From a virus (lineage: Duplodnaviria; Caudoviricetes): a stretch of DNA of 64,000 nucleotides. Of this stretch, positions 1 to 64,000 are shown piece by piece (positions within the stretch are counted from its first letter, which is position 1; each line of letters starts with the position of its first letter). Made by a program: the position numbers and the translations under genes. Under the pieces are notes generated by a model. That model saw nothing but the letters and a program-made list of their open reading frames with translations, was not told the origin of the DNA and made no database searches. The stretch covers positions 128,001 to 192,000 of the IMG/VR virus record IMGVR_UViG_3300014208_000024. One strand, 5' to 3'.

Positions 1-525
1 AAACCAATTGTCTGGAACCCTAATTAATTCAATATTTTCTTCTGAGTTTAAAATTTCATTTTCATATATTTTTGTGCCCAAAATTCCATTTTCATAGTCT
101 TCAAAAGTTCCATTGATAAAATTTTCTGGAGAAGTTTTATATGTTAAATTATCTGCAGCATAAGTCTTTCCATTAAATTGTCCCCCGACAAAAAACACAT
201 TATTTCCACTAAGAAATTCTTTCCCCTTAAACTCTCCATCATTCCATATACCTTGAAAATTGATATTTTTATTTTCGATTGATATTTTGTATGCTTTATA
301 ATTGCCCAATAACATCCACTTATACTCTGGGTTCAGCCACACATCTTCATCATATGGATTTGTATATCCATCTCCATACATTGCCCCAATAAAGTTACCA
401 TTTAATAAATATCCATTTTCAACCTCAATCAAAATTTTATTTTGTTGTTGCTTTTTTTTAAAAATATTATTAAAAATTCCTTCATTGATTTTTTTTTGTT
501 CGTTTAATTTTTCTAATGAATCCAT
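1..525 (-). CDS. Hypothetical protein, truncated at window edge
   Basis: Hand translation from ATG at 525 (MDSLEKLNEQKKINEGIF...) stays open for 175 codons to position 1; G/W/F-rich (GIWNDGEFKG, FVGGQFNG); TATTTATA 10 nt upstream. Absent from ORF track. Confidence 0.8.
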   Translation of the reverse strand, partial: MDSLEKLNEQKKINEGIFNNIFKKKQQQNKILIEVENGYLLNGNFIGAMYGDGYTNPYDEDVWLNPEYKWMLLGNYKAYKISIENKNINFQGIWNDGEFKGKEFLSGNNVFFVGGQFNGKTYAADNLTYKTSPENFINGTFEDYENGILGTKIYENEILNSEENIELIRVPDNWF

Positions 526-602
526 AGTTTTTTATTATAAATATAATATAAAAATTTTGATTTTAAAATATAATTAAGTATATTTATCAAAAATAAGATA
601 TT

Positions 603-761
603 ATGAAAAGAAATAAACCAAAACTATCTATAACCATATCTCCAAAAATTTCAAAAAAATTGGACGATTATAAATACAACAAATCGAAATTAATAGACTC
701 ATTGCTAATAGACTATTTTAAGAAAATGGATAATGGTGCTGTAGAACATGAAAAGTTTTAA
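603..761 (+). CDS. Small ribbon-helix-helix (CopG/Arc-like) protein, 52 aa
   Basis: MKRNKPKLSITISPKISKKLDDYKYNKSKLIDSLLIDYFKKMDNGAVEHEKF: alternating beta strand LSITIS, helix, NKSKLI second helix. Preceded by TTTG(556)-N19-TATATTTA(579). Below ORF-track cutoff. Confidence 0.75.
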   Translation: MKRNKPKLSITISPKISKKLDDYKYNKSKLIDSLLIDYFKKMDNGAVEHEKF

Positions 762-794
762 CAGCTCTTGCACTTTTTTTATTTTTTTTGTTAT

Positions 795-825
795 ATTTAT
801 AACAAACACTTAAAATGTTATAAAT
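795..825. promoter_or_regulatory. Putative operator: perfect 10-bp inverted repeat
   Basis: ATTTATAACA(795-804)-N11-TGTTATAAAT(816-825); overlaps TATATTTA/TATTTATA promoter elements and ends 1 nt before the ATG at 827. Confidence 0.6.
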
Positions 826-826
826 T

Positions 827-1000
827 ATGGCACGCAGAAAAATTGACACATCGGAAAAAAAACAAAATTTATCCATTGTTATTTCTCCATCAACCTTTAG
901 AAAATTAAAAGAATTAGATTTAAATGAATCTAAATTCATTAATTGGTTATTAGAAGAACATTTTTACAAATTAGAAAATGGAGGAATACATCATGCCTAA
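827..1000 (+). CDS. Second small ribbon-helix-helix protein, 57 aa
   Basis: MARRKIDTSEKKQNLSIVISPSTFRKLKELDLNESKFINWLLEEHFYKLENGGIHHA; aligns with the 603..761 product; stop overlaps the next start (ATGCCTAA). Confidence 0.75.
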   Translation: MARRKIDTSEKKQNLSIVISPSTFRKLKELDLNESKFINWLLEEHFYKLENGGIHHA

Positions 1001-2303
1001 AAAATTCACAACAAAGGAGTTTGTTGAAAAGGTCAAAAAAATTCATAGAGATAAATATGATTATTCAAATTCAAAATATGTAGGGATAAAATTTGCAATT
1101 GAAATTTTTTGTAAAAAACATAAAACATTATTCACTCAAAGAGTAGAAGACCATATTAACGGTAAAGTTGGATGTAGAGAGTGTTCAAAAGAAAAATATA
1201 AGAACAAAAGATTGTGTACAACGGAAGATTTTATAAACAAAGCAAATAAAATACACAAAAACAAATTTGATTATTCACTTGTAGAATATGTTGGAAATAA
1301 CAAAAAGGTTGTTATAAAATGTCCTATTCACAAAGAGTTTTGGCAAACTCCAGTCAATCATTTAAAAGGAAAGAGTTGCCCAAAATGTGCTGGAAAAAAT
1401 CAAACATTAGAAGAAATTATCATCCAAGCCAATAAAACACACAATAATAAATATGATTATTCTAAAGTAATTTATAAAAACAAAAGCACTAATGTTAATA
1501 TAATTTGTCCAATACATGGAGATTTTTTTATGACTTTTAAAAACCATATTTTACACAGTCAAAACTGTCCGAAATGTGCAAAGAGAAGTTTAACAGAACA
1601 AGAATTTATAGAAAAGGCAAATAAAATTCATAACAACAAATTTGATTATTCAAAAGTTATATACAAAGGAATAATTAATCCTATAACTATAATTTGTCCC
1701 ATACATGGAAAAATTGAACAATTCCCATATGAACATTTAAGGAATAAGTTTGGATGTGGTTTATGTTCTAAAATGAATATAATTCCTTTAGAAAATTTAA
1801 TTATTCAAGCAAATATAATTCATAATAATAAATACGATTATTCAAAAGTTAATTTAATAACCAAAGGAAGAAAAGTTGTTTTTACTTGTCCTATTCATGG
1901 TGATTTTCAACAATCTTTTGAAAATCATATTGACAGAAAACAAGGCTGCCCCCACTGCAAATCCAGTAAAGGAGAATCTTTAATTCGTGAATTTTTAATA
2001 AAAAACAACATTTTTTTTGAACCTCAGAAGAAATTTAAAGACTGCAAATATAAAAGTCCACTTCCTTTTGATTTCTATTTAACAGAATTAAATATATGTA
2101 TAGAGTATGACGGAGAACAACATTTTGACAAAAACAATTATTTTAATAAAAAAAATGAAATAAATTTTGTTTTAACCCAAATTAAAGATAAAATAAAGAC
2201 TGATTATTGCAAAATGCAAAACATTCCTTTAATTAGAATAAAGTATGACGAAAATGTAGAAGAAGTATTAAAAAACAAATTAAATTCTATTATAAAAATC
2301 TAA
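993..2303 (+). CDS. Zinc-ribbon-repeat protein with C-terminal PD-(D/E)xK (Vsr/DUF559-like) nuclease; putative homing endonuclease
   Basis: Five ~70-aa repeats (HxxK[YF]DYS...CPIHG...CxxC), then PFDFYLTELNICIEYDGEQH. Start placed at ATG 993 (GGAGG upstream, coupled to RHH stop) rather than 978. Confidence 0.75.
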   Translation: MPKKFTTKEFVEKVKKIHRDKYDYSNSKYVGIKFAIEIFCKKHKTLFTQRVEDHINGKVGCRECSKEKYKNKRLCTTEDFINKANKIHKNKFDYSLVEYVGNNKKVVIKCPIHKEFWQTPVNHLKGKSCPKCAGKNQTLEEIIIQANKTHNNKYDYSKVIYKNKSTNVNIICPIHGDFFMTFKNHILHSQNCPKCAKRSLTEQEFIEKANKIHNNKFDYSKVIYKGIINPITIICPIHGKIEQFPYEHLRNKFGCGLCSKMNIIPLENLIIQANIIHNNKYDYSKVNLITKGRKVVFTCPIHGDFQQSFENHIDRKQGCPHCKSSKGESLIREFLIKNNIFFEPQKKFKDCKYKSPLPFDFYLTELNICIEYDGEQHFDKNNYFNKKNEINFVLTQIKDKIKTDYCKMQNIPLIRIKYDENVEEVLKNKLNSIIKI

Positions 2304-3370
2304 AACTTTGCTTTTCCAGACTTAGCTTTATTCATAGCTTTCTTTTCTTGCTCGTTTTGTTTATCCATCTCATCTCTTATTCTTTGGATGTGTTTTTTTC
2401 TTTCATAAACAGCCATATTTATTGCATCTTGTCTATTGATTCCTTTTCCATAATATGTAATTAAAAATATTTCCTCTAAAATATTTTGCTTATATGTTTC
2501 TGGAAGAGAAATAAAATTATATCCCACAAGAACTTTCTGAATAAAGTCTTCTCCGCAGAATGAACATTTAAATTTTACTTTTTCATCTATTCCAACTTCA
2601 TTTTCATTTATAAATTGTGCAATATAGTCTACATATTTTTTTGGAATCTTTCGTATAATTTTTTTTATTTGATCCTTATCTGAAATTCCATTAATTGAAT
2701 CAATGTTATACACCAAAGAAAGAGATTTGTCTTTTCTGATTTTAGTATTTACTCCGTCTTCATTTCTAATAACAAAGTAATCATCTTCAGTTTCATTTTC
2801 AAATTTCTCCATTTCTTTTTCAAAAGTAACAGGAGATATAATAAACTCAGTTTCTATTTCTGGTAAAAAAATAACATATTTGCCCCCTTCGCTTGGTTCA
2901 ACCTTTGGTTTTTTAAATTCTAGTTCTGAAAGCATAAATTCATAATCCGCTTCCTTGCTGCAATGTGGACAAACCAATTTCATCTCAACGTTATTACCAA
3001 AAGCAGTGGATCTTAAAAATATTAGAATTGCTTGAAAATCACTCAACAGTAGTTTTTTAACATCAATGTCATCAATTATCAAGTCTTGTAATATAAGTTC
3101 AATTCCTTTACCAGAAGCCATTAACATTGAATCACATAAAATGTGTTCTTCAACTGCTGTTAAATATCTAATTAAAAGAGATTTTTTCTTATCGGGATAA
3201 TATACCCCCTTAGAAGGAAGGTTGATTATACTAAATTGTCTAGTTAAATCAACCTTCTTGTTGTTGTTTTTTTTAATTTCCTTTTTTAAATCATAAAATC
3301 CCTCTAATAGAATATTTGCATTTTTTTTGAATTCTTCAAAAGCCTGTAAACACTCTTTGTTTTCACACAT
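2300..3370 (-). CDS. Baseplate hub assembly protein, T4 gp26-like, with gp51-like C-terminal segment
   Basis: INLPSKGVYY...IRYLTAVEEHIL...LIFLRSTAFG...CPHC...CSFC; C-terminal LEEIFLITYYGKGINRQDAINMAVYERK. Confidence 0.65.
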   Translation of the reverse strand: MCENKECLQAFEEFKKNANILLEGFYDLKKEIKKNNNKKVDLTRQFSIINLPSKGVYYPDKKKSLLIRYLTAVEEHILCDSMLMASGKGIELILQDLIIDDIDVKKLLLSDFQAILIFLRSTAFGNNVEMKLVCPHCSKEADYEFMLSELEFKKPKVEPSEGGKYVIFLPEIETEFIISPVTFEKEMEKFENETEDDYFVIRNEDGVNTKIRKDKSLSLVYNIDSINGISDKDQIKKIIRKIPKKYVDYIAQFINENEVGIDEKVKFKCSFCGEDFIQKVLVGYNFISLPETYKQNILEEIFLITYYGKGINRQDAINMAVYERKKHIQRIRDEMDKQNEQEKKAMNKAKSGKAKF

Positions 3371-4200
3371 TATAGGTCTGCGTTAGGATAAAACAATCTA
3401 TATGTCATTGGAACATCATCTTCATAACGATGTCCACAATTTATACACTCAAACTCATAGTTAAAATCTACGCCTGGAGATATTAGTTTAACATATTCTC
3501 TAAACACCAGAGAATCTTTCATTGGCATAGCAGATATTAACTTTGATATATATAATTTATCTCTGTTTCCTTCAACTTCCATAATTTGAAGTCTATATCT
3601 TTCAGTTACAGATTTAGAAACTTTAAAGTTCGTATTCCCTTTTTTAGTTGTCTGGGATGCTTTAGAAATTTTATTTTCATCTTTGCCATTTAAAAATCTA
3701 AATTTTATGTTTTTCTTCATAATTGGAAGTAAAAAATCATATTCACCCTTTGCATCAGGCTGATGTTCCAACATTTTAAGTTTTAATTTACTTAAATCAA
3801 TTACTGGTTCATATTGCTCTCCACAACTAGGACATGACATTTTTCCAGGTTTATATTCTTCTCCCATACCTGTTCTTCTTACATGAATAAGAACAGTATT
3901 CCTGTCTCCAACAATCATGTCATCTGGATTTAACTCTTTGTCTACAATAACAATTTGAAGCAGTGCATCAAGAACTCTTCCGCTTTTAATAAGTTCTGGG
4001 GAAAACAAAACATCATCTTCTTCTGCGGTTAAATATTTTATTTTAACTGTTTTTTTGTTGTTTGCGTAAAAAACGCCTCTTGATGGAAGTTCAATTTCTT
4101 CCGTTGGAACCATAAATTCATTATCTATAAATTGCTGAGGAATTTGTTCTTCAGGTTTATTAGATTGTCCGACAATAATTCTTTTTTCTTGATTTTCCAT
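3370..4200 (-). CDS. Baseplate hub assembly protein, T4 gp26-like
   Basis: EIELPSRGVFY...IKYLTAEEDDVL...GDRNTVLIHVR...CPSC...CINC; paralog of the adjacent gene. Confidence 0.7.
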   Translation of the reverse strand: MENQEKRIIVGQSNKPEEQIPQQFIDNEFMVPTEEIELPSRGVFYANNKKTVKIKYLTAEEDDVLFSPELIKSGRVLDALLQIVIVDKELNPDDMIVGDRNTVLIHVRRTGMGEEYKPGKMSCPSCGEQYEPVIDLSKLKLKMLEHQPDAKGEYDFLLPIMKKNIKFRFLNGKDENKISKASQTTKKGNTNFKVSKSVTERYRLQIMEVEGNRDKLYISKLISAMPMKDSLVFREYVKLISPGVDFNYEFECINCGHRYEDDVPMTYRLFYPNADL

Positions 4201-4307
4201 AATTATTAACTTTATATTAGTTTTTAATAATTATACAAAAAAATTAATTTAAAATAAAGTAAATAGAAAAAATTTCCTATTTTCCTAAGTTTTGAAAAAA
4301 TATTTTT

Positions 4308-4820
4308 TTAAACTGTGGGAACAGAAGGTGAATTTGGGGATGCAGAATTCATTTGGTCACCTGTTTTTTGGATAGTTTGTTGCAAATCTTCCATATCAGA
4401 AAGCTTCTTTTCTAAATCTTGGTTTTGTTTTTTCAATTCAATATTTTTCTTAACATTGTCTTGCTGCATCTTTACTATGTTTTTTACTTTAGCATTATTA
4501 ACACTTCTTAAAGTGTTGACTGCACTGGCTGGAGTTAAAGGATCAGCTGGAACAGTAGATTTAACTTCTTGATTAGCTCTTTTTTTATTAAGCTCTAAAT
4601 TTTTCTTTTGAAGCTCCATTTGTTCAATTGTTTCATTATTGGAGTCAATAGTTTGATTTGTTATGTTTTGTAAATCTTCAACATTTTGTACCTGGTCATC
4701 AACTTTTGGTTGTAAAGAATCTAAACTTCCTAATGATGATCCACTTTCTCCAGCCTCAGACAAACTGTAAAACATTTCGTTTAATTGTTTCCTAATATAT
4801 TTTCTTAATAGTTGTTTCAT
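4308..4820 (-). CDS. Coiled-coil protein with capsid-type N-terminal leader
   Basis: MKQLLRKYIRKQLNE leader; Q/N/K/E-rich heptads; TATTTATA immediately upstream. Confidence 0.6.
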   Translation of the reverse strand: MKQLLRKYIRKQLNEMFYSLSEAGESGSSLGSLDSLQPKVDDQVQNVEDLQNITNQTIDSNNETIEQMELQKKNLELNKKRANQEVKSTVPADPLTPASAVNTLRSVNNAKVKNIVKMQQDNVKKNIELKKQNQDLEKKLSDMEDLQQTIQKTGDQMNSASPNSPSVPTV

Positions 4821-4839
4821 ATATATAAATAGTTAAAGT

Positions 4840-5523
4840 TTATTTTGTTAAAAAAAGCGCTTCTGGTGGAATAATATCAAATGAAAAAAAAACATTTTCA
4901 TTTTCGTTGTTTTTTTTGAAAATTTTTAATTGCGGAACAAATACACAATTAATTCCAACAATAATGTTTTCTTCTTTTTTATCTATCTTTTTTAATTCAT
5001 CAAACAATTTTATTTTTTTATTTAACTTTAATCCACTTGTCTTAATAAAATCTAATTTTAATTTATTTATTTCAACAAACAAATATTCTCTATAACTTAA
5101 AATATCATACATTGGTTTTAATATAAAATATATTTTTTTATATTTTTCCCTTTTGCTAATTATATAAAAAATTTCCAAAGAATTATGCTTTTTTTTAATA
5201 TCAAAAATATCAACTGTTTCTATTTCTGATATAAAATAATTATAAGAATTAATTTCTGAAAATATCATACTTGATTCTAAAGTAATTTTTGTAAAGTCTA
5301 ATAAAATTTTATTTTCAGTTAATTTTTCTAATTTTATTCTAAAATCACTATTAAACCATTTTAAACAATTGTTTATACCCAACTCTAATATATTAATTCC
5401 AGATGAAAATTTAAAACAAACATTTAATTCTGTTTTGAAATTTATTTCTCCAGAAAGCCTTTGTTTTATTGTTTTATTATTTATTGACAATTCAGCCTCT
5501 TTCATACTATCAAGTTTTTGCAA
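4840..5523 (-). CDS. Hypothetical protein
   Basis: 227-aa ORF overlapping the upstream gene's end in operon fashion; no motif recognised. Confidence 0.6.
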   Translation of the reverse strand: MQKLDSMKEAELSINNKTIKQRLSGEINFKTELNVCFKFSSGINILELGINNCLKWFNSDFRIKLEKLTENKILLDFTKITLESSMIFSEINSYNYFISEIETVDIFDIKKKHNSLEIFYIISKREKYKKIYFILKPMYDILSYREYLFVEINKLKLDFIKTSGLKLNKKIKLFDELKKIDKKEENIIVGINCVFVPQLKIFKKNNENENVFFSFDIIPPEALFLTK

Positions 5524-6199
5524 TTATTTTTATTGATTTTGGCGGTATGTTATCTAAAGTATAATAACCTTTTAATTTAAAATTAGGGTCATCGTAAAAT
5601 ATAGTTTCAGGAATCAAATTTGTATTAATTTGCAATATTACATATTTAGAATCTTTGTTCTTTTCTACAAATTTGTTAAAAACTATTATTGTGTTTTTTA
5701 AACTTGTTGATAAATAAATTCTTTCTGGATGATAAGTTAATTTAGAATAAGATTTTGGAACTAAACCGATTTTTAATATTTTAATAGCATTTTTTTCTTC
5801 TGTGATGTGATATAAAAATTCAGGTAACACCTTTTCTTCTATATCAAATTTAGCTTCTAATACTAATTCAATTTTATCATATTTTTCTTTATTTTTTAAA
5901 ATACTATATAATGCATTTTTAGAAAACTTTTCATATTTTTCTTTTCCATTTTGCAAAAAATCAATTGCAGAAATAAAATAACCCAAATTATTAATTAGTA
6001 CAAAAAGTTTATCAAATTCTATAAAGTTTAATACATCTACTATTAATCTATTCGAGTCATTATCTTTAATAATCTTTAAGTCATTTCCAAACTGTCTTTC
6101 AATTATATTTTTAGATATATTTATCGGATGAGTTTTTATTAATCCTTCAAATAAAGCGTTTATTTGCTTTCTAATATATCCAACTACCATATCTTTCAT
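5510..6199 (-). CDS. ADP-ribosyltransferase-fold protein (Tpt1/KptA NAD-binding domain-like)
   Basis: LYHITEEKNAIKILKIGLVP...RIYLS...YVILQINT...YYTLDNIPPKSI matches the H-x-T / GL-x-P / YLS / IPP pattern of Tpt1 C-lobe-like ARTs. Confidence 0.65.
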   Translation of the reverse strand: MKDMVVGYIRKQINALFEGLIKTHPINISKNIIERQFGNDLKIIKDNDSNRLIVDVLNFIEFDKLFVLINNLGYFISAIDFLQNGKEKYEKFSKNALYSILKNKEKYDKIELVLEAKFDIEEKVLPEFLYHITEEKNAIKILKIGLVPKSYSKLTYHPERIYLSTSLKNTIIVFNKFVEKNKDSKYVILQINTNLIPETIFYDDPNFKLKGYYTLDNIPPKSIKIIAKT

Positions 6200-6200
6200 T

Positions 6201-6653
6201 TTAAATTTTAAAAAGTTTTTTCATTCTATTTTTTACACCATCATAATCTTTTTTTAACTCACTCTCCCATATTCTTTCGATTTTATATCCCAATCCTTTT
6301 GCTAAAACATTTTTATAACTATCGTTTTTTTCGGCTCTTTTTTGCATTCCATTTTTCTCTTCAAAAATATCTTTGTTCCCATGCCAATAATCACCATCAA
6401 TTTCAAAAAGTATGTTTAAAATAGGTTCATAAAAGTCATAAATTTTTCCCCCTACTATCTTCTGTGGCAATATTTTAATTCCCAATTCTCTCATAAGTTT
6501 TTTAAATTCCCTTTCTGGCCAAGTCATTTTTTTCGACATTTTTAGCGCTTGCTTTTCAATAAACTTCGCTTTTTTTGCCGCATATAAAGGAGCTTTTGCT
6601 TGTTTTTTAATTCCTCTTAATATTCTAGCCACTTTTTTCTTATCACTTGCCAT
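6201..6653 (-). CDS. Vsr/DUF559-like PD-(D/E)xK endonuclease
   Basis: TWPEREF...IYDFY...LFEIDGDYWHG...RIWESE. Confidence 0.75.
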   Translation of the reverse strand: MASDKKKVARILRGIKKQAKAPLYAAKKAKFIEKQALKMSKKMTWPEREFKKLMRELGIKILPQKIVGGKIYDFYEPILNILFEIDGDYWHGNKDIFEEKNGMQKRAEKNDSYKNVLAKGLGYKIERIWESELKKDYDGVKNRMKKLFKI

Positions 6654-6728
6654 TTATACGTTTTTTTATAAATATCTCAAAAAAGCTATTGTTTTACTTT
6701 TTAAAACTTATTTATAGCAAACACCTTT

Positions 6729-7322
6729 ATGAATATGGACTCAAAAACTATTTTAATAATAACAATTTCCATTCTCTTAGTATTTTGTGTTATATATGAA
6801 TATATTAAAGAAAAAAATAAAGAGAAAAGAGAAAGAAAACAAAGGGAAAATCAAAATTTCTTTTTTAAAGAAATAGGAGATCAGCTTGTTGAAAATTCCT
6901 TGGTAAACAAAGAGCTTTTAAGATATTTAAAAATTTCTTCACAAAAATATGCAGAAGAAATTACTGAATCACAAGTAAGAATTGTAATAAAAGCTATTTT
7001 TAACAACTCTCATTTTGAAGTATTTAATTATATTTCAAAAATAATGAAAGAAAACCACATTAAAGGAAATGAAAAAGAAATAACTTCAAAAATAAAACTT
7101 TTTATAAACAACAGATTTCATAAAGATTTTCTATTATTAAAAGAATTTAAATACAAAGAAAAAAGCATTGGAAATTGTGAAACAAACGAGTGGAAAGAAT
7201 ATTTAATTGAAAACATATTAAACAACGTTCTGAAAGAAAAAGGAGAAAAATCACTATCTAGCACACTTCAAAACGCTTATGATAGCTTTAAATACGACAT
7301 GCTTGACAAAACTTTATCTTAA
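6729..7322 (+). CDS. Single-pass membrane protein (possible holin/lysis accessory)
   Basis: N-terminal hydrophobic segment ILIITISILLVFCVIY followed by a K/R/E-rich stretch; TATTTATA at 6709-6716. ORF is solid, function speculative. Confidence 0.5.
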   Translation: MNMDSKTILIITISILLVFCVIYEYIKEKNKEKRERKQRENQNFFFKEIGDQLVENSLVNKELLRYLKISSQKYAEEITESQVRIVIKAIFNNSHFEVFNYISKIMKENHIKGNEKEITSKIKLFINNRFHKDFLLLKEFKYKEKSIGNCETNEWKEYLIENILNNVLKEKGEKSLSSTLQNAYDSFKYDMLDKTLS

Positions 7323-7718
7323 ATTTTTTGCTGCAGATTTCGCCTCTTTGTTAACTTGTTGAATTCTTAAATCCTTTTTTGAAACTTTTTGAAAAACTGC
7401 TCCAGTTTTTTTAACAATTTCATAAAGACTTTTCAGCATTTCGTTTCCTTCAAAATTTCCTTCAAAACAATTTGATAAATAACAATTGTTCGAATATATA
7501 ATAATTAAATGTGGATTAATTATACTTGGGTAATTTTTCTCAATCATACGAAGAGATTCAACTGCAGCAGTAACCTTTATTTTTTCTTCAGTAGTTTCTT
7601 TTTCGGTCCCACTTCCCCTAACCCACACTTCATTGTATTCATCATAAATAGTGTAAGCATACCCACCTTTTCCTGTAGATACCTTGCATGAACCATCTAT
7701 ATAAACGTGAAAATTCAT
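7314..7718 (-). CDS. RNase HI-fold protein, apparently catalytically degenerate
   Basis: VYIDGSC...GGYAY fold start; other acidic ligand positions read K, N, N. Start at 7718 (TAATG overlap with upstream stop). Confidence 0.7.
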   Translation of the reverse strand: MNFHVYIDGSCKVSTGKGGYAYTIYDEYNEVWVRGSGTEKETTEEKIKVTAAVESLRMIEKNYPSIINPHLIIIYSNNCYLSNCFEGNFEGNEMLKSLYEIVKKTGAVFQKVSKKDLRIQQVNKEAKSAAKNLR

Positions 7719-8152
7719 TACATTAAGTATTTTACGACAGATTCCCAATTTGGGAACTTTACACTACCAAAACGAATGTGTTCCCATTCTGGTTGCAACA
7801 ATCCAGTTTGCCCCATATCGTCAATAAGATATTTTCCCCTCAACAATGTTTTGTCGCAGGACAATATTAAATTGTCGCATTCTTTAAATCCCAAATGCTT
7901 TTCTACCCAAACTCTTTTTTCCATATAAGAAAGTGGATTATACACTGAGGGTTTACTTAAAATTAAAACATTATATTTTTGTTTTAATAAATTATAAGAC
8001 TCAATAGCACCATAAATAGGCTCCAGGTTCTCGAAAAACTTAAATTGAGATTGTGGATAAATTATACCAGGCTCTTTTGAAATAGCTATTGCTTGTGCTG
8101 ATGCATAATCAGCCATCGTGTCATCTAAATCTACAAAAATTATATCTTTCAT
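7718..8152 (-). CDS. 5'(3')-deoxyribonucleotidase (NT5C, HAD family)
   Basis: IFVDLDDTMADY, FFENLEPIYGAIE, EKRVWVEKHLG, DKTLLRGKYLIDD. Confidence 0.85.
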   Translation of the reverse strand: MKDIIFVDLDDTMADYASAQAIAISKEPGIIYPQSQFKFFENLEPIYGAIESYNLLKQKYNVLILSKPSVYNPLSYMEKRVWVEKHLGFKECDNLILSCDKTLLRGKYLIDDMGQTGLLQPEWEHIRFGSVKFPNWESVVKYLM

Positions 8153-8556
8153 ATCTTATCAGGTTTAAATTCAAACACCTTTACCATTTTTTTTGAATCT
8201 TTTTCGAAAAAATTTGTAAATTTAGAATCTAACACTCTGTAACTTCTTGCATAACTATCTATTTCCTCTTTACAAAAATATACTATATCAATTATCTCTG
8301 ATGTTTCTGTAAAAATAGATCTAAAAAAACCAAAAACTTCACTAAATTGATATTTTTTTTTACCAGATGAGTATTTATCTAATAAACATCCAGTTTTTTT
8401 TAAACAAAAAGAATTTAGAAGAATCCATAATGTTTTTTTAGAAATTCCTTCTCCCTTATCTCTTTCTGCTTTTATGAAATTTGAATATTCTTCAAATTTG
8501 TTTTTGTGCAATTCTTTTATTTCTTCTATGCTCATAAAACTTTTATAATTTTCCAT
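8149..8556 (-). CDS. Hypothetical protein
   Basis: 135-aa ORF abutting dnaE stop and overlapping the NT5C start. Confidence 0.65.
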   Translation of the reverse strand: MENYKSFMSIEEIKELHKNKFEEYSNFIKAERDKGEGISKKTLWILLNSFCLKKTGCLLDKYSSGKKKYQFSEVFGFFRSIFTETSEIIDIVYFCKEEIDSYARSYRVLDSKFTNFFEKDSKKMVKVFEFKPDKI

Positions 8557-11500
8557 TTACTTTACACGTTTAAATTTAGCATTTGACTTGAAGTTTATAA
8601 ACCCCTTTGCATTTTTAACAAATTCAGATATATAAACACCTTTGTTTTGAGCATTTGCTTTAACCAAATCGTATATATCTCCATCAACTTTTTTTCTCGC
8701 TGGAAAAACCCTTAAACTAGTAGTACTTATTCCATCACCAACTTTAATGTTTAAATAGTTACCACCCTTTTCAGAAACAGCTTCTTGTACATTGTCCAAA
8801 TAAAAAAAATAATAATCATTATCTGAAAAATTAAGTATGCTTTCAATTACTCTACCAGCTCTTTTGTGAAGCTCCATTTTAATAGCAGCCATTTCTTCTA
8901 TTTTGTTTAAATCAAAGTTGCAAACATCTATAAATTCTCTGTTTTTTTGAATAGGTGTGGTTTGAGCAAATGAGTCGTTTTTCATTACAGTATTAAATTC
9001 ATCTGAATTGAGATCAAAAAGCGCCAATTGACCTGGGAGGTCTTTCTTTTTCTTTTTAGTTTTGAGTTGAATTAAATAATCTCTAGATTCTGACCAATCA
9101 TCAAAAATTCCAGCTTTTACACATACCTCGAAAACTTTCTTATTAAAAGCTGAAAAAGGTAAACTGAAAAATTTAAGTAATTTAATCGATTGAAATGTTT
9201 CATTAGATTTATTTAAAAGATTCATCAATTCTACATATGCTTTATCTCCAAATCCATTAATACCAGAAAATCCCATAGAAATTTCTTTTTCACCTGTCAT
9301 TGTCCACATCCACCCAGATCTCCTTGATGGGGGTGCTATTTTTATTCCCTTTGACATTGCAGATGCAATCGCAGATGCAATCCATTGTTTTTCTTTTTCT
9401 TTGTCGTTGTTTGATTTTATATGATTTAATAATGCTGTATAAAATTCTGTGGGGTAATAATGTTTCAAAAAAAGAGTCTGACACGCTATGTATGAATAAC
9501 ATACGCAATGAGATTTATTGAACGAATATCCCAAATATTTGATCATCCAATTCTTAATTTCTTCCATCACTTCTTTTTGGTACCCATTTTTAACCGCCCC
9601 TTCTAAAAACTTATTCCAATACTTAGAAAAGTTCTTATATGCCCCACTATTTCTTTCTTCTTCATTTAAAATTTCCCCCTTAGCCTCTTTATCAATAAAC
9701 TTTGCGGCTTTATCCATATATCTTCTTAACATATCCCCCTCACCAAGACTCATTCCTCCAATTTTATTGGCTATAAACATTACTTGCTCTTGAAAAATTA
9801 ATACTCCATTAGATTCCCCTATGATAGTTTCAAGTATTGGATGAAGATATTTTATTTCTTCTGGTTTAAATTTGTTTTTCACATAATCGTGATGTGCAAA
9901 AATCCCCATTGGTCCTGGCCTATAAAGAGCATTTGCTGCAACTAATTCTTTAAAGTTTTCAACCTTTATTCCTTTAATTAAAGCATTCATTCCAGCACTC
10001 TCAAACTGAAACACACCCTGATTTAATCCAAGTCTTAATTCTGTGTAAATATTTTGATCTTCTAAGTTTAAATAGTCAACTTGTTCTGTAATATCAATTC
10101 CTTTACTTTTTTTAATTAACTCTATTGAATCTTTTACAACATTTAAAGTTTCAAGACTAAGCATATCAAGCTTTAAAATTCCAAGCTCCGATAAGTCCTT
10201 ATTGCTTCCATCAGCTTCAGAAAAGGCTGTTACAACACTTTTATTCGAGGCTATTATATTGGTGGGAACATCATTCCAACACGCAGATGGGGTAATTACA
10301 ACCCCAGCCGCATGCTGTCCAACACCTCTAATTTGTCCTTGTAACTTCAGTGTCTGTTCGAGAATTTTTCTATTTGTTGGATCTGTTAACCATTGTCTTA
10401 CTGGAGGAGAACAATCTTTTTCTTTAGGCCATTGTTCGAACCAATCTTTTAGCGTATAATCTACTTTAGCCCATTCTGGCATTTCTTTGGTTACTTGAAA
10501 AACAACAGAATCATACCCAGTTGCCTCTTCTCCGTGATGTGCTCTTACAACATCTTTTAAACATCCTTTTTCGTTAAATGTAGAAAAAGTAGATACATGT
10601 AATATTCTTTCTTTTCCGTATTTATTAATAAGAAATTCTTCTGTAATATGACGTGTGTCAGCCATGTAATCTATGTCAAGGTCAGGAGGAGACATTCTTG
10701 TAGGATTAAGAAATCTTTCAAAATATAATCCAAATCGTATGGGGTCGATTTTTGTAATATCAAGGCACCATGTAAGCAAACAACCAGCGGCTGATCCTCT
10801 TCCTGGACCTACGTCATAACCCATTTTTCTATAATATTGAATAATTTCCCAATTTACTAGAAAATAATCCAACATATTTTTTTCTTCAATTACACTTATT
10901 TCATAATTTAAACGATCTACATATTCTTTTATCTTTTCATTATTGATTTCAACAAGTTTATTTTCTTTGTATTTATTAAGTTTTTGTTTAAGTTTTAAAA
11001 ATGCAATTTTTTTAATAATTTCATTAGACTCTTTAGATTTACAATATTTTACAACATCTTCTGTAGGTTCATATTTTGGGAATTTTTCTACACCTATTTC
11101 AAAATCAAAATTACATTTTTCTGCAACTTCCAGTGTGTTTTCTAAACATAGATCAATAAAGTCTTTTCTATAATCATATCCAAATTTATAACTAAAATTA
11201 TAAATATCTTCACTACTCGCATAAAACAAACTTCTAGCATTCAATTTAAAAGAATGTCCAAGCTGACTTTTTTGATTTATTGCTATAAGAGTATCTTGAA
11301 GTTCCGAATCCTCTGGCAATGCATAATGAACATCCGATGTGATAATTATTTTCACATTATATTTACTTGCCATTTCAATAATAAAACTATTATAAACTTT
11401 TTGAATACTTAATTCGTTTAATTGAATTTCTGCATAAAAATCTTCTCCAAATTCATCTTTCAATTTTTTAAAATACAATTCTGCTTCTTGTTCTTTTTTA

Positions 11501-12060
11501 TCCATTAACAATTTTCCAACATAACTTGCCATACAAGAAGTTGTAATAATCAACCCCTCCTTACAATCCAATAACCATTCTGTTTTAATTCTTCCTCTTT
11601 TATAAAAACCTTCATTAAAAGATCTATATGCTAATTTGTTTGCATTTATAAATCCCTGCTTGTTTTTTACCAATATTATTTGATGAGAGTTTCCTCCTTC
11701 ATATTTTTTCTCCTCAAAATCCCCCATTTTATCATTCACATATGCCTCAAATCCTATAATCGGTTTTATTCCAGCCTTTTTACATTTTCTATAAAATTCA
11801 AATGTTCCAGAAAGGGTTCCATGATCAGTAATGGCAATTGCTGGGTGATTATATTTTTTAGCAAGCTTTATGTAATTATCTATACTTCCACAACCATCAA
11901 GGATGCTGTGAAAGGAATGGAGGTGTAAATGAACAAATGGCTTATATAAACCATTTGTATTATCTACTCCTTGAGAAGTTCTAATATCAACTATTTGGTT
12001 TTTATCTATTTGATTGTTAGCCGTTCTCATATCTAGGCTATCTATATCTATTTTATCCAT
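8557..12060 (-). CDS. dnaE: DNA polymerase III alpha subunit (family C, DnaE)
   Basis: PHP HLHLHS/TDHG/GFEAY/SDVHY; GPGRGSAAG; PPDLDID and KLDML catalytic Asp; YSFNKSH; clamp-type motif QLALF. Confidence 0.95.
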   Translation of the reverse strand: MDKIDIDSLDMRTANNQIDKNQIVDIRTSQGVDNTNGLYKPFVHLHLHSFHSILDGCGSIDNYIKLAKKYNHPAIAITDHGTLSGTFEFYRKCKKAGIKPIIGFEAYVNDKMGDFEEKKYEGGNSHQIILVKNKQGFINANKLAYRSFNEGFYKRGRIKTEWLLDCKEGLIITTSCMASYVGKLLMDKKEQEAELYFKKLKDEFGEDFYAEIQLNELSIQKVYNSFIIEMASKYNVKIIITSDVHYALPEDSELQDTLIAINQKSQLGHSFKLNARSLFYASSEDIYNFSYKFGYDYRKDFIDLCLENTLEVAEKCNFDFEIGVEKFPKYEPTEDVVKYCKSKESNEIIKKIAFLKLKQKLNKYKENKLVEINNEKIKEYVDRLNYEISVIEEKNMLDYFLVNWEIIQYYRKMGYDVGPGRGSAAGCLLTWCLDITKIDPIRFGLYFERFLNPTRMSPPDLDIDYMADTRHITEEFLINKYGKERILHVSTFSTFNEKGCLKDVVRAHHGEEATGYDSVVFQVTKEMPEWAKVDYTLKDWFEQWPKEKDCSPPVRQWLTDPTNRKILEQTLKLQGQIRGVGQHAAGVVITPSACWNDVPTNIIASNKSVVTAFSEADGSNKDLSELGILKLDMLSLETLNVVKDSIELIKKSKGIDITEQVDYLNLEDQNIYTELRLGLNQGVFQFESAGMNALIKGIKVENFKELVAANALYRPGPMGIFAHHDYVKNKFKPEEIKYLHPILETIIGESNGVLIFQEQVMFIANKIGGMSLGEGDMLRRYMDKAAKFIDKEAKGEILNEEERNSGAYKNFSKYWNKFLEGAVKNGYQKEVMEEIKNWMIKYLGYSFNKSHCVCYSYIACQTLFLKHYYPTEFYTALLNHIKSNNDKEKEKQWIASAIASAMSKGIKIAPPSRRSGWMWTMTGEKEISMGFSGINGFGDKAYVELMNLLNKSNETFQSIKLLKFFSLPFSAFNKKVFEVCVKAGIFDDWSESRDYLIQLKTKKKKKDLPGQLALFDLNSDEFNTVMKNDSFAQTTPIQKNREFIDVCNFDLNKIEEMAAIKMELHKRAGRVIESILNFSDNDYYFFYLDNVQEAVSEKGGNYLNIKVGDGISTTSLRVFPARKKVDGDIYDLVKANAQNKGVYISEFVKNAKGFINFKSNAKFKRVK

Positions 12061-12076
12061 TTTTTAAAAGTATACG

Positions 12077-12107
12077 CAAATATAATAAAAAGTTACGACT
12101 TTTCATA
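12077..12107 (-). promoter_or_regulatory. Bacteroidota-type promoter upstream of dnaE
   Basis: Minus-strand TATATTTG at 12084-12077 with TATG 19 nt upstream. Confidence 0.55.
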
Positions 12108-12111
12108 AAAA

Positions 12112-12132
12112 AAGCCAGAAAAAATCTGGCTT
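12112..12132 (-). terminator. Intrinsic terminator
   Basis: AAGCCAGA-N5-TCTGGCTT with minus-strand T run, at end of the portal block. Confidence 0.7.
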
Positions 12133-12343
12133 AACTGTAATCACTTTGATAATCTTGTCTTTGTCGGATGATATTCTTTTTTATTTTCTTACCCAATTTT
12201 TCTATACTTTTTGATTTTTTTCTTAAAAAAGAACACCACTTTCTAGAAATTGGTCTTTTTACAAAATTTTGAATATCTATTTCTAATTCACATGTTAAAG
12301 ACTTACATTTTTTCCAATCTTCTTTTAAATTATAAAAATCCAT
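12131..12343 (-). CDS. Small basic helical hypothetical protein
   Basis: 70-aa ORF directly after portal stop; K/R-rich C-terminal half. Confidence 0.55.
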   Translation of the reverse strand: MDFYNLKEDWKKCKSLTCELEIDIQNFVKRPISRKWCSFLRKKSKSIEKLGKKIKKNIIRQRQDYQSDYS

Positions 12344-12348
12344 CGCTT

Positions 12349-15300
12349 TTATTCTTTGGATATAATTTTATCTAAATCATCGAATATTTCTTTTGTTTTT
12401 TGATTGTTTCTTTCATTACTTTCAAATAAAACATCAGAATTTTTATTTTCTTCTTCAGTTTCTTCTTCTAAAATAACTTTTTGTTGTGGAATTTTTACGC
12501 TATTAATTGTTCTGTCAAGAGATTCTAATAATTTTTTAGTTTTAACATTCATTGATTTATTTTTTTTCACCAAAACATTATCTTCTTTCTCTCTTTTTTC
12601 TTTCATTAGTTTTATCATTTCTTCATCTGGGCCCAATAATTCATTAATGAGATTTTTCATCCTCTTATCTGATTTTCTCATAATATTATTAATTTTTCCC
12701 TCTGCCATGGTAGGTGGTTCTTCTGGACTTTCGCCACCCTCTGGAGCTTCCCCTTCTGGTGCTCCACCTTCTGGGGCTTCTCCTGGTGCTCCACCCGCTC
12801 CCATATCTAATCCACCACCAAGACCACCAAGGCTTCCTCCGCCTCCACCACTCATTCCTGCTCCCATATCTCCTTCTTCTCCTCCTTCTCCTGCACCCAT
12901 TCCTGCGGCTGCAGCTGCGGCTGCTTCTGGATCTTCATATCTATCATCAAGTTCATCAAATAGTCCAATTTTCTTATATGTCTCAACTGCACTTTCAATT
13001 TCGGCAAATATTTTCTTTTCAACTTTTTTCTGCTTTAACATAAGTTTAATGTCGGATTTTGAAAATCCTAAAATATTTTCCATTGCCCATGTGTAAGATG
13101 ATGGAGATGTTGCTTCTGTGTTAAAAAATTCTTTAAACACTTCTAGTCTTGCTTTCATTGTTTCCAATTTTAGCAATTCTTGCTGTGTTGATGGATTGGT
13201 TAGTGTAAGATTAAAATTATCTAAATCATCTTCAAATCCTAAGAAATATAAATGAACATTAGCAACTCTCCTTAATTCTAATAATACTGCTTCTTGAATA
13301 GAGTTTATTGTCCTTGAAAATCTAATGTCTGCTTGTGAAAGAGTGCTTCCTCCTGGCATTGATTCTCCAAAATTTAAATAGGTTTTTGGAACCTGTAACG
13401 CTGCAAAAAGTTTGTTTTGAAGATACTCAATATCGTGAATGTCGCCCAGATTTGAATTTTTCGTAAACACTCCACATGCCAAAGAAAAATTATGATAATC
13501 GTGATATGTTTCATTCCCATCAATCGTAATAGTTCCAGTGTCTTGTTTTTCTTCTAAATATTCAATAGACACAATTTTATGATTAAATAGTTCTATTTTA
13601 TTTTTAAAATCTCTCCAATTTTTATATCCAAAAGATTTCATCATTTTATAAAGATTATTATGAGTAAATCCATTTTTCATTTTTTGAAGCTGTTTGTTTC
13701 CTTTGTTTAAAAAATTAAACTCAATCATAAATATAGAATGTTCTAAATTTATATCCTTTAATATTTCTTCCGTAGGCATCCCGTCTTTAAATCTATTTAC
13801 TACAAATTGAAGAAGTTTGTTTGAGTATTTTATAGTTTGTTTTTCGGCAACAGCACTTCTAAAACAATTGTCTTTCCATTGTAATCTTGCATAAGTAGAT
13901 TGTCTTTCTTTATTTTCTTTTGTGTTTTTTGATATTTTTAAAGATTTGCTAGTTTTTTTATAAAATTCTTTTTTGTATTTTTCATCTTTTAATAATTCTT
14001 GTAATTTATCAGAACCTTTTTGAAAATTCCTTATCGCTATTTTTCTTTTTTCTACCAGATCACTTTCTGAAATGTTTTCCCAATATTCTTTCAACCCATT
14101 TTTTCTTTTTTCTTTCCATTGATTAACTTTTTCTTTTCCAAAATATTCAATTAAGTTTTTCACATTATCTTGATGGTAATAAAAATGATCTTTAGAATTA
14201 ATAAAACACAAATTTTGTGGTTCATTGTTATATCTATTAAAATCCTTGTGATGTATAGTTCCTTTTTCTAAGTTTTTAAATTCATTTAAATAAGAAAATT
14301 TTTCTTCCAAATTTAAAGTTTTAAAATAATTTGCAATTAACCTATGTGTATAAACCCATTTATTTGTACTATGATCATAAATCATTTCATATGTGTTTCT
14401 ACGTCTTTTTTTTCCAGCACCTTTTATTTTTTCGAATTTTTTATTAAAACTCCATAAAGATTCTCCAATGGACAAATCTTTTGCCTCTTTTTCTCCGTTA
14501 AAACGTGTTGGGAAATTATGATCTGGTGTGCAAATAATATATTCACCATTATCTAAAGTAATTTTCACCACCTCTGTGTTTTTACGAGTTACTCCAGCCC
14601 ACGATATAACCCCAGGTACCATTTTTCCAGTTTTTGAATTAATGGAATATGCCCACAACTGTTTTCCACCTTCATATTCTTTAATTATATCTTTCAATTC
14701 AAGAATTCTACCATCCAACATCGGAATTTTCGTATCTAAAGCAAGACAAGCACCTGGTAAAGTTTCTATTTTTGAAGATTTATCTCCTCTAACGGGAATC
14801 CAATAATCCTCTGTTACATTTTCTGGATCATATTTTTGTGTCATATTACCAGTTCTAACGTCAACGATTGGTTGTTTTCTAATTTGATTTTGAACTTTTC
14901 CCATGTATTGTTTCACATCTGCATCAGGTAAATTTCCAACCTCAATATAAAAAACCCTTCTTTCTGGGGCTCTTGTAATACGATACACTAACATTGCATC
15001 TTCTGCAAGTTGTAATTGTTTCCAAAGTTTTCTGCTTGAATCTAAAATTGATCTTCCGTAAGGTAGTTTTCTGCTATCTTCTAACAATCTAAAGTGAGCA
15101 ATTTGCCATTCTTCGAAATAATCTCCAGTTGTTTCCCATCTAAATCTTATTGATGATGTTCTTCCGTCACAACCTTCTTCTCTATGAACTTCTTCCATTG
15201 GAAGTGTCATAAAATCATAAACACCAGCTTGTTTGTCAATTTGTAACATTACAAAATAATCACCATACTTTACCAAATCTCTTATCCAAAGCCTTAAATT

Positions 15301-15729
15301 AAAATCAACATTTAAAACATTCTTAAATAAATCTTGTAAAACTTGTTTAACCCTTTTGTTCTCTGAGTAAATTTCTAATATATTACCTTTTTCACTTCTC
15401 GTTAAAGCCTCATCTCTTATGATGTTGAGCGCCGCTGCTATCTCTGGGGTTCCGTCCATAGCTCTAAAATCTTGATATGCACTTATTCTATCAGTGTCAT
15501 AATAAACTGTTCTTGTATATAAATCATGAGCAATCTTTGTTACTTGCCAGTCTAAAAACTGTTGTTGCATACTTTCTACACCACCTTTTGGATCAAGAGA
15601 TGGCATTGTTTGAGTAACACTCATTCCTGCAGATTGTGGATCAATTGAGCTTTTTTTTCTTCTATTAGAATTAATAGCATCTAACACACCACCAAATATA
15701 CTTGTTCTCTTTTTTTTATCTTCTGCCAT
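12349..15729 (-). CDS. gp20: Portal protein (T4 gp20-like) with intein
   Basis: YQDFRAMDGTPEIAAALNII, WIRDLVKYGD, QLAEDAMLVYRITRAPERRVFYIEVGNLP, EDYWIPVRG, IETLPGA|..|SNLGDIHDIEYL. Confidence 0.92.
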   Translation of the reverse strand: MAEDKKKRTSIFGGVLDAINSNRRKKSSIDPQSAGMSVTQTMPSLDPKGGVESMQQQFLDWQVTKIAHDLYTRTVYYDTDRISAYQDFRAMDGTPEIAAALNIIRDEALTRSEKGNILEIYSENKRVKQVLQDLFKNVLNVDFNLRLWIRDLVKYGDYFVMLQIDKQAGVYDFMTLPMEEVHREEGCDGRTSSIRFRWETTGDYFEEWQIAHFRLLEDSRKLPYGRSILDSSRKLWKQLQLAEDAMLVYRITRAPERRVFYIEVGNLPDADVKQYMGKVQNQIRKQPIVDVRTGNMTQKYDPENVTEDYWIPVRGDKSSKIETLPGACLALDTKIPMLDGRILELKDIIKEYEGGKQLWAYSINSKTGKMVPGVISWAGVTRKNTEVVKITLDNGEYIICTPDHNFPTRFNGEKEAKDLSIGESLWSFNKKFEKIKGAGKKRRRNTYEMIYDHSTNKWVYTHRLIANYFKTLNLEEKFSYLNEFKNLEKGTIHHKDFNRYNNEPQNLCFINSKDHFYYHQDNVKNLIEYFGKEKVNQWKEKRKNGLKEYWENISESDLVEKRKIAIRNFQKGSDKLQELLKDEKYKKEFYKKTSKSLKISKNTKENKERQSTYARLQWKDNCFRSAVAEKQTIKYSNKLLQFVVNRFKDGMPTEEILKDINLEHSIFMIEFNFLNKGNKQLQKMKNGFTHNNLYKMMKSFGYKNWRDFKNKIELFNHKIVSIEYLEEKQDTGTITIDGNETYHDYHNFSLACGVFTKNSNLGDIHDIEYLQNKLFAALQVPKTYLNFGESMPGGSTLSQADIRFSRTINSIQEAVLLELRRVANVHLYFLGFEDDLDNFNLTLTNPSTQQELLKLETMKARLEVFKEFFNTEATSPSSYTWAMENILGFSKSDIKLMLKQKKVEKKIFAEIESAVETYKKIGLFDELDDRYEDPEAAAAAAAGMGAGEGGEEGDMGAGMSGGGGGSLGGLGGGLDMGAGGAPGEAPEGGAPEGEAPEGGESPEEPPTMAEGKINNIMRKSDKRMKNLINELLGPDEEMIKLMKEKREKEDNVLVKKNKSMNVKTKKLLESLDRTINSVKIPQQKVILEEETEEENKNSDVLFESNERNNQKTKEIFDDLDKIISKE
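13456..14748 (-). mobile_element. Intein (431 aa) with HNH-type endonuclease in portal
   Basis: N-junction PGA|CLALDTKI; block B TPDH; HNH motif IHHKDFNRYNNEPQNL; C-junction GVFTKN|S. Removal restores IETLPGASNLGDI. Confidence 0.88.
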
Positions 15730-15769
15730 TTGTTTTTTTTTAATAAATATAGTAATTTTTAATTTAAAA

Positions 15770-18586
15770 TCAAGCTTTTTTATTTGTTGGACTTAACAAC
15801 CAACTAACATCATCAAAATCATCTATTTCATTGTCTTTCTTATTGGAAAAATTATTGAAAAATATTCCTCCAGCATCTGGAGAATCTTTTGAATCTTTAA
15901 TTCCTGCTGGATTTGAATCGAAATCTTGTCCATCAATTGATTTACTTATGAAACCAATAGCATCAAGCATCCCTTTATACATTTCTTTTGTTGCAGCTGC
16001 ATTTTGATATTCTGTATCTCTAATAAACAATGCTATTGCCAAAGCAAATATTAAGTCATCGTTTTTTCCCTTCTCTGCTTCTGGCCTTTCTCCATTTTGA
16101 ATAAATGTTTTTAATTCACTCATTAAATGTTTTGAATAAATTTTTAAAGTACCCTCTCTCATATGAACTCTTAAATTGTTCACAACAAGCGGTCTTGTTC
16201 TTTTTGTTGTTTGGAACCCTGGAATTATTTCATTTTCTGCCACCTTATAATCATAAGGTCTAACATAAATTTCTTGAATATTTTTAGAATAATACATCCT
16301 TCCATAATCCATTTTTCTACTTAAATCAATTGCTGTTGCTAATCCAAAACTATTACATTCAACAACCAAATAAGCTTCTCCGTAATCCATCCCAACATTA
16401 TAAATTACATGAGCAAAAAGATCTGGTGCAACCTTAGCTCTATATTCTGCTACAACCTCCAAAGTGTCTATGTCAATTATTTGAATTGTAGAGTAGTCTG
16501 TACCGTCTCCACGGGCCACGTCAGCACCGACAATGTACTTGTGTCCTGGAATGTATTTTTTGAATATTTGAAAATTTGTTTCATAATTAACAAATCTTTC
16601 TCCTGGGCTATTTCTATAATCGTAATATGTTTTATTTTTTTCTAATAACCTATATTCTTCCAACAATAAACGCTTTTCATATTTGTTTACTAATTCATTT
16701 TCAATAGCCAAACGTTTTGACCCTTCAAAAGATAAATCAAGTTCTTGTGCAATTTTTACCCTATCATATTGCATCCTTTTACATTCACCTTCATACCAAG
16801 GACTCCAATATACTTTTTCTCCACTTTCATCTTCTCTCAATTCCATTCCCTCAGAAGAAAATGGATTTTGAGTCCAATGGACTTTTGTTGGAACAAAATC
16901 ATCATTGTTAAAATCTACTTCTTTTTTGTCTGCTTCAGTCCAAATATTGTGATACAAATTTGACGTACCATTTGGGGTTGAAACCATTATACATTTCCCT
17001 TGAGTTGCTGAAAGAGCAAGACCAGCTGCCATCCAAATTTTATCTGCATAATCAATAAATGCAGTTTCATCAAGAACCAATAAAGTTAAAGAATCTCCAC
17101 GACCAGCTTCGGGGCTACTTGCTTTAGCTTTTGCAAAAGATTTGTTTCCTAATTGGATTTCTTTTTGGTTATCAACCATTCTTGTTCCATTATTAGGCAA
17201 AAGCCATGCTGGTGTATAATCTATAAATTGTTTTACCGCAGATAAAAACCTAATTGCTCCACCTCCATCATTTGCAATAATTAATATTTTCTCATCTCTT
17301 CTGAAAATTAATCTCCAAGCAACATATCCAGCTGTAATTACAGAAAGCCCTGTGTTGTGAGTTAACAATCCGTTTATTAAAAAATTTTCATTTTTTTCAA
17401 CAGAAATATCAAAACATTTTTTTACTTCAGTCTTTTCTATTTTTTTAATTATGGAATTATTTTTTACATCATGTTTATAATTTTCACATATTTCATAATG
17501 TTCTTTTTTCGTTTTTTCAAATATTCCAATATCTTTAACAAATTTAATTGCACTTTTTGAATGTGTAATTCTTAGTTTGAAAAATTTGTTTTTTTGAAGT
17601 TTCATGTTTTTGACTTCATATATATTACACTTAATTTCAAACTTTTTTAATAATAATTTAATTTGTTCAAGAAAATGAATACTTGGAGACGCAATGCCAA
17701 TTTCTAGTCTTTTACTTTTTTTCTTTTTATGAATGCTAATCCATCCATCGCCAGCAAACATTCTGTTTATCAAAAGTGAAACACTTTGTTTGTCCCAGTT
17801 GAAAACTTCTTTTGGTAAAATTTTTCCTTCTGTTTTTTTATTTCCTATATTCATCTTTTTGCACCATTTCATCAAAGAGTTTTCTGTACTTGCTCCGTGT
17901 TTTTGATGTGGATAATAATCAAACCCTTTAAGTTTCTTTGATTTTCTTATTTCTAAATCTGGAAATATTTTATTTACGCTTTCTTCAAATTCTTTTAAAT
18001 ATTCTAAATTATTATTTGTAAATTTAACTTGATTAATTGTACAACCATCTGTAATCAAATAAGATAAAATTTTAATTTCATCTTTATTAACACATTGATC
18101 ACCAAAACCTAAGTTAACATCTAAAATTTCATCTCCACGTTGTAAATCTATGGCTTTAACCCATCCTTTGTTTTTTACAAAAAATGGATGATTTTCACCA
18201 ACTTCAAAATTTCTTGTATCTTGTAATTTAAACTTAACACACTGTCTATCTCCACTACACCAAGAATCTTTAATATAATCGATTTCTAATTTTTCCGTTT
18301 CTAAATTAAACGAATATAATTCATCTCCAATTTTAAAATTTTCAATTAATTTTGGACCACTAGGTGTATCAACAAATGTTCCTTCTGGAAGACATTGGCG
18401 ACTTTTTAAAACAACATTATTTCTATATTTATGAAATTTGTAAACACATTCTTCTTGATATTCAAAACATGTCATTTTTTGCACACGCTGTTTTCGTGCA
18501 TCAAAAACATATCCATAGTTATTTAAATAATAAACTGGATTTGTAGCACACTTTATAAATTCATCTTGACGTTCTTGTAAACTCAT
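15770..18586 (-). CDS. gp17: Terminase large subunit (T4 gp17-like) with intein
   Basis: LKSRQ|..|TGLS Walker A region; LLVLDETAFI Walker B; STPNG; nuclease VGADVARGDGTDYS and NDDLIFAL. Confidence 0.92.
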   Translation of the reverse strand: MSLQERQDEFIKCATNPVYYLNNYGYVFDARKQRVQKMTCFEYQEECVYKFHKYRNNVVLKSRQCLPEGTFVDTPSGPKLIENFKIGDELYSFNLETEKLEIDYIKDSWCSGDRQCVKFKLQDTRNFEVGENHPFFVKNKGWVKAIDLQRGDEILDVNLGFGDQCVNKDEIKILSYLITDGCTINQVKFTNNNLEYLKEFEESVNKIFPDLEIRKSKKLKGFDYYPHQKHGASTENSLMKWCKKMNIGNKKTEGKILPKEVFNWDKQSVSLLINRMFAGDGWISIHKKKKSKRLEIGIASPSIHFLEQIKLLLKKFEIKCNIYEVKNMKLQKNKFFKLRITHSKSAIKFVKDIGIFEKTKKEHYEICENYKHDVKNNSIIKKIEKTEVKKCFDISVEKNENFLINGLLTHNTGLSVITAGYVAWRLIFRRDEKILIIANDGGGAIRFLSAVKQFIDYTPAWLLPNNGTRMVDNQKEIQLGNKSFAKAKASSPEAGRGDSLTLLVLDETAFIDYADKIWMAAGLALSATQGKCIMVSTPNGTSNLYHNIWTEADKKEVDFNNDDFVPTKVHWTQNPFSSEGMELREDESGEKVYWSPWYEGECKRMQYDRVKIAQELDLSFEGSKRLAIENELVNKYEKRLLLEEYRLLEKNKTYYDYRNSPGERFVNYETNFQIFKKYIPGHKYIVGADVARGDGTDYSTIQIIDIDTLEVVAEYRAKVAPDLFAHVIYNVGMDYGEAYLVVECNSFGLATAIDLSRKMDYGRMYYSKNIQEIYVRPYDYKVAENEIIPGFQTTKRTRPLVVNNLRVHMREGTLKIYSKHLMSELKTFIQNGERPEAEKGKNDDLIFALAIALFIRDTEYQNAAATKEMYKGMLDAIGFISKSIDGQDFDSNPAGIKDSKDSPDAGGIFFNNFSNKKDNEIDDFDDVSWLLSPTNKKA
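17354..18394 (-). mobile_element. Intein (347 aa) with LAGLIDADG endonuclease in terminase
   Basis: KSRQ|CLPEGTFV; ENHPF; LSYLITDG and RMFAGDG LAGLIDADG helices; FDISVE...LLTHN|T. Confidence 0.92.
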
Positions 18587-18597
18587 TATGTTTTCTG

Positions 18598-18606
18598 TAT
18601 AAATAG
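18598..18606 (-). promoter_or_regulatory. Putative late-promoter motif CTATTTATA (terminase)
   Basis: 11 nt upstream of terminase ATG; motif recurs before most structural genes. Confidence 0.6.
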
Positions 18607-18652
18607 ATCAAAAAAACACAATATGCTAATAATTAAGCTTTAAACAGTTTTT

Positions 18653-18955
18653 TTAAAGACCTACATATACAGTTGCTATTTCTTCGCTATCTGGAACCAC
18701 CAAATAAACATCGGATGTGTAAATTAGATCAGTTGTTTCATTTTTTGAATATAACTGATAACTTCCAATTGAAGATGCGGACCAGGTTACAGAAAAAATA
18801 GCATTTGTAGCATCGGTTAATGTTGCAGTTAATGAAGAATAGGAAACTCCATCTTTATACAAAATGTTATTTAATATTGCCGAAGAAACTGGCCTATTGT
18901 TTATGTCTACAGACACAATTGTTTCAAAAACTGTTTGTCCTGTTCTTATTTTCAT
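18653..18955 (-). CDS. Small beta-rich putative virion protein
   Basis: 100 aa, S/T/V-rich, TATTTATT upstream, located among fibre genes. Confidence 0.55.
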   Translation of the reverse strand: MKIRTGQTVFETIVSVDINNRPVSSAILNNILYKDGVSYSSLTATLTDATNAIFSVTWSASSIGSYQLYSKNETTDLIYTSDVYLVVPDSEEIATVYVGL

Positions 18956-19015
18956 AATATATTATTCTTATTTTAAATAAATATGTCACGAAAATAATGC
19001 TAATGAAAAATGTTT

Positions 19016-19381
19016 TTAACAATTTTCTGCATCTGCCCACCAATTGGATTCCTTCATTACATCCTCATATATTGGCACTTCTATGATTTCACCATTAAAT
19101 CCTTCTTTTTCTTCAGTTCCAGTTTGAACTTTTTCTCCAGTTGGAACCATTTTACTCTCTTTAATTTTTCCATATAACTCACTGATTGAGTAATTAATTC
19201 CATCTATTGTTATATATTCATATATTACAAAGTTATTAACAGAAGCATCTCTTGATGCTTTATTAAAATATTTAGCTATCCCAATTACAGTTTGATTCTG
19301 TTTTTTAATTGATTGATGATTTTCAATGATGTGGTATTCAATTGGAATACCATTCCATAATGTTGATTTTTTAAGTGCCAT
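19016..19381 (-). CDS. Hypothetical protein (fibre-associated position)
   Basis: 121-aa ORF co-oriented downstream of fibre and LamG-like genes. Confidence 0.55.
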   Translation of the reverse strand: MALKKSTLWNGIPIEYHIIENHQSIKKQNQTVIGIAKYFNKASRDASVNNFVIYEYITIDGINYSISELYGKIKESKMVPTGEKVQTGTEEKEGFNGEIIEVPIYEDVMKESNWWADAENC

Positions 19382-19394
19382 TTTGTTTATTTTA

Positions 19395-20081
19395 TTAATT
19401 TGTTAAAATTTTATTGCTGAAATCATATATACTTATATTTGCAGTTGATGTTCCTTGTAATCCTCCAACAATATCTTTGCTTATATTGGCAGAATCTTGT
19501 AACGGAAAATGATATAATAATTGTGATGTGTTGGGAGAATTATAAAATTTCATATTTCTTAAATATCCAGTCATTGCATCTTGAATGTTTCCTCCGATGT
19601 AAGGGTTAAATGCACTTGAACCAGTTCCAAAAGAACCAGTATAATATTCTGATGAACCAGCAGCGTTTGTCGGAATTAAAACATTATCCTTATAAACCCA
19701 AATTCTCACTCCATTACTAATTATTTTAAGTTTAAATTTGACTCCAAAAGAAAAAAAATTAGTTCTATTATAATTCATTATAAGTGAGCTGCCGTTTCCA
19801 ATCAACACAAGAAAATCTGTTTGTGAATTTCCCCATTGGTTATAAACAATTATTCCTTGCCCACTACCACCCCCAATTAATCTATTAGCAAATATTAAAT
19901 TATAGTGTGTAAAATTTGAAATAATAACATCACATTCAAAAGCAAAAACTCCAGTCTGATGAATATAATTGAAATTTGATGCCGCTCCAACATTTGGGAT
20001 AGATACTCCCCCCTTAAAATACGCCCACTTATCATTCGACTTTAACACTACATTGTTTAAATTTTTAAGTATATTTGACAT
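19395..20081 (-). CDS. Concanavalin A/LamG-like beta-sandwich protein
   Basis: FAFECDVII...VWVYKDNV-like strand...YIGG...TGYLRNMKFYN...YHFPL pattern. Confidence 0.55.
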   Translation of the reverse strand: MSNILKNLNNVVLKSNDKWAYFKGGVSIPNVGAASNFNYIHQTGVFAFECDVIISNFTHYNLIFANRLIGGGSGQGIIVYNQWGNSQTDFLVLIGNGSSLIMNYNRTNFFSFGVKFKLKIISNGVRIWVYKDNVLIPTNAAGSSEYYTGSFGTGSSAFNPYIGGNIQDAMTGYLRNMKFYNSPNTSQLLYHFPLQDSANISKDIVGGLQGTSTANISIYDFSNKILTN

Positions 20082-20086
20082 ATATG

Positions 20087-23002
20087 TTAGATTATAAAGT
20101 AATTAGATAAATTAGAAACCAAATAAACAGTATCCCATTGATTTAAAGTTTGTGAAGAAACCCCATCGATAGTTGCAGTTCCTGCTGTTAAAGTTACAAT
20201 TCCAGCACCAATATTTTTGATAATAATTTTTGTACCATAATAATCTGTTAAGGCTGAGGGGGAAACCAACGTAATTGTTGTTGCTCCTGTTGAATTAACA
20301 AATACTAATTCATCTTTTACATCAAGAGTTGTTGCAGTTGTGTAAGTTGATAAACCATTTCTTGATTTATTATATCTAGTTAAATTACCACTTTGATATA
20401 AATATCTGTAATCAGTTCCAACATACTCCTGTCCGTCAATCATACCCGTTGTTGACCCTGTATAAGAACCTAAGTTCCAATTGTTAGAATTCGTTATTGC
20501 AGTTATTGTAGAAGCAGTTGTTATAAAGCTTTCTGACGTTGTTAAATAATTCTGTAATAAACTAGTTCCAGATGTTGTAATTATACGCTCAGATGCAGCA
20601 GAAAGAGTAACAGCACTAATGTTACCAGTTATGTTGGTTGTTCCAGATACATCTAAAGAAGCTTGGGGAGTTGCAGTGTTTATACCGATTCTAGAATTCG
20701 TTGTATCAACATTCATTATAATGGTGGAAGCATCTAATTTTGTGAATTTAAATGCAGATATATTATCACTTGTCGGATATATTGTTGTGGTTGGATAATA
20801 CTGAACATTTCCACTAAGAGTTATTCCACTATTAACTGTTACATTACCGATAAAAGTTGTATTACCATTATCCAATATTGTTACGGTTGGCGTACCAGAT
20901 GAATTTGCTGTTTGAAACGTTACTCCCGTTGTAAGTCCATTTCCGTAAATGTCTAACGTGGCAGAAGGTGTAAGAGTGTTTATACCTATTGAAGTTCCAC
21001 TTTGGTAAATAATACTATTAGTTACTGAACTAACACTATTAAATACTGGAACATAATTGGTTGTTCCAGAAACATTTGAAGTATAGGCTGCCGTTGACAA
21101 ATAAGAATTGTGAACGTGCAATAAATCAGCATTAGACCCATTTGTTAATGCAGTCATTGATACACTATTTTGTACATAAGACGTAGCACTCACTCCGCCA
21201 TTTATCAATAATAATGAACCATTAAATGTTAAATTTGCGTTAGTATCAAATTTATAATCAATCGGATTCCAATAAGATATTCCACCATTTACTGGGCTAT
21301 CTTGTCTTGTTGCCACAGGTTGTGTAGCGCCAGCTTCACCAACCCTAAACGTTTGTGATGATTCTTCAAATATAAATTCGTAATTAGGATAAGTGCCTCT
21401 ATCTACTATAATTCCAGCATATCCAGCTGTTATTCCAGAGCCAACTTCCCCATTATTAATGGTAATAGTGTTGGCTGAAACATTAAATGCTTCAACATTT
21501 GCAGTATGAGCAGTTCCAATGACAAAAAAATCTCCATTAACGGTTAAATTACCAAGTATCGTATCACCAGTTACATTAATAAATCTATCATCTAATTCTT
21601 CATTTTTATAAATTATTGAGTTTGATGTAATGGATTGTAGTATTGAACTTCCTGTAACGCTCAAATTGTTTAATGTAGCTGCAGATATACTCACGGTTGG
21701 TAAATCAACAGTTCCACCAGTGTATGTATTTAATCCATTTTGAATATAAGTTTTATTTAAATCTGAACCTATTGTTTGAAAAATGTCATATAAATTTGTT
21801 TGTCCAGAAATTATTGTATCAGCGGAAAAAATATTTATATAAGCTTCTCTATTTGCATTAAAATTATTAACATATACAGTATATTGGCTAGTTGCAGTTA
21901 TACCACTACCAGCTATTATTACTGAACTACTTGCAGATGCTATATTATATAATCCACCCAATATATATGAATTACTACCAATTGATTTGTTATATCCACC
22001 AGAAACAAACGAATTCATTCCAGTTGCTGTTGAATAATATCCTTCGGCATGACTATATTCTCCAATTGCTATTGTATTATTTCCTTCAGCATGACTATTA
22101 ACTCCAAATGCTATTGTATTATTTCCTTCGGCATGACTATTATCTCCAATTGTAGTTGTTAGACTCCCTTCGGCGTGACTTGCTTGACCAGATGAAATGT
22201 TTCCACTTCCTTCGACGTGTGACGAATTTCCAATTGCGATATTACTATTTCCTTCAGCATGACTGTCAGTTCCAATACTGGTATTTGCACCACCCTCCGC
22301 ATGACTATTTAACCCCCAAGATTCACTTGTTGATCCTTCTGCATGACTATTAGCTCCAATTGATAGAGTTAAATATCCTTCGGTGTGAGAATAATCTCCC
22401 AATGTTGTTGTTTCTCTACCTTCACTGTGACTGGCATAACCACTAGATATATTAGATTTTCCTTCTGCATGACTATCATCGCTGAAAGCTGTTGTTAAAT
22501 ATCCTTCACTATGTGAATCATTTCCAATGGATGTTGTTTCAGCACCCTCCGCATGACTTGATTCTCCACTTGCAATTGTTGCGTAACCATGAACCAAAGA
22601 ATAATTTCCTACAGCATCTAATCCAGTACTATTAATTGCCTTTATAGAAGATATTCCACTTGACCCAGACATCCAATTTTTTTGATTTGAAATTGAAGTA
22701 ACAAATATATCTAACAAATTTGTTGATCCAGAAATAAATGTTGCTGCAGATAAAGTTTGAAAAGAACTTGTTCCAGTTACAATAAAATTTCCATTAACTG
22801 TCCCCCCTGTTAATCCCAGGTAGGAATTTGAACCAAATTCAAATACATTTGACCCATCAAAAGAGTAGAGCTTTTTATCTGCTGTATTAACAGCTAATTC
22901 TCCTTGTTTAATAAAATTACTTTCATCCCCAGTTGTTCCAGTAGGAATTCTTCCAGAAACAGCCGTTCTTTTGGGTAAAAGTCTTGCGTTTTTTGTTGTC
23001 AT
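20087..23002 (-). CDS. Tail fibre / adhesin with YadA-head-like repeats
   Basis: N-terminal KRTAVSGRIP..GELAVNTADKKLY fibre-anchor motif; 14-aa SHxEG repeats; two IGINTxTPxAxLD[IV]xG fibre repeats; S/T/G/N-rich. Confidence 0.8.
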   Translation of the reverse strand: MTTKNARLLPKRTAVSGRIPTGTTGDESNFIKQGELAVNTADKKLYSFDGSNVFEFGSNSYLGLTGGTVNGNFIVTGTSSFQTLSAATFISGSTNLLDIFVTSISNQKNWMSGSSGISSIKAINSTGLDAVGNYSLVHGYATIASGESSHAEGAETTSIGNDSHSEGYLTTAFSDDSHAEGKSNISSGYASHSEGRETTTLGDYSHTEGYLTLSIGANSHAEGSTSESWGLNSHAEGGANTSIGTDSHAEGNSNIAIGNSSHVEGSGNISSGQASHAEGSLTTTIGDNSHAEGNNTIAFGVNSHAEGNNTIAIGEYSHAEGYYSTATGMNSFVSGGYNKSIGSNSYILGGLYNIASASSSVIIAGSGITATSQYTVYVNNFNANREAYINIFSADTIISGQTNLYDIFQTIGSDLNKTYIQNGLNTYTGGTVDLPTVSISAATLNNLSVTGSSILQSITSNSIIYKNEELDDRFINVTGDTILGNLTVNGDFFVIGTAHTANVEAFNVSANTITINNGEVGSGITAGYAGIIVDRGTYPNYEFIFEESSQTFRVGEAGATQPVATRQDSPVNGGISYWNPIDYKFDTNANLTFNGSLLLINGGVSATSYVQNSVSMTALTNGSNADLLHVHNSYLSTAAYTSNVSGTTNYVPVFNSVSSVTNSIIYQSGTSIGINTLTPSATLDIYGNGLTTGVTFQTANSSGTPTVTILDNGNTTFIGNVTVNSGITLSGNVQYYPTTTIYPTSDNISAFKFTKLDASTIIMNVDTTNSRIGINTATPQASLDVSGTTNITGNISAVTLSAASERIITTSGTSLLQNYLTTSESFITTASTITAITNSNNWNLGSYTGSTTGMIDGQEYVGTDYRYLYQSGNLTRYNKSRNGLSTYTTATTLDVKDELVFVNSTGATTITLVSPSALTDYYGTKIIIKNIGAGIVTLTAGTATIDGVSSQTLNQWDTVYLVSNLSNYFII
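22041..22567 (-). repeat. 13 tandem 42-nt (14-aa) S-H-x-E-G repeats
   Basis: GESSHAEG, GNDSHSEG ... GEYSHAEG at a strict 14-residue period; recurring plus-strand gcatgact. Confidence 0.85.
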
Positions 23003-23134
23003 AATATGCCGAAATTATATAATTTCTCAAAAAAAAATAATAAGCTATATAGCTCTGAAAATAAATAGTGAAAATTAAGTTTAATTTAATTTTTATAAGT
23101 TTTTTTAAATAAATGTGGAAAAAATTTTTTTCAA

Positions 23135-23142
23135 TATTTATA
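23135..23142 (+). promoter_or_regulatory. Putative late-promoter motif TATTTATA (tail tube)
   Basis: 25 nt upstream of tube ATG, on the plus strand, showing the motif follows gene orientation. Confidence 0.6.
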
Positions 23143-23167
23143 AAAAACATTTAAATAAAATTATATT

Positions 23168-23656
23168 ATGGCTGATATGTTTAGACCAGTTCCCGTTGAA
23201 CAGGAACCAAAAAGAAAAAACAGATTCGTTCTTGAGTTTCCAACTGAGTTGGGAATTGAATCTTATTTAGTTCAAACTTCAGGAAAACCTTCATTAGAGA
23301 TTGGAAGTACTGAAATACCATATATGAATACCTCAACATTTGTAAGTGGTCGTTATAAATGGAGCACTATGGATGTAGAATTCATTGATGTAATTGGTCC
23401 TTCCACAACTCAAAAGGTAATGGAATGGGTTAGGTTGCACGCTGAAAGCGCAACTGGTAGGATGGGTTATGCAATTGGTTACAAGAAAAATCTTGTTCTA
23501 AAAGCTTTAGACCCAACTGGAGTTGAAGTTGAAAAATGGACTTTAATTGGATGTCTTATCACAAACGCTTCTTTTGATGACTATGATTACAGTGCTGATG
23601 ATGTTGCAAAAGTAAAAATCACCATCCAGCCAGACAGATGTCTGTTGAATGCTTAA
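23168..23656 (+). CDS. gp19: Tail tube protein (T4 gp19-like)
   Basis: EPKRKNRFVLEF, TEIPYMN..GRYKW, YKKNLVLKALDPTGVEVEKWTLIGC, FDDYDYS. Confidence 0.85.
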   Translation: MADMFRPVPVEQEPKRKNRFVLEFPTELGIESYLVQTSGKPSLEIGSTEIPYMNTSTFVSGRYKWSTMDVEFIDVIGPSTTQKVMEWVRLHAESATGRMGYAIGYKKNLVLKALDPTGVEVEKWTLIGCLITNASFDDYDYSADDVAKVKITIQPDRCLLNA

Positions 23657-23672
23657 TTTTTATTTTTTAATA

Positions 23673-23700
23673 AAACTCTGAAGTTTTTATTTCAGAGTTT
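23673..23700 (+). terminator. Intrinsic terminator
   Basis: AAACTCTGAA-N8-TTCAGAGTTT after tube stop. Confidence 0.65.
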
Positions 23701-23715
23701 ATTTAATTTATCATT

Positions 23716-24102
23716 ATGGCTGTAATTAGACTGTATAGAAAAATTTATAAAATAAACTCTAGTAAAGCTAGTGATTTATATAGTCTAATTAATCCATTTT
23801 CAATAACTGCAAACACTTACTTAAAAGACACATCAACTATTGTTGAAACAAATACAGTGGTCACAAAAGAATCTGATGGAGTTTATTTTACTGATTTAAA
23901 CCCGATATTTTATTCTTATGATAATGTATATGATTTAAAGTGGACAGTTCAATATTTAGAAAACAAACCTATAAAAATACTTACAACATCATTTAAACTA
24001 AATCCAATAAATATTTCTGGTGAAATTACTACAGAAATTGAAAATCAAGAAATACAATGTGAAATTAATGATGTACAAACAATAGAAGTTATAATTTTAT
24101 AA
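23716..24102 (+). CDS. Putative virion protein
   Basis: 128 aa, beta-rich (GVYFTDL..YDLKWTVQY), in tail region. Confidence 0.55.
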   Translation: MAVIRLYRKIYKINSSKASDLYSLINPFSITANTYLKDTSTIVETNTVVTKESDGVYFTDLNPIFYSYDNVYDLKWTVQYLENKPIKILTTSFKLNPINISGEITTEIENQEIQCEINDVQTIEVIIL

Positions 24103-24103
24103 A

Positions 24104-24463
24104 ATGAGTACTGCAACATCAATATTTAAAATAAAAAGAAACGATACTTTACCAGTGTTACAAGTAAGCATTGGTACAAGAGGAAGTTTGGGACAGAAAA
24201 TAGGCTATGATCTTTCTGGTGTTACAGGAGTTACTTTTACAATGGTTGATGATTGTTCAAATTCTAAAATATATGCACAAACTGCTCAAATCATTTGTAC
24301 TTCAGGTGGAACAATTCAATATTCATGGCAAGATGGAGATACTGATACAGAAGGAAATTTTTATGGAGAATTTGAATTAAGATATAATACAGGCCAAAGA
24401 CTTTCAATTCCAACACAAGGTGGAATAAAAATAGAAATATCAAAAGATATTGATCCTTTTTAA
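24104..24463 (+). CDS. BppU N-terminal-like baseplate/fibre adaptor
   Basis: FKIKRNDTLPVL...GVTFTM...GTIQYSWQDGDT..GNFYGEFEL...SIPT. Confidence 0.6.
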   Translation: MSTATSIFKIKRNDTLPVLQVSIGTRGSLGQKIGYDLSGVTGVTFTMVDDCSNSKIYAQTAQIICTSGGTIQYSWQDGDTDTEGNFYGEFELRYNTGQRLSIPTQGGIKIEISKDIDPF

Positions 24464-24486
24464 TATTATAACAAAAATAGACAAAT

Positions 24487-24512
24487 AATCCTCCTTAGAA
24501 ATTTGGAGGATT
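24487..24512. terminator. Bidirectional terminator between convergent genes
   Basis: AATCCTCC-N10-GGAGGATT flanked by A and T runs. Confidence 0.7.
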
Positions 24513-24522
24513 TTTTATTTCT

Positions 24523-25116
24523 TTAAAATGATCCTCCATCTATTACATCAAAGTTTACCGCAAAAATATCATATAAGTTTGTACTTGAAGAAAAAATTGT
24601 TGCAGCAGAAATGGATGAAAAATAAGAGCTTCCGCTTACTGATAAAGAATTTAAAGTTGCAGAAGTAATGTTTATTGTTTGAGAACTATATGTACCTGCA
24701 GTAAAAATGTTTATTCCATTTTGTACTGGAAATCCACTTCCACCACTGGATCCTGTAAGAATTATAGAACTTATTGGCGCTAAAACAAAACCTATTGAAG
24801 TTCCACTAAGAAAATATCCAGTTAAATCACTTTGTCCAGCATATGTTGTAATTTCACCAGTTGAAGCTGATATAACAAACATGTTGTTTAAGTTTATTCC
24901 ACTTAAAACTCTTAAATTACTTATAGTAGAACCAACCTCAAAAACACCTGGTTGTCCAGCTGATGGTTGATATATCCCCCCTGGTGTACCTGAAAACAAT
25001 AAAATACCATCATATGTATTAATAAGAGGTTCTCCCAAAAGAACATCCGATGGAATTGGGTTTGATCCTCCTGTTTCTTTTTTTCTTAACACATATCTTA
25101 TTTGATTATTTGCCAT
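24523..25116 (-). CDS. Short fibre-like virion protein
   Basis: N-terminal LRK...P...LLGEPLINTYDG resembles the fibre anchor of 20087..23002; carries the TNLYDIF module. Confidence 0.6.
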   Translation of the reverse strand: MANNQIRYVLRKKETGGSNPIPSDVLLGEPLINTYDGILLFSGTPGGIYQPSAGQPGVFEVGSTISNLRVLSGINLNNMFVISASTGEITTYAGQSDLTGYFLSGTSIGFVLAPISSIILTGSSGGSGFPVQNGINIFTAGTYSSQTINITSATLNSLSVSGSSYFSSISAATIFSSSTNLYDIFAVNFDVIDGGSF

Positions 25117-25153
25117 TATATAATTTCTTTATTATAAATATTGTATTTTTATT

Positions 25154-26443
25154 TTACCAAGTACCACCAATTAAAACATCTCCTGATAAAATTATATTAT
25201 TTTTAGTTATTATTTTAACTGCATCCAAAACAATGGTCACTGCTGATGTTGTTTGCAAAGAACTTGTTCCAGTAACTGCTAATGAATTATTTATTAACAA
25301 AGCACCTGTCATTGTGTCTCCACTTTTATAAACATATAAACTGTTATTTTGAGACGGAGTAGAAAATATATCATATAAATTTGTTGCTCCAGAAATAAGT
25401 GTTCCAGCGCTCAATATCGTTGTGGAAATTGTTGTTAATTGAGATGTTCCAGAAACACTTAAGTTGTTTAAAGAAGCAGCAGAAATATTAACATAAGGTT
25501 TATTGGCTGTTCCTCCAGTGTATGTATTTAAACCAGGTTGTAAACGTGTAATATCTTCACTTCCTTTTACATCAAATATATCATATAAGTTTGTTGCTCC
25601 AGAAATAAACGTTCCAGCACTCAATATCGTTGTAGAAATTGTTGTTAATTGAGATGTTCCAGAAACACTTAAATTATTTAACGTAGCTGAAGAAACATTT
25701 ATAGATGGATTATCAACAGTTCCTCCTGTATATATATTTAAACCACTTTGAACATAAGTTTTGTTTAAATCAGAACCTATTGTTTGAAATATGTTATATA
25801 AATTTGTTGTTCCAGAAATAAATGTTCCAGCACTCAATGTCGTTGTAGAAATTGTTGTTAATTGAGATAAACCAGAAACACTTAAGTTGTTTAAAGAAGC
25901 AGCAGAAATATTAATATAAGGTTTATTATCTGTTCCTCCAGTGTATGTATTTAAACCAGGCTGTAAACGTGTAATATCTTCACTTCCTTTTACGTCAAAT
26001 ATATCATATAAATTTGTTGCTCCAGAAATAAGTGTTCCAGCACTCAATGTTGTTCCATATAATGTTGCAGCTGTAAGTAAATAGTCAACAGTGATTCCAG
26101 AGAAATGTTCAATTGGTACAGAATAAGCAATACCTCCACTTGTAAGAAAAGACAATTGATTATTTACAAAAGTTCCTCCAGTAGTAAAAGTATCTCCACT
26201 CAATTGAGCCACAAAAGACGTTAAATAAAAAGAAACATTAACTCCATCATTTCTTGATAATGTTACAACATATCCAGTATTACTTCCTCCAGTAACATAA
26301 TAATCATGAATTCCTGTGAGATTACTTCCGTCTCCATAAATTGTGGATGCCGACAAATTTTGAGAAAAGTAGGTGTCTCCCGATACAGTTCCTCCGCTCA
26401 ATTTTAAATAATCAGTGTTTATCGGTTTAATATATTGTCCCAT
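25154..26443 (-). CDS. Fibre-like protein with 70/71-aa repeats
   Basis: S/T/G-rich; three SGxTNLYxIF...GLNxYTGGT...LNNLSVSG units. Confidence 0.7.
   Translation of the reverse strand: MGQYIKPINTDYLKLSGGTVSGDTYFSQNLSASTIYGDGSNLTGIHDYYVTGGSNTGYVVTLSRNDGVNVSFYLTSFVAQLSGDTFTTGGTFVNNQLSFLTSGGIAYSVPIEHFSGITVDYLLTAATLYGTTLSAGTLISGATNLYDIFDVKGSEDITRLQPGLNTYTGGTDNKPYINISAASLNNLSVSGLSQLTTISTTTLSAGTFISGTTNLYNIFQTIGSDLNKTYVQSGLNIYTGGTVDNPSINVSSATLNNLSVSGTSQLTTISTTILSAGTFISGATNLYDIFDVKGSEDITRLQPGLNTYTGGTANKPYVNISAASLNNLSVSGTSQLTTISTTILSAGTLISGATNLYDIFSTPSQNNSLYVYKSGDTMTGALLINNSLAVTGTSSLQTTSAVTIVLDAVKIITKNNIILSGDVLIGGTW
25364..26026 (-). repeat. A-B-A tandem repeat of 210/213/210 nt plus partial unit
   Basis: Units 1 and 3 near-identical in DNA (gttcctccagtgtatgtatttaaaccagg at 25509 and 25932); unit 2 divergent. 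Confidence 0.85.
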
Positions 26444-26533
26444 GTAAATATAAAAAGCGGTTTTAAATATATGCTTATCATAAATAAATAGTGATAAAAT
26501 AATTAAAATTTAACTATTTACAAAAAAAACAAC

Positions 26534-27088
26534 GTGAGTAATTCTGAATTTATTAGATATAAAATAAGACAAATTATACGAGAGGGAATTGCTCATATTT
26601 TAATGTCAAAAGTTCTTGATGATGGAAGAATTAATTTATTGAGTCATTCTACGCTATACGGAGCCCCATATTCAACGAAACCATTTGTGCTTAGGAATTA
26701 TATCGTCAAAAAAGAAATGCAATTTGAGATTGAATTAAGGCACTTATTTAATGACAACGTTATTCTTCATGAAGATAAAAAATCACAAGAATTAATAGCA
26801 TATTTAAAAAATGGCGGAAAACAAATTTTTACTTTAAAGCTAAGCTCAGATAGACTCAAACCATCTTTTATTCGTTTCGATTGTTTGCCTGGTAAAGAAA
26901 AAATAAAAATTCCAGTAACAATATCAGAAGAAGAAGTAGAAAGAATAATTTTAGATCACAGAGAAAAAATAATAGATGCTGGATTTAAAAATATATTTAA
27001 TCATCTTTACATACAAGTTCCAGAAAATTCTTCTACTGAATCTATAGAAGATTTTTATAAAGAAATTGGAAAAGAAACAAAATTATAA
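26534..27088 (+). CDS. Hypothetical protein with capsid-type leader
   Basis: GTG start, IRYKIRQIIREG leader; CTATTTACA 11 nt upstream. Confidence 0.6.
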   Translation: MSNSEFIRYKIRQIIREGIAHILMSKVLDDGRINLLSHSTLYGAPYSTKPFVLRNYIVKKEMQFEIELRHLFNDNVILHEDKKSQELIAYLKNGGKQIFTLKLSSDRLKPSFIRFDCLPGKEKIKIPVTISEEEVERIILDHREKIIDAGFKNIFNHLYIQVPENSSTESIEDFYKEIGKETKL

Positions 27089-28138
27089 AATTCCGCTTAC
27101 AAATAAATCTATTTGTTGTTTAGATAACATAACATTGATTTTATCTCCACTATCTATTACCGATTTCCATTTTGCTTGATTCACTTCTTCTAGTTTTTTG
27201 TCTTTTCCGTTTTTATTATAAGTCCATCCAGATTTTATTTCTATATTACTTCCGTTATAAAAAAAGTCTGTGTGATAAACATGAGATTTTCCATCATAAA
27301 TATAATCGTAACTCTTTCCATTAGAAACTTTTTCTAACAAACCTTTTTCTTCCATTTTTTCTAAGAAATAAAGCTCGTATGACCCTTGATAATATATTTC
27401 TGTATCTTTGTATCTTTTAACTTTATACTGGGCTTTAAAATGCTTTTGAAGAAGATTGTAATCTTTAAGATGATGAGATACTCCAAAATTATCCATTGAA
27501 GTTTGTTTTTTCTTTTCTTTAACAACTTCACTTTGTGAAGCATTTTCAACTCCATAATGTTCGTTTGTAGTTGCTTTTACTTTATCTTTTGTTTCTTGTA
27601 GTTGAGATATATTCTCTACTCCATGACGTTTTAAATTTGTTTTTTTTTGTTTATTTAAAAATTCTGGCAACTTTAAATGATGATCTACCCCGAATTTTTT
27701 TATTCTAGTTTGTTTTGCTTTTTCTGAAAACTCTTTAAAACAATTTTCTCCGTATTTTTCTATTTTAACCCTTTTGTTTTCCTGCGGATTATTGAAATTT
27801 TCGTCTCCGTATCTATTTTTTTTAGTATTTTTACTTTTTTCTTTTATAAATTCTAATTGAAATATATTATCAACACCAAATTTTTCTTTTACAGCTTCTT
27901 TAGAAAGGTCCACTCTTTTTTTTATGTTTTCTGGCATTTTTTGCCACGTTATTCTACATTCTTCAGAACATAGCCTTTTTGGATTACTTTTTCTAACCTC
28001 AAACTCTTTTCCACAAAGCAAACATTTTTTTATTTCTCTTGACTTTTTACTTTTTAATATATCTGCACATTTCCTACAACAAGTTTTCATTCCTTCTTTA
28101 GGATTTTCACATCCACATATTAAACATTTTTCTTTCAT
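27083..28138 (-). CDS. Putative homing endonuclease (Zn-finger + KxGVxN repeats + TnsA-like PD-(D/E)xK)
   Basis: CxxC/CCxxC and CxxC...CSEEC fingers; [FYH]GV[DE]N repeats; YQGSYELYF...YHTDFF...IEIKS. Confidence 0.7.
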   Translation of the reverse strand: MKEKCLICGCENPKEGMKTCCRKCADILKSKKSREIKKCLLCGKEFEVRKSNPKRLCSEECRITWQKMPENIKKRVDLSKEAVKEKFGVDNIFQLEFIKEKSKNTKKNRYGDENFNNPQENKRVKIEKYGENCFKEFSEKAKQTRIKKFGVDHHLKLPEFLNKQKKTNLKRHGVENISQLQETKDKVKATTNEHYGVENASQSEVVKEKKKQTSMDNFGVSHHLKDYNLLQKHFKAQYKVKRYKDTEIYYQGSYELYFLEKMEEKGLLEKVSNGKSYDYIYDGKSHVYHTDFFYNGSNIEIKSGWTYNKNGKDKKLEEVNQAKWKSVIDSGDKINVMLSKQQIDLFVSGIL

Positions 28139-28221
28139 ATATTTTGTTTTTTTACTAACCGAAGCTTAGTTTGATTATAAATATATAAAATTTTTTTGAA
28201 ATTATCAAATATAAAATAAAA

Positions 28222-28248
28222 AAGGGAGAAATAAAAAAATTCTCCCTT
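28222..28248 (-). terminator. Intrinsic terminator after tail sheath
   Basis: AAGGGAGAA-N9-TTCTCCCTT with minus-strand T run. Confidence 0.7.
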
Positions 28249-28271
28249 GTAAGTAATTGATTATCAGATTT

Positions 28272-30701
28272 TTAAAAATCCGAAAAATTTGCACCAGTTG
28301 GTAAAACTTGAAATTCTAAATCTATAAATTCGGCAGTGCGAGTTGGCTTAAGCTGAATCTTTCCAATTAACATATTTCTGTCGATTGTTTCTGAAGTGTT
28401 GTTGCTGTCGTCCATAACTACACGAAATGCTGTAAGTCCCCTCTGGTTCTGTATTTGCAATAAAATAGGCTCTACTTTTGCTAAGAACTGATCTCTTAAA
28501 GTTTGATCATTTTGTTCGAACAACAGTGTTAATGCTGCAGCAGAAATAAGTCTTCTAACTTGTAACAATAATCTTCTGATGTTAATTCTGTCAAGAGCAG
28601 ATTGTCTTTGTTGAAGAGTTTTTTGTCCCCAAATTACAATACCTTGTTGTACAAAACTTGCAATAGGATTAATTCTACCTTCATAAAGAACATCTCTTTC
28701 TTCTTTCGAAAGTTTAATATCTGTTCTTTTAACACTTGTTCCAGCTGTAGCTCTATTCAAACCAGCAGGAGCAAACCAAGGTGCTGCAACGTTATCTGTC
28801 AAAGCTAATGTTTTAATTGCCAATAATGTTGGAGCTTGATATGTATATTTTCCAGAAATTGGGTCTTCAATTTGAATCCATGGCCAGTAAGTACATGCAT
28901 AATTAGAATCAATTCCAGTAGCTTCAAGAGTTGAAACTGCTTCTTCTGGTGTTCCTCTTTCTGTTGTTCCATCAGTAGTAGAGAAAACTGAAAGTCTTGG
29001 AGAATCTATTACATAAAGAATATCAGCTCTGTCTTCGATCATACTCAAAGCATATTTAACTATTCCAGTGTTATTTTGATAATCAACACCAGGAGTTGCA
29101 AACAAATTAATATCTACTGCTTCTGGATTTGAAAATACAGCAATAGCTTCTAAAAATTTAGTATAATTATCAGTTTCGCTTTCAACAAATTCTAAATAAG
29201 GGTATTCAAAAGTTTTATATTTATTAAAACCGTCAAAACCACCAGCAGGAACCAATGTAAATTTAAGCTTAGCTTTATCTACAATTCCAGATGTAGCAGT
29301 TGTTGTATAAGCTGTTAAAGAAACTTTATCTCCAGAAACATAATATCTTGAATCTGCTGTATTTTCCATGTGGAAACCTTTTGTATTCGTAGTTGCAGAT
29401 GATACATCGCCTCCATGATAAACAAACAAATCGGCTTCTATTGATTTTACAGAATTTCTAACAGATACAATGCTTGAAGTTAAGCTTGTATATCCTAATT
29501 CAGAAATTCCAAGATATGTTTTAAAAGTTGAATCTCCTGAAAGATAAAGTGTTTTATAAAATATATTAGGAATTGTTCCAGCATCTCCAGAAGCGCTAGC
29601 TGCACCTCTTAAAACATAACCTTCAAAACCTGCAGGAACAGAATTTTCTGGATATCTATTAGCTAATTCAACTGTAATAAACATTGATTTACTTGGATAT
29701 TCCTCATCCCATGTTCCAATGTATTTTCCAATAAAATTAGAAGCAGTTTCGTCCAATGTCACATTTGAATATTTTTCTAATGCTGTTTGAGATGCTGTTG
29801 CATCAGTATCTTCAAATCTTCTAATTATAACGTCAAAAGTATAATTGTTTACATCTAAATTTGCAATTGATATTTTTATTTCTCTTGCAGATGCATCACC
29901 ATCAGAAATAGTGTGAAATCTGAATAATCTATGAACTTCTCCACCAACAACTCTGGAAACAATCCAAGGTGTTATTGAATGAGCATAATCATCTCCATAA
30001 TCTGTATATCCACCATCAGTTTTGTAAGTAAGGGTAGATTGAAGCGCATTTACTCCTGAAAATAAATTCCTAGCAACACCTTCTCTGATAAAATGTGGAT
30101 AAATTTCTTCAACATAAAGATTAATTGCACCTGTTATTACTTTTGGATTTTTTCCAAAAACTTTAACAATATAATTATCTTTTGTTTCATCTAAAGAAAC
30201 TGAAAGTCCGTTTGTATATGCTGTTAAAGGACCAGTTGCTGCACTTATAACAAAATCACTTAAAGGATTTACCATTCCAGTTGTTCCGATTGTAACAGCT
30301 GATTGAACATCAAAATATTTTGTACCAGTACTACTTTGTTTACTTCTTAAAATTGCTAAAGTAGAGCCAGAATAACTATTTGTTGTTGCAGTAGAAGCGC
30401 TTAATGTAATAAGCCAAGCTGGAGAGTTTGTAAAACCACCCTGTCCCAAAACTCTGGAGATTGTTAAATCATTAGCTTGTGCTAAAAAAGAATTAGCTAC
30501 ATAACCTAAAGGAAAATCTGGACTTGTTCCTCCAAATCTTAATGCAAATTCATCTGCGCTAGATACTTTTATTGCTTCAAAAGCAGGTCCTTTTTCTGTT
30601 TTTCCAGCTAAACCAAGTCTGGTGATACCAATTCTAGAAGCAAATACTGAGAAATCTTGTTCTCTTGTATAAACTCCTGGGCTAACGAATATTGTGGCCA
30701 T
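28272..30701 (-). CDS. gp18: Tail sheath protein (T4 gp18-like)
   Basis: MATIFVSPGVYTREQD; PWFAPAGLNR; LYEGRINPI; IWGQKTLQ; LDRINIRRLL; LKPTRTAEFI. Confidence 0.92.
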   Translation of the reverse strand: MATIFVSPGVYTREQDFSVFASRIGITRLGLAGKTEKGPAFEAIKVSSADEFALRFGGTSPDFPLGYVANSFLAQANDLTISRVLGQGGFTNSPAWLITLSASTATTNSYSGSTLAILRSKQSSTGTKYFDVQSAVTIGTTGMVNPLSDFVISAATGPLTAYTNGLSVSLDETKDNYIVKVFGKNPKVITGAINLYVEEIYPHFIREGVARNLFSGVNALQSTLTYKTDGGYTDYGDDYAHSITPWIVSRVVGGEVHRLFRFHTISDGDASAREIKISIANLDVNNYTFDVIIRRFEDTDATASQTALEKYSNVTLDETASNFIGKYIGTWDEEYPSKSMFITVELANRYPENSVPAGFEGYVLRGAASASGDAGTIPNIFYKTLYLSGDSTFKTYLGISELGYTSLTSSIVSVRNSVKSIEADLFVYHGGDVSSATTNTKGFHMENTADSRYYVSGDKVSLTAYTTTATSGIVDKAKLKFTLVPAGGFDGFNKYKTFEYPYLEFVESETDNYTKFLEAIAVFSNPEAVDINLFATPGVDYQNNTGIVKYALSMIEDRADILYVIDSPRLSVFSTTDGTTERGTPEEAVSTLEATGIDSNYACTYWPWIQIEDPISGKYTYQAPTLLAIKTLALTDNVAAPWFAPAGLNRATAGTSVKRTDIKLSKEERDVLYEGRINPIASFVQQGIVIWGQKTLQQRQSALDRINIRRLLLQVRRLISAAALTLLFEQNDQTLRDQFLAKVEPILLQIQNQRGLTAFRVVMDDSNNTSETIDRNMLIGKIQLKPTRTAEFIDLEFQVLPTGANFSDF

Positions 30702-30759
30702 GTTTTTTTATTTTTAAATTATTGTTTCTAATAAATAGATAAAAAAAGTATAAATTATT

Positions 30760-31470
30760 TTATTTCTCAGAAATTTTAATAGAAATTTTCTTTATCGTAT
30801 TTACTTTCTCAAAATCTGTAGGGTCAACTATTTTTCCTAAAATAGTAACAGGGACTGAAATTTGATAAACTCTCTCTGAACTAATATCATCTAAAGACGA
30901 TTCATCACTGGGTTCCCCCATCTTTAAAGCAATATCATAACCATTAGCTTTTATATATCCTTGGCCGTTACTATATGCTCTATCCAACATCATTTCATAA
31001 AAATCATCTACATCTTCCATATAATGACCTACAAATTTTACATCAAATTCAATATCAACATATGCTGGTTGTGGAATTTTATATAAATCATATCCCTTTA
31101 ATGTACCATCAAATGTTGGAACTTTCACAAAAGTAAACATTTTTTTATTCGGTATAGTATATTTATTTGGAGCCGTTCCTCTTTTTACTGCAGTTCTTAT
31201 TAAAGCAATAAATGGTCTTGCCATTTCTTCTCCATTTTCTGATCTCATCTCTTTCCAATTCATTTTTCTTTCAGCCCACAACTCTTGAGAAATATAAACT
31301 ACTGGAACTCTTCTTGACAGTCCGTTTTCCATAATCAAATGTAAATTTTGACTTTCAATAAATTGTTTAAAACCTAAACTTAAATCTTCGATATTAAGAC
31401 GTTGTGGTAAAAAGTTGTGGTTTTTAAACTGATTATCAAGGTTTTTACCTATGTTTCTTAAAGCACTCAT
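30760..31470 (-). CDS. Tail terminator / sheath stabiliser (T4 gp15/gp3-like)
   Basis: VPVVY..ELW..ARPFIALIRT..IPQPAYVDIEFDV; position next to sheath and neck genes. Confidence 0.55.
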   Translation of the reverse strand: MSALRNIGKNLDNQFKNHNFLPQRLNIEDLSLGFKQFIESQNLHLIMENGLSRRVPVVYISQELWAERKMNWKEMRSENGEEMARPFIALIRTAVKRGTAPNKYTIPNKKMFTFVKVPTFDGTLKGYDLYKIPQPAYVDIEFDVKFVGHYMEDVDDFYEMMLDRAYSNGQGYIKANGYDIALKMGEPSDESSLDDISSERVYQISVPVTILGKIVDPTDFEKVNTIKKISIKISEK

Positions 31471-31499
31471 TAATTTTTATTATAAATAGTGAAAAAATA

Positions 31500-31531
31500 T
31501 TTGCTTTAAAACTATTTTTTTTTTATATTTG
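31500..31531 (+). promoter_or_regulatory. Consensus Bacteroidota promoter with no downstream ORF
   Basis: TTTG(31500-31503)-N20-TATATTTG(31524-31531). Confidence 0.7.
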
Positions 31532-31534
31532 CTC

Positions 31535-31830
31535 TGAAATTATTTTTTACTTATAGATAGACGGCTAAAAACACCTGATCTATATTTTAAGTCCATCAAG
31601 GGAACCAATTTGGACACTGGAGAACAACAGGAACAAACCAGGGAGGCGATTTACTTACAATCGATAGTGTTCCAAGCCAATCAAGGTAAGTGATTAGATT
31701 GGTTGCAAAGGAGGGGGGCGATACTCAAGAAAGTATATATTCCTTATACCATAAATGCAGAGTTCTCAAATCTAAGTAAATTTTGCTTGGGTAAGGGGGA
31801 ACTCTGCTTCGAAAAAAGGCTCAATCTAAG
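31535..31830 (+). ncRNA. Candidate structured non-coding RNA, family unknown
   Basis: No ATG-started ORF; 105/260 GC by hand count over 31561-31820; at least six helices, including 31757-31767/31797-31807 (11 bp); G-U pairs favour the plus strand. Ends approximate. Confidence 0.6.
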
Positions 31831-31891
31831 AAAATATTCCTAAGTAACTTGTATATATAAAAGTAACTTATATTAATATAAGGGCAAATTT

Positions 31892-32458
31892 TTACCTTCC
31901 TTTCATAATGTCTTCATCAACTTCTACTCCTTTAATTGTAATATAGAATCTTCTATCTCCAGCCCAAGAGTGTTTATTAGAAATTTGAGAATATCCATCA
32001 TCAATTATTTGAAAAAACTGACCTTTATAATTAACATAATCCCCCATTTTAATTTTAGTGATTATTATATTTCCATCTTCTCTTTCAATTAAATCTAATT
32101 CTCTTATTTGTTCTAAATATATATGTGCAGTTAAATTACCAAAACCTTTTTTAGTAAGACCACCTTTAGTTTGATAAGAAGGATCAGTTACTTCTACGTT
32201 TATTCTACCAAAAATTTCTATTGGAGATAAATAATGTTTTATTTTTGCTTCTCCATATAAAGGATGAACCTTAGTTTTTTTATAATCGATTTTAAATAAG
32301 AGAAAACTTGTTTGTAATATTTCCTCAGTAATTTCTCTTCCAGTATTTGTAAAAAAATCTGCCTCTTTATCAGAAAAAAATGTTTTCAAACCCTTTACGT
32401 CATGTAAAAGTTTAGATACATCTTCTTGATTTTTTCCTATTTCGTTTATATCAGCCAT
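31892..32458 (-). CDS. Neck/head-closure protein (T4 gp14-like)
   Basis: TKVHPLYGEA..K....IEIFGRI..GNLTAHIY..IKMGDYV; follows the gp13-like gene. Confidence 0.6.
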   Translation of the reverse strand: MADINEIGKNQEDVSKLLHDVKGLKTFFSDKEADFFTNTGREITEEILQTSFLLFKIDYKKTKVHPLYGEAKIKHYLSPIEIFGRINVEVTDPSYQTKGGLTKKGFGNLTAHIYLEQIRELDLIEREDGNIIITKIKMGDYVNYKGQFFQIIDDGYSQISNKHSWAGDRRFYITIKGVEVDEDIMKGR

Positions 32459-32464
32459 ATTGTT

Positions 32465-33667
32465 TTACCACAAATAAAGTCCCATTGGACCATAACTTAA
32501 TGCTTTGTTTACATTTTCCTGGACTAAAGCTCTTTTTTCCATGATCTTGTCATAGCTTAATTCTTCCAATTGAAGTTTTAATTCTTCTTTTAAATCTTTT
32601 TTATCTTCTCTTGCAGTGGAAATTAAATCATCTTTATTAAGAGTCATTTCTGCATCTGGTATTGGAAGTTGTCCATTAAATTTTCCCCTTATACCTATTC
32701 CTAGTAATTCTTTTGACAGTGCTTGGGCATATTTTTTAACCCATGTTTGTGCCATAGAATTTAATTGCATAAAAGATAAATAATTTAGTTTTACTTGAGC
32801 TGGAGAAGAAACCAACCCATTTCCTTGATATCCTTGTGATATTTGAGTTTGAGAATATCCTGTCCATCCAGGATTAGCTGAATTTCCAGAATAATCTGGA
32901 TTTCCATAATTTCCAGATCTATCATAGTAATAATAAAACACAGTTCCAGGTGTTCCAGCACCCCCTCCAATTCCACCAGCATTATCACCACTTCCTATAC
33001 CATTATTTGGTCTTGGTATTGGATAAAGTGTTAAAACTTTTGTACCATCAGCTCCTGGCCTTATTAAATATGAATATTCAGCTCCTCTAACTCTATTTCT
33101 TAATTCAGCAGCCTGAGCAGTCATAATTGTATCAAAAACTGGCATTACATGATAAAGAGTGTGTCCAGCAAATGAAGCACCGAATTCAGAAAAAGCAATG
33201 TTTGTATTAGCGAATGGATCTAAACCAAATAAATTAATAAAAGAAGGAGTAAACCATAAAACATCGTTTACTTCACGATTTTGTGGAATTATATAATGTT
33301 GTGTTCCAGCAGTTAAAACTATAGATGTTAATTTTAACTCTCTAGTTCCATTAGCACCCAATCCCGCTTGTTCTGCAATAGCTTTTCCGAAACTTTCTTC
33401 AAAATATAAACTATTTGAAACATATTTCATTGTAAAATCTATGTCTGAGGATAAACCTAACATTTCTCCTAATCTATTTACGAGAACCCAATTGTTTATA
33501 TATGTAGAATATTCCTCTATAGATTCACAAATACATTCTTCTATTTGTTCATCTAATAGTTCAACTTGCATTACGGGGGCACCGATTTTCCTTCTTATTC
33601 TATTAATAAGAGAAGTTTTATCAGTTTCTGACATTCCCGAAAGACATCTATCTGTGCAAAATGACAT
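32465..33667 (-). CDS. Neck/head-tail adaptor protein (T4 gp13-like)
   Basis: IRRKIGAPVMQVELLDEQIEECI; WVKKYAQALSKELLG..RGKF.G.LPIP...LN.DDL. Confidence 0.75.
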   Translation of the reverse strand: MSFCTDRCLSGMSETDKTSLINRIRRKIGAPVMQVELLDEQIEECICESIEEYSTYINNWVLVNRLGEMLGLSSDIDFTMKYVSNSLYFEESFGKAIAEQAGLGANGTRELKLTSIVLTAGTQHYIIPQNREVNDVLWFTPSFINLFGLDPFANTNIAFSEFGASFAGHTLYHVMPVFDTIMTAQAAELRNRVRGAEYSYLIRPGADGTKVLTLYPIPRPNNGIGSGDNAGGIGGGAGTPGTVFYYYYDRSGNYGNPDYSGNSANPGWTGYSQTQISQGYQGNGLVSSPAQVKLNYLSFMQLNSMAQTWVKKYAQALSKELLGIGIRGKFNGQLPIPDAEMTLNKDDLISTAREDKKDLKEELKLQLEELSYDKIMEKRALVQENVNKALSYGPMGLYLW

Positions 33668-33685
33668 AGTGATTTTTATTTAAAA

Positions 33686-33973
33686 TTAATATCTGTAGTA
33701 AGGTTTTTGACTTCCAGGTTGGTTTTGATTTTTAAAACCAACAAACAATCCACTAGAAACAATACAGCTTCCCAATAATATATCTATTGATTGTCCAGGA
33801 GTTGCTCCCCAAGCGAATGTTCCACCACCCAATGCGGTCATTGAAATTGTACCAGCGCTTACGCAAAATACTTGATGAACTGTTGTTGCTGAAAAACCAT
33901 CACCTAAAGTTGATGCTGTGTATGAACCAGCAGGTAGAATTTTTGCTTCATAATTTGTATTAAAAGTTGCCAT
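33686..33973 (-). CDS. Small putative virion protein, 95 aa
   Basis: Start moved to MATFNTNY (33973), 14 nt below CTATTTATA; the longer track ORF runs through a terminator. Confidence 0.65.
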   Translation of the reverse strand: MATFNTNYEAKILPAGSYTASTLGDGFSATTVHQVFCVSAGTISMTALGGGTFAWGATPGQSIDILLGSCIVSSGLFVGFKNQNQPGSQKPYYRY

Positions 33974-34007
33974 AAAATTATTTTTTTTATAAATAGTTAT
34001 AAAATAT

Positions 34008-34034
34008 AAAAGCCCAACAAACAAATGGGCTTTT
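34008..34034 (-). terminator. Intrinsic terminator
   Basis: AAAAGCCCA-N9-TGGGCTTTT. Confidence 0.7.
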
Positions 34035-34061
34035 ATAAAAATAGTTTTATGATGTTAAAAA

Positions 34062-35558
34062 TTAAAGTATAAGTTCATATTTAAATTTTCCACAATCCCA
34101 AATTCTATCATATTTTAACATTTGCATCATTTCCCATTCTGTTTTTTTTTCGTCATAAATTTCTGGAAATTTCTTTTTTAATGATGATTTTCCAAAAGAG
34201 AATTTGTGAAATCTTTTAAATCTACTAACTTTAGAATTATAATATGTATAGTCAGGTTTAAGAATTTGTGTTAATATAAATCCCGTCTTTGTATATAAAT
34301 TATTTTCTTTATTTAATGTCCATCTTCTATCGGCAAAACTTATTATTTTATTGGGATTATAATTTTTTATAAAAAATTTTAATATCTTACCAAAAATTCC
34401 AGGAACATTATAATTAAAATTTACACAGAATCTTTTAAGCTCAAACAAATCATTGTTTTTATTTTTTCCGTTCATTTGTCTTATATTGTCAAACGTCATT
34501 ACTGCAATTAATTCATTATTAAAAAAAGCACCTAATTTTATATTTGATTTATCTTCTCCTTGAATATGATATTTATTTAAAAAGATATCTTTTTCAATAG
34601 AATTTAATTCTTTTATTTGGCAACTTCTTGCATGAATATTTTTAAGATTTGATTTTTGAAATATATGTTTTAATTTATTTTTTACTATTTCATTTTTTAG
34701 TTCCCATTCATCTTCTGTAATGTGTATAAGAAAATAACCTTTTTTATTCATTAAATTTGTTTTATTTAAATGAAAATTTTTTAATTTACCTCCATAATTT
34801 TCGGTATGATATAAGTTTCCATTAAATTCTATTCCTATTTTATTTGTATGATTTATTATATCTATTTCTACACCACTTAAAAATTTTCTATTATTATTAT
34901 CAAAATCTATATTTAAAGAAGTTAAAAATTGTTTAAGTGAAATTTCAGGTTTTGATATATATGAATTTTTTATTTTTGTAGTGGCATTTTTTAAATTTTT
35001 TGAGGTTCTTTTTATAAATGATTGAGAATGATAAACTTCATTTGGATACATTTCTTTATATTTTTCTAAGTCTATTTTGTGTTTTTTTAAGTGTGTATTT
35101 GTTAATGTTTTTAATTTTTTATCACATATTTTACAAATAACATAATTATCTTTATTAGATAACATCTTTTCTTTATTTTTTTTGTTATCAACAAATGTTT
35201 TAAAAAGAAATTTTTCTTCTGGAAATTTTTTTAAATATTGTTCTGTATCTAAATTGTGATGTTTTAATAAATGTATTGTATATTGTCCTGAATTGTTGTT
35301 AATATCTTTGGTTTCCCAATTACAAAACTTACACTTTTTTAACTCTATTTCCTTTTCAATTTTTTTAATATCAAAATATTGTTCATGCCAAAATTTACCA
35401 GTATCTATTTTATATTTTCTTTTTATAAAATTAGATGGATGAATTAAATCTGGGTATATTTTTTTTATATGTTCTGTTAATACACCAGATGAATTTTTAT
35501 AGTCTTTAAAAACTTTTTTTGTTTTTTTACATGTTGCAACTATATATTCTTTTTTCAT
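34062..35558 (-). CDS. C2H2 zinc-finger + Hef-like PD-(D/E)xK nuclease + Mom-like GNAT fusion
   Basis: CKFC..HLLKHH, CKIC..HLKKH; EIDII..KIGIEFNGNLYH..IHITEDEW; HIQG..LIAVMTF..FELKRFC..IISFADRRW..LYTKTGF. Confidence 0.7.
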   Translation of the reverse strand: MKKEYIVATCKKTKKVFKDYKNSSGVLTEHIKKIYPDLIHPSNFIKRKYKIDTGKFWHEQYFDIKKIEKEIELKKCKFCNWETKDINNNSGQYTIHLLKHHNLDTEQYLKKFPEEKFLFKTFVDNKKNKEKMLSNKDNYVICKICDKKLKTLTNTHLKKHKIDLEKYKEMYPNEVYHSQSFIKRTSKNLKNATTKIKNSYISKPEISLKQFLTSLNIDFDNNNRKFLSGVEIDIINHTNKIGIEFNGNLYHTENYGGKLKNFHLNKTNLMNKKGYFLIHITEDEWELKNEIVKNKLKHIFQKSNLKNIHARSCQIKELNSIEKDIFLNKYHIQGEDKSNIKLGAFFNNELIAVMTFDNIRQMNGKNKNNDLFELKRFCVNFNYNVPGIFGKILKFFIKNYNPNKIISFADRRWTLNKENNLYTKTGFILTQILKPDYTYYNSKVSRFKRFHKFSFGKSSLKKKFPEIYDEKKTEWEMMQMLKYDRIWDCGKFKYELIL

Positions 35559-35650
35559 AATGATATTTTTTATATTATACGTTTTTTATTATAAATAGTT
35601 ATAAAAAAAGTCAAAACACCTAATTTAGGAATTAAATTTAATTAAAAAAA

Positions 35651-35672
35651 AGAGGCTGAAAAATCAGCCTCT
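35651..35672 (-). terminator. Intrinsic terminator after major capsid gene
   Basis: AGAGGCTGA-N4-TCAGCCTCT with minus-strand T run. Confidence 0.8.
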
Positions 35673-35692
35673 CTTTATTATAACTACTCAGA

Positions 35693-37375
35693 TTAGTAAG
35701 TATTGATGTTGTCAATGTAGATAACACCGTAGAACCTGTTGTTAACCATTTTCTTAGCGTAACGGGTCATGATACCTTTACGAGGTGTGAAGTCGTTAGG
35801 ATCAGTGATAGTTTGTGTTAATTGCAATGGAATATAAGGTGCATAGATGTAACCTGCTTCAAGGAAGGTGTTACCTTTATGTCCTAAGATTACCAAAGAT
35901 GCTGGTAAATAAGGATCTTTGTATACTACGTAACGTGAACCTAAGTTTCCAATTTTCTCAACTCCCAAGTTGTATTTTTCAGATTCTGGAGAAGCTGAAG
36001 TATCTACGTGGAAATATTCGAGATCATCAAAAATTGCTCCTGCTTCAGCAGAACAAACTACCCAGTTTGCACCACCACGAAGAGTTGCTTTGTGGATTTG
36101 TGCAGAAAGTTCGTTAATTCTAGTGATAAGAGTTTGATTCCAGTCTTTCTGTGTTCCAAAGAAGTTAGCGTTATTAGCTAAACCTTGGTAATCCCAACGA
36201 GCACGGAAAGGAGCTTGGTTTGCAATGTCAATAATAATTTCCCTGTCAATTTCAGCAGCAACGTGCTCTGATAACAAAGCTGTTAATTCAGCTTCAGCAT
36301 CAATTGAGTGGTATGCTTCTAAGTCTTGAGCTAATTCAGGAGTCCAATGTGCACGTAATTTACGTGTAATTGTGTTAACAGTTACAGATGAAAATCTCAA
36401 TGTGATTTCAGACATTTCTGACTTACCTTCAAGATCATTGTAAATTTCAAAAGCAGCATTAAAAGGAACTGCAAAAACAGAACCAAATGAACCAGCACCG
36501 TTATTTAACATATCTGTGTTAAAATCTGTACCAATTACTGAAGCTGGTCTTAAGTCAAACACTATATTTGCTAAACCGCTATCAAATTGATCAAGACCCC
36601 ATTGTTGCATTTGTGAGAAATAAGGAATACTTCCACCGTTAGCAACAATAAGAATGTTTTGTGAACCTGCACTGTAATAAATTGCTGTTTGAGCAGAAAA
36701 TCTTACAGTTGCGCTTGATTGTTGTTTGGAAATGTTAAAATCGTTTCCTAACCATGTAGTAACAGCTTTTAAACCATTAGCAAAATTACTTCCGCTTAAT
36801 ACTGTAGCAGGAGTATTTGAACTATTTGTATAAGCATGTGTTACTGTTTCACCAGTACCAAATGATAAGTCAAAACCACGGTTATTATAGAATCTTTCGT
36901 AAGCTGTTGTGCTTGCAAAATTAGGACCTGCATTTCCATTAGCTGTATTTGCAGGAGCTACGATACTTCTTTTACCGTTTGCAGTTTGCCATGCAGTTTC
37001 GTGAGAAATACCAGTTTGTTGTGTACTGTCTGTACCAGCAAAAGATACTCTTGCATCCATGTAGAATAAAAGACCTGAAGGCAATGCTAAAGGTTGTACA
37101 GATACGATTTCATTAGCTAAAAGACGAGAAAAAACTCTACGTACAATTGGAAAAGCTACTGTATCAAATCTACCTGCTGATGCATCCAATGTTACTTCAT
37201 TTAACATGTGGTGTGCTTGGTTTTCTAAAAGTTGTGCAATGTTAGTTTTCTTCATACCTTGAAGGTTTTCTAGAAGACCAGATTCACTCCAGTTTCTAAC
37301 GATTGCTTTTCTTTGTTCGGCGAGGTCTTTGAAAACTGTGAGACCTACTTTACCGCTGTTTAATAATTCACCCAT
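35693..37375 (-). CDS. gp23: Major capsid protein (T4 gp23-like)
   Basis: AFPIVRRVF..ANEIVSVQPL; RKLRAHWTPELAQDLEAYHSIDAEAEL; YIYAPYIPL; PRKGIMTRY. Confidence 0.95.
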   Translation of the reverse strand: MGELLNSGKVGLTVFKDLAEQRKAIVRNWSESGLLENLQGMKKTNIAQLLENQAHHMLNEVTLDASAGRFDTVAFPIVRRVFSRLLANEIVSVQPLALPSGLLFYMDARVSFAGTDSTQQTGISHETAWQTANGKRSIVAPANTANGNAGPNFASTTAYERFYNNRGFDLSFGTGETVTHAYTNSSNTPATVLSGSNFANGLKAVTTWLGNDFNISKQQSSATVRFSAQTAIYYSAGSQNILIVANGGSIPYFSQMQQWGLDQFDSGLANIVFDLRPASVIGTDFNTDMLNNGAGSFGSVFAVPFNAAFEIYNDLEGKSEMSEITLRFSSVTVNTITRKLRAHWTPELAQDLEAYHSIDAEAELTALLSEHVAAEIDREIIIDIANQAPFRARWDYQGLANNANFFGTQKDWNQTLITRINELSAQIHKATLRGGANWVVCSAEAGAIFDDLEYFHVDTSASPESEKYNLGVEKIGNLGSRYVVYKDPYLPASLVILGHKGNTFLEAGYIYAPYIPLQLTQTITDPNDFTPRKGIMTRYAKKMVNNRFYGVIYIDNINTY

Positions 37376-37414
37376 TTTTTTAATTTTTTGTTGTTTGTTT
37401 ATTTGTTTGAAAAC

Positions 37415-37423
37415 TATAAATAG
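37415..37423 (-). promoter_or_regulatory. Putative late-promoter motif CTATTTATA (MCP)
   Basis: 39 nt upstream of MCP ATG. Confidence 0.6.
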
Positions 37424-37439
37424 TTAAAATTTTTTGAAA

Positions 37440-38804
37440 TTAGATATAGTCTTCATTTTTTTCGATTCCTGCTAAAACTTTTCTGCGTTTCATTTCAGCG
37501 CTTTCATATACTACTTCTTTTGCTTTCACTGTATTAGTGATAGTAGCTTTGATTTTTGAAGAATTGTCTTTAACAACAACTATTTTGTTTTCTTCCAAAA
37601 TTTTATTGTAAAGTTTTTTTTCTTCTTCTACAGTTTGAGTTTTATCAAACTCTTCTGCAATTCTAGCTTTGTCTGTTGTAGATAATCCACCGCTTGCAAA
37701 AATTTTATTAGCATAAGCTAATTTTGCATTGAAAGTTTGCATTTCGTCGAATTGTTTTCTTAAATCTTTAAAAGATTCCTGATAGTTTTTTATAACTTCA
37801 CTGAATTCTTTATTAGATTCGTTTAAACGTTTGTTTTCCTTTAATAGCTCGTCTATTTTAGACTCATTTTGAGCTTTTTTATTTTCATTAACAGGCATCG
37901 AAGATGTCTGTCTACTTCTATTTTTTACTGCGATTTCAGGACCAACACTTGTTCCTGTTGTTTTTTGTACTGAATTAGATTGTCCCATCATTTTAACTTC
38001 ATCTAATTCTTCTTCAGCTGTAGGTAAATCTATTTTTGGAAGTGATTTTTTCCAATCTGGTTTTTCACTTGTTATATCTGATAAAGCTAATTCTTTTGCT
38101 TCAGGATCATCATCTATTGTGAAATATTCTTCATCTTCTGGAATATCAAATTCCATCATATTTTCACCCATATTATTAATTTCTTCTAAAGAAAATTCTA
38201 ACAATTCATCCTCTTGAACTGGAGCTGGAGCAGGAGCAGGAGCTGGTGCTGGAACTTCTGTTGGAACTTCACTCGCTGGATTTGCTGCTGTTTCATCATC
38301 TATATAATCTACATCTACTCCTTGTTCACTTCCAGATTCTCCACCACTTACTTTTTTATCAATAATTTTATCAATAAGTTGTGCAAGTTCTAAAACATCA
38401 TTATCAACAGGATTAGTTTCTTCTGGAGCTGGAGCTGTTGAGTCACCCATTGGAGTTGCTTCTGGTGATTGTGGTTGGTCTTGTTCGATTGTTATCATTT
38501 CATCTATGTTTTTTTCAATTTCAATTTCTTCATCATCATCAAAATGACTTTCATCATTTTCTTCATTATCGTGTGTTGTCATATCTTCAACTTCTACTTC
38601 ACCATCATTTGTTAATTCAACAACTTTTTCATCTTTAGCTACAGTTATATTATTTTCATCATCAATTTCAATAGATAAAGATTCTTTTAAAATTTTTTCA
38701 ATCTTATCATTAATTTCGTTTTCAAATTCTTTTTTTGCAGCTTCAGTCGCAAATTTTTTAATTTCTTGATAATTAACTTTTGCTTCTTCTAATGATGTTT
38801 TCAT
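37440..38804 (-). CDS. Prohead scaffold/core protein (T4 gp22-like)
   Basis: Acidic, P/A-rich middle, C-terminal coiled coil (FNAKLAYANKIF); sits between protease and MCP. Confidence 0.75.
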   Translation of the reverse strand: MKTSLEEAKVNYQEIKKFATEAAKKEFENEINDKIEKILKESLSIEIDDENNITVAKDEKVVELTNDGEVEVEDMTTHDNEENDESHFDDDEEIEIEKNIDEMITIEQDQPQSPEATPMGDSTAPAPEETNPVDNDVLELAQLIDKIIDKKVSGGESGSEQGVDVDYIDDETAANPASEVPTEVPAPAPAPAPAPVQEDELLEFSLEEINNMGENMMEFDIPEDEEYFTIDDDPEAKELALSDITSEKPDWKKSLPKIDLPTAEEELDEVKMMGQSNSVQKTTGTSVGPEIAVKNRSRQTSSMPVNENKKAQNESKIDELLKENKRLNESNKEFSEVIKNYQESFKDLRKQFDEMQTFNAKLAYANKIFASGGLSTTDKARIAEEFDKTQTVEEEKKLYNKILEENKIVVVKDNSSKIKATITNTVKAKEVVYESAEMKRRKVLAGIEKNEDYI

Positions 38805-38864
38805 AGTTTTATTCTTTATGACTTTTTAATAAATATGAAAAAAAATATAAAAATTAATTTTTAT

Positions 38865-39605
38865 CTATATTTTTTTCCAAAATTCGTTATTAGATAATTT
38901 ATAAAGTTTTTCATATCCCTCACACATGCAATTTTCAGGTGTAATTATTTTTGGTGTTTCAGGAACAATTATTTTTGATTCATCAATCATATCTGTCATT
39001 CTACAAACACCATTTTGACATATCCATTTAATTTTTTTATACTGTTGTTCAGTAATTGGAGTCATCCCCCAATTTCTTCCTTCTTTAAATAAATATGCAC
39101 CAGGAGTTGATGGAGATGAAACAAAATCAAATGCAATTAATTCAAAATCATTTTGTACTATATCTTCGCCTTTTACAGTTTTTACAGAACCAACTCCTCT
39201 AGAAGAAATTCCAAGCATTACATTACTTTTCATTAATCCTCTTAATCTTCTTGCATCATCGCAATCTGGATCTAAAATTTCAACTTTACCATATAGTTCT
39301 TCACCTTGCCACCACATATCAATTACTTTGTGAGAAGATTGTCTTAAACTTACAACAGCACTATCGGGATGATCTAATTCTCCTAATGCTCTACCTTCTT
39401 CAACTGCTTCCATATATTTTGTTGCTTCTCTTCTAAGAATATCATATGGATAAACTCTACCATTTCTATTAAGCGTATTAGCTTTTTGTAAAATTCCACT
39501 TAATACTATTGGTTCATCTTTTTGTATTGCTTCTTTTATGAGTTTAACATTTGGTTTAAACTTATAAAATTCTCTAATAATATAATATTTACTATCTTGT
39601 TCCAT
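38865..39605 (-). CDS. gp21: Prohead maturation protease (T4 gp21-like)
   Basis: NRNGRVYP; ALGELDHPD; SHKV; GISSRGVGS; FDFVSSPSTPGAY. Confidence 0.92.
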   Translation of the reverse strand: MEQDSKYYIIREFYKFKPNVKLIKEAIQKDEPIVLSGILQKANTLNRNGRVYPYDILRREATKYMEAVEEGRALGELDHPDSAVVSLRQSSHKVIDMWWQGEELYGKVEILDPDCDDARRLRGLMKSNVMLGISSRGVGSVKTVKGEDIVQNDFELIAFDFVSSPSTPGAYLFKEGRNWGMTPITEQQYKKIKWICQNGVCRMTDMIDESKIIVPETPKIITPENCMCEGYEKLYKLSNNEFWKKI

Positions 39606-39640
39606 TATGTGTAATGTATTTTCATATAAATATTATAAAA

Positions 39641-39672
39641 TTTGATAATTGCGATTTTTTTTATTATATTTT
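39641..39672 (+). promoter_or_regulatory. Bacteroidota-type promoter (variant)
   Basis: TTTG(39641)-N20-TATATTTT(39665). Confidence 0.45.
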
Positions 39673-39688
39673 TAAAAAACAGAAATAA

Positions 39689-40180
39689 ATGAACAAAAGA
39701 ACTGCAAGAGAAATAATTGTAAAAGATGAATTTTTAAATAATAATCAAATTAATGTAAAAATAGGTACCGTCGAAAACAGGGATTATCCTCAAACTATTT
39801 ACATTAATATAAGTTTCTGGATTAAGCCGAAAAAAGAAAATGTGGAAAGAAATTTTCTTGAGGGAAAATTAAAAAATATTTTAAATAACAAACTTGTAAA
39901 TTTTTTAAATAAAAATTATTTTTTTCCATATGAAAAAGAAAATATATACATTTATAATATTCCAGAAAATTTTAATTATAACAATAAATTTAATTTCATC
40001 TCATTGGAAATTTATCTTCACACATTAAATATAAAATCAGAAAAAAAATTTCCATTGAACATTAAAAAAAACACTGAATTATTTGAAGAATGTAAAAAAT
40101 TATCAAATTTTTTAGGGAATGAATTAAAAAAAATAGACAATATTTTTTATGTAAGAAAAAATTCAAAATCAAAAGAATAA
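39689..40180 (+). CDS. Hypothetical protein
   Basis: 163-aa ORF (KIGTVENRDYPQTIYINISFW) between promoter and terminator. Confidence 0.7.
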   Translation: MNKRTAREIIVKDEFLNNNQINVKIGTVENRDYPQTIYINISFWIKPKKENVERNFLEGKLKNILNNKLVNFLNKNYFFPYEKENIYIYNIPENFNYNNKFNFISLEIYLHTLNIKSEKKFPLNIKKNTELFEECKKLSNFLGNELKKIDNIFYVRKNSKSKE

Positions 40181-40205
40181 AAAAGCCCCAGTTTTTTGGG
40201 CTTTT
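40181..40205. terminator. Bidirectional terminator
   Basis: AAAAGCCC-N9-GGGCTTTT between convergent genes. Confidence 0.7.
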
Positions 40206-40208
40206 TAT

Positions 40209-41021
40209 TTACATGTTTTTTAAATTATTTTTTAGTTCAGAATAAGATAAAATAAAATCATCTGCACTATATGTATCATAAGATCGAGAAATTTTTAATT
40301 TTTCTTTAAATCCTTCTAAAATTTTAATTCTTTCAAAATCTTTAGATTCTTTTAACATTCCATCAATAAGTTCAATATTTTCTTTTCTTAAATCTTCAAT
40401 ATGATTTATTTTTTTATTATCATCAGCCAGTAACATTGATAAAACTCTTTTCTCATCTTCATTTAAATGTTCATATCTTTCATTAAAATTATTTATAGCT
40501 AATTTTGTAATGAATTTCCAATTTTTTAAATCAGGGTTATCAATTTTTTCTTTAGAAGATTCTTTTATATCTGTTTTTCTTGTTAAATATTCTAAAACAC
40601 ATTCATAAGCTTGTTGTTCAGATTCCATGTTTGAAAAGTTTGGTTTTGTAATTGATTCAATTAATGAATGAATACTATTAAATAAATTATCTTTTTTTCC
40701 ACCAGTTGATTCAACATGACTATTTTCAAGTAAAGAAATTCTTATTTTTTTATTTTCATTAATAACATCTTGCCATTTTATTCCCTTCAATAAACTTAAA
40801 TTCTGACTTATAAATCTTTCTGCTAATCTTTCTTTTTCGAAAGGTTTACTGTCTTCTAAATTTTTAAATACATAATGTTGTTTTAATAAAACTGGACTTT
40901 TTTTCACTATTTCGGTAAATTTTTTAAGAGTATTACTTGTACTTTCTTTTAATATTTCTTGTGACGAAAGTCTTGTAATAGAATCTCTTATGGCTCCAAA
41001 GTTTAAAGTAACATCTTTCAT
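40209..41021 (-). CDS. Helical head-region hypothetical protein
   Basis: 270 aa, starts xNFGAI, LKES/LLENS sites, CTATTTATA 16 nt upstream. Confidence 0.65.
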   Translation of the reverse strand: MKDVTLNFGAIRDSITRLSSQEILKESTSNTLKKFTEIVKKSPVLLKQHYVFKNLEDSKPFEKERLAERFISQNLSLLKGIKWQDVINENKKIRISLLENSHVESTGGKKDNLFNSIHSLIESITKPNFSNMESEQQAYECVLEYLTRKTDIKESSKEKIDNPDLKNWKFITKLAINNFNERYEHLNEDEKRVLSMLLADDNKKINHIEDLRKENIELIDGMLKESKDFERIKILEGFKEKLKISRSYDTYSADDFILSYSELKNNLKNM

Positions 41022-41077
41022 TTTGTTAAAGTTTTAATATAAATAGATAAAAATTATGAGTTTTAAAAAAATATACT

Positions 41078-41085
41078 TATATTTG
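41078..41085 (+). promoter_or_regulatory. Bacteroidota -7 element upstream of vWA gene
   Basis: TATATTTG, 37 nt before ATG; TATG about 20 nt upstream. Confidence 0.5.
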
Positions 41086-41122
41086 CCTTTAAATATAATG
41101 TTTAATTAAAAATTATTATAAC

Positions 41123-43423
41123 ATGGTAAAATTTGTAAAAATTAAAGACGAACTTTTTTTGATTAATCAAAAAATTAAAAAAGAAAATGTTCAAGTAAAA
41201 ACAGTTGTGGTTAATACACACCACATTTTTATCGTTGACTGTTCGGGGTCAATGTATAGCGAACTTCCCCAAATCAGAAAAGATTTGTACAATAAAATTT
41301 CTACTGATTTAAAACCCGAAGATTCTTTAACAATTATATGGTTTTCAGGTAGAAATCAGTGTGGAATTATTCTTGAAGATTACCATATTAAAAGCAACCT
41401 TGGTTTAAACAAAGTAAAAGAATTAATTGACAGGTATTTAGTTACTGTTGGATTAACAGCTTTTAAAGATCCATTTGATAAATCTAAAGAGGTTATCAAT
41501 AAAATTATGACAAGTAAACCAAACGTTATTCACTCTTTATTTTTTATAACTGATGGATATGATAATCAATATTCAACAAAAGAAATTTTGTCAGCTGTAA
41601 GTGCAGTAAAAGAACAATTGTCAAGTTCAATAGTTGTTGAATACGGTTGGTATTGTAATAAAGAGCTTTTAGCTAAAATGGCCTGTGAGCTTGGTGGTGT
41701 TCATATTTTTAGTGAACATTTTCAAGATTATGAACCATACATCCAGAAAGAATTTAACAGTCAAAAAATTTCAAAAAGAAAATATGTTAAACTTGAAGGT
41801 GAGTTAAGTTTTGGAAGTCCATTTAATATTACACAAGATGGAGAAGTTATTAATTATGCTACAAATGATAAAAATGAAGTTTTTGTAAATGAAGATGATG
41901 ATGGATTTTATTATTTTTCGAAGTATTCAGTTGGTTCAGAAATTAAAATGAATATGCTTTCAGAATCATCTAGAAAAAAATCAGATGAAGAAAAAGATCA
42001 ATTCATGGATGCACTTTACGCTTCTTTATTTAGTTTTAGCAGAATTAGTGATTTTAACAAAGTTTCTGAAGTTCTTAAATTTATTGGTGATGCAAAATTT
42101 ATTGTAAAAAAAGCAAACACATTTGGTACACAAAAAATTAATGAACTTGAATCTGAATTTTTACAAGCTGTAAAAGATAAAAAATCAAGATTTGTTGAAG
42201 GATATAATCCAGATTTAGAACCAGCTGAAGATGCTTATTGTGTACTTAACATGATCGAAGATCTTATGGAAGAAGATGAAAACTTATGGTATCCCAATCA
42301 TGAAGCATTTAATTATAAAAGAATTGGTGCAAAAGCTGTAGCAAAAACAGGAATAACAGAAAAAGATAAAAAGGATTTGGAAAAATTGTTAAAAGAAGGA
42401 AAAGTTGATGAATTAAAAGATAAAGTTGATGAGGTTTCTAAAAAAGAAGACGGACTAGTATTTGAATACGAAGATGAAAATGGAGGTTATCCTATTACAG
42501 ACCTTGTTTGGAATGAAAAAAGAGCTAACCTTTCAGTTCAGGTAAGATATCCAGGACAAGTGGAACTTCCTGAAAACAATTTTAACTTACCTAAATTTTT
42601 TAAAACAAATAAATTTAGAAATTATACATTGATTAAAGACGGTATAATTCACACTTATACTCTTCCAATAAGTTTAACAAAAAACACTTTTAAACAGCTT
42701 CAAAATAATGGTCTTTTAAAAGGAGAAAAATATGAAGAAAATAAAATTTACATTTTAGATTTTTCTAATATTCCAGTTATTAATCGTTTAATGGTTAAAA
42801 CAATGTCGGCTGAACAGTTGTTTAAAAATGAATATGAACTTATAAAACTTAAAGCAAACAACACAGTTTTTAATCATTACAGAAAAGATAAAATTGGAAA
42901 AGTAAGTTTTGACTTCATTAAACAATATGGAGAAGCTGCAACTGAATGGTTAAAAGGTTTTGGAATTACTGCTTCTGGCTTTAATCCTCCAAGTACTTTA
43001 GAAAAAACTGGAGAAGAAATTTTTGTAAATTCTCTTAAAGTTAAAATCGATAAATTAACTTTAATGACTTCAAAAGATGATTTTCAAAAAGTTTTAGAAA
43101 AATATAAAAACGGAAAGCCTTTAACTCCAAGAGAATCTTTGTTAAAACCAGCAATTGAAGAATTTGAAAATTTTATGAAATCTGTAAAAGATGTACAAGA
43201 TGAAAGTCTTATTGAATCTTGGATTGATAAAAAATCAAAACTTTTCAAAAAAAGAAAGAATGAACTTATGAATGAAATTTCTAAAAGTAAATTTTTGTGT
43301 GTAGTTGGAAAATCTTGGTTCAAAGAATTTAAGAGCAGAGATGAAAAAGAAATGATTCTTAATTTAGATGGAATGGATATAAAATTTGAACTTGATGAAA
43401 AAATGGAAAAAGTAACTCTGTAA
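41123..43423 (+). CDS. von Willebrand factor A domain protein
   Basis: MIDAS IFIVDCSGSM, T in GLTAF, FITDGY; long unrecognised C-terminal region. Confidence 0.8.
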   Translation: MVKFVKIKDELFLINQKIKKENVQVKTVVVNTHHIFIVDCSGSMYSELPQIRKDLYNKISTDLKPEDSLTIIWFSGRNQCGIILEDYHIKSNLGLNKVKELIDRYLVTVGLTAFKDPFDKSKEVINKIMTSKPNVIHSLFFITDGYDNQYSTKEILSAVSAVKEQLSSSIVVEYGWYCNKELLAKMACELGGVHIFSEHFQDYEPYIQKEFNSQKISKRKYVKLEGELSFGSPFNITQDGEVINYATNDKNEVFVNEDDDGFYYFSKYSVGSEIKMNMLSESSRKKSDEEKDQFMDALYASLFSFSRISDFNKVSEVLKFIGDAKFIVKKANTFGTQKINELESEFLQAVKDKKSRFVEGYNPDLEPAEDAYCVLNMIEDLMEEDENLWYPNHEAFNYKRIGAKAVAKTGITEKDKKDLEKLLKEGKVDELKDKVDEVSKKEDGLVFEYEDENGGYPITDLVWNEKRANLSVQVRYPGQVELPENNFNLPKFFKTNKFRNYTLIKDGIIHTYTLPISLTKNTFKQLQNNGLLKGEKYEENKIYILDFSNIPVINRLMVKTMSAEQLFKNEYELIKLKANNTVFNHYRKDKIGKVSFDFIKQYGEAATEWLKGFGITASGFNPPSTLEKTGEEIFVNSLKVKIDKLTLMTSKDDFQKVLEKYKNGKPLTPRESLLKPAIEEFENFMKSVKDVQDESLIESWIDKKSKLFKKRKNELMNEISKSKFLCVVGKSWFKEFKSRDEKEMILNLDGMDIKFELDEKMEKVTL

Positions 43424-43431
43424 ATAAAAAG

Positions 43432-43456
43432 AAAAGCCCCAAAAACTGGGGCTTTT
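43432..43456. terminator. Bidirectional terminator
   Basis: AAAAGCCCCA-N5-TGGGGCTTTT between convergent vWA and ARH genes. Confidence 0.75.
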
Positions 43457-44235
43457 TATTTTTCTATAATGATTTTATTAAATTGTTTAATTATAGATAA
43501 AAAATTAACATCTTTAGATATTATTTCCATAACTTTATCACAAATTTCTTTAGGAATATTTTTATAGTATGCTTCTGCAATTCCACCAGCCATAGCAGCA
43601 ATTGTATCGCTATCTCCACCAATAGATATTGCTTTTCTTATACAATCTTCAAAATTTTCTGATTCTAAAAAAGCAATTATAGCTTCTGGTACTGAACCTT
43701 GACAGGAAACATCAAAATGATAGTTTGGTCTAATTTCATTTAATGTTCTATTAAGATTATATCCAAATTTTTTTGTAATAAAATCTTTAATTTGTTCTTT
43801 TGTTCCCTCTTTTCTAGCTATAAAAATAGCACTTGCGATTGCCTGGGCCCCTTTTATTCCTTCAGAGTGGTTGTGGGTTACTGAAGCTGTTTTTTCAGAC
43901 TCACATAATACTTCTTCTAAAGTATCACACAACCAAGCTATCGAACTTACACGCATTGCAGATCCGTTTCCCCAGCTGTTATATGGCAACATACTATCTC
44001 CATCAACCCATTGAACAAAACTTCCTCCAAACCCAACTAAAGGGTGTTTTCTTGCATATTCTTTAAGCGTAATTGCATAATCTTTTTTATTCATAAAAGC
44101 ATCTGCAACCGCTATTGTTAAAACTGTATCATCTGTAAATCTTGTTTTTTCACAAAACAAAGGAAAGTTTGTACTTTTACAATTATAAAATTCGTAATAC
44201 GAACCAATTACATCACCAATTATAGCTCCAAACAT
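43456..44235 (-). CDS. ADP-ribosylglycohydrolase (DraG/ARH family)
   Basis: GAIIGDVIG, FTDDT, GNGSAMR, THNH, GGDSDTIAAMAG. Confidence 0.9.
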   Translation of the reverse strand: MFGAIIGDVIGSYYEFYNCKSTNFPLFCEKTRFTDDTVLTIAVADAFMNKKDYAITLKEYARKHPLVGFGGSFVQWVDGDSMLPYNSWGNGSAMRVSSIAWLCDTLEEVLCESEKTASVTHNHSEGIKGAQAIASAIFIARKEGTKEQIKDFITKKFGYNLNRTLNEIRPNYHFDVSCQGSVPEAIIAFLESENFEDCIRKAISIGGDSDTIAAMAGGIAEAYYKNIPKEICDKVMEIISKDVNFLSIIKQFNKIIIEK

Positions 44236-44241
44236 ATGTTA

Positions 44242-45594
44242 TTACAATAAATGTTTTTGAGATACATCAAAAGGGTTTATTTTAAATTGTGGATTACTCA
44301 TTATAAATCTTTTTTTTGCATATTCATCCAACGTTCCATTTTCTTTTTCGAAAATTATTTTTTTATAGAAACTAACACGATCTTTAGTTACATTTTCAAG
44401 TTTATATCTGTCTTTTACAAATTCATTAAGATTATTTGCCAATTCTTCTCTCATTTGTGGATTTAAAATTAATTCCCTCATTGCCTTATACCAATCTTTT
44501 TTATTATCAGAAATCAAAATTCCAGTTTTTCTATCTTTTAATAACTGTTTATAAATTCCAAAATTTTGAGCAATTAAAACCTTCTTTTTCATTCCTGCTT
44601 CTATAATTTTTAATTCAGATTTAACTTCATTAAACATATGAACTCTTCTGGTAATTGTACCCTTTTCATCTTTAAACATTTCGGTTTCGTCTAATGGAGC
44701 CAAACAAACATCGCAATAATCATAATGTTTTCCATATTGAGTTAATGGCAAAGTCCACCTTCTTATATAATTTTCCAATTCAAAACCTGGATAATTTTCT
44801 TTGTTAATTTTTTTAAGATATTCAACATATTCTTTGTTTTTAATTAAAGAATAATCACTGGTAAAAATTTGTTCAAATTTATTCCAAACACTTTCATGTG
44901 GTTGAATGTTTCTCACATTTGTTGATCCATCTGGTCTAATTTCCGTTATTGTACCTCTAATGTCAAATCCACACATTACTATTTGATATTTATCTTGAAG
45001 TTCTTGTGAAGAATTTAATTTTAACATAGATTCTTTTAATAAAAGTAAATCATGAAAATGAGAAGATCCACCAATCCAAGAAATTCTACATTTCCCAGAT
45101 TTATTTTCTTGCACTTCCGATTTCCACATTTTATGATTCATGTCTAATGCATTTGGAATAACATGAACATACGGATTATGTTTTAAAATATATTTTTTAA
45201 AAATATCTGTTGTTGTTGTAACACAATCAACATATTTAAAGTTATTTAATATTTTTTCAGAAAGTTTTTCATTTTTTACAACTTCATATAGAGGATGTGT
45301 GTTTGCTGGATCCCAATAATCATCAATATCCATTATTAAAATTACTCCGTTATTTCTAAGTCTTTCTGATAATTCTGAAATTTTTGAATAATCACCAAAT
45401 TGTCTATGAAAGTGTATTATATCAAATTGTGATAAATAATTTATATTATTAAAATCGGTATCAATACCTATTTCTATTTCAAATTCTTGCCCAAAGTTTT
45501 TTTGTAATGATTGAGCTGGCCAAATAGTTCTAAAATGTCCAACACCTTGATTATCACTTGGTTGCATTAAAATTTTAATTTTCCCATTTTTCAT
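44242..45594 (-). CDS. GT-B fold glycosyltransferase (GT4-like)
   Basis: GVGHFRTIWP, IMDIDDYW, VIPNALD, WIGGSSH, DVCLAPL..FNEVKSELKIIEAG. Confidence 0.8.
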   Translation of the reverse strand: MKNGKIKILMQPSDNQGVGHFRTIWPAQSLQKNFGQEFEIEIGIDTDFNNINYLSQFDIIHFHRQFGDYSKISELSERLRNNGVILIMDIDDYWDPANTHPLYEVVKNEKLSEKILNNFKYVDCVTTTTDIFKKYILKHNPYVHVIPNALDMNHKMWKSEVQENKSGKCRISWIGGSSHFHDLLLLKESMLKLNSSQELQDKYQIVMCGFDIRGTITEIRPDGSTNVRNIQPHESVWNKFEQIFTSDYSLIKNKEYVEYLKKINKENYPGFELENYIRRWTLPLTQYGKHYDYCDVCLAPLDETEMFKDEKGTITRRVHMFNEVKSELKIIEAGMKKKVLIAQNFGIYKQLLKDRKTGILISDNKKDWYKAMRELILNPQMREELANNLNEFVKDRYKLENVTKDRVSFYKKIIFEKENGTLDEYAKKRFIMSNPQFKINPFDVSQKHLL

Positions 45595-45620
45595 GTTTGT
45601 TGTTTTTAATTTATAAAAAA

Positions 45621-45644
45621 AATCCTATATCTAAATATAGGATT
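45621..45644 (-). terminator. Probable terminator hairpin
   Basis: AATCCTATAT-N4-ATATAGGATT with minus-strand T run. Confidence 0.55.
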
Positions 45645-45671
45645 CTTAAAATTTAAAATAAATAGTTTTTT

Positions 45672-46106
45672 CTAATTGTTTAAATATTTTATTTCTCCAG
45701 TGGAAATATTTAAAATAAAACGAAATGTTTTTAATGTATCATTTTCATTATAATAAACCCATCCAAACAAATTGTTACTTAAGACAGTTGGTAAATCGCT
45801 AATTGTATTATAGGCATTTAATTTTTCATTATCACGAAATTGTTCAACTCTTCCACTTTTTCCTGAAAATTCTAATTTAACTTTTATTAAATCAATAAAA
45901 TTTAAATTTTTTATTATTTGACATTTTAATTCTTCAATTGATACTATTTCCCATGCTTTTTTTAAAATTATTCTATGAATAGCATGAGCTATTTCTTTAC
46001 ATATACTATCTAAAGAAGGAATGTGAGTCCATTCTAATTCAGTTAATTTTTCTCCAGAAATTTCAAATTCTAAATCTACTGGACAATCAAGTAAATTATT
46101 TTGCAT
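45672..46106 (-). CDS. Hypothetical protein with gp23-like segment
   Basis: EKLTELEWT...ICKEIAHAIHRIIL resembles MCP RKLRAHWT...LSEHVAAEIDREII. Confidence 0.5.
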   Translation of the reverse strand: MQNNLLDCPVDLEFEISGEKLTELEWTHIPSLDSICKEIAHAIHRIILKKAWEIVSIEELKCQIIKNLNFIDLIKVKLEFSGKSGRVEQFRDNEKLNAYNTISDLPTVLSNNLFGWVYYNENDTLKTFRFILNISTGEIKYLNN

Positions 46107-46368
46107 AGCTATCGGCCTTTTGTTTTGCTTTATCTAAAAAAGACTCATCATAAGCTTTGGCTAATTCTAAAGAATAAATGTTTTCAAATTCTTCAATAGA
46201 AACTTTTTTTGTTTTTGACTGCTTATCCAGTGGTGCTGTCATTTGTTGTTTTCCTAAACAAAATTGATTTGGCTGTAGAATAATACCAGGAGCCACATTA
46301 GATTTAACGCAGACAGTAAGTTTTACTGGAGAAGCTGTAATGTTTTTTATTTTCCAAAATTTTTCCAT
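46096..46368 (-). CDS. Hypothetical protein
   Basis: 90-aa ORF overlapping next gene start; CTATTTAC variant upstream. Confidence 0.6.
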   Translation of the reverse strand: MEKFWKIKNITASPVKLTVCVKSNVAPGIILQPNQFCLGKQQMTAPLDKQSKTKKVSIEEFENIYSLELAKAYDESFLDKAKQKADSYAK

Positions 46369-46428
46369 AATGTTTTTTGTTATAAATTTATTAATTTGTA
46401 ATGTTAAAGTAAATAGATAACAAAAAAA

Positions 46429-47496
46429 TTATTCAACATAACATTTTCTTATGGACATTGGATTAGATGGGAAAAAATATTTTCTTTCATTTAGTTTATA
46501 TACTTTTATCCCTCTATTGTCGCTCAACAAAGTAGCTGACTTAGATTTTCCCTCTATAGTTTCTATAAGTTCTTTAGGCGTATCAATTTTTTTCAATTTA
46601 TCCACCATATCTTTTATTGTAACTATAAACCCCTCCGATACTGGATAAGCGATTCCTTGTGATGTCATAGCAGGAATTCCAGATCCTATTGGATTATGAT
46701 TTGTTGGAAAAGTTGTAAAATTTTGAGATTGATCAATTTGTGCTTTTTCTGAATTTGTTAGAAAATAATTTTTAACAATATTAGTTATAACATCATTTAT
46801 TTTTGATTCAATATCCACAGTGTTTCTAACATAATTTTCTATTTCTTTTTCTGGTTGACCAGCATATGGATTTTGTTTATATTGCTGTTGTATGTTTAAA
46901 TCTGGTTCAGCTGATTTTTCTATAAATTGAGACATTCCACTTTTATAATCAAACACAACTTCTCCAATTTTTTCAAATTTTGTTTGATAAACTTCAGCTT
47001 TAGTAATTCCATTTTCAGACCACATTTGTTGCATTGACTTTTGAACATCTGGATTATCCATTGTTTTAAAAGGTTTGCTCGAAAGATTTTCTCCACCAAC
47101 ACTTAATTCATTAAAATCATATACAAATATTTTTTCAGGTTTTACATCTTTTAAAAAATCTGGAATTTCTGGAATAATTGCCATTTTTGGTTCAACTGGA
47201 ACATTTAATGGTTGTGAACCAGCTTCCATTCCAATTTTTTCAGTTTGTTGATTTGTCTGTGGTTGAACTCCTGGTGCTACTTTAAATTGTTCTTCATCTT
47301 CAGGATTTGGAAAATCTGTTGGTCCCTGTGCAACTGCAGGATTTTCCATTTCAGTAATGCCTTGAGACATTTCTTGAATCTTTTTCATAACTTTTTCTCT
47401 TACAGTATTCAATTTAATAGCATCATTTAAACCTGCTTTTCTAATTTCAGCTGCAAGTAAAGCATTTACTTCATCTTGATTTATCATTTTTTCCAT
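46429..47496 (-). CDS. Hypothetical protein with capsid-type leader
   Basis: INQDEVNALLAAEIRK leader, ITE and VSEG sites; TATTTATA 13 nt upstream. Confidence 0.65.
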   Translation of the reverse strand: MEKMINQDEVNALLAAEIRKAGLNDAIKLNTVREKVMKKIQEMSQGITEMENPAVAQGPTDFPNPEDEEQFKVAPGVQPQTNQQTEKIGMEAGSQPLNVPVEPKMAIIPEIPDFLKDVKPEKIFVYDFNELSVGGENLSSKPFKTMDNPDVQKSMQQMWSENGITKAEVYQTKFEKIGEVVFDYKSGMSQFIEKSAEPDLNIQQQYKQNPYAGQPEKEIENYVRNTVDIESKINDVITNIVKNYFLTNSEKAQIDQSQNFTTFPTNHNPIGSGIPAMTSQGIAYPVSEGFIVTIKDMVDKLKKIDTPKELIETIEGKSKSATLLSDNRGIKVYKLNERKYFFPSNPMSIRKCYVE

Positions 47497-47533
47497 TGTT
47501 TTATTTACATATAAATATTTTAATTTTTCTTTT

Positions 47534-47565
47534 TTTGATTTTTATTGTTTTTATTATTATATTTG
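47534..47565 (+). promoter_or_regulatory. Consensus Bacteroidota promoter for phoH
   Basis: TTTG(47534-47537)-N20-TATATTTG(47558-47565). Confidence 0.7.
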
Positions 47566-47591
47566 TATCAAATCAACTAATACAAAGAAAA

Positions 47592-48353
47592 ATGAAAAGG
47601 AGAGATCATGAAAGTAATAGAACTCAAATAAAAGATGAGTTAAAAAAAGAAGTTAAAGAATATAACAGTAGACCAAAATCAAAAATGTCAATAAAAAAAG
47701 AAGAAATAGAAAGAGCCAATATAGAATTAACTCAAAAACAACATGAGTTATATAAGGGAATTCGAAACAATATTTTTACACTAGTTCAAGGACCAGCAGG
47801 AACGTCAAAAACATTTACTGCTTGTTATACATCTCTTTGTTTGCTGGCCGATAGAAAAATAGAAAAAATAGTCTTAACAAAACCAATTCAAGAAAGTGGT
47901 GAAAACTTAGGGTTTCTACCTGGAAATGTTGATGAAAAGACAGCTCCATTTATGAGAAGCTATATGTCTAATTTTGAAAAAATAATTGGGAAACAAAGCG
48001 CAGAATTTTTAAAATCTTCTGGAGATATTTGTGTAGAACCACTTGCTTATATGAGGGGAGTCACATATGACAATTCAATAATTTTATTAGATGAGGCCCA
48101 AAATGCAACAATGAAACAATTGGTATTGTGGATCACTAGATTGGGAAAAAATTCAAAAGCAGTTGTAATGGGAGATATAAGTCAATATGACATAAAAAAG
48201 AAAGATTCAAAATTTTTAGATTTTATTGAAATGGTAAAAGGAATCAATGAAGTAAACACTTTTGAATTTACCTCTGAAGATATTGTTAGAAACAAATTTT
48301 TAATTGAAATTGTAGATAGATATGAACAATATAAATTAAAAGAAGGAAATTAA
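47592..48353 (+). CDS. phoH: PhoH-family ATPase
   Basis: GPAGTSKT, LGFLPG, AYMRGVT, ILLDEAQN, TRLG..SK.VVMGD.SQ. Start moved to ATG 47592, downstream of the promoter. Confidence 0.9.
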   Translation: MKRRDHESNRTQIKDELKKEVKEYNSRPKSKMSIKKEEIERANIELTQKQHELYKGIRNNIFTLVQGPAGTSKTFTACYTSLCLLADRKIEKIVLTKPIQESGENLGFLPGNVDEKTAPFMRSYMSNFEKIIGKQSAEFLKSSGDICVEPLAYMRGVTYDNSIILLDEAQNATMKQLVLWITRLGKNSKAVVMGDISQYDIKKKDSKFLDFIEMVKGINEVNTFEFTSEDIVRNKFLIEIVDRYEQYKLKEGN

Positions 48354-48385
48354 AACTATTTATAAAAACATTGAAATATAATAAT

Positions 48386-48559
48386 ATGGAAAATAATAAT
48401 CAAAAAAACAGGGGAGATGGTTTAATAGATCCACAAAAAGGTGGACAACCTGAAAAAAAACAACCAAAAAAGATTTCTACTAATCAAGACGGATTAATGG
48501 AAAGAGAACAGAACAAGGTTTTAACTGAAGATGGAAGAGAGCTTCTTAAAGAAAATTAA
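48386..48559 (+). CDS. Small hypothetical protein, 57 aa
   Basis: MENNNQK...KVLTEDGRELLKEN; CTATTTATA at 48356-48364; followed by terminator. Confidence 0.65.
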   Translation: MENNNQKNRGDGLIDPQKGGQPEKKQPKKISTNQDGLMEREQNKVLTEDGRELLKEN

Positions 48560-48563
48560 AATA

Positions 48564-48588
48564 AAAAACCGCCTTTTGAGCGGTTTTT
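48564..48588. terminator. Bidirectional terminator
   Basis: AAAAACCGC-N7-GCGGTTTTT. Confidence 0.8.
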
Positions 48589-48609
48589 TTATTTGTTTCT
48601 GTTTTAAGT

Positions 48610-49374
48610 TTATTCGTTAAAATCATTTTTTCTAATTCCAGAAAGAATTTGCATCCTTTTCTTTGTTGATTCGCTTACCAATTGGTCTGCTTTAGGAATT
48701 TCTGTTTTTCCATTATCAAAAGGAACGGCGTTTTTAGGTTTTTGTTCTTGAGCAACACTTGTTCCGTCTTGTTCTTTAACAACACCATCTTCTTCTTTGT
48801 TTTCTTTTTCGTCAATGTTTTCTTCTGGTTCATCAATTGGAACTTCTTCGGCAGGAACCTCTTCAGTTGGAATTTCTTCCACAGGAGCTTCTTCAGAATT
48901 TTCTCCACCCATTTTAGCATCAACAGTAGTTTCTATTTTATCCTCAATAGCATCAGCAAGTTTTGCAAGAATTGCTTCAATGTCCAAATCGCCTTCTAAA
49001 TTTTCATCGTCCCCAATAGGCATTTCATCACCAACAGGCATTTCATCACCAACAGGTATTTCATCACCCATTTCATCTCCTACAGGAGATATTTCTTCTT
49101 CTGGCTCATCTTCTTCTACTAAGTGACTTCCTTTTTTCTCAAATTTTGGTTGCCATTTTTTATCGCCATTTTTTTCACCAGTCCATCCAGTTGAACGAAC
49201 ACTTTCTTTTCCGCCAGTTGTTACTTCTTCTAAATCGTCCTCTGCAATGATTTGTTGCATTTCTTCATTTATTTTCTGAAGTCTGTTTTTCAACTTTATT
49301 TCAGTGAGTTTTTTGAAGTATTCCTCTTTTATCATTTGTTTAACTTCTTCTTTAGAAATTTTAATTTTTGCCAT
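48610..49374 (-). CDS. Acidic putative internal head/core protein
   Basis: KISKEEVKQMIKEE leader; E/D/P low complexity; LVSES..RMQILSGI tail like the scaffold's VYES..RRKVLAGI. Confidence 0.65.
   Translation of the reverse strand: MAKIKISKEEVKQMIKEEYFKKLTEIKLKNRLQKINEEMQQIIAEDDLEEVTTGGKESVRSTGWTGEKNGDKKWQPKFEKKGSHLVEEDEPEEEISPVGDEMGDEIPVGDEMPVGDEMPIGDDENLEGDLDIEAILAKLADAIEDKIETTVDAKMGGENSEEAPVEEIPTEEVPAEEVPIDEPEENIDEKENKEEDGVVKEQDGTSVAQEQKPKNAVPFDNGKTEIPKADQLVSESTKKRMQILSGIRKNDFNE
49021..49086 (-). repeat. Short tandem repeat encoding PVGDEM-like units
   Basis: tttcatcaccaacagg repeated at an 18-nt period. Confidence 0.75.
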
Positions 49375-49426
49375 AACTTTTTTGTTTTAAGTTTTCTATA
49401 AATAGTAAAAAAAAATGAAATTATAA

Positions 49427-50482
49427 TTATTTAACTTGACTTAGTAAATTTATTACTTTGTCATATTGTCCACCAATATAATCCATCTGTTTTTGATGTT
49501 CAGCTTGTGCAGCTGCCTTTTCAGCATTTACTTTATTTTGGTCTTCTGGACCTTGTTGTCCTGCAGAGTTTATATCAGAAACATATTGACCAACTTTTCC
49601 AACAACATTTTGTGCTGCACCTGCAACTTTTCCAGCAACGTTTCCAGCTGCATTTGCAACTTTTCCAGCAACATTACTAACACCTTTTGAAATATCACCA
49701 CCTACTTTTTTTGCTGCTCCTTTTAAGAAACCACCCAAACCTTCTTCTAAACCCTCTATTGTACCAACTTCTTCACCCTCTTCAAGTGTAACAACTGAAG
49801 GATTAGCTCCGCCGATATATTTATATCCAGCTTGAGATAAAATGTTTTGAATTTCTTTATAATCAATTTTACCATTTTGCATTGCCTTAGCTTTCGCCTG
49901 AGATAATAAAGATGTGATCTCTTGTTTTTTTGTTGCAATATCTTGAGATTGTCTTGTTTGTTGATATTGTTGTTGACCAGCTTCTTTTCCAGCCTTTACA
50001 GCCGCTTGTGCTCCAGTTTTAATGGCCTGATAACCTGCTTTTGTTTTATCCCATAAACCTTCATTTAAAGCTCCAACAGCATCTTGAATTTGTGCAAGTT
50101 GAGCTTTTAACTTTTCATTTTCATCCTTCAAAGATTGAATATCATTAATTTCAGAAGAGCTTTCAATTTCATTTTCATCTCCACCAAATTCCTCGATATC
50201 TTTTTCTAATTTTGGAAATTGGTCAAGTTCACAACCGCATTCTTCTCCTTCTGGTTTTTCTTCTTCATAATTTGAAGTAGTAACTAAACCCATAACTGGA
50301 CTTGGGCCTTCATAATTTTTAAAACCATGTCCAAGCATGGCGCCTGGATGTCCATATTCGTTTAATTTTTTAAGTTCTTTATTTATTTTTTGAGCCTCTT
50401 TAAAGAGTTCTTTTTTCCTTTTAATAGTTAAAGCTTCATTTAAGATAGCTTGTAAAATTTCATTCTGGCTAATTTTTTTCAT
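49427..50482 (-). CDS. Putative internal head protein
   Basis: KISQNEILQAILNE leader; repeated LxEG sites each followed by A/G/K/Q-rich helices. Confidence 0.65.
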   Translation of the reverse strand: MKKISQNEILQAILNEALTIKRKKELFKEAQKINKELKKLNEYGHPGAMLGHGFKNYEGPSPVMGLVTTSNYEEEKPEGEECGCELDQFPKLEKDIEEFGGDENEIESSSEINDIQSLKDENEKLKAQLAQIQDAVGALNEGLWDKTKAGYQAIKTGAQAAVKAGKEAGQQQYQQTRQSQDIATKKQEITSLLSQAKAKAMQNGKIDYKEIQNILSQAGYKYIGGANPSVVTLEEGEEVGTIEGLEEGLGGFLKGAAKKVGGDISKGVSNVAGKVANAAGNVAGKVAGAAQNVVGKVGQYVSDINSAGQQGPEDQNKVNAEKAAAQAEHQKQMDYIGGQYDKVINLLSQVK

Positions 50483-50511
50483 AATTCTTAAGAGTTATTT
50501 TTAGATAAATA

Positions 50512-50543
50512 TTTGAAAATTTTGTTTTTTTTTATTATCTTTA
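50512..50543 (+). promoter_or_regulatory. Bacteroidota-type promoter (variant) at head of glycan cluster
   Basis: TTTG(50512)-N20-TATCTTTA(50536). Confidence 0.45.
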
Positions 50544-50569
50544 CATAAATAGAAAAAAAAACATCAATA

Positions 50570-51370
50570 ATGATAAATTCAATAATTTTTAGTTTTGACA
50601 GAGCCGCTCAATTACACTTACTTTTAGAATCAATTGAAAAAAACGCAAAAAACATTTTTAACATCAGTGTTTTATATAAATCATCTAACGAAGAATTTGA
50701 AAAATCTTATTCTTTATTAGCATCAAGATTTATTAATATAAATTGGGTGCCAGAAACTAATTTTAAAGAACAAACTTTAAAATTATTAGATTCCAATTTA
50801 GATTACACTTGCTTTTTTACAGATGATGATATAATATATAATGGTGTAAAAGAGGAAGAAATCATTGATTGTTTAAAAGATAATGATATTTTTTGTTTTA
50901 GCTTAAGATTAGGATTTAATGTAAATGTTTGCTATTCCATGAAGTGTGAAAATGTTCTTATTCCAGACAAACAAGATCAAAAATTTGTTTGGTGGAACTG
51001 GGTAAAAAGTTATGCAGATTTTGGATATCCTTTATCGGTAGATGGTCACATTTTTAGAACTAAAGAAATTAAAAAATTAATTAGGGCAATAAATTTCCTT
51101 AATCCAAATACTTTAGAAGGGGGTTTACAAATTTTTGATAACTATCCTAAAGAAATTATGGTCGCATATAAAACAAGCTCTTTAGTTAATTCTCCTAATA
51201 ATATTGTTAATGAAACACATCCTAATAGAAAAGGAGAAAAATATAAATTTTTAGCAGAAGAATTAAATGAAATATATTTAAGTGGTAAAATAATAGATTA
51301 TAATTCGATAGATTTTTCTGACATAAAAGGATGTCATCAAGAATTAGATTTTAAATTTAAAAACATATAA
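50570..51370 (+). CDS. Putative GT-A glycosyltransferase
   Basis: IIFSFDRAAQL, CFFTDDDI, DFGYPLSVDGH. Confidence 0.65.
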   Translation: MINSIIFSFDRAAQLHLLLESIEKNAKNIFNISVLYKSSNEEFEKSYSLLASRFININWVPETNFKEQTLKLLDSNLDYTCFFTDDDIIYNGVKEEEIIDCLKDNDIFCFSLRLGFNVNVCYSMKCENVLIPDKQDQKFVWWNWVKSYADFGYPLSVDGHIFRTKEIKKLIRAINFLNPNTLEGGLQIFDNYPKEIMVAYKTSSLVNSPNNIVNETHPNRKGEKYKFLAEELNEIYLSGKIIDYNSIDFSDIKGCHQELDFKFKNI

Positions 51371-51371
51371 A

Positions 51372-52172
51372 ATGACCAAAATGTTGTCTCCAATTTTTGT
51401 TTCACCAGGATTTTCATCTGTTGAATATGATAAAAACTTAATTAAAATAATTGTTCCATTTTATAATGCTGAAAATTTTATTGAAAAAAGTATGATGTCC
51501 GCATTAACTCAAAAATATGAAGATTTTAAAGTTATTTTTATTGATGATGCATCAACAGATGGTTCATGGGAAAAGTTGCCACATGATAATGAAAAAGCAA
51601 TATGTATAAGAAATGATGTTAATTTAACCGCATTGCCAAATATACATAAAGCCATAATGGAGTATTGTAACCCAAATGATATTGTTGTTCTTTTAGATGG
51701 AGATGATTGGCTCCCAAATAATAAGGTTCTTCAATATATTAATGAGTTTTATTGTAAAAACGATTGTTGGATAATGTATGGACAAGCAACTTGGAGCAAT
51801 GGTCAAAAGGGGTGTGCTTATGAATATACAGAAGAAGAATTTAATCACTTGAGAAAATCTGCATTTAAGGTTTCTCACATAAGAACTTTTAGAGCTGGAT
51901 TATATCAAAAAATAAAAGAACAAGATTTTAATTTCTCATGTATGAAAGATAAAGATGGAAAGTGGTATAAAATGACATATGATGTGGGAATAATGTTTCC
52001 AATTATGGAAATGGCAGGCTATAATAAAATTAAATATAATGATAAATCACTTTACGTTTATAACTTCGAAAATCCAATCAGTGATCATAGAGTTAACCAA
52101 CAACTACAATGGGATATCCATAAAGAAATATCAAACAAACAACCTTTTAAAAAAATAGAAAGCTATCTATAA
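51372..52172 (+). CDS. GT2 glycosyltransferase with sheath-like N-terminal peptide
   Basis: IIVPFYNAE, FIDDASTDGS, LDGDDWL. Confidence 0.85.
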   Translation: MTKMLSPIFVSPGFSSVEYDKNLIKIIVPFYNAENFIEKSMMSALTQKYEDFKVIFIDDASTDGSWEKLPHDNEKAICIRNDVNLTALPNIHKAIMEYCNPNDIVVLLDGDDWLPNNKVLQYINEFYCKNDCWIMYGQATWSNGQKGCAYEYTEEEFNHLRKSAFKVSHIRTFRAGLYQKIKEQDFNFSCMKDKDGKWYKMTYDVGIMFPIMEMAGYNKIKYNDKSLYVYNFENPISDHRVNQQLQWDIHKEISNKQPFKKIESYL

Positions 52173-52915
52173 TGAACAATCATTTTACCATAGCAATAGA
52201 CACTTGTAATCACCAAGATTGGATTGAAAGGTGTTTAAATACGTGTTTAACACAGAAATATGATAATTATGAAGTTATCTTGGTAGATGCGATTTCTAAT
52301 GATAAAACTTTTGAAATTGCAAAAAAATATGAAAAAGAATTTAATATTTTAAAAACTTATCAAAATGAAATTAGAATTCCACAGGTTGCTAATTTTTTGT
52401 GGCTTGCAGAATTATCAAAACCGAAAACTATAATAGTTTCAATAGATGGGGACGATTGGTTAAAAAACAGCAAGGTTCTTCAAAAATTAAACAATGTATA
52501 CAACTCTGGTAATGTTTGGATGACTTATGGCACTTATGAAGAATATCCTTATAGAAGTGTTTCTCATATTTATAAACCTTATCCTGATGATGTTATAAAA
52601 AACAATTCATTTAGAGAATATCAATGGTTGGCATCCCATCTTAGAACTTTTAAAAGAGAGCTTATTTTAAAAATAAATAAAGACGATTGTAAAAGAGAAG
52701 ACGGAGAATGGCTTGACACAGCAGGAGATCAAGCTATAATGCTTCCAATGTTAGAAATGTCAGGAACAAGAAGTAGATATATCTCAGATGTTTTATATAT
52801 TTATAACGTAGCAAATCAACAAAGAGATGGAGCTATTAATGAACCAAGACAAGTGACTCTAGCAAATTATGTTAGGTCAAAGAAAAAATATAATGTAATT
52901 GAAACTTTAGAATAA
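52172..52915 (+). CDS. GT2 glycosyltransferase (paralog of upstream gene)
   Basis: LVDAISND, IDGDDWL, SHLRTF, DQAIMLPMLEMSG. Confidence 0.85.
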   Translation: MNNHFTIAIDTCNHQDWIERCLNTCLTQKYDNYEVILVDAISNDKTFEIAKKYEKEFNILKTYQNEIRIPQVANFLWLAELSKPKTIIVSIDGDDWLKNSKVLQKLNNVYNSGNVWMTYGTYEEYPYRSVSHIYKPYPDDVIKNNSFREYQWLASHLRTFKRELILKINKDDCKREDGEWLDTAGDQAIMLPMLEMSGTRSRYISDVLYIYNVANQQRDGAINEPRQVTLANYVRSKKKYNVIETLE

Positions 52916-53586
52916 TGGTTGTAGGAAATGGAATGTTAGCAAAAGCCTTTAAAATGTACGAAAACAACGGAGATGTTGTTATCTTTGCATCTGGCGTATC
53001 TAATTCTAAAGAAGAAAATATTTTTGAATATAAAAGAGAATTGAGTTTATTGAAAAAATATATAAATTCTAAAAAAATAATTTATTTTAGCACCATTAGT
53101 ATTTTTGATGAAAGTTTAAGTAGATTAAAATATATATCACACAAGTTAGAAGTAGAGAAATTTATAAAAGAAAATTGGCAAAATTATATAATTTTTAGAT
53201 TACCAAACGTTGTTGGAAAATCAGAAAACACAAATACGTCTTTTAATTTTTTTAAAGACAAAATTTTAAAAAATGAAGAAATACAAATACAAAAAAATGC
53301 CATTAGGTATTTTATAGATGTTGATGATTTATCAAATATTTTACCTATCATTATTTCAAAAGAAACTAAAAAAACAATAAATGTTTGTTTTGATAATAAA
53401 ATTTTTATAACTGAAATGATTTTGTTTTTTGAAGAATTATTAAAAATTAAAGCAAAAAAAACACTTATAGAGGGCGGAGAAAATTATGAAATTGATAATT
53501 ATTATTTTATGAATATAGTAAAAGAAAATAATATTATATTTAATAGTGAATATAACAAAAACTTAATTAAAAAATATTTATACTAA
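52915..53586 (+). CDS. NAD-dependent epimerase/dehydratase-like protein
   Basis: VVGNGML, IFASGVSNS, YFST, YxxxK (YISHK), FRLPNVVG. Confidence 0.75.
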   Translation: MVVGNGMLAKAFKMYENNGDVVIFASGVSNSKEENIFEYKRELSLLKKYINSKKIIYFSTISIFDESLSRLKYISHKLEVEKFIKENWQNYIIFRLPNVVGKSENTNTSFNFFKDKILKNEEIQIQKNAIRYFIDVDDLSNILPIIISKETKKTINVCFDNKIFITEMILFFEELLKIKAKKTLIEGGENYEIDNYYFMNIVKENNIIFNSEYNKNLIKKYLY

Positions 53587-53587
53587 T

Positions 53588-54469
53588 ATGCAAAAACCAT
53601 TTGTTTTTACAGAAGCATATGACTGCGGTTTGATTTTAAAAAAGTGTCTTGAATCATTTTTTAAATACCATCCAGATACAAAAGTTAATGTTTTTGGTAC
53701 TGCCAAAGACTTTAAAGAAGTAGGAAAATTCAAAAACATAGAGTATTTTGAAATGAGCGACGATAATGAACTTAAAGAATGTTTTAAACATGGTCATCTT
53801 GGAACTGCACATATTGGCACCAGGGTAATAAAGGAATTTTCTATTGGACATGACTACATAATTCATTTTGATAGTGATGTTATATTTAGAAAAGAATCTA
53901 TTTCTCTACTTACAAATAAAATAGAAGAAGGATATGATTTAATTGGACCAGTTAGGTGTTATAAAAATAATATGAATGGAAGAAAAGATTTGTCCGAATT
54001 GAAAGATATCACACAAACTTATTTTTATGCATTTAATAAAAATAAAATAAGCCAATATGATTTTAACACACTAAGACAAATGATTGTTGGATATTATAAT
54101 CCACTTAATCATCCAATTTTAGATTACTTTGATCCAGTTGGTTTTGATATTCTAAAAAATGACGGAAAAATATGCTTTTTAAATACAGACGAAGTTGGCG
54201 GATTAACAATAGATGGGAATAGAAAAAACAAATTTGAACAACTAAACAGTGATATGGATTTTGGAGAAAACTTAATGCATTTTGCTGGAGTAGGATCAGG
54301 AATGAAATTTTACTTCAAAGACAAAGGAACGGCACATCAATCATATGTTGATTGGGCAAAATCAAAATTTGCCTTATATTATAAGCTTTTTTATAATACT
54401 GATTTGAAAGATGTTTTAATCGATAATGAAAAATATGAATTACTAAAAAATTATTTAAATTATGAATGA
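53588..54469 (+). CDS. Putative GT-A glycosyltransferase
   Basis: IHFDSDVIF DxD motif; C-terminal HFAG. Confidence 0.6.
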   Translation: MQKPFVFTEAYDCGLILKKCLESFFKYHPDTKVNVFGTAKDFKEVGKFKNIEYFEMSDDNELKECFKHGHLGTAHIGTRVIKEFSIGHDYIIHFDSDVIFRKESISLLTNKIEEGYDLIGPVRCYKNNMNGRKDLSELKDITQTYFYAFNKNKISQYDFNTLRQMIVGYYNPLNHPILDYFDPVGFDILKNDGKICFLNTDEVGGLTIDGNRKNKFEQLNSDMDFGENLMHFAGVGSGMKFYFKDKGTAHQSYVDWAKSKFALYYKLFYNTDLKDVLIDNEKYELLKNYLNYE

Positions 54470-55346
54470 ATTGATAAATAAAATATTAAGTAAAAAGATA
54501 GATTATGAATATATAAAAAATGAAGATTCACATTTTTTATTATTTGATGAAGACCAGGATTTTGATATAAATGTAATAATTGGAACCAGAGGCAGAAAAG
54601 AGTTTTTAAATCCATTAATAGATAGCTTTAAAGAAGCAATAAAAAATACTGATAAAAAAATTTGTTTAACAATTATTAATCACGCTATTTTTCCAGAACA
54701 CTTAAAATATTGCAAGACAAATAAAATAAATTATATTTGGACAAAAGGAAACGAAGTTGAACAATATAGTAGAAGTTTTGTGTATAATTTTGGAGTAAAA
54801 TATGGAAATCAATCAAAATTTTATTTGCTCCATGATTTAGATATATTAGTAAAGAAAAATTTCTTCAAAGAATTATATAAAAACCTAAAAAATTATAAAT
54901 GTTTACAAACATATGGAAAAAGAAGGGTATTATATTTATCAGAAGAATTAACAAAAAAAATAATTTCTAAAGAAATTGATTATAACAATTTTGATGAAAA
55001 TTCTACAGGAGTTTCTTTGCCAATGTATAATGGTCACCCAGCACTAGGATCAAAAGGAGGTTCTATATTAATTGAAAAGGATCTATTTTTTAATGTTGGA
55101 GGATTTGATCCAGAATTATTTTGGGGATATGCAGCAGAAGATCAATTTTTTTGGGAAAAAGTTAACATTGTTTCGAATGTTGGATTTGCAGACGAACCTT
55201 CAATTGATTTATTTCATATGTGGCATCCCCCATCAGTATCTTCAAACCCTTTATTGTACGATATGGAAAAAGATTGGTTATGTTTTAAAAACATGAATCA
55301 AAATGAAAAAAAAGAAATTATAGAATTAAAAAAACAATTATTTTAA
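54462..55346 (+). CDS. GT2/GT7-like glycosyltransferase
   Basis: LHDLDIL, GGFDPELFWGYAAED, HMWHP. Confidence 0.75.
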   Translation: MNELINKILSKKIDYEYIKNEDSHFLLFDEDQDFDINVIIGTRGRKEFLNPLIDSFKEAIKNTDKKICLTIINHAIFPEHLKYCKTNKINYIWTKGNEVEQYSRSFVYNFGVKYGNQSKFYLLHDLDILVKKNFFKELYKNLKNYKCLQTYGKRRVLYLSEELTKKIISKEIDYNNFDENSTGVSLPMYNGHPALGSKGGSILIEKDLFFNVGGFDPELFWGYAAEDQFFWEKVNIVSNVGFADEPSIDLFHMWHPPSVSSNPLLYDMEKDWLCFKNMNQNEKKEIIELKKQLF

Positions 55347-55352
55347 ATTATT

Positions 55353-56021
55353 ATGGAATATAATTCAGAAAACAAATTAATCTTAAAAAATGTTACTCTT
55401 ATCGCTGTTTCATCTGTAAAATTAAGTGCCACAATAAAAGCGATAGAACACAGTATAAAAAACATTGAGTTTGGAAGTGTAAAATTAGTTACTGATGCAA
55501 ATTTAACACACGATAAAATAAAAATAGAAAAATGCAATAACATTTTCAGTTTGGATGAATATAGTAGGTTTATGATTTATGACTTAAATAAATATGTAGA
55601 CACAGATTTTGTTATAACAGTACAACATGACGGTTTTGTTGTAAATCCAGATAAATGGAAAAACGAGTTTCTAAATTATGATTATATCGGTGCACCATGG
55701 CCAGATAAGCTTTTTTATGATGATTTTGGAGAAATGATAAGAGTTGGAAATGGCGGATTTAGCTTAAGAAGTAAAAAATTATTAAATATTTTTTTAAAAC
55801 ACAATATTGAATGGCGATCATATAGAAACTATTGGAATGAAGATGGATTTATTTCAATGCACAATCTTCATTTTTTAAGAGATAATGGAGTTAAATTTCC
55901 AGATGTGAATCTTGCATATAAATTTTCAAGAGAATATAATTGTGATGAATTAGATAATTCAATAGAGCCATTTGGGTTTCACAACTACAGAGATAAAAAT
56001 TCACAATATCCTAGATTTTAA
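55353..56021 (+). CDS. DUF5672-like putative glycosyltransferase
   Basis: VQHDGFVVNP..W..FLNYDYIGAPW, VGNGGFSLRSKKLL, NEDG, PFGFH. Confidence 0.8.
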   Translation: MEYNSENKLILKNVTLIAVSSVKLSATIKAIEHSIKNIEFGSVKLVTDANLTHDKIKIEKCNNIFSLDEYSRFMIYDLNKYVDTDFVITVQHDGFVVNPDKWKNEFLNYDYIGAPWPDKLFYDDFGEMIRVGNGGFSLRSKKLLNIFLKHNIEWRSYRNYWNEDGFISMHNLHFLRDNGVKFPDVNLAYKFSREYNCDELDNSIEPFGFHNYRDKNSQYPRF

Positions 56022-56045
56022 AATATACTAATTAAAAAACAAAAA

Positions 56046-56780
56046 ATGGAAACTCAAGAATTTAAATATACCGACAGTTATAAAGCAGCTCAAACATATG
56101 AGCTTGCTTGTAATAATGATTTTGTAGAAAAAAACATAGATTGTATTAATGTTTTTAAAAAATTATTTGGTGACATAAAAGAATTTAAAAAAAATGGTTA
56201 TATTACAGATATATCAAAAGGATTTTCTTGGCAAACAATAATTGAAGAATTCTTTAAAGGATCTGTTAGTGATTTTTATGAATTTATAGAAAAAATAAAA
56301 TATAAAAACAATTTAGAAATAGGCTCTGGACCTTGTGGATTATTAAATTCATTATATTGGATTGAAAAAAGGAATATTATAGAACCTTTAATAAAAGAAT
56401 ATAAACAAAAACAAATAGAGTTATATGGTGAAACATTATTTGACAATTCAATTAATTTATATTCACAACCAGCAGAAATAATAATCCAAGAATTAATTAA
56501 TAACATTGATGGAGTTATTATTTGCAGAAATTGTCTTGATCATACTCAAGATTGGAAAATTATTGTAGAAAACATCAGTAAATATGCAGCATTGGGTTCG
56601 TATTTATTACTTTGGACCGATTTGTTTCACATAGGAACAGATGCTGGACATTTTAATATTACAAAGGATAAAAAATATTTTATAGAATATGTACAAAATT
56701 TAGGATATGAAATTATAAATGAATGGGAAATGTCGCAAAGGCAAGGTGTAAACATAGGTTTTATTGCAATAAAAATTTAA
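56046..56780 (+). CDS. Class I SAM-dependent methyltransferase
   Basis: LEIGSGPCG, IEPL, CRNCLDH. Confidence 0.75.
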   Translation: METQEFKYTDSYKAAQTYELACNNDFVEKNIDCINVFKKLFGDIKEFKKNGYITDISKGFSWQTIIEEFFKGSVSDFYEFIEKIKYKNNLEIGSGPCGLLNSLYWIEKRNIIEPLIKEYKQKQIELYGETLFDNSINLYSQPAEIIIQELINNIDGVIICRNCLDHTQDWKIIVENISKYAALGSYLLLWTDLFHIGTDAGHFNITKDKKYFIEYVQNLGYEIINEWEMSQRQGVNIGFIAIKI

Positions 56781-56790
56781 TTTTATTAAA

Positions 56791-64000: not shown

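Follow-up and report, generated by a model that had tools for sequence, protein, structure and literature searches.

What purpose is served by a promoter that points into DNA without a protein-coding gene, in the middle of an otherwise tightly packed block of phage structural genes? The question is raised by a gap at positions 31471-31891 of the window, by which we mean the whole 64,000-nucleotide stretch of DNA that was analysed, taken from positions 128001-192000 of a virus record that is 372,283 bp long and has a GC content of 28.7%. The DNA of the window was matched in two public groundwater metagenome DNA runs, one of which is probably its source, and no RNA run was among those listed. 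An earlier reading made from the letters of the window without database searches (hereafter the sequence-only reading) had described a 420-nt gap into which a promoter points antisense to the flanking genes, with no ATG ORF behind it. That description stands: the gap measures 421 nt, lies between two ORFs that are both on the minus strand, and contains no ORF with an ATG start.

Annotation with PHROG profiles showed that the gap is surrounded by a T4-like structural block on the minus strand, which includes a tail sheath gene (28272-30701, phrog_23), a head-tail adaptor gene (32465-33667, phrog_211), and an HNH homing endonuclease gene (34062-35558). One neighbour of the gap is a gene at 30760-31470 (minus strand) for a 236-aa protein that had no sequence match in Pfam, PHROG, or the PDB. 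An AlphaFold2 model of this protein was built from 8 sequences and has a mean pLDDT of 56.9, and is therefore to be read with caution; its top Foldseek matches were the T4 portal-neck-tail complex (9mkb, E-value 4.7e-8) and T4 gp15 (4hud and 4huh, E-values of about 1e-6), which supports labelling it as a tail terminator with the T4 gp15 fold. The other neighbour, at 31892-32458 (minus strand), adjoins the head-tail adaptor gene and encodes a 188-aa protein, likewise with no PHROG, Pfam, or PDB sequence match; no family can be assigned to it, and it occupies the position of the neck gene gp14. Of the two names that the gap had been given from its neighbours, gp15 is thus backed by the fold match, while gp14 describes a position. 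Searches of 50,697 phage records with the gap (blastn) and the 236-aa protein (tblastn) gave no match, and the sheath protein retrieved distant relatives only (25-41% identity); judging from these comparisons, no isolated phage is close to the source virus.

The promoter lies at 31500-31531 on the plus strand and is of the Bacteroidota sigma-A type, with a -33 element TTTG (31500-03), a 20-nt spacer, and a -7 box TATATTTG (31524-31). The consensus of the primary sigma factor of Bacteroidota comprises a -7 TAnnTTTG with TTTG near -33 (PMC7366714). The pattern TTTG-N20-TATATTTG alone is not enriched, having 3 matches in the window where 6.95 are expected. Across the relatives described below, a -7 box TAnnTTTG occurs in the plus orientation at gap position 51-77 in about 40 of some 45 distinct loci, and the full pattern in reverse orientation was found in none of the gaps of these relatives, so that the promoter read into the gap from one sequence is borne out by its homologues. 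Genome-wide, 24 of the 42 matches to the promoter pattern fall outside long ORFs, in space that makes up 16.6% of the genome, and many of these intergenic copies sit 5-40 nt upstream of the ATG of a long ORF, suggesting that the pattern behaves as a working promoter of ordinary genes. Unlike at those genes, no ORF follows the promoter in the gap. Transcription is expected to start a few bases past the -7 box, at about 31535-31540, and we take the promoter to be early because its consensus is that of the host. A scan for sigma-70 promoters found none. Back to back with this promoter, at 31482-31489 on the minus strand, is a late-promoter-like box CTATTTAT in front of the tail-terminator gene; its reverse complement, ATAAATAG at 31482-89, is invariant in 8 of 8 aligned relatives. 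Since 12 of the 16 copies of CTATTTAT in the window lie within 100 nt upstream of long ORFs and in the orientation of the gene, the box probably serves as the terminator gene's late promoter.

To place the gap in an evolutionary context, we recovered related loci through their gp15-like protein, obtaining 7 at first and 48 viral plus 23 metagenomic loci thereafter; the set holds about 45 distinct loci, at 45-85% identity. In nearly all of these distinct relatives, the gp15-like gene is preceded by a gap of 287-588 nt that has no coding sequence, and in most of them an ORF of 186-196 aa lies directly upstream of the gap. The gap sequences sort into at least two classes, here called type A and type B. 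Type A comprises the window together with loci L011, L062, L013, L009, and L010, that is, six sequences in three lineages. A covariance model of type A scored 245-305 bits on these six sequences and at most 10 bits elsewhere; this model, R1, matches the window at 31532-31834 with 304.5 bits, and type A is single-copy in the 372-kb genome. A loose type-A DNA pattern gave at least 118 chance matches in IMG/VR and only two real ones, both from known contigs, and a strict pattern recovered no viral contigs beyond the four already known. A scan of 185,579 prokaryote genomes with that strict pattern yielded 18 chance matches, none of them homologous by nhmmer.

Covariation, which the sequence-only reading had proposed as a check, provides evidence that the gap encodes a folded RNA. 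Automatic alignment puts the first hairpin in the wrong place in L009 and L010; we therefore aligned the six type-A sequences by hand, helix by helix, with ungapped strands fitted to the structure. On this alignment, 28 of the 51 pairs in eight helices (P1, P2, P3, P4, P5, P6, P6b, and P7) show compensatory changes, 17 are invariant, 4 vary on one side only, and 2 contain breaks; 301 of 304 cells hold standard pairs. The automatic model-based alignment led to the same verdict on the fold: 84.6% of its cells pair, compared to 31-46% when partners are slid by 1-3 columns, and even with its misalignments included it has 23 double-change pairs, compared to 3-9 in the slid controls. The slid controls have the same phylogeny as the observed pairs, yet fall far short of them. 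None of 500 shuffles reached the observed percentage of paired cells, number of double-change pairs, or covariation score, counts that overstate the significance given that there are only six sequences in three lineages. The fold thus beats both slid and shuffled controls.

Two further features that had been claimed from the letters held up. The type-A helices contain 19 G-U cells and no A-C cells, which indicates that the plus strand is the folded strand under selection, as the G-U pairs counted in the window had suggested; when folding was compared with that of shuffled sequences, the plus strand had a z-score of -1.92 and the minus strand one of -0.19. GC content, estimated earlier by hand at about 40%, is 0.415 at 31600-31799, compared to 0.25-0.33 in the flanks and 0.287 genome-wide.

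The fold begins with hairpin P1 (31552-31584), in which 31552-60 pairs with 31575-76 and 31578-84, G31577 being bulged; 6 of its 9 pairs are compensatory and its loop has conserved AGACGG and ACACCUG. A helix drawn earlier at 31552-58/31578-84 is thereby both supported by compensatory changes and extended to 31552-60/31575-84. The second hairpin, P2 (31591-31615), pairs GUCCA with UGGAC (31591-95/31611-15), has 2 compensatory pairs and a conserved loop motif AAGGG, and becomes GCUC/GAGC in L009 and L010. These two strands had been read as GTCCA competing for TGGAC, which had suggested a switch or a pseudoknot. We found instead that P2 is a real covarying hairpin rather than a competing helix, so that the idea of a switch by competing helices was not upheld; a pseudoknot does exist, formed by other strands. 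It occupies 31617-31673, where all cells are standard pairs, and consists of P3 (31617-20/31638-41, CUGG/CCAG, 3 of 4 pairs compensatory, with variants CGGG/CCCG and GUUG/CAAC) and P4 (31630-35/31668-73, GGAACA/UGUUCC, 4 of 6 compensatory, with variants GAGAUG/CAUCUC and GGAAUA/UAUUCC). Because P3 and P4 interleave and both covary, the structure is an H-type pseudoknot; its third loop holds hairpin P5 (31647-51/31659-63, 3 of 5 compensatory), which coincides with a helix already proposed. The A-rich loop AGAACAAMA (31621-29) is conserved in the pseudoknot, whose pairing also holds on the automatic alignment (helices 3-5). An earlier helix at 31611-18/31666-74 was not supported, as TGTTCC (31668-73) pairs instead with GGAACA (31630-35) in P4.

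Downstream of the pseudoknot, hairpin P6 (31676-82/31697-703, GCCAAUC/GAUUGGU) has 4 of 7 compensatory pairs, 95% of its cells paired on the automatic alignment, and a conserved loop end RUGAUKA; it corresponds, trimmed at its ends, to a helix previously placed at 31675-82/31697-704. It is followed on the plus strand by the G-run GGGGGGCGA (31713-21), which is conserved in 6 of 6 sequences, as exactly GGGGGCGA in five and as GGGGGAGUGA in L013. The string GGGGGCG occurs only twice in the 372-kb genome, the other copy being within a coding region. A variable hairpin, P6b, pairs 31721-24 with 31733-36, or 31721-25 with 31732-36; its position is conserved and its sequence variable, and its register is less certain. 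This agrees with the inner part of a nested pair of helices suggested earlier (31721-25/31732-36 within 31708-12/31741-45), the outer part of which is not conserved. The last nested pair of the earlier drawing, 31757-67/31797-807 with 31771-78/31784-91 inside it, was recovered as P7 and an inner hairpin: P7 (31757-67/31797-807) has 100% of its cells paired, with 2 compensatory pairs and 4 with C/U-G changes, and its 3′ strand starts with the twin G-run motif GGG-UAA-GGGGG, while P8 (about 31771-76/31786-91), enclosed by P7, forms in each homologue with a different sequence. We found no consistent helix joining the 5′ leader to the 3′ tail, and by eye neither the AAGGG loop nor the G-run could be given a partner that holds across the six sequences.

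We compared the element with known RNA families. Searching the whole window with the 4227 models of Rfam 15, a set that includes RNase P, tmRNA, 6S, pRNA, ROOL, GOLLD, and HEARO as well as group I/II introns, self-cleaving ribozymes, and riboswitches, gave no match at the gathering score, in keeping with the failure of the sequence-only reading to recognise a family. At E-values up to 10, the region 31350-32000 gave only a 19.8-bit match to a human lncRNA model on the wrong strand; 18 related loci gave no match at E-values up to 1, and ARAGORN detected no tRNA or tmRNA in the window or in 25 related loci. The strands of P4 in bacterial RNase P RNA, AAAGUCC and ACAGAA-NN-GGCU, form a long-range helix, and a faint echo of them that did not extend had been pointed out. 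It proved to be of this kind: the AAGUCC pairs locally with UGGAC in P2 and is AGCUC in L009 and L010, and the downstream GGCU is not conserved. RNase P RNA itself was rejected as a candidate, there being no Rfam match even at E-values up to 10 and none of the regions CR-I to CR-V. We also rejected a cis-regulatory leader such as a riboswitch, attenuator, or processive antiterminator, since what lies downstream on the plus strand is the antisense of late genes only; the next plus-strand ORF of at least 90 aa that does not overlap minus-strand genes is at 39689, about 7.8 kb downstream. Literature searches found no described RNA of the same kind. Type A may or may not be among the more than 10,000 unnamed viral RNA candidates that have been catalogued (PMC10690425).

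Most relatives carry a type-B RNA in the same slot and orientation. Its 5′ domain has a covarying hairpin with the loop GUUUU..GGGGCGUUG.UUUC, followed by UUUUACACUGG, and an nhmmer screen detected this domain in 51 loci, always antisense to gp15 and at an equal distance from it; it was not found in the genome of the window. Type-B sequences form consensus folds in two subgroups, in which 17 of 57 and 18 of 64 predicted pairs are compensatory. A twin G-run (G3-7, 1-6 A/U-rich bases, G4-7) is present in the 3′ halves of type A and of most type-B RNAs, and the string ACACUGG is common to both types. The homology of A and B is nevertheless unproven, as the type-A covariance model fails to detect type-B loci (best score 10 bits). 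Two loci, L039 and L068, have other, larger GC-rich inserts without an Rfam match.

Comparison of the two types delimits the RNA body. When the window was compared by blastn with the type-B loci L059 and L012, identity was about 80% through the terminator gene and the promoter, homology ended at 31533, two bases past the -7 box, and it resumed at 31858 or 31866, just before a palindrome at 31867-82 and the stop codon of the 188-aa gene. Given this break and resumption, the RNA body (31534-31857, plus strand), the segment that differs between type-A and type-B relatives, is an exchangeable cassette. The common 3′ flank in which homology resumes (31858-31891, strand unassigned) consists of the A/U-rich palindrome at 31867-82 and a T-run, and may stop transcription in both directions, that of the RNA and that of the upstream neck gene. 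A consensus scan found no canonical terminator after the fold, which leaves the 3′ end uncertain and makes read-through into the neck gene possible.

To examine how the two types are distributed, we used a tree of the terminator protein inferred by maximum likelihood. All six type-A phages belong to one well-supported clade, whose nine members also include two type-B phages and L014, a locus that was missed by the nhmmer screen and reads as type B by eye; the clade as a whole is nested among clades of type B. Within this tree, L059 (type B) is sister to L062 (type A) with support of 100/94. Either type A originated in or entered its clade and was later replaced on two or more occasions, or recombination keeps both alleles in circulation. 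Because the RNA type departs from the gp15 tree, gp15 is unlikely to be a type-specific partner of the RNA. The slot beside gp15 persists where the neck gene is not adjacent: L014 and L017 have type B there, and in L068 a different RNA-like insert lies beside gp15, the neck gene not being the immediate upstream neighbour.

Taken as sequence evidence, these results describe a conserved, covariation-supported structured RNA gene of no described family. Our preferred explanation, to which we give a probability of roughly 70%, is that the gap holds an independent gene whose product, a structured non-coding RNA, acts early and in trans, probably by binding protein, and that the gene is carried in an exchangeable cassette. 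Under this explanation, the host's RNA polymerase, carrying the primary sigma factor of Bacteroidota, would initiate at about 31535-31540 on the plus strand and produce a transcript antisense to the neighbouring late structural genes, ending at or before the common A/U-rich hairpin near 31867-82, so that the RNA would be about 270-345 nt long. It would fold into at least nine helices, namely P1, P2, the pseudoknot P3/P4 with P5, P6, P6b, and P7/P8 with its G-run 3′ strand, and expose the conserved purine-rich loops AGACGG, AAGGG, AGAACAA, RUGAUKA, and GGGGGGCGA. The promoter and the 3′ hairpin would serve as a fixed frame within which the body is swapped, A for B, in a manner resembling the PeSL cassettes considered below. 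Made from the start of infection, the folded RNA would work in trans, binding a host or phage protein as a cofactor or decoy rather than by simple antisense pairing. Trans action and protein binding are suggested by how complex the fold is and by the lack of a target in cis, and a protein cofactor or decoy fits better than a base-pairing regulator given the invariant purine loops, the complex fold, and replaceability by an unrelated-looking RNA. An early, trans-acting, protein-binding RNA is accordingly our best guess for what the gene makes.

Other explanations account for part of these observations. The promoter points against late genes and no canonical terminator separates the fold from the neck gene, so early transcription into the neck genes could lower or time their expression, or collide with late transcription, the fold only stabilising the transcript. 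We consider such cis-acting antisense or interference unlikely: stabilising a 5′ end needs no ~300 nt with a covarying pseudoknot and conserved loops, the body is swapped exactly up to the common hairpin before the neck gene, which suggests that the transcript ends there, and the slot stays by gp15 in L014, L017, and L068, where the neck gene is not the immediate neighbour. The multi-helix fold with its pseudoknot and invariant unpaired purines, together with the lack of a match to a known family, might also be expected of a ribozyme or self-processing RNA of a new class. This seems quite improbable to us, as the self-cleaving ribozyme models in Rfam gave no match, no substrate or processing site is evident, and an unrelated-looking type B can take the place of type A. 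Whether the gap encodes a small protein or a non-ATG peptide, which the sequence-only reading had named as a contrary case, is a matter that the homologues decide. The sole plus-strand ORF in the gap, a 46-aa TTG frame at 31703-31843, is not conserved; in all six homologues at least two stops interrupt each of the six frames, indel lengths are not divisible by three, and substitutions lack codon periodicity and third-position bias. A peptide is therefore already refuted at the level of these data.

The address of the gene, between the neck and tail-terminator genes across the whole clade, would suit an assembly RNA like the packaging RNA of phi29, made early and attaching to proteins of the neck, portal, or terminator while heads and tails are joined or DNA is packaged, whether absent from or present in virions. 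The pRNAs of the phi29 family have an early promoter, and their sequence diverges fast while structure is kept; the element likewise has an early-type promoter and fast sequence divergence with its structure preserved. An assembly role is still very unlikely in our judgement, given that the Rfam pRNA model (RF00044) has no match, that T4-type packaging and neck assembly, to our knowledge, require no RNA, and that gp15, from whose tree the RNA type departs, is a poor candidate for a type-specific partner. A function at the DNA level, for instance as a replication origin whose R-loop primer comes from the promoter-driven transcript, has a precedent in T4, where transcripts driven by promoters form R-loop primers at ori(uvsY) and ori(34), and where the ori(34) promoter is gene-less and in a late region, like the promoter here. 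The compensatory changes, the 19 one-strand G-U pairs, and the pseudoknot nonetheless show selection on a folded single strand, the region is GC-richer than its surroundings and not an AT-rich unwinding element, and an unrelated sequence can replace it, making an origin highly improbable.

A structured, trans-acting RNA in an exchangeable cassette therefore remains the explanation that we favour. Few large folded RNAs are known that have pseudoknots and invariant loops, and those whose function has been solved have mostly proved to be ribozymes, riboswitches, or the cores of RNA-protein machines. What makes the present RNA of interest is that it combines its own host-type promoter with a fixed neck-tail address in a wide clade of uncultivated huge phages, and is swapped as a unit, a pattern that suggests a selected, possibly host-specific function carried out by the RNA alone. 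Its promoter and cassette borders are defined and it comes in two natural alleles, which makes for a clean test case, and it bears on early phage RNAs in Bacteroidota, a phylum with poorly known RNA biology. Even if the RNA were only a stable by-product, the covariation-supported type A and type B would be two additions to the catalogue. We also put forward, as a speculative extension that we regard as doubtful, that the slot is a clade-wide "RNA socket", in which a fixed early promoter and a 3′ hairpin frame interchangeable RNAs (A, B, and perhaps the inserts of L039 and L068) that would be specificity determinants in an arms race, traded by recombination. They could, for example, be new catalytic RNAs, or act as decoys or inhibitors against host targets in RNA-binding defence or takeover, and, if true, this would be a new route for phages to diversify RNA-based function.

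Several known systems resemble the element in part. Bacterial RNase P RNA shares with it a similar size range, a pseudoknotted multi-helix fold, and, in the window copy, the chance AAGUCC...GGCU echo. The phi29 pRNA (RF00044) has in common with type A an early promoter, a structure that outlasts sequence, and a tie to morphogenesis genes, but its model does not match, and type A has another fold, is about twice the size, and occurs in a T4-like phage. Type A also resembles the large orphan structured RNAs of phages and prophages, ROOL (RF03087) and GOLLD (RF01998), as well as HEARO, OLE, and raiA, in being a stand-alone non-coding gene of several hundred nucleotides with many covarying helices, a pseudoknot, a phage setting, and a function that cannot be read from context. 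It matches none of this group in sequence or structure, however, and does not reach the size of GOLLD or ROOL; its place is fixed, between structural genes, whereas the orphan RNAs are found near tRNA genes, and unlike them it is replaceable by a second RNA type. In this last respect the element recalls the PeSL cassettes of T4-type phages, in which promoter-early/stem-loop flanks mediate modular shuffling and the described cargo consists of small protein genes in hyperplastic regions (PMC2839356, PMC4122927). Here, too, the swapped segment has an early-type promoter at one border and what may be a short stem-loop at the other, and replacement between close relatives breaks exactly at these flanks: homology stops at 31533, 2 nt after the -7 box of a promoter that we infer to be early, and is picked up again at 31858 or 31866, just ahead of the palindrome at 31867-82, where the terminator scan finds no site. 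The differences are that the type-A promoter is of the Bacteroidota type, that the stem-loop falls below the terminator consensus, and that the cargo is a structured non-coding RNA residing in a conserved neck-tail module.

In most relatives the slot is occupied by a second structured RNA, type B, which is antisense to the gp15-like tail-terminator gene and lies some 65-170 nt upstream of it (loci L012, L015, L016, L020-L037, L047-L054, L059, L065 and L069-L079). The long closing helix of this RNA joins a 3' G-run strand to a partner strand made up of pyrimidines only, and the loop of the 5' hairpin, GGGGCGUUG.UUUC, repeats that G-run strand. Because of this repeat, the loop might pair with the all-pyrimidine strand as well, which would make a pseudoknot or a folding switch.

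The higher-GC members of the clade (L040-L044 and L056; gap GC 0.42-0.49, locus GC 0.47-0.54) keep a type-B-like RNA without the TAnnTTTG box of the host-type promoter, which suggests that they use another promoter type; their hosts perhaps lie outside Bacteroidota. Longer inserts with GC-rich stretches fill the slot at two further loci, 588 nt in L039 (L039:1913-2500) and 713 nt in L068 (L068:1788-2500), both on the minus strand of the locus; neither has an Rfam match, and they may represent additional RNA types. In two other relatives an additional 314-aa ORF separates the RNA gap from the gp15-like gene (L019:1531-2475 and L055:1531-2475), and there the gap remains adjacent to the 188-aa gene.

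Elsewhere in the phage genome, the host-type promoter occurs at three more intergenic sites where no ORF follows it (G000:C1 59782-59813 and 72995-73026, minus strand; 338462-338493, plus strand). After two of these copies comes the start (C)CGTATAGAT, and after the third a similar sequence, CGTAGATAT. The three copies may mark further RNA genes.

A different motif, CTATTTAT, occurs at 31482-31489 when read in gene orientation (minus strand). Further boxes precede many minus-strand late genes, for example before 30701, 35558, 37375, 41021 and 49374; the motif stands ahead of many structural genes in gene orientation, often in the form CTATTTATA. A box of its own also accompanies the 498-aa HNH/homing endonuclease (34062-35558, minus strand; phrog_3339, phrog_559), an insertion in the head-neck gene block; in the closest relatives, the 3 kb around the gp15-like gene showed no such endonuclease. 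Across the window, 12 of all 16 CTATTTAT copies lie no more than 100 nt upstream of long ORFs. CTATTTAT looks like the late promoter of this phage, and would be the counterpart of T4's TATAAATA.

Follow-up and report, generated by a model that had tools for sequence, protein, structure and literature searches.

An N-terminal peptide with borderline likeness to the tail-sheath arm on a glycosyltransferase of a T4-like jumbo phage

A GT2 glycosyltransferase encoded by a T4-like jumbo phage begins with a peptide of about 20 residues that is translated, conserved at the protein level, flexible and outside the catalytic fold. On balance, we lean towards reading this tail as an optional, flexible docking peptide, holding the enzyme to a partner protein and playing no part in catalysis. 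The peptide resembles the N-terminal arm of the phage's own contractile tail sheath, a likeness that appears borderline in exceeding chance when judged from the sequences, and the handshake pocket of the sheath would be the most specific candidate for the partner, as yet unproven.

The window, meaning the whole 64,000-nucleotide stretch analysed here, spans positions 128001-192000 of a single virus record (372,283 bp, 28.7% GC), the 372-kb genome of a T4-like jumbo phage. The features that bear on the argument are as follows, in window coordinates.

51372..52172, plus strand: GT2 glycosyltransferase with a GT-A fold, 266 aa (Pfam, AF2, Foldseek, homologues)
51372..51437, plus strand: N-terminal extension of the GT2, residues 1-22, outside the GT-A fold, with a motif common to 11 relatives
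51393-51431, plus strand: sheath-like core IFVSPGFSSVEYD, GT2 residues 8-20
51438..52172, plus strand: catalytic GT-A domain, GT2 residues 23-266 (Pfam, homologues, AF2, Foldseek)
28272..30701, minus strand: T4 gp18-type tail sheath, 809 aa (Pfam and tblastn)
30651..30701, minus strand: N-terminal arm of the sheath, residues 1-17 (MATIFVSPGVYTREQDF), from the invariant positions in a 22-sheath alignment
52172..52915, plus strand: adjacent GT2 paralogue without the extension (Pfam domain from residue 6; N-terminus MNNHFTIAID)
50570..51370, plus strand: upstream 266-aa gene with a TDDD motif and no Pfam match, its stop 1 nt before the GT2 start

The GT2 gene is the second in a long same-strand run of glycosyltransferase-like genes. 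In all extension-bearing loci the upstream 266-aa gene abuts the GT2, and in many extension-less loci an extra gene of ~200 aa lies between the two. We considered this intervening gene as a source of the GT2 peptide and rejected it, because the two have no sequence likeness. The intervening gene begins RAKSRLGSPTMNLELDD (L007:2355-3008 and L015:2369-2980), which by eye is like RIRRKIGAPVMQVELLDEQ, residues ~20-45 of a 400-aa ORF beside the tail genes of the window (32465-33667, minus strand); it may represent a paralogue of a structural gene that lies within the glycan operon. In the same two extension-less relatives, a protein that looks thioredoxin-like by eye, with a WCGPC motif, is encoded directly upstream of the first gene of the glycan operon (L007:1237-1554, L015:1062-1382), and the window showed no homologue of it at the equivalent position. 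Separately, we looked at late promoters as a sign that the GT2 and the sheath are expressed together. The T4 late-promoter consensus TATAAATA occurs at 32 sites in the window where 16.2 were expected, a count that 100 shuffles never produced; no clear or direct site was found in the window upstream of the sheath gene or upstream of the GT2 and its glycan operon.

By profile, DxD motif and fold alike, the enzyme is a clear member of the GT2/GT-A glycosyltransferase family. Its match to PF00535 (Glycos_transf_2) covers residues 26-175 with E = 4e-17 and 63 bits, against a curated cut-off of 23.3. The AF2 model has a mean pLDDT of 90.8, and Foldseek paired it, each time with a probability of 1.00, with K4CP (2z86), TarP (6h4f), SpsA (1qg8) and WrtF (9omh). 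The DGDD motif, D109-G110-D111-D112, which corresponds to the DxD metal/nucleotide-sugar motif, is invariant in 31 sequences. K4CP, TarP, SpsA and WrtF share with the window's GT2 the fold, the DxD motif and the N-terminal beta1-PFYN nucleotide-binding start, but in a sequence-based PDB search entries of this type aligned only from GT2 residue 22-25 on, so the sheath-like extension has no counterpart in them. The 355 homologues that we collected are typically 247 aa long and start 4-6 residues before beta1.

The N-terminus of the GT2 (ORF 51372-52172, plus strand) reads MTKMLSPIFVSPGFSSVEYD / MTKMLSPIFVSPGFSSVEYDKN, and that of the sheath (809-aa ORF 28272-30701, minus strand) reads MATIFVSPGVYTREQD. 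The hexapeptide IFVSPG is identical in both and the E-x-D that follows is in the same register, giving 8 identities over 13 residues. The shared IFVSPG and in-register E-x-D had been reported in a first-pass annotation of this DNA and can be read directly from both ORFs. Its further remark that the match lies at the protein level, with different codons, also holds: over IFVSPG only 13 of 18 bases agree, the GT2 and sheath codons differing for Ile (ATT and ATA), Phe (TTT and TTC) and Ser (TCA and AGC) and coinciding for Val, Pro and Gly. That the sheath gene's 5' end was recently copied as DNA is therefore rejected. The adjacent GT2 paralogue (52172-52915), as the same annotation had noted, does lack the peptide, for it starts five residues before beta1.

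Within one genome, the match is unlikely to have arisen by chance, which we regard as suggestive. When all six frames of the whole 372,283-bp genome were searched, SPG....E.D and the looser [VI][SPA]P[GA].{3,5}E.D occurred only at the N-termini of the GT2 and the sheath; strict and relaxed patterns found no further carriers in the 291-kb genome of a relative (G002) or in ~0.5 Mb of other loci. Among random N-terminal 25-mers of genome composition, 33 of 1,000,000 reached the observed ungapped BLOSUM62 score, a rate of 3.3e-5 per N-terminus that corresponds to 0.013 chance matches expected among the 388 ORFs of the genome. On this ungapped BLOSUM62 scale the GT2 scored 38 against the sheath arm, and the next best real N-terminus scored 25.

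Other measures were less favourable. In a tblastn search of the phage's own genome with sheath residues 1-40, the GT2 was the top non-self match, but with E = 1.8, and across a scan of about 250,000 windows the match is weak and within reach of chance, with several to roughly ten such matches expected by a rough estimate. A position-specific scoring matrix (PSSM) built only from the extensions of other phages ranked the sheath arm 6th among 162,320 six-frame positions, a rank that is not independent of the window sequence because those peptides are homologous to the window's. The raw score alone is not rare either, since 76 pairs reached the same value when all N-termini in the genome were compared with one another; the top 25, which we inspected, look like full-length paralogues.

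The all-against-all comparison touches on another trait of this genome, the presence of multi-copy families with strongly conserved N-termini, one of which has ...EFIEKSKKIHGDKYDY... in at least four ORFs of 295-441 aa. Examples of such families lie at G000:C1:344862, 166445, 115541 and 128977, all in the phage's own genome, and are probably mobile or endonuclease-like paralogues.

Is the peptide made, and is it conserved? A start downstream of it, which the first-pass annotation had raised as a danger to its own interpretation, is excluded: between codons 5 and 41 the GT2 reading frame offers no ATG, GTG or TTG, and by codon 41 the sequence is already within the fold, past the invariant PFYN of beta1. 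Translation therefore starts at Met1 or at Met4, both upstream of the motif; the database gene call takes Met4 (263 aa). All PDB and Pfam alignments of the GT2 begin at residue 22-26, which leaves the extension outside the fold, and AF2 modelled the tail as coil, with a pLDDT of 55 for residues 1-10 and 68 for residues 11-20, compared with more than 90 for the body. The sheath-like core, at residues 8-20, is thus placed as an arm mimic would be, within the first ~20 residues, in a flexible stretch outside the globular domain.

The extension carries the motif aromatic-V/I-[SPA]-P-[GA]-x3-[IVM]-E-[YLF]-D in 11 relatives, ungapped, and the D of the motif is always 8 residues before PFYN at the end of beta1, a spacing fixed in 12 of 12 sequences. 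Across five DNA sequences, synonymous changes occur at the conserved P, G, E and S codons, including Ser TCN versus AGC, and the composition of the peptide (P, G, S and V) is unlike a random reading of 29% GC DNA. Judged by these comparisons, the peptide is under protein-level selection where it is present, yet it is dispensable in close relatives.

The evidence for dispensability comes from its distribution. The extension was found in 10 of the best 120 of the 355 homologues and in two viral loci, and most homologues are without it. In a tree of the catalytic domain only, the 12 extension-bearing rows fell inside a single 24-row clade together with 12 rows lacking the extension, an arrangement that needs at least 4-6 gains or losses. 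Close homologues without the peptide, which the first-pass annotation had counted as evidence against its proposal of docking on the sheath, therefore do exist. One of them (P0005) is 82% identical and has the same gene order, with the upstream gene abutting, but a shorter and different N-terminus without the FVSPG half. In another (P0013), MSNLPP and IEHP are kept and the core is gone by an in-frame deletion. No extension was found in distant GT2 relatives (those of 30-55% identity, and the 642-kb phage LR756502), some of which are fused to other domains. Because the peptide is selected where present and has been lost repeatedly, we read it as an optional docking peptide.

The sheath arm behaves differently. 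The sheath protein matches Phage_sheath_1 and Phage_sheath_1C in Pfam, and by tblastn it matched the gp18-type sheaths of thousands of T4-like phages. In contractile tails, the N- and C-terminal arms of sheath subunits are strands donated to a two-stranded sheet of a subunit in the adjacent disc, and the sheath initiator offers a similar acceptor (PMC10457771, PMC13433997, PMC10811340). More than 30 IMG/VR sheaths, some with as little as ~50% overall identity, share an arm of the form M-A-T-I-F-V-S-P-G-V-[YF]-[TD]-[RK]-E-Q-D-F with almost no change, and F5, S7, P8, G9, E14, Q15, D16 and F17 are invariant in a 22-row alignment that extends to 53% identity.

Of the invariant residues of this arm, the window's peptide shares F, S, P, G, E and D; Q15 and F17 are missing, so that the set is incomplete. 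Its relatives replace S7 (by P or A) and G9 (by A). The five best-kept positions of the peptide (the aromatic residue, V, P, E and D) all fall on matched sheath positions. Two further conserved positions of the peptide, [IVM] and [YLF], face R/K and the invariant Q of the sheath, so that the overlap between the conservation profiles of peptide and arm is only partial. The peptides of relatives scored 15-32 against the unchanged sheath arm, compared with 36 for the window's, which is the most sheath-like of the family. In G002 (291 kb, 91% complete), the sheath arm is identical and the GT2 peptide is FFISPAPSSVELD, and seven contigs carry an extension-less GT2 together with the conserved sheath arm. 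The peptide is thus not kept wherever the arm is kept, having been lost at least 4 times beside the same arm. An arm that hardly varies leaves no room for co-variation with the peptide, so the comparison suggested in the first-pass annotation is uninformative in these phages. Complex prediction with sheath residues 21-809 (22-row alignment) and GT2 residues 1-30 (31-row alignment) gave a score of 0.00 in two runs, with a partner pLDDT of ~40, values obtained without controls and with a 30-residue partner that is perhaps too small, and which count neither for nor against binding.

Two further observations concern the sheath genes themselves. In several related loci (L083, L085, L086 and L069-L078) the sheath gene is not one clean ORF, which suggests insertions or interruptions. 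In some of them the match covers more DNA than the ORF; in L069, for example, it runs on to 3238, past the end of the sheath ORF at 2849. In L083 and L086, the frame in which the match begins extends back by only 11-12 codons, and what it encodes there is the sheath C-terminal QSALDRINVRRLLL region. The length of related sheaths varies from 780 to 910 aa. Elsewhere, we noticed a protein family with a treble-clef zinc ribbon of the DUF4379 type at its end (Pfam E = 1e-10), represented by L043:805-1920 in IMG/VR record G005 and by G000:C1:299788-300657 in the phage's own genome, outside the window. An internal stretch of this family, IKIKPKTGIQFIDLDFTVLPTGMEFND, resembles the last sheath strands, IQLKPTRTAEFIDLEFQVLPTGANF, with 39% identity over 52 aa in G005 (E = 3e-4) and 9 of 25 residues in the homologue from the phage's own genome (E = 0.013). 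From these alignments, the stretch may be a second borrowed piece of the sheath, or may be due to chance.

How might an optional tail of this kind work? In the reading that we favour, a flexible tail rich in Pro, Gly and Ser would have been added to an otherwise ordinary GT-A enzyme of a large cytoplasmic glycan operon, and would act as a short linear motif that binds a partner protein. If the general GT-A architecture holds here, the tail would emerge from the N-terminal end of beta1, on the face opposite the nucleotide-sugar site. The pLDDT of 68 for residues 11-20 and the invariant spacing to beta1 mean that the modelled tail could instead pack on the enzyme itself or on a second copy, out of reach of any other protein. 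The likeness to the sheath arm, with 0.013 matches expected per genome, is better than a generic motif would give, and this counts against a generic docking reading.

A more specific possibility, which we consider unlikely but worth setting out, is that the peptide is a mimic of the sheath arm, adding a strand to the handshake sheet of the sheath in place of the neighbour's arm. It could dock on sheath monomers that are still free, on the head-proximal disc, or on a handshake domain in the baseplate or initiator. Such docking would, with the same low expectation on our part, bring the GT2 to its substrate, so that it would glycosylate the tail, or let it be built into the tail or ride on it. 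The match speaks for this reading, with 8 of 13 residues identical, in register and at the N-termini of both proteins, as do the best-kept positions of the extension, which fall on F5, V6, P8, E14 and D16 of the arm, all invariant or nearly so. The PSSM rank of 6 among 162,320, the 0.013 chance matches per genome and the predicted flexibility of the tail, which an arm must also have, point the same way. However, an invariant arm faces a drifting extension: relatives score 15-32 to the window's 36, and the peptide of G002 sits beside an identical arm. No extension copies Q15 or F17, S7 and G9 commonly give way to other residues, and the extension conserves [IVM] and [YLF] where the sheath has R/K and Q. 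The peptide has also been lost repeatedly in phages with the same arm, as in the seven contigs that pair the arm with an extension-less GT2. Finally, the tblastn E-value of 1.8 and the roughly ten chance matches estimated at the scale of the scan weigh against it.

It is less probable still that the peptide concerns the active site of the enzyme. Here the sheath arm would be the acceptor, at T12 or an adjacent Ser or Thr, and the enzyme's own tail would occupy the active site as a pseudo-substrate or be modified there, in an autoregulatory or priming role. The fixed spacing between motif and domain (12 of 12 sequences) fits an intramolecular reach, and the two positions preceding [IVM]-E, which align to sheath T12, often hold a hydroxyl residue. 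In contrast, the extension has no invariant Ser or Thr, the tail would leave the end of beta1 opposite the nucleotide-sugar site if the enzyme follows the usual GT-A architecture, and control of this sort would be needless for the extension-less relatives.

The internal proteins of T4 are directed to the prohead scaffold by a capsid targeting sequence at their N-terminus, which is cut off at (L/I)-x-E, the rule followed by the gp21 protease of T4. The concept, a short N-terminal address that brings a non-structural protein into an assembling part of the virion, would be the same for a GT2 peptide that docks on the tail, but the GT2 motif does not fit (L/I)-x-E. A cleavable propeptide or capsid-targeting signal, cut by a T4-type prohead protease after the conserved Glu, would agree with the place of that Glu, 18 residues from the start, but the P3 position before it is S, D, G or P in 12 of 12 sequences and never L or I, and we therefore consider a T4-type propeptide very improbable. 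To our knowledge, there is no precedent for a glycosyltransferase packed into a head. That the peptide is an annotation artefact, never made because translation starts downstream, is hardly credible: most family members are 247 aa long and start 4-6 residues before beta1, but in this gene the frame has none of the start codons ATG, GTG and TTG between codons 5 and 41, the latter being already inside the fold, past PFYN, and both the protein-level conservation with synonymous changes and a P/G/S/V composition unlike a random reading of 29% GC DNA speak against it.

Among known systems, the closest in form to the GT2 peptide are the handshake arms of sheaths (Milano gp20 residues 1-23, XM1 gp6 and phage 812; the T4 gp18 type here), which like the peptide are at the extreme N-terminus, ~20 residues long and flexible. 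With the phage's own sheath arm the peptide has in common, in register, the hydrophobic-V-S-P-G stretch and E-x-D. Unlike the arm, it sits on an enzyme, is without Q15 and F17, does not keep S7 and G9 in relatives, and is optional where the arm is invariant. The handshake domain of sheath initiators (gp25/TssE type, phage 812) provides a precedent for proteins other than the sheath taking part in the augmented sheet. The initiators differ from the GT2 in being structural tail proteins, present in six copies, that give acceptor strands and do not copy the N-terminal arm, and none is an enzyme.

For enzymes acting on virions, Freeman et al. (2023) reportedly described glycosylation of mycobacteriophage virions by phage-encoded glycosyltransferases. 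This is echoed in PMC11256854. The mycobacteriophage enzymes are cytoplasmic and act on virion proteins; in the phage of the window, glycosylation of the virion is hypothetical. As far as we know, no docking peptide copied from the substrate has been described for the mycobacteriophage glycosyltransferases.

The GT2 gene sits in a large and widely conserved glycan operon of uncultured T4-like jumbo phages. If the optional tail of its product does dock on the sheath, it would be the first known case of an enzyme brought to a contractile tail through handshake-strand mimicry, and cargo could be loaded onto phage tails, tailocins or injection systems with the peptide as a simple, transferable tag. 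If it does not, the case would show that a striking six-residue identity with a known structural motif can sit on an optional, drifting extension.
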